11,151 bases of DNA from Gemmatimonadota bacterium. Its GTDB lineage: Bacteria; Gemmatimonadota; Gemmatimonadetes; Gemmatimonadales; Gemmatimonadaceae. The notes beneath the pieces were generated by a model, which saw nothing but the letters and a program-made list of their open reading frames with translations, was not told the origin of the DNA and searched no databases. A program made the position numbers and the translations under genes. Of the stretch, positions 1-11,151 are shown in pieces (positions within the stretch are counted from its first letter, which is position 1; every line of letters starts with the position of its first letter). The stretch covers positions 1 to 11,151 of the forward strand of contig JANMLN010000038.1 of the NCBI GenBank assembly GCA_031372565.1, in the 5' to 3' direction.

Positions 1-1298
1 GTCGAGAAGAACGGCTCGAAGATCGCCGGGAGCACTTCGGGCGCGATCCCCGTGCCGTCATCGGAGACGTAGAACCGCACGAAGTGCGCGTCCGGGTGAC
101 TCGGTGCGGCGGTGGATGCCACGACAACGTCGATCCGGCCATTGTGTGCCGTGGCATCGCGCGCATTGACCACCAGATTGATCAGCACCTGCTCGAACTG
201 CGTGGCGTCCATCTGCACGAGCTGCGGCGTCGATGCGACACTGATCGTCAGCGTCCGATCCTTGCCCACCAGACGCTTGAGCAGCTCACCGAGCTTGTTG
301 ACCTGATGGCTCACGTCGAAACGGGTGACCTCCTGGGGCGCCTGACGTGCGAACGCGAGGAGTTGCTTCGTCAACTCCTGCCCGCGCTTGGTCGCGCCCA
401 GAATCACGTCGAGGTCCGCGCTCGCCTCTCCGGGCGGCGCACTGCGCGCCGACTCCGCGCTCATGCCGATCACCGCGAGCAGGTTGTTGAAGTCGTGCGC
501 AATGGTCCCCGACATGCGGCCGACGCTCTCAAGCCGCTGCGAGCTCGCGAGCGCCACTTCGGCGAGTCCCATCTGTTCGGTCTGGCGGACGATGTTCGCG
601 CGCTCATCATCGAGCACGGCGACGATCAAGAGCACGCTCACCACCACCAGCAGGAAGACCTGCAGGAAGATGACGGGCGGGCCGAAGCTTGGCACGGCAC
701 CATCGCGCACCGCGAGCGCCGCCGTGATCACGTTGACCACACTGCGCACGGCGAGCGCAGCGAACGCGATTCCCACGAGTCTGACGGCGAAGCTGCGCCC
801 CGACCGGCGTCGCCAGATCGAATAGGCGTACCACGCCAGACCTCCTGAGAGGCCGATCGACAGCACCGACCCGATCGCCCCGATCATGGCTGTGCCGCGC
901 ACTCCCGGGGCTTCGTTGAGCGCGAGACTGCACACCAGCCCACCGACACCGATCGCCCACAGGCGTCGTGCCGACGGAAGCGCGCGATCCGTCCGACCAG
1001 CGAGCAGTCGGATGATGTGCCATCCCAGTGCGCTGCTGAGCAAGGGACTCAGCGGCACCACGCACGCGGCGATCACGGACGGCGCGTGGTCGGGAAGCCC
1101 GACCGCTGAGGCCGCGACGCTCGCCCAGAGCAGCGCAGCCCCGACAGTCTGGACCGCGAAGAAGGCCGTCGCGGCCCGCATCACGGGTCGCCCGAACGTC
1201 ACCGTCAGGCCGATGCACGAGATCATCGTGCCCGCAGACAGTGCCGTCTGCAGGACCCAGATCAGGACGAGGCTTGGCGGTGAGATGTTCAGGTCCAC
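1..1298 (-). CDS. Membrane-bound sensor histidine kinase (NtrB/CckA-like HisKA + HATPase), 3' end truncated by the window edge
   Basis: Translated by hand; absent from the ORF track because its stop lies outside the window. Probable GTG at 1298, and the frame stays open to position 1. The N-terminal ~230 aa contain about 6-7 hydrophobic segments. These are followed by the H-box QRLESVGRMSGTIAHDFNNLL, N-box QVLINLVVNARDA, G1 VSDDGTGI and F-box IFEPFFS. The start codon is less certain than the product. Confidence 0.92.
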   Translation of the reverse strand, partial: MDLNISPPSLVLIWVLQTALSAGTMISCIGLTVTFGRPVMRAATAFFAVQTVGAALLWASVAASAVGLPDHAPSVIAACVVPLSPLLSSALGWHIIRLLAGRTDRALPSARRLWAIGVGGLVCSLALNEAPGVRGTAMIGAIGSVLSIGLSGGLAWYAYSIWRRRSGRSFAVRLVGIAFAALAVRSVVNVITAALAVRDGAVPSFGPPVIFLQVFLLVVVSVLLIVAVLDDERANIVRQTEQMGLAEVALASSQRLESVGRMSGTIAHDFNNLLAVIGMSAESARSAPPGEASADLDVILGATKRGQELTKQLLAFARQAPQEVTRFDVSHQVNKLGELLKRLVGKDRTLTISVASTPQLVQMDATQFEQVLINLVVNARDATAHNGRIDVVVASTAAPSHPDAHFVRFYVSDDGTGIAPEVLPAIFEPFFS

Positions 1299-1305
1299 GT
1301 TGGGT

Positions 1306-1926
1306 TCAACGCTCCGCCCGCTTCGCCAGCGTGCCGCGCACATCCTCCAGCGTTCCACCCGTCGCGCGCAGCGCCACCAAGGCGTGGTACAGCAGATCAG
1401 CCGCCTCCTCGACGGCGCGCTCCCGATCGCCGTCGGCACACGCCGTCACCAGCTCGGCGGCCTCCTCCCCCACCTTCTTGAGCCGCAGATTCCGATCGGC
1501 CAGCAACTTGGCGGTGTAGCTCCCGCTCGCCTCCACCGCCCCGGCACGTTCCGCAATCGTCCGATCAAGCGCGCCGAGCGCGTCCGCCGCCACGTCCCCA
1601 AAGCACGTGAGCGCACCGGTATGACACGCCGGCCCCGCCGGCCGGACCCGCGCCAACACCGCGTCCCCGTCGCAATCCGCGATCAACGACACCACCCGCT
1701 GCACATGCCCGCTCGTGCCGCCCTTGTGCCACAACCCGCGCGTCCGCGACCGATAGTGCATCTCACCGGTCGCCACCGTCTGCTCCAACGCCTCCCGATC
1801 CGCGGCCGCGACCATCAATACCTGGCCCGTCACCACGTCCTGCGCGATGACGGTCACCGTCCCGCCGCCCTTCGCAAAATCGAGCGCGTCCAGGTCGAAC
1901 GACGCCAACTGTGATTTAGTATTCAT
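1306..1926 (-). CDS. hisIE: Bifunctional phosphoribosyl-AMP cyclohydrolase / phosphoribosyl-ATP pyrophosphatase
   Basis: HisI motifs LWHKGGTSGH, DCDGD and PACHTG..TCF; HisE motifs SYTAKLL, KKVGEEAAE and EEAADLLYH. Start moved from 1998 (inside hisN) to ATG 1926. Confidence 0.96.
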   Translation of the reverse strand: MNTKSQLASFDLDALDFAKGGGTVTVIAQDVVTGQVLMVAAADREALEQTVATGEMHYRSRTRGLWHKGGTSGHVQRVVSLIADCDGDAVLARVRPAGPACHTGALTCFGDVAADALGALDRTIAERAGAVEASGSYTAKLLADRNLRLKKVGEEAAELVTACADGDRERAVEEAADLLYHALVALRATGGTLEDVRGTLAKRAER

Positions 1927-1942
1927 ATGATACGAAATGTCG

Positions 1943-2716
1943 TCAGCTCGAGAACGGGACGCCCAGCGCGGCCCGCGCCACGCCAGCCAGCGCTGCATTC
2001 GTGGCGATCGCGTCGGCGCCCCATGCCGTCGCGCGCCCCTGCCAATCGGTAAAGACGCCGCCCGCTTCGGTCACGATCGGCTGCACGGCGGCCGAATCCC
2101 ACGGGTTCATCATCGGATCCACCATCACGTCCGCACGCCCGGTCGCGAGCAACACGTACCCGTAGCAGTCGCCCCACGAGCGTACCAAGCCGGCCTGCGA
2201 CGCCAGCGACTCCCACCCGACGCGCTTGGCCGCGATGCCCCCCATCCGCTCGTCGGTCGTGAGCACGGTGGCGGCGCCAAGCGTATCAACCGCGCTCACC
2301 CGACAGCGCGTGTCGTTCCACCAACACCCCGCCCCCAGCGCGGCCACGACCAGCTCATCGACCGGCGGACAATACGTCGCCCCCGCCAGCACTGTATCGC
2401 CCTCGGCGACTGCCACCAGCGTGCCCCACAACGGCACGCCGCGCACGAAGCTCTTCGTGCCGTCAATCGGGTCGAGAATCCAGCGACGGCGCGCCTCGGG
2501 GCGCGTTGCGCCGAACTCCTCGCCCAGAATGCCATCATCGGGAAAGCGCGCACTGATCCACTCGCGCGCCAGCTGCTCCGCCCCGCGATCGGCGATGGTC
2601 ACCGGTGAGCCATCGCCCTTGGTCTCCACCGCGACCCCCTGCCGCCAGTGACGCAGCGCAAAGGCGCCCGCCAGCCGCGCCACCTCTGCCACCGCCTGCA
2701 CGAGCGACTCGCTCAT
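1943..2716 (-). CDS. hisN: Histidinol-phosphate phosphatase, inositol monophosphatase family
   Basis: IMPase motifs [34 protein letters not shown] and WDSAA. It sits inside a his operon whose HisB lacks a phosphatase domain. ATG 2716 overlaps the hisF stop (ATGA). Confidence 0.92.
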
Positions 2717-3474
2717 GCGGCCGCCCGAACCGGGAGCCCCTCCAAGCGCACGGCATCCTTGCATGCCTGCACTGTGTGCACACCGTCATGCACGATTCCC
2801 GCCACGAGCGCAGCATCAGCGCCGCCCGCACGAAGTGCATCGACCAGATGCGCCGGCTCGCCCGCACCGCCCGACGCGATCACCGGCACGGGAACGACAT
2901 CGGCAATCGCCCGCGTCAGCGCCAGATCATACCCGGTGCGCGCTCCGTCGTGATCGATGCTGGTCAGCAGCAACTCGCCCGCGCCACGCGCCACGCACTC
3001 CTGCGCCCACGCGATGGCATCGAGCTCGGTGCGCGTGCGCGCGCCATGCGTCCACACCATCCACCGATCCCCTTCTCGGCGCGCATCAATACTCGCCACG
3101 ACACACTGCGCACCGAACCGTTCGGCGCTCTCCGTCAACAGCTCGGGCCGCGCGACGGCCGCCGAATTGATCGCCACCTTGTCGGCCCCGGCGCGCAGCA
3201 CGCGACCGACATCGTCCACGGTCCGCACCCCGCCACCAACCGTCAGCGGAATGAACAGTCGCTCGGCAGTCCGCCGCACTGTATCAAGCAGCGTGCTCCG
3301 ACCGTCCGCGCTCGCCGAGATGTCAAGGAAGACGATCTCGTCCGCGCCCTCGGCTTCGTAGCGCTCAGCCAGCAGGGCGGGATCGCCAATCTCCCGCAGG
3401 TCGACAAAGCGCGTGCCTTTCACGACGCGACCATCACGAACGTCGAGGCAAACGATGATTCTACGCGTCAGCAT
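2713..3474 (-). CDS. hisF: Imidazole glycerol phosphate synthase cyclase subunit
   Basis: [52 protein letters not shown] and PVIASGGAG; 253 aa. Confidence 0.98.
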
Positions 3475-3504
3475 AAGAACACTTAAAGTGCATCATAGCG
3501 ACAA

Positions 3505-4041
3505 TCACTTGATCACCGCCGAAACGGCGCCCTTGGTCGAGAACACCGTACCCGTCTCCACAAAGGCATCACGGAGCGCAAAGCCCAGCGCCTTGAACGC
3601 CGCCTCGACGATATGGTGGCGATCGGTTCCACGCAGCACGCGCAGGTGCACCGTCGCCTTGGCGTGCTCCGCGAAGCTGCGCATCCAGTGGTCGTACAGC
3701 GAGCTGGGCAGCGGCCCGCGATAGAAGAACCGGCCGCCAGCGTCCAGGGCGCAGTGCACCAGCGCCTCGTCCATGGGCATTGACCGATCGCCGAACCGCG
3801 CCGCCGTCGGCGGAAGCTCAGCCGCCACGGCAGCCCCCACCGCGATGCCCACATCCTCGATCAGGTGATGGCGAAGGTCGCCCGAGGCGGTCACGCGGAG
3901 GTCGAGCCCCGCATAGCGCGCGAACGTCACCAGCATGTGGTCCAGAAAGGGCTCGCCCGTCTGCACCACCGCCGCGCCACTCCCGCGCACCAACTCCACG
4001 AGAATCTTCGTTTCGCGCGTCTCGCGCGTGATCGTGCTCAT
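3505..4041 (-). CDS. hisB: Monofunctional imidazoleglycerol-phosphate dehydratase
   Basis: RETRETKI, FLDHML, the two metal motifs DLRHHLIED and DRHHIVEAAFKA, MDEAL, and C-terminal STKG. The ATG overlaps the hisA stop. Confidence 0.97.
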   Translation of the reverse strand: MSTITRETRETKILVELVRGSGAAVVQTGEPFLDHMLVTFARYAGLDLRVTASGDLRHHLIEDVGIAVGAAVAAELPPTAARFGDRSMPMDEALVHCALDAGGRFFYRGPLPSSLYDHWMRSFAEHAKATVHLRVLRGTDRHHIVEAAFKALGFALRDAFVETGTVFSTKGAVSAVIK

Positions 4042-4751
4042 GCCGAGAACTCCTCTGCGATCACGCGCGGATCGAGCGCGCCGGTATAGAGCGCCATGCC
4101 AAGCACACAGCCGGCGACCCCGCGGTCCGCCAACTCGTGCAGATCGGTCAGCGTCCCGATCCCTCCACTCGCCAACACGGGGGCTTCGGTCGCCTCGGCC
4201 ACGTCCTGCATCAGCGGCAGGTCAGTGCCCGTCATGAGCCCTTCCTTGTGCACCGCCGTCACCAGGAAGCCGGCGATCGGCAATCGGTCCAGCTCCTCGA
4301 CCATGTCCAGCACGAGGCGCGACGTCGTCTCGGTCCACCCGCGCGTCACCACGCGCCGTTCGCGCACATCACACGCCACGATCAACTGCTGCGGGTAGCG
4401 CAGCGTCATCTCTTCGAACCACCACGGGTCCTCGAGCGCGCGCGTGCCGACGATGATCCGGTCGGCGCCCGCGGTGAGCAGCTGCTCGATCCGCTCCGCC
4501 GACCGCACGCCACCACCGACCTGCACATCCACGTCCACTTCGCGCAGAATCTCGGCGATCACATCGGCGTTGGACCCGCGACCGAACGCGGCATCGAGAT
4601 CCACCACGTGCAGCCGCGTGAACCCGTACGCGACCCAGTTCCGCGCGACCGCCACCGGATCCTCCAGTCGCACGCGCTCCTCGGTCAACTCCCCTCCCAC
4701 GAGCTGCACGCAGGCCCCCTCGCGCAGATCCACTGCGGGTATCGCAATCAT
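4038..4751 (-). CDS. hisA: ProFAR isomerase
   Basis: IPAVDL, LHVVDLDAA, VQVGGGVRS and VLASGGI; 237-aa TIM-barrel size. The ATG overlaps the hisH stop. Confidence 0.96.
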   Translation of the reverse strand: MIAIPAVDLREGACVQLVGGELTEERVRLEDPVAVARNWVAYGFTRLHVVDLDAAFGRGSNADVIAEILREVDVDVQVGGGVRSAERIEQLLTAGADRIIVGTRALEDPWWFEEMTLRYPQQLIVACDVRERRVVTRGWTETTSRLVLDMVEELDRLPIAGFLVTAVHKEGLMTGTDLPLMQDVAEATEAPVLASGGIGTLTDLHELADRGVAGCVLGMALYTGALDPRVIAEEFSA

Positions 4752-5347
4752 GCTGCGGCCTCCTCGACCCAGGCGCGCACGAAGGCCAGCCCCGCGCGCG
4801 AACTCTTTTCGGGATGAAACTGCACGCCAACCGATCGTCCCGCACGCATCACCGCCGGAAAACGATCACCTTCGTGGGAACTCCACGCCATCACATCCTG
4901 CACACGCGTCGGGCGCACCACATAGCTGTTCGCGTAGTAGGCGACATCCAGCATGGCGGCGGCAAGGAGCGGCTCACGCGGCTCGTCCAGGGTGTTCCAG
5001 CCGATCTGGGGCACACGCGTCGCACGCAACCGCTCGACACGTCCGCCAAAGAGACCGAGGCCCAGGCCGTCGCCTTCGTCACTCCCCTCCGCCATGAGCT
5101 GCAGCCCAAGGCAGATCCCGAGGATCGGCGTGTCGCGCTGTGCCGCCGCACGCACCACCTCGAGGCCAGCGAAGAGCCGCTCTGCGGCAGGCGCGAACGC
5201 ACCCACCCCTGGCAACACGATCGCGCGCGCATCGCCGAGCGCGACCGGATCGTGCTCAAGCTGCACGGTGGCGCCGCCCGCTTCCAGCGCCTTCACCAAT
5301 GAGTGCAGGTTGCCGGCGCCGTAGTCGAACACCGTCACCGATGTCAT
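4748..5347 (-). CDS. hisH: Imidazole glycerol phosphate synthase glutaminase subunit
   Basis: DYGAGNLHS, LPGVGAF, nucleophile LGICLGLQL, VPQIGWN and QFHPEKS. The true start is ATG 5347, overlapping the hisC stop. Confidence 0.97.
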   Translation of the reverse strand: MTSVTVFDYGAGNLHSLVKALEAGGATVQLEHDPVALGDARAIVLPGVGAFAPAAERLFAGLEVVRAAAQRDTPILGICLGLQLMAEGSDEGDGLGLGLFGGRVERLRATRVPQIGWNTLDEPREPLLAAAMLDVAYYANSYVVRPTRVQDVMAWSSHEGDRFPAVMRAGRSVGVQFHPEKSSRAGLAFVRAWVEEAAA

Positions 5348-6393
5348 GCGCCGACCTCGTGCGCAGCCTCGACGACGCGCGCAAGCGTGGACCACGGCGC
5401 CGACGCGATGCGCACGGCGGGGCCGATGACCGGCAGGTCGGCGAAGACCCGCACCAACACGCCGCGCGCCGAACAGGCCGCGGAGAAGGCCGCCGGATTG
5501 CGCACGGGCACACAGAGGAAGTTCGCGGCCGATGGCAGCGGCGCAAAGCCCAGCGCACGGAGTGCATCGGCCAACCGATCACGCACCGCCACCGCCTCGC
5601 GGGCATGGGCCTGCATCCAGGGCACGTCGTGGATGATTGCGGCCATCGCCGCGCGCTCGGCCATCAGGTTCACGGTGTAGGGACCACGCGCGCGCTCGAT
5701 GTTCGCGATCACCTGCGCGTGCGCGACGCCGTAGCCCACCCGCAATCCGGCGAGGCCGAACGACTTCGAGAAGGTGCGCGTCACCAGCACGTTCGCACGG
5801 GATGCCGCCTCGTCGATCAGCGACTCGCCGGCGTAATCGGCATACGCCTCGTCGACGACCACCAAACCGCGCGCCTCGTCAATGACGCGCAGCAGCTCCG
5901 CGCGCGGCACGAGCGTGCCGGTCGGATTGTTCGGTGAACAGAGATAGGTGACCGCGGCACGCTCGGCGAGCAACGCCTCGGCATCGAACGGCCCCGATGC
6001 CGTGATCGACACGGGCCGTGCGGCGAGCCCGAGCATCGCTGCGAACACGGGCGTCATCACGAACGTCGGCGCCATCCAGGTGATGGACGCGCCCGGACCA
6101 GCGTAGGCGTTGAAGGCGCAACGGAGGACTTCGTCAGACCCGCATCCGGTCACGATCTGTTCGGGCGCGACGCCATGATGCGTCGCGAGCGCCGCCTTGA
6201 GCGGTTCGCTGTACATCGATGGATAGCGCCACGACTCAGGCGCCGCGTTGGCGAGCGCGGAAACGGCGGACGGTGCGGCACCCCACACATTGGTGGAGTC
6301 GGAGAGGTCCACCCCTGCGGTGGCCCGCGCCGGTTCGTAGCGCGGCACGGCGGCGAGCCCCGCGCGCGGGGCGAGTGGTGCCGGTGTGCTCAC
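5344..6393 (-). CDS. hisC: Histidinol-phosphate aminotransferase
   Basis: GCGSDE, LCSPNNPTG, VVDEAY, PLP-lysine motif RTFSKSFGLAGLRVGY and PSAANF. Start reassigned to GTG 6393, which overlaps the hisD stop (GTGA) and is preceded by GGGAGG. Confidence 0.96.
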   Translation of the reverse strand: MSTPAPLAPRAGLAAVPRYEPARATAGVDLSDSTNVWGAAPSAVSALANAAPESWRYPSMYSEPLKAALATHHGVAPEQIVTGCGSDEVLRCAFNAYAGPGASITWMAPTFVMTPVFAAMLGLAARPVSITASGPFDAEALLAERAAVTYLCSPNNPTGTLVPRAELLRVIDEARGLVVVDEAYADYAGESLIDEAASRANVLVTRTFSKSFGLAGLRVGYGVAHAQVIANIERARGPYTVNLMAERAAMAAIIHDVPWMQAHAREAVAVRDRLADALRALGFAPLPSAANFLCVPVRNPAAFSAACSARGVLVRVFADLPVIGPAVRIASAPWSTLARVVEAAHEVGA

Positions 6394-7718
6394 GCCCCCT
6401 CCCATGCGCGCGCGGCCGCGGCATGCCCCGGCAACCCCTCCGCATCGGCGAGCACTCCGGTGTCGGTCGCGAGGCGCGCGGCCGCCTCGGGCGTCACACG
6501 CTGCCAGGAGGTCCACCGCATGAACGATTCGGTCGAGAGACCCGAGAAGGAGCGCGCGAGCCCGCCCGTCGGCAGCACATGGTTGGCACCCGTGAGATAG
6601 TCACCGAATGCCACCGAGCTCGACGCGCCGACAAACACGGCACCCTGCCGACGCAGTCGCGGCAAGACCGCATCCGCATCGGCGACGGCCAGCAGCAGAT
6701 GTTCGGCCGCGAACTCGTTCGCGAAGGCGACCGCTTCGTCGATAGATTGGACTGCGAGGAGCGCGCCGCGCGCCGCGAGCGCCTGGCGAACGATCGTCTT
6801 CCGACCGGCCGCGCGGACGAGCCCTGCGAGCGCTTCGTCGACGGCGTTGATGGCGTGATCGTCGCCGATCACGAGCGCGACGACGCTCGCGTCGGGATCA
6901 TGCTCCGCCTGTGCGAGCATCTCGCGGGCCACGAGCAACGAGGACGTGGCCGCGTCGGCGATGACGAGCACTTCACTCGGGCCGGCGGGGCTGTCGATAC
7001 CCACGATGGACGAGACCTGCAGCTTGGCTTCGTTCACGAAGGCATTGCCCGGGCCCACAATCCGCTCGACACGTGGCACCGACGCGGTGCCGTACGCCAT
7101 CGCACCGATCGCCTGCGCGCCGCCAATCGCAAAGACGCGATGCGCCCCGGCCAGCGCGGCTGCCGCGAGTACCGTTGCCGCCGGGAACCCATCGGGCCCC
7201 GGCGGCGAACAGACGACGATCTCGCGCACACCGGCCACCACCGCCGGCACGACCCCCATCAGCACCGAACTCGGGTACGACGCGCGGCCCCCCGGCGCGT
7301 ACACCCCCACGCAGTCGAGCGGATCAGGGCGACGGCCGATTGTGACCCCCGATTCGGTTTCGACGACGACCTCGCGCGGCCTCGCGGCCTCGCTCGCCAC
7401 CTTGAGGTTGCGGACCGCATGCTCGAGCGCGGCGCGGAGCTCGGGGGCCAACCCCGCCAACGCCGCGTCGATCCTGGCGCGCGGGACTTCGACGGCCGCA
7501 ATCTTCACGAGATCGAGCTCGCGCGTGAGCGCCACGAGCGCGTCATCGCCGCGATCCCGCACGTACTCGAGGATGGCGGCCACCTGCGTCCGCACGGCGT
7601 CGTCGTCACGCGCGGCTGCGCGGCTCAGGATGGCGCGGCGGTCCTCGTCGCGCAGGCCGGTGAGCCGTCCGTGCGCGCGCAGGGGGACGCGCGAGATCTC
7701 GTCGTCGGAAGGAATCAT
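6390..7718 (-). CDS. hisD: Histidinol dehydrogenase
   Basis: VGVYAPGG, IGGAQAI, IVGPGNAFV, IDSPAGPSEV, AQAEHD, AAEHL, GDYLTGANHVLPT and EGLPGH; the Zn-binding and catalytic motifs look intact. The ATG overlaps the hisG stop. Confidence 0.98.
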   Translation of the reverse strand: MIPSDDEISRVPLRAHGRLTGLRDEDRRAILSRAAARDDDAVRTQVAAILEYVRDRGDDALVALTRELDLVKIAAVEVPRARIDAALAGLAPELRAALEHAVRNLKVASEAARPREVVVETESGVTIGRRPDPLDCVGVYAPGGRASYPSSVLMGVVPAVVAGVREIVVCSPPGPDGFPAATVLAAAALAGAHRVFAIGGAQAIGAMAYGTASVPRVERIVGPGNAFVNEAKLQVSSIVGIDSPAGPSEVLVIADAATSSLLVAREMLAQAEHDPDASVVALVIGDDHAINAVDEALAGLVRAAGRKTIVRQALAARGALLAVQSIDEAVAFANEFAAEHLLLAVADADAVLPRLRRQGAVFVGASSSVAFGDYLTGANHVLPTGGLARSFSGLSTESFMRWTSWQRVTPEAAARLATDTGVLADAEGLPGHAAAARAWEGA

Positions 7719-8578
7719 GGCGTCAACCGCTCGATGCGGGTCACGAGAATGCCTTCGCCGCCCAGTGCCTTCAGGTCGGCGATCGTGCGATAGATGGACT
7801 TGGCCGCGACCACCGCGTGCACGGCCACATGCGACCCACCGTTCATGATGTCGATGACGGTCGGCCCGTTGAGGCCCGGGAACACGGCGCGCACCTGGTC
7901 GAGGGCGGCACGCGGCACATTCGCCATCACGTACCGCTGTCCGCGCGCCCGCAGCACGGAGGCGAGCGCGGTCGAGAGGCCGTCGAGCGACGAGCGGCGC
8001 GCCGGGTCGGCGAGCGCGGCCGGTGACGTGATGAGCCGAGCGGACGACTCCAGGACGGTCGCCACCTCGCGGAGCCCGTTGACCTTGAGCGTCGAACCGG
8101 TGGAGGTCAGGTCAACCACGATATCCGCGATCCCGATGTGCGGCGCGATCTCGGCGGCGCCAGACACCGGCACGATGTCGACCTTGACCCCGATCGCGGC
8201 GAAGTAGCGGGCCGCCAAGCGTGGGAACACGGTCGCCACCCGCGTACCGGCAGGAAGCGCCGTCAGGGGCGCGACCGACCCGTCGTCGCGTGTCGCGACC
8301 ACTAGCCGGCAGCGCCCGAACTCGAGGTCCAGCAACTCCTCGAGCGGCCGAGCGGACTCCTCGACCAGATCGCGCCCGGTCACCCCGGCGTCAGCCGCAC
8401 CATCGGCCACGAACTCCGGGATGTCCTGCGCCCGCACGAAGAGCGCCTCGAATTCGCCCCCCAGCGAGGCGGTCAGGGCGCGTTCACCGCGGCCCCGGAC
8501 TTCGAGGCCGGCGTCCGCCAGCAGCTCGCGGGTGTCGTCGGACAGGCGGCCCTTGTTGGGCAGGGCGATCTTGAGCAT
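7715..8578 (-). CDS. hisG: ATP phosphoribosyltransferase, long form with C-terminal regulatory domain
   Basis: IALPNKGRL, VRAQDIP, GVTGRD and EIAPHIGIADIVVDLTSTGSTLKVNGL. The 287 aa include the C-terminal domain (PGLNGPTV..LKALGGEGILV), so HisZ is not needed. Confidence 0.98.
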   Translation of the reverse strand: MLKIALPNKGRLSDDTRELLADAGLEVRGRGERALTASLGGEFEALFVRAQDIPEFVADGAADAGVTGRDLVEESARPLEELLDLEFGRCRLVVATRDDGSVAPLTALPAGTRVATVFPRLAARYFAAIGVKVDIVPVSGAAEIAPHIGIADIVVDLTSTGSTLKVNGLREVATVLESSARLITSPAALADPARRSSLDGLSTALASVLRARGQRYVMANVPRAALDQVRAVFPGLNGPTVIDIMNGGSHVAVHAVVAAKSIYRTIADLKALGGEGILVTRIERLTP

Positions 8579-8619
8579 GGCAGGGACAGTGCGTGCGAGA
8601 GGGGAGAAACTGGGGGGGC

Positions 8620-8657
8620 AGAAACGACGACGGCCCGTCCTCTGGAGGGACGGGCCG
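8620..8657 (-). terminator. Attenuator terminator hairpin of the his leader
   Basis: Perfect 10-bp inverted repeat CGGCCCGTCC (8631-8640) / GGACGGGCCG (8648-8657) with a 7-nt loop. On the minus-strand RNA it is followed by an imperfect U-tract, UCGUCGUUUCU. It lies between the leader peptide and hisG. Confidence 0.85.
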
Positions 8658-8730
8658 GGGAGGCGGGCTTGAGCCCGCGATGCGGATTCGGACTCTCGCG
8701 CTCTAGGCGCGCCCGCGCACTCCCCGGCCC
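8652..8730 (-). promoter_or_regulatory. Antiterminator helix of the his attenuator
   Basis: CTCCCCGGCCC (8720-8730, leader codons 16-20) is the exact reverse complement of GGGCCGGGGAG (8652-8662). The helix extends by 6 bp (8711-8716 with 8663-8668) after a 3-nt bulge. It takes up 6 nt (8652-8657) of the terminator's 5' arm. Confidence 0.85.
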
Positions 8731-8777
8731 AGGTGGCCGTGGTGGTGATGCGGATGCGAGTGGCAGCGAGAAGTCAT
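8703..8777 (-). CDS. hisL: his operon leader peptide, 24 aa, MTSRCHSHPHHHHGHLGRGVRGRA
   Basis: ATG 8777 to TAG 8703, with 7 His codons among codons 6-15 (four consecutive). It lies directly upstream of hisG on the same strand and overlaps the antiterminator. Confidence 0.92.
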   Translation of the reverse strand: MTSRCHSHPHHHHGHLGRGVRGRA

Positions 8778-8785
8778 AGCCTCAA

Positions 8786-8815
8786 AGCGTAGCGTGGGAG
8801 TACCCTCTTGCGCAA
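8786..8815 (-). promoter_or_regulatory. Putative sigma70-type promoter of the his leader/operon
   Basis: The minus strand reads TTGCGC (8815-8810) - 18 nt - TACGCT (8791-8786) - 8 nt - ATG of hisL. Confidence 0.55.
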
Positions 8816-8881
8816 GCGTTGGCTATCTTTTTGATGCTCGCGGGGCCCCGCGAGCATGACGAATCAACTAGACAGGCTTTT

Positions 8882-8887
8882 AGGAGG
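8882..8887 (+). promoter_or_regulatory. Shine-Dalgarno sequence of the blue copper protein gene
   Basis: AGGAGG, 9 nt before ATG 8897. Confidence 0.75.
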
Positions 8888-8896
8888 CCTCCAGAC

Positions 8897-9412
8897 ATGC
8901 GTTTCAACGGTTTCGCGCTCGTGACGAGTGCGCTTGTGCTCGCCGCTTGCGGCGGTGAGAAGAAGGCGGAGACGACTCCGGCGGCTGAGCCGGCAGCGGC
9001 GTCCCCGGCCATGGCAGCCCCGGCGGCTCCGGCTGCTGCAGCTCCGGCGGCTGGTGCGGCGGCGCCGATCACCGGCAAGACCGTCGAGGTCAAGATGATC
9101 GGCGACGACAAGGGCTATCGCTTCGAGCCCGCCAACATCACGATCGCCTCGGGCGACGGCATCAAGTTCCTCGTGGTCTCCGGCGGCCCGCACAACGTCG
9201 CGTTCGACGGCACCAAGCTCTCCGCCGAAGCCAAGGCGCAGCTCGACGCGAGCCTCGGCGCTGACAAGATGGCCGAGCTCTCCAGCGCGATGAAGATGAA
9301 CGCCGGTGACGTCATCACCGTGTCGTTCGGCGGCATGAAGCCGGGCGAGTACCCCTACAACTGCACGCCGCACCTCGCGATGGGCATGAAGGGCGTCATC
9401 ACCGTCAAGTAA
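8897..9412 (+). CDS. Lipoprotein with a plastocyanin/azurin-family (type 1 copper, cupredoxin) domain
   Basis: Signal peptide MRFNGFALVTSALVLAAC with an LAAC lipobox, then an Ala/Pro-rich linker, then FEPANITI..GD, GPHNVAF (His ligand) and GEYPYNCTPHLAMGMKGVITVK (Cys-x2-His-x4-Met ligands). Start 8897 is supported by the SD; 171 aa. Confidence 0.95.
   Translation: MRFNGFALVTSALVLAACGGEKKAETTPAAEPAAASPAMAAPAAPAAAAPAAGAAAPITGKTVEVKMIGDDKGYRFEPANITIASGDGIKFLVVSGGPHNVAFDGTKLSAEAKAQLDASLGADKMAELSSAMKMNAGDVITVSFGGMKPGEYPYNCTPHLAMGMKGVITVK
8979..9067 (+). repeat. Imperfect CCGGCGGCT-type low-complexity repeats encoding a PAA-rich linker
   Basis: Encodes PAAEPAAASPAMAAPAAPAAAAPAAGAAAP, with several copies of CCGGC(G/A/T)GC. 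Confidence 0.6.
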
Positions 9413-9427
9413 GCCATTCAGGCTCAC

Positions 9428-11005
9428 ATGAGCGGTTCACCGGGGGCGGGAGCGCATGGCGCTTCCGCCCCCGGATTTTTTTCCGGTGGCGCACCGTGGT
9501 GGCGTGCGCGCGCGCGCAACGCGTTGCGCCATCCCGTGCGCATCGGAGTCGTCGCCGGCGCCGTCTTTCTGCTCACGCTGCTCGCGCTCATCGTCGTTCC
9601 CGCCGGCCAGCGCCGCGCCGCCGAGCAGCGACCGGAAGCACAGCGCTACCTCGATACGCTGCCCATTCTCGCGCGGCAGCACGATGTCGAGCGACGGCGC
9701 GAACGCGCCACGAAGGCACTCGATGCGTCGCGCCTCGCGCTCGCCGCGGCTGACAGCGCCGACTTTGCGGCAGCAGAACGTCCGCGGTCGACCGCGTCGC
9801 CCGGTACCGACACGATCGCGGCACTCGGGCGCGAACTCTCGCGACTCATCGCACGGGCAGAACGGGCGCCGCTCCCCGCGACCTATCGCGACCTCGCCGC
9901 TGCGCGTGCGTTCGCTGGTGACGCGCGCATCGCTCCCTTGCTCGCGACACTCGACACGATCGAGCGGGCGCAGCGCGCGTATGGCCGCCGTCCGGAACTC
10001 GACTCGGGGTACGTGGCGCTCACCGAACGCGCCCGGGCCGTCGGGGCCACGCTCGATGCGTTGGCCCGCGATCGCCGCGGCGCGCTGCGCGGCGATGCCC
10101 CTGAGGACACACTCCAGCAGCGCGCGCGGCTCGATACGCTCGGCCGGGAGGTCGAGGCCACCGAGCGGCAGTTGGTGCTCGCGCGCCAGGTCAACACACG
10201 CGCCCAAGCGGTCCGCGCCGCTGCGCGCGAGGTCGCGAACGTCACGGCGCCTCCGCTGCTCATGCTCGTCGCGGCGGTGGCCCTCGGTCTCGCGCTCGGG
10301 GCAGCCGCGTCGCTCGTACTCGAACTCGCCGACCCGTACTTCGCGGGAGACGCCGACGCATCACTCGTCCTCGGCGCGAGCGTGGTGGGCCTCCTGCCCG
10401 AGACCGTTGATGGAACGCTCCGCGACGCGGCAGACCGGCTCATCGGGCGTGTGCTCACACCGATGGCGCCAGGCGCGCGCCTCGCACTGGTCGCGCTCGA
10501 CGGACAACAGGCCGCGCACGTGGCGGTCGCCCTGGCGACCGCGGTGGCGGCCAGCGGTCGCGCCGTGCTGCTGCTCGACACCGATACGCAGAGCGCTGCG
10601 GCCGCCGTGCTGTTGCGACGCCCGGCCGTGCCCGGTATCACCGATGTACTCGCCCGCGGGCTCACCTGGTCGCAAGCGCTGCATCCGCACATCGGCAGTC
10701 ATGCGCCGCCGCTCGACGTCATCCCGCCGGGCACCTCGCTCAAGTTCGCGCCGGGCACCGTGGCCATGGACCATGCCGCCGAGGCGCTCGGCCATCTCGC
10801 GGACAGCTATGATCTCACGCTCGTGACCGTCACCCCTGCCGACACGCCGATTGCCGAGGCACTGCTCGTGCCTGCGCGCGTGACCGAGGCGCTGATCGTG
10901 GCGGTACCGGGGGAGACGCGGCTCGCAGCGCTGCGCCGGACGCGCGAACGGCTCGCCCTTCGCGGCGTGTCGCTTGTGGGCGTGGTCGTCCTCGAGCGCT
11001 CGTGA
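9428..11005 (+). CDS. Wzc/Wzz-like polysaccharide co-polymerase-fold membrane protein with a degenerate BY-kinase (CpsD/CapB-like) domain
   Basis: TM1 (IGVVAGAVFLLTLLALIVVP), a helical or coiled-coil middle, TM2 with Pro and GxxxG (PPLLMLVAAVALGLALGAAASLVLELADP), then kinase-fold remnants GRAVLLLDTD, PGITDVL, LDVIPPGT, YDLTLV and LVGVVV. The start is uncertain: ATG 9428, TTG 9524 or GTG 9536. Confidence 0.72.
   Translation: MSGSPGAGAHGASAPGFFSGGAPWWRARARNALRHPVRIGVVAGAVFLLTLLALIVVPAGQRRAAEQRPEAQRYLDTLPILARQHDVERRRERATKALDASRLALAAADSADFAAAERPRSTASPGTDTIAALGRELSRLIARAERAPLPATYRDLAAARAFAGDARIAPLLATLDTIERAQRAYGRRPELDSGYVALTERARAVGATLDALARDRRGALRGDAPEDTLQQRARLDTLGREVEATERQLVLARQVNTRAQAVRAAAREVANVTAPPLLMLVAAVALGLALGAAASLVLELADPYFAGDADASLVLGASVVGLLPETVDGTLRDAADRLIGRVLTPMAPGARLALVALDGQQAAHVAVALATAVAASGRAVLLLDTDTQSAAAAVLLRRPAVPGITDVLARGLTWSQALHPHIGSHAPPLDVIPPGTSLKFAPGTVAMDHAAEALGHLADSYDLTLVTVTPADTPIAEALLVPARVTEALIVAVPGETRLAALRRTRERLALRGVSLVGVVVLERS
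9440..9482 (+). terminator. Rho-independent terminator after the copper protein gene
   Basis: 16-bp stem CCGGGGGCGGGAGCGC (9440-9455) / GCGCTTCCGCCCCCGG (9459-9474) with one G-U pair and a 3-nt loop, followed by A and T7 (9476-9482). It starts 27 nt after the TAA. Confidence 0.9.
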
Positions 11006-11022
11006 GGCGCGTGCGCGGCCGG

Positions 11023-11028
11023 TAGATT
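11023..11028 (+). promoter_or_regulatory. Putative -10 element (TAGATT) of a leaderless transcript
   Basis: TANNNT hexamer 7 nt before ATG 11036 in an otherwise GC-rich spacer, with no SD. Confidence 0.5.
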
Positions 11029-11035
11029 CCGCCGC

Positions 11036-11151
11036 ATGTGGGCCGATACTCTCCTGGCTGCCGAGCAGGCGCACCTGCTTCGGCTCGCGGTCTGGGCCGC
11101 CGGATCGGTGTTGCTGGGGACCGCGCTGCTGGCCGGGCTCCGGCTCCGGGG
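11036..11151 (+). CDS. Hypothetical membrane protein, 5' fragment (MWADTLLAAEQAHLLRLAVWAAGSVLLGTALLAGLRLR...)
   Basis: ATG 30 nt after the previous stop, open to the window edge, with a hydrophobic helix and GC-rich codon usage. Confidence 0.7.
   Translation, partial: MWADTLLAAEQAHLLRLAVWAAGSVLLGTALLAGLRLR

Follow-up and report, generated by a model that had tools for sequence, protein, structure and literature searches.

The window, that is, the whole stretch of 11,151 nucleotides that was analysed, has a G+C content of 69.6% and carries a complete set of his genes on the minus strand. The first of them, hisG, encodes a long-form ATP phosphoribosyltransferase with a C-terminal regulatory domain. 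Judging by the Pfam matches, it is followed on the same strand by hisD, hisC (class I/II aminotransferase), hisH and hisA, after which the operon continues with an imidazoleglycerol-phosphate dehydratase gene, hisF, a gene of the inositol-monophosphatase family and hisIE. The closest relatives of the HisG protein carry the names Gemmatimonadetes or Gemmatimonadaceae, so that the organism belongs with the Gemmatimonadota. The original prediction, made from the letters alone, had described it as not enteric-like, and its guess of the phylum is correct.

A short open reading frame (uORF) precedes hisG, whose start at 8578 is 124 nt past the uORF stop codon. Since the whole his gene set lies directly downstream, the uORF heads a complete his operon. 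It is the His-rich frame that had been claimed from the letters, with the residue pattern H-S-H-P-HHHH-G-H, His standing at codons 6, 8, 10-13 and 15. The exact window peptide and other leader peptides, nine in total, are absent from a collection of 15 billion proteins and therefore appear to be unannotated. The features of the leader and their positions are collected in Table 1.

Two further features lie upstream of the leader. One is a divergently oriented cupredoxin gene, whose neighbourhood to the leader is kept in 53 loci. The other is a perfect palindrome upstream of the leader promoter.

Table 1. Features of the leader region and hisG, in window coordinates
Feature	Positions	Strand	Description
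-35-like hexamer	8810..8815	(-)	TTGCGC; most relatives have TTGACN here
-10-like hexamer	8786..8791	(-)	TACGCT; ends 8 nt before the uORF ATG
Leader peptide ORF (uORF)	8703..8777	(-)	24 codons and TAG, seven His codons; ATG at 8777, TAG at 8705-8703 (minus-strand reading); peptide MTSRCHSHPHHHHGHLGRGVRGRA
Anti-antiterminator ('1:2') hairpin	8691..8775	(-)	long, imperfect; His codons paired with the antiterminator arm and the ORF end
His-codon cluster, codons 6-15	8733..8762	(-)	putative sensor; 5' strand of the anti-antiterminator hairpin
Antiterminator 5' arm	8711..8731	(-)	8731-8720, 3-nt bulge, 8716-8711; inside codons 16-23
Middle hairpin	8663..8678	(-)	6 bp, GCGGGC-UCAA-GCCCGC; 8678-8673 with 8668-8663, -11.2 kcal/mol
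Antiterminator 3' arm	8651..8668	(-)	shares 8657-8651 with the terminator
Terminator hairpin	8631..8657	(-)	10-bp stem, 7-nt loop; 8657-8648 with 8640-8631, -21.0 kcal/mol folded alone
Weak U-tract	8617..8630	(-)	UCGUCGUUUCUGCC; longest T-run 3
hisG	7715..8578	(-)	long-form ATP phosphoribosyltransferase; PF01634 1.6e-49, PF08029 1.7e-21

RNA helices of the window leader

The minimum-free-energy fold of 8800-8579 contains the terminator stem and the middle hairpin. In the same fold, the His-codon region 8758-8735 is paired with 8729-8708. The competing antiterminator pairs 8731-8720 with 8662-8651 through 11 Watson-Crick pairs and one U-G pair and, past a bulge of 3 nt, goes on with 8716-8711 against 8668-8663, the duplex energy being -42.0 kcal/mol. 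This duplex takes 7 nt of the terminator 5' arm and the entire 3' arm of the middle hairpin. Because the bases are shared with both hairpins, the antiterminator and terminator states are mutually exclusive. The original prediction had named these elements, namely the 10-bp terminator stem, an antiterminator of 11+6 bp that excludes it and a 6-bp hairpin able to hold the downstream antiterminator arm. All three were found, and every coordinate given for them was right to within one base.

Taken on its own, the window is only moderately persuasive. When the 30-nt segment that follows the His codons was shuffled 20,000 times, 111 of the shuffles reached a complementary run of 11 nt. The folding energy of the whole window leader is ordinary (z = -1.55), with 14 of 200 shuffles folding equally well.

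Relatives carrying the leader

Related loci were obtained by scanning a profile of 20 HisG proteins against one genome per species. The scan matched 599 stretches, 585 of which encode a relative, and the best 80 of these 585 loci were used. They comprise 67 loci from Gemmatimonadota or unclassified metagenome-assembled genomes and 13 from Myxococcaceae/Archangiaceae, the latter including Corallococcus, Hyalangium and Pyxidicoccus. Testable loci, with at least 200 nt upstream of hisG, number 78, the remaining two (L044 and L053) having less than 130 nt. The window and these 78 loci make up the set of 79 leaders.

A His-rich uORF stands ahead of hisG in 78/78 testable loci among the best 80 of 585. 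Within the 400 nt before hisG, all 78 have a short ORF with 4-8 His in ten residues, and 75 of the 78 reach at least five His. The leader peptides of the 79 leaders are 17-31 amino acids long and contain 4-9 His (median 7), and their stop codons lie 77-174 nt before hisG. In total, all loci together, with 987,442 strand-bases, contain 110 stop-to-stop frames with at least five His in 10 amino acids, of which 76 fall within 300 nt upstream of hisG.

A DNA profile was built from the 78 relatives, leaving the window out, and searched with nhmmer. It gave a single match in the window, at 8785-8619 (-), with E=4.8e-14. When the two closest relatives, L001 and L002, were also removed from the profile, the window leader was still matched (E=6.9e-13). 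The window element belongs to a homologous family. The original prediction had considered an independently evolved or undescribed attenuator family; what is shown is a separate sequence family common to two phyla. The HisG and HisD proteins of the Myxococcaceae are as similar to those of the window as are the HisG and HisD of other Gemmatimonadaceae.

Structure conserved across the family

The helices were named and their pairs counted on the alignment of 79 sequences. Besides the terminator, two helices are distinguished within the ORF. P1 joins the final His codons, together with the GGCC behind them, to the antiterminator arm, and P2 joins CAY-GYG-CAY codons to the ORF end. In the terminator, P1 and P2 together, 89.8% of 1,801 cells are paired, compared with 19-47% when the partners are slid along the alignment, and both partners have changed at 14 of the 23 pairs. 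Covariation of these three helices is 0.214, against 0.126 in shuffled alignments (0/500 reach the observed value) and at most 0.139 in slid ones.

The single helices contribute to this result as follows. The terminator has 99% of its cells paired over the 79 leaders, with both-side changes at 4/9 pairs. P1 is paired in 88% of cells and has double changes at 4/7 pairs, and P2 is paired in about 80% and has them at 5/6 pairs, one of which is C-G in 38 leaders, U-G in 15 and U-A in 14. At the position of the middle hairpin, many relatives have a hairpin of other sequence, as seen by eye in the alignment. RNAalifold, run on the full 79-leader alignment, returned the terminator alone. The original prediction had offered conservation of the uORF and the helices in relatives as its test, and both are kept, the uORF in every testable locus and the terminator in nearly every cell.

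In the antiterminator columns, 76.9% of cells are paired against at most 48.8% in the slid controls. Column covariation of the antiterminator in the 79 leaders is 0.147 and cannot be separated from one slid control (0.143). The measure is uninformative here because the core of the helix is nearly invariant, and a duplex-swap test was therefore used instead. In this test, duplex energies were calculated between the post-His ORF segment of each leader and the terminator-arm region of each leader. Native duplexes have a mean of -29.08 kcal/mol compared with -27.24 kcal/mol for swapped ones, and the native mean was reached in 0/5000 permutations. The native duplexes beat their own shuffles in 77/79 leaders. 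The window duplex, at -41.7 kcal/mol in this test, is best with its own partner.

The antiterminator arm contains a conserved CGGG core, for which 56 leaders use reading frame 2, 13 use frame 0 and 10 use frame 1. As all three frames are used and give different residues, the constraint acts on the RNA and not on the peptide.

The family terminators consist of a GC stem of 9-16 bp, directly followed in 76/79 leaders by a T-run of at least four. The window is among the three exceptions. Its tail is GUCGUCGUUUCU, with no U-run longer than 3, and the longest run begins 7 nt past the stem. Compared with the tails of its relatives, the window tail is degenerate, and few family members have a U-tract as weak. 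With so poor a U-tract, the window's copy of the attenuator may terminate weakly. A scan of the window for consensus promoters and terminators called neither the leader promoter nor the attenuator terminator.

Promoter and probable leaderless start

The two promoter-like hexamers of the window are separated by a spacer of 18 nt. The pattern TTGACN-N17/18-TANNNN occurs before the first His codon in 70 of the 79 leaders, while the full 987 kb hold 82 matches to it. TTGCGC followed by an 18-nt spacer places the window, L001 and L002 outside the pattern. In 69 of the 70 leaders with the pattern, the first in-frame start is found 6-10 nt after the -10 element, the distance being 7 nt in 39 leaders. 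Of 78 leaders examined for a TANNNT motif, 65 have one, and in 56 of these it stands 6-9 nt ahead of the chosen start.

Transcription usually begins about 7 nt after the -10 element. From this rule and the spacing between the -10 element and the start codon, the leader RNA is probably leaderless or nearly so. At a normal distance before the window uORF ATG there is no Shine-Dalgarno sequence, which a leaderless start would explain. For the same reason, translation of the uORF would depend on the leaderless start. On the promoter geometry, the uORF is thus probably translated from leaderless or nearly leaderless RNA.

Modelled ribosome stalls

To model a stalled ribosome, 28 nt around its A-site were masked. 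For the window, the modelled terminator probability drops from 0.99 to 0.05 when the mask is placed at the fourth or fifth His codon. It is 0.40-0.66 at the first three His codons, 0.84 at the sixth, 0.99 at the seventh and 0.46 at the stop codon. In minimum-free-energy folds of the masked window, the antiterminator is complete with the mask at His codons 6, 11 and 12; masking at His-15 or the stop codon yields the terminator. The original prediction had stalling on His codons release the antiterminator arm. In the model this applies at the earlier His codons and fails at His-15, where the fold keeps the terminator.

Switching of full-length leaders at equilibrium is limited to the window and a minority of its relatives. 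Most relatives would keep the terminator under any mask, with a median probability of 0.95-0.98. With the terminator kept at equilibrium in most relatives, the decision of the switch would have to be kinetic, like that of the classic attenuators. In a second model, the transcript was cut just before the terminator 3' arm and pairing was scored at p>0.5. Under these conditions, the terminator 5' arm is predicted to pair with ORF bases in 79/79 leaders at the best His stall and in 75/79 with the ribosome at the first His codon. The same arm would be paired with the ORF in 33/79 leaders without a ribosome and in 45/79 with the ribosome at the stop codon. The truncated-transcript result is consistent with attenuation, the state with the ribosome at the stop codon being poorly separated.

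Proposed mechanism and alternative explanations

The leader is best understood as controlling the his operon by ribosome-mediated (leader-peptide) transcription attenuation, a reading to which we give a probability of about 85%. Transcription would start at the uORF ATG or a few bases from it, as the promoter geometry suggests. When charged tRNA-His is ample, the ribosome would cross the seven His codons and reach the TAG. Behind it, the His-codon region would pair again with 8730-8720 and beyond, keeping this segment off the terminator 5' arm. The terminator 8657-8631 could then form, and the RNA polymerase would halt before hisG. As the stop codon is far downstream, termination with ample His would depend on the hairpin forming again and not on the ribosome covering the arm.

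When charged tRNA-His is scarce, the ribosome would stall at the early or middle His codons and cover the 5' strand of the anti-antiterminator. The freed segment 8731-8711 would pair with 8668-8651 once this is transcribed, so that the terminator and the middle hairpin are blocked. Such an antiterminator state would lead to read-through into hisGDC and the genes beyond. If the leader is not translated at all, the terminator form would be the default.

The conserved sensor may in principle act on another process. The uORF would then still sense His-tRNA, the output being Rho access, mRNA stability or translation of hisG, and the hairpin would be a processing or stability element. The terminators themselves argue against this, since a GC stem with a T-run directly behind it, as in all but three leaders, is the standard form of an intrinsic terminator. 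The window hairpin ends 53 nt upstream of the hisG start without overlapping it, and the distances from the uORF stop to hisG put the start codon outside the switch. The weak U-tract of the window would fit a non-termination output, and no obvious hisG Shine-Dalgarno is present in the 53 nt after the hairpin. The leaderless Cys sORFs of mycobacteria, according to a part of 10.1101/834739, also act on translation and not on termination. On balance, such an output is considered unlikely. Still less probable is the control of the operon by a protein repressor or by a different known RNA sensor, for instance a riboswitch or a His T-box, with the uORF being secondary. T-box and HisR regulation of his genes in other phyla is described in passages of PMC9413887, and the palindrome upstream of the promoter would suit a repressor or other sensor, but in the window and the loci of seven relatives every Rfam family stays below its gathering score.

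The peptide itself would be functional if it were, for example, a small metal-binding peptide encoded beside a copper protein gene, its adjacency to hisG being incidental. Its His content and the conserved cupredoxin gene next to it are in line with this idea, which is nevertheless very improbable. Bases conserved outside the His run are read in three frames to give different residues, the peptides vary in both length and sequence, and the five of them that were searched match no peptide family of Pfam or NCBIfam. In addition, the uORF shares its strand with the his genes and stands before hisG in all 78 testable loci, those of the Myxococcaceae included. A chance ORF with chance helices in DNA of 70% G+C, the operon being regulated otherwise, has a probability close to negligible. 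GC-rich DNA forms many helices, as the shuffles reaching an 11-nt run and the ordinary whole-leader fold of the window illustrate. Chance is contradicted by the family-wide conservation, the enrichment before hisG, the homology and the covariation.

Relation to known attenuators

Rfam, with the T-box model included, gave no matches at the gathering score in the window and the loci of seven relatives. With E up to 10, the region 8400-9000 gave chance-level matches only, and His_leader (RF00514) was not among them. Thr_leader was the only leader-type match there, scoring 15.3 and 13.9 bits where its gathering score is 55. Pfam and NCBIfam, also at E up to 10, returned no families for the window peptide and the peptides of four relatives. 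Searches of open-access full texts found no such attenuator described for Gemmatimonadota or Myxococcota. The leader had been suggested to be perhaps an undescribed family, and this holds for Rfam, Pfam, NCBIfam and the open-access papers searched, to which the statement is limited.

Surveys by Vitreschak et al. in 2004 and Lopatovskaya et al. in 2010 reportedly predicted attenuators in several non-enteric groups and may already mention such a leader. According to passages of PMC9413887, gamma-proteobacteria have established His attenuators, and for three lineages of Firmicutes they are predicted. A His leader attenuator of the B. cereus group is described in part of PMC2965389. PMC4833913 names taxa that have hisG or hisZ leaders and refers to a conference paper on Actinobacteria.

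The window leader shares with the enterobacterial hisL (RF00514) a short uORF immediately before hisG that has seven His codons. In E. coli hisL these stand seven in a row, whereas those of the window are interrupted. The stop codon of the window uORF is 8-9 codons past the His cluster, so that, unlike in hisL, a terminating ribosome would leave the antiterminator arm uncovered. The leader start of the window is probably leaderless and lacks a Shine-Dalgarno sequence, and the hosts are Gemmatimonadota and Myxococcota. No sequence, structure or leader-peptide family of hisL matches the window leader, and the original view that it does not resemble E. coli hisL agrees with the failure of the Rfam His_leader model even at E up to 10. 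The logic of the two leaders is alike. As outlined in passages of PMC9413887, in hisL too the His codons lie in a hairpin that restrains the antiterminator, antiterminator and terminator are mutually exclusive, and stalling is predicted to give read-through.

The attenuators predicted in Firmicutes by comparative genomics belong, as far as the passages describe them, to hisZ/hisS paralogues of the B. cereus group, to Peptostreptococcaceae and to Erysipelotrichales. They resemble the window leader in having lineage-specific His-rich uORFs, terminator and antiterminator hairpins and no match to RF00514 (passages of PMC9413887 and PMC2965389). They occur in other phyla and have 3-5 consecutive His codons (PMC9413887, in part), by which descriptions they are set apart from the window leader. 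Leaderless starts are not mentioned in the passages of PMC9413887 and PMC2965389 that deal with them.

Among sensory uORFs with a leaderless start, the mycobacterial polycysteine sORFs of the 'Cys ribulon' are the nearest precedent (10.1101/834739, in part). There, a leaderless sORF rich in the cognate amino acid is likewise the first cistron, and stalling remodels the downstream RNA, as stated in the same portion of 10.1101/834739. The regulated hairpin of the window differs in being built like an intrinsic terminator, at 53 nt before hisG, and would not unmask the following gene's ribosome-binding site. The leaderless start is experimental in the Cys ribulon, according to that part of 10.1101/834739, while for the his leader it is suggested by the promoter. 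The leader is most likely a known kind of switch in an uncatalogued sequence family.

Significance of the leader family

The leader family leaves the understanding of attenuation itself unchanged. What it adds is a natural case in which amino-acid attenuation would work through a uORF that is probably leaderless. The alignment of 79 leaders could seed a new RNA family at a point where Rfam, Pfam and NCBIfam are blind.

More tentatively, and with somewhat less than even odds, the promoter, the leaderless sensory uORF and the terminator switch may form one uncatalogued, compact his attenuator unit of ~200 nt. In such a unit, the first ribosome would load on a 5'-terminal AUG without a ribosome-binding site, and the unit would apparently have passed, together with the his operon, between Gemmatimonadota and Myxococcota. 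If this is true, the start of transcription, the pioneer ribosome and the decision to terminate would be coupled to one another without a ribosome-binding site.

For two poorly studied and mostly uncultured soil phyla, the leader provides regulatory annotation of the his operon. The presence of a homologous leader together with similar HisG and HisD proteins in both phyla points to a cis-regulatory switch that apparently moves with its operon.

Surroundings of the His Leader

The features that accompany the predicted attenuator in the window are collected below.

Features of the his operon and of the region upstream of the leader
Feature	Position	Strand	Location
Inositol-monophosphatase-family gene	1943-2764	-	his operon, flanked by hisF and hisIE
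Tail after the terminator	8630-8624
C/U-rich spacer	8579-8630	-	terminator to hisG ATG
Perfect palindrome, 24 nt	8835-8858		separates the divergent cupredoxin gene from the his leader promoter
Plastocyanin/azurin-family cupredoxin gene	8897-9412	+	divergent from the his leader
Strong terminator-like hairpin with T-run	9440-9474	+	3' of the cupredoxin gene

The inositol-monophosphatase-family gene plausibly encodes a HisN-type histidinol-phosphate phosphatase. No obvious Shine-Dalgarno sequence was seen in the 53 nt spacer before hisG. The palindrome (ATGCTCGCGGGG/CCCCGCGAGCAT) may function as an operator or may form a hairpin in a 5' UTR, and Rfam returned only a chance-level match at this site (Rubella_3, E=2.3). 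The cupredoxin has a lipoprotein-like N-terminus (MRFNGFALVTSALVLAACGG). According to tblastn, a relative of this gene is present in 53 loci; in the 12 matches listed, its position is upstream of hisG and its strand is opposite to that of hisG.

The His Leader among Relatives

His codon usage was counted in the leader uORFs and hisG ORFs of the same 79 loci, the window included. The uORFs contain 289 CAC and 249 CAT codons (46% CAT), whereas hisG contains 217 and 45, respectively (17% CAT). The CAT excess in the leader may arise from pairing constraints or from slower decoding.

Inspection of the leader alignment by eye revealed one clade of relatives' loci (L014, L023, L025, L028, L031, L042, L046, L061, L066) in which the terminator stem is extended by GCGGCG...CGCCGC and the antiterminator arm of the ORF is extended in step by GUCGUC. 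The tail following the terminator in the window (GUCGUCG) is like the 3' extension of this clade but is left without a partner.

A homologous his leader is also present in 13 Myxococcaceae/Archangiaceae loci (L010, L015, L029, L035-L037, L040, L045, L056, L057, L059, L064, L075). Their HisG proteins are 70-74% identical to that of the window, and HisD identity is about 62% in 12 of them and 52% in the remaining one, the median HisD value for other Gemmatimonadaceae being 61.7%. HisG and HisD of these bacteria match those of the window as closely as the proteins of other Gemmatimonadaceae do. Taken with the homologous leader, this similarity at the sequence level suggests that the his operon may have been transferred together with its attenuator between Gemmatimonadota and Myxococcota.
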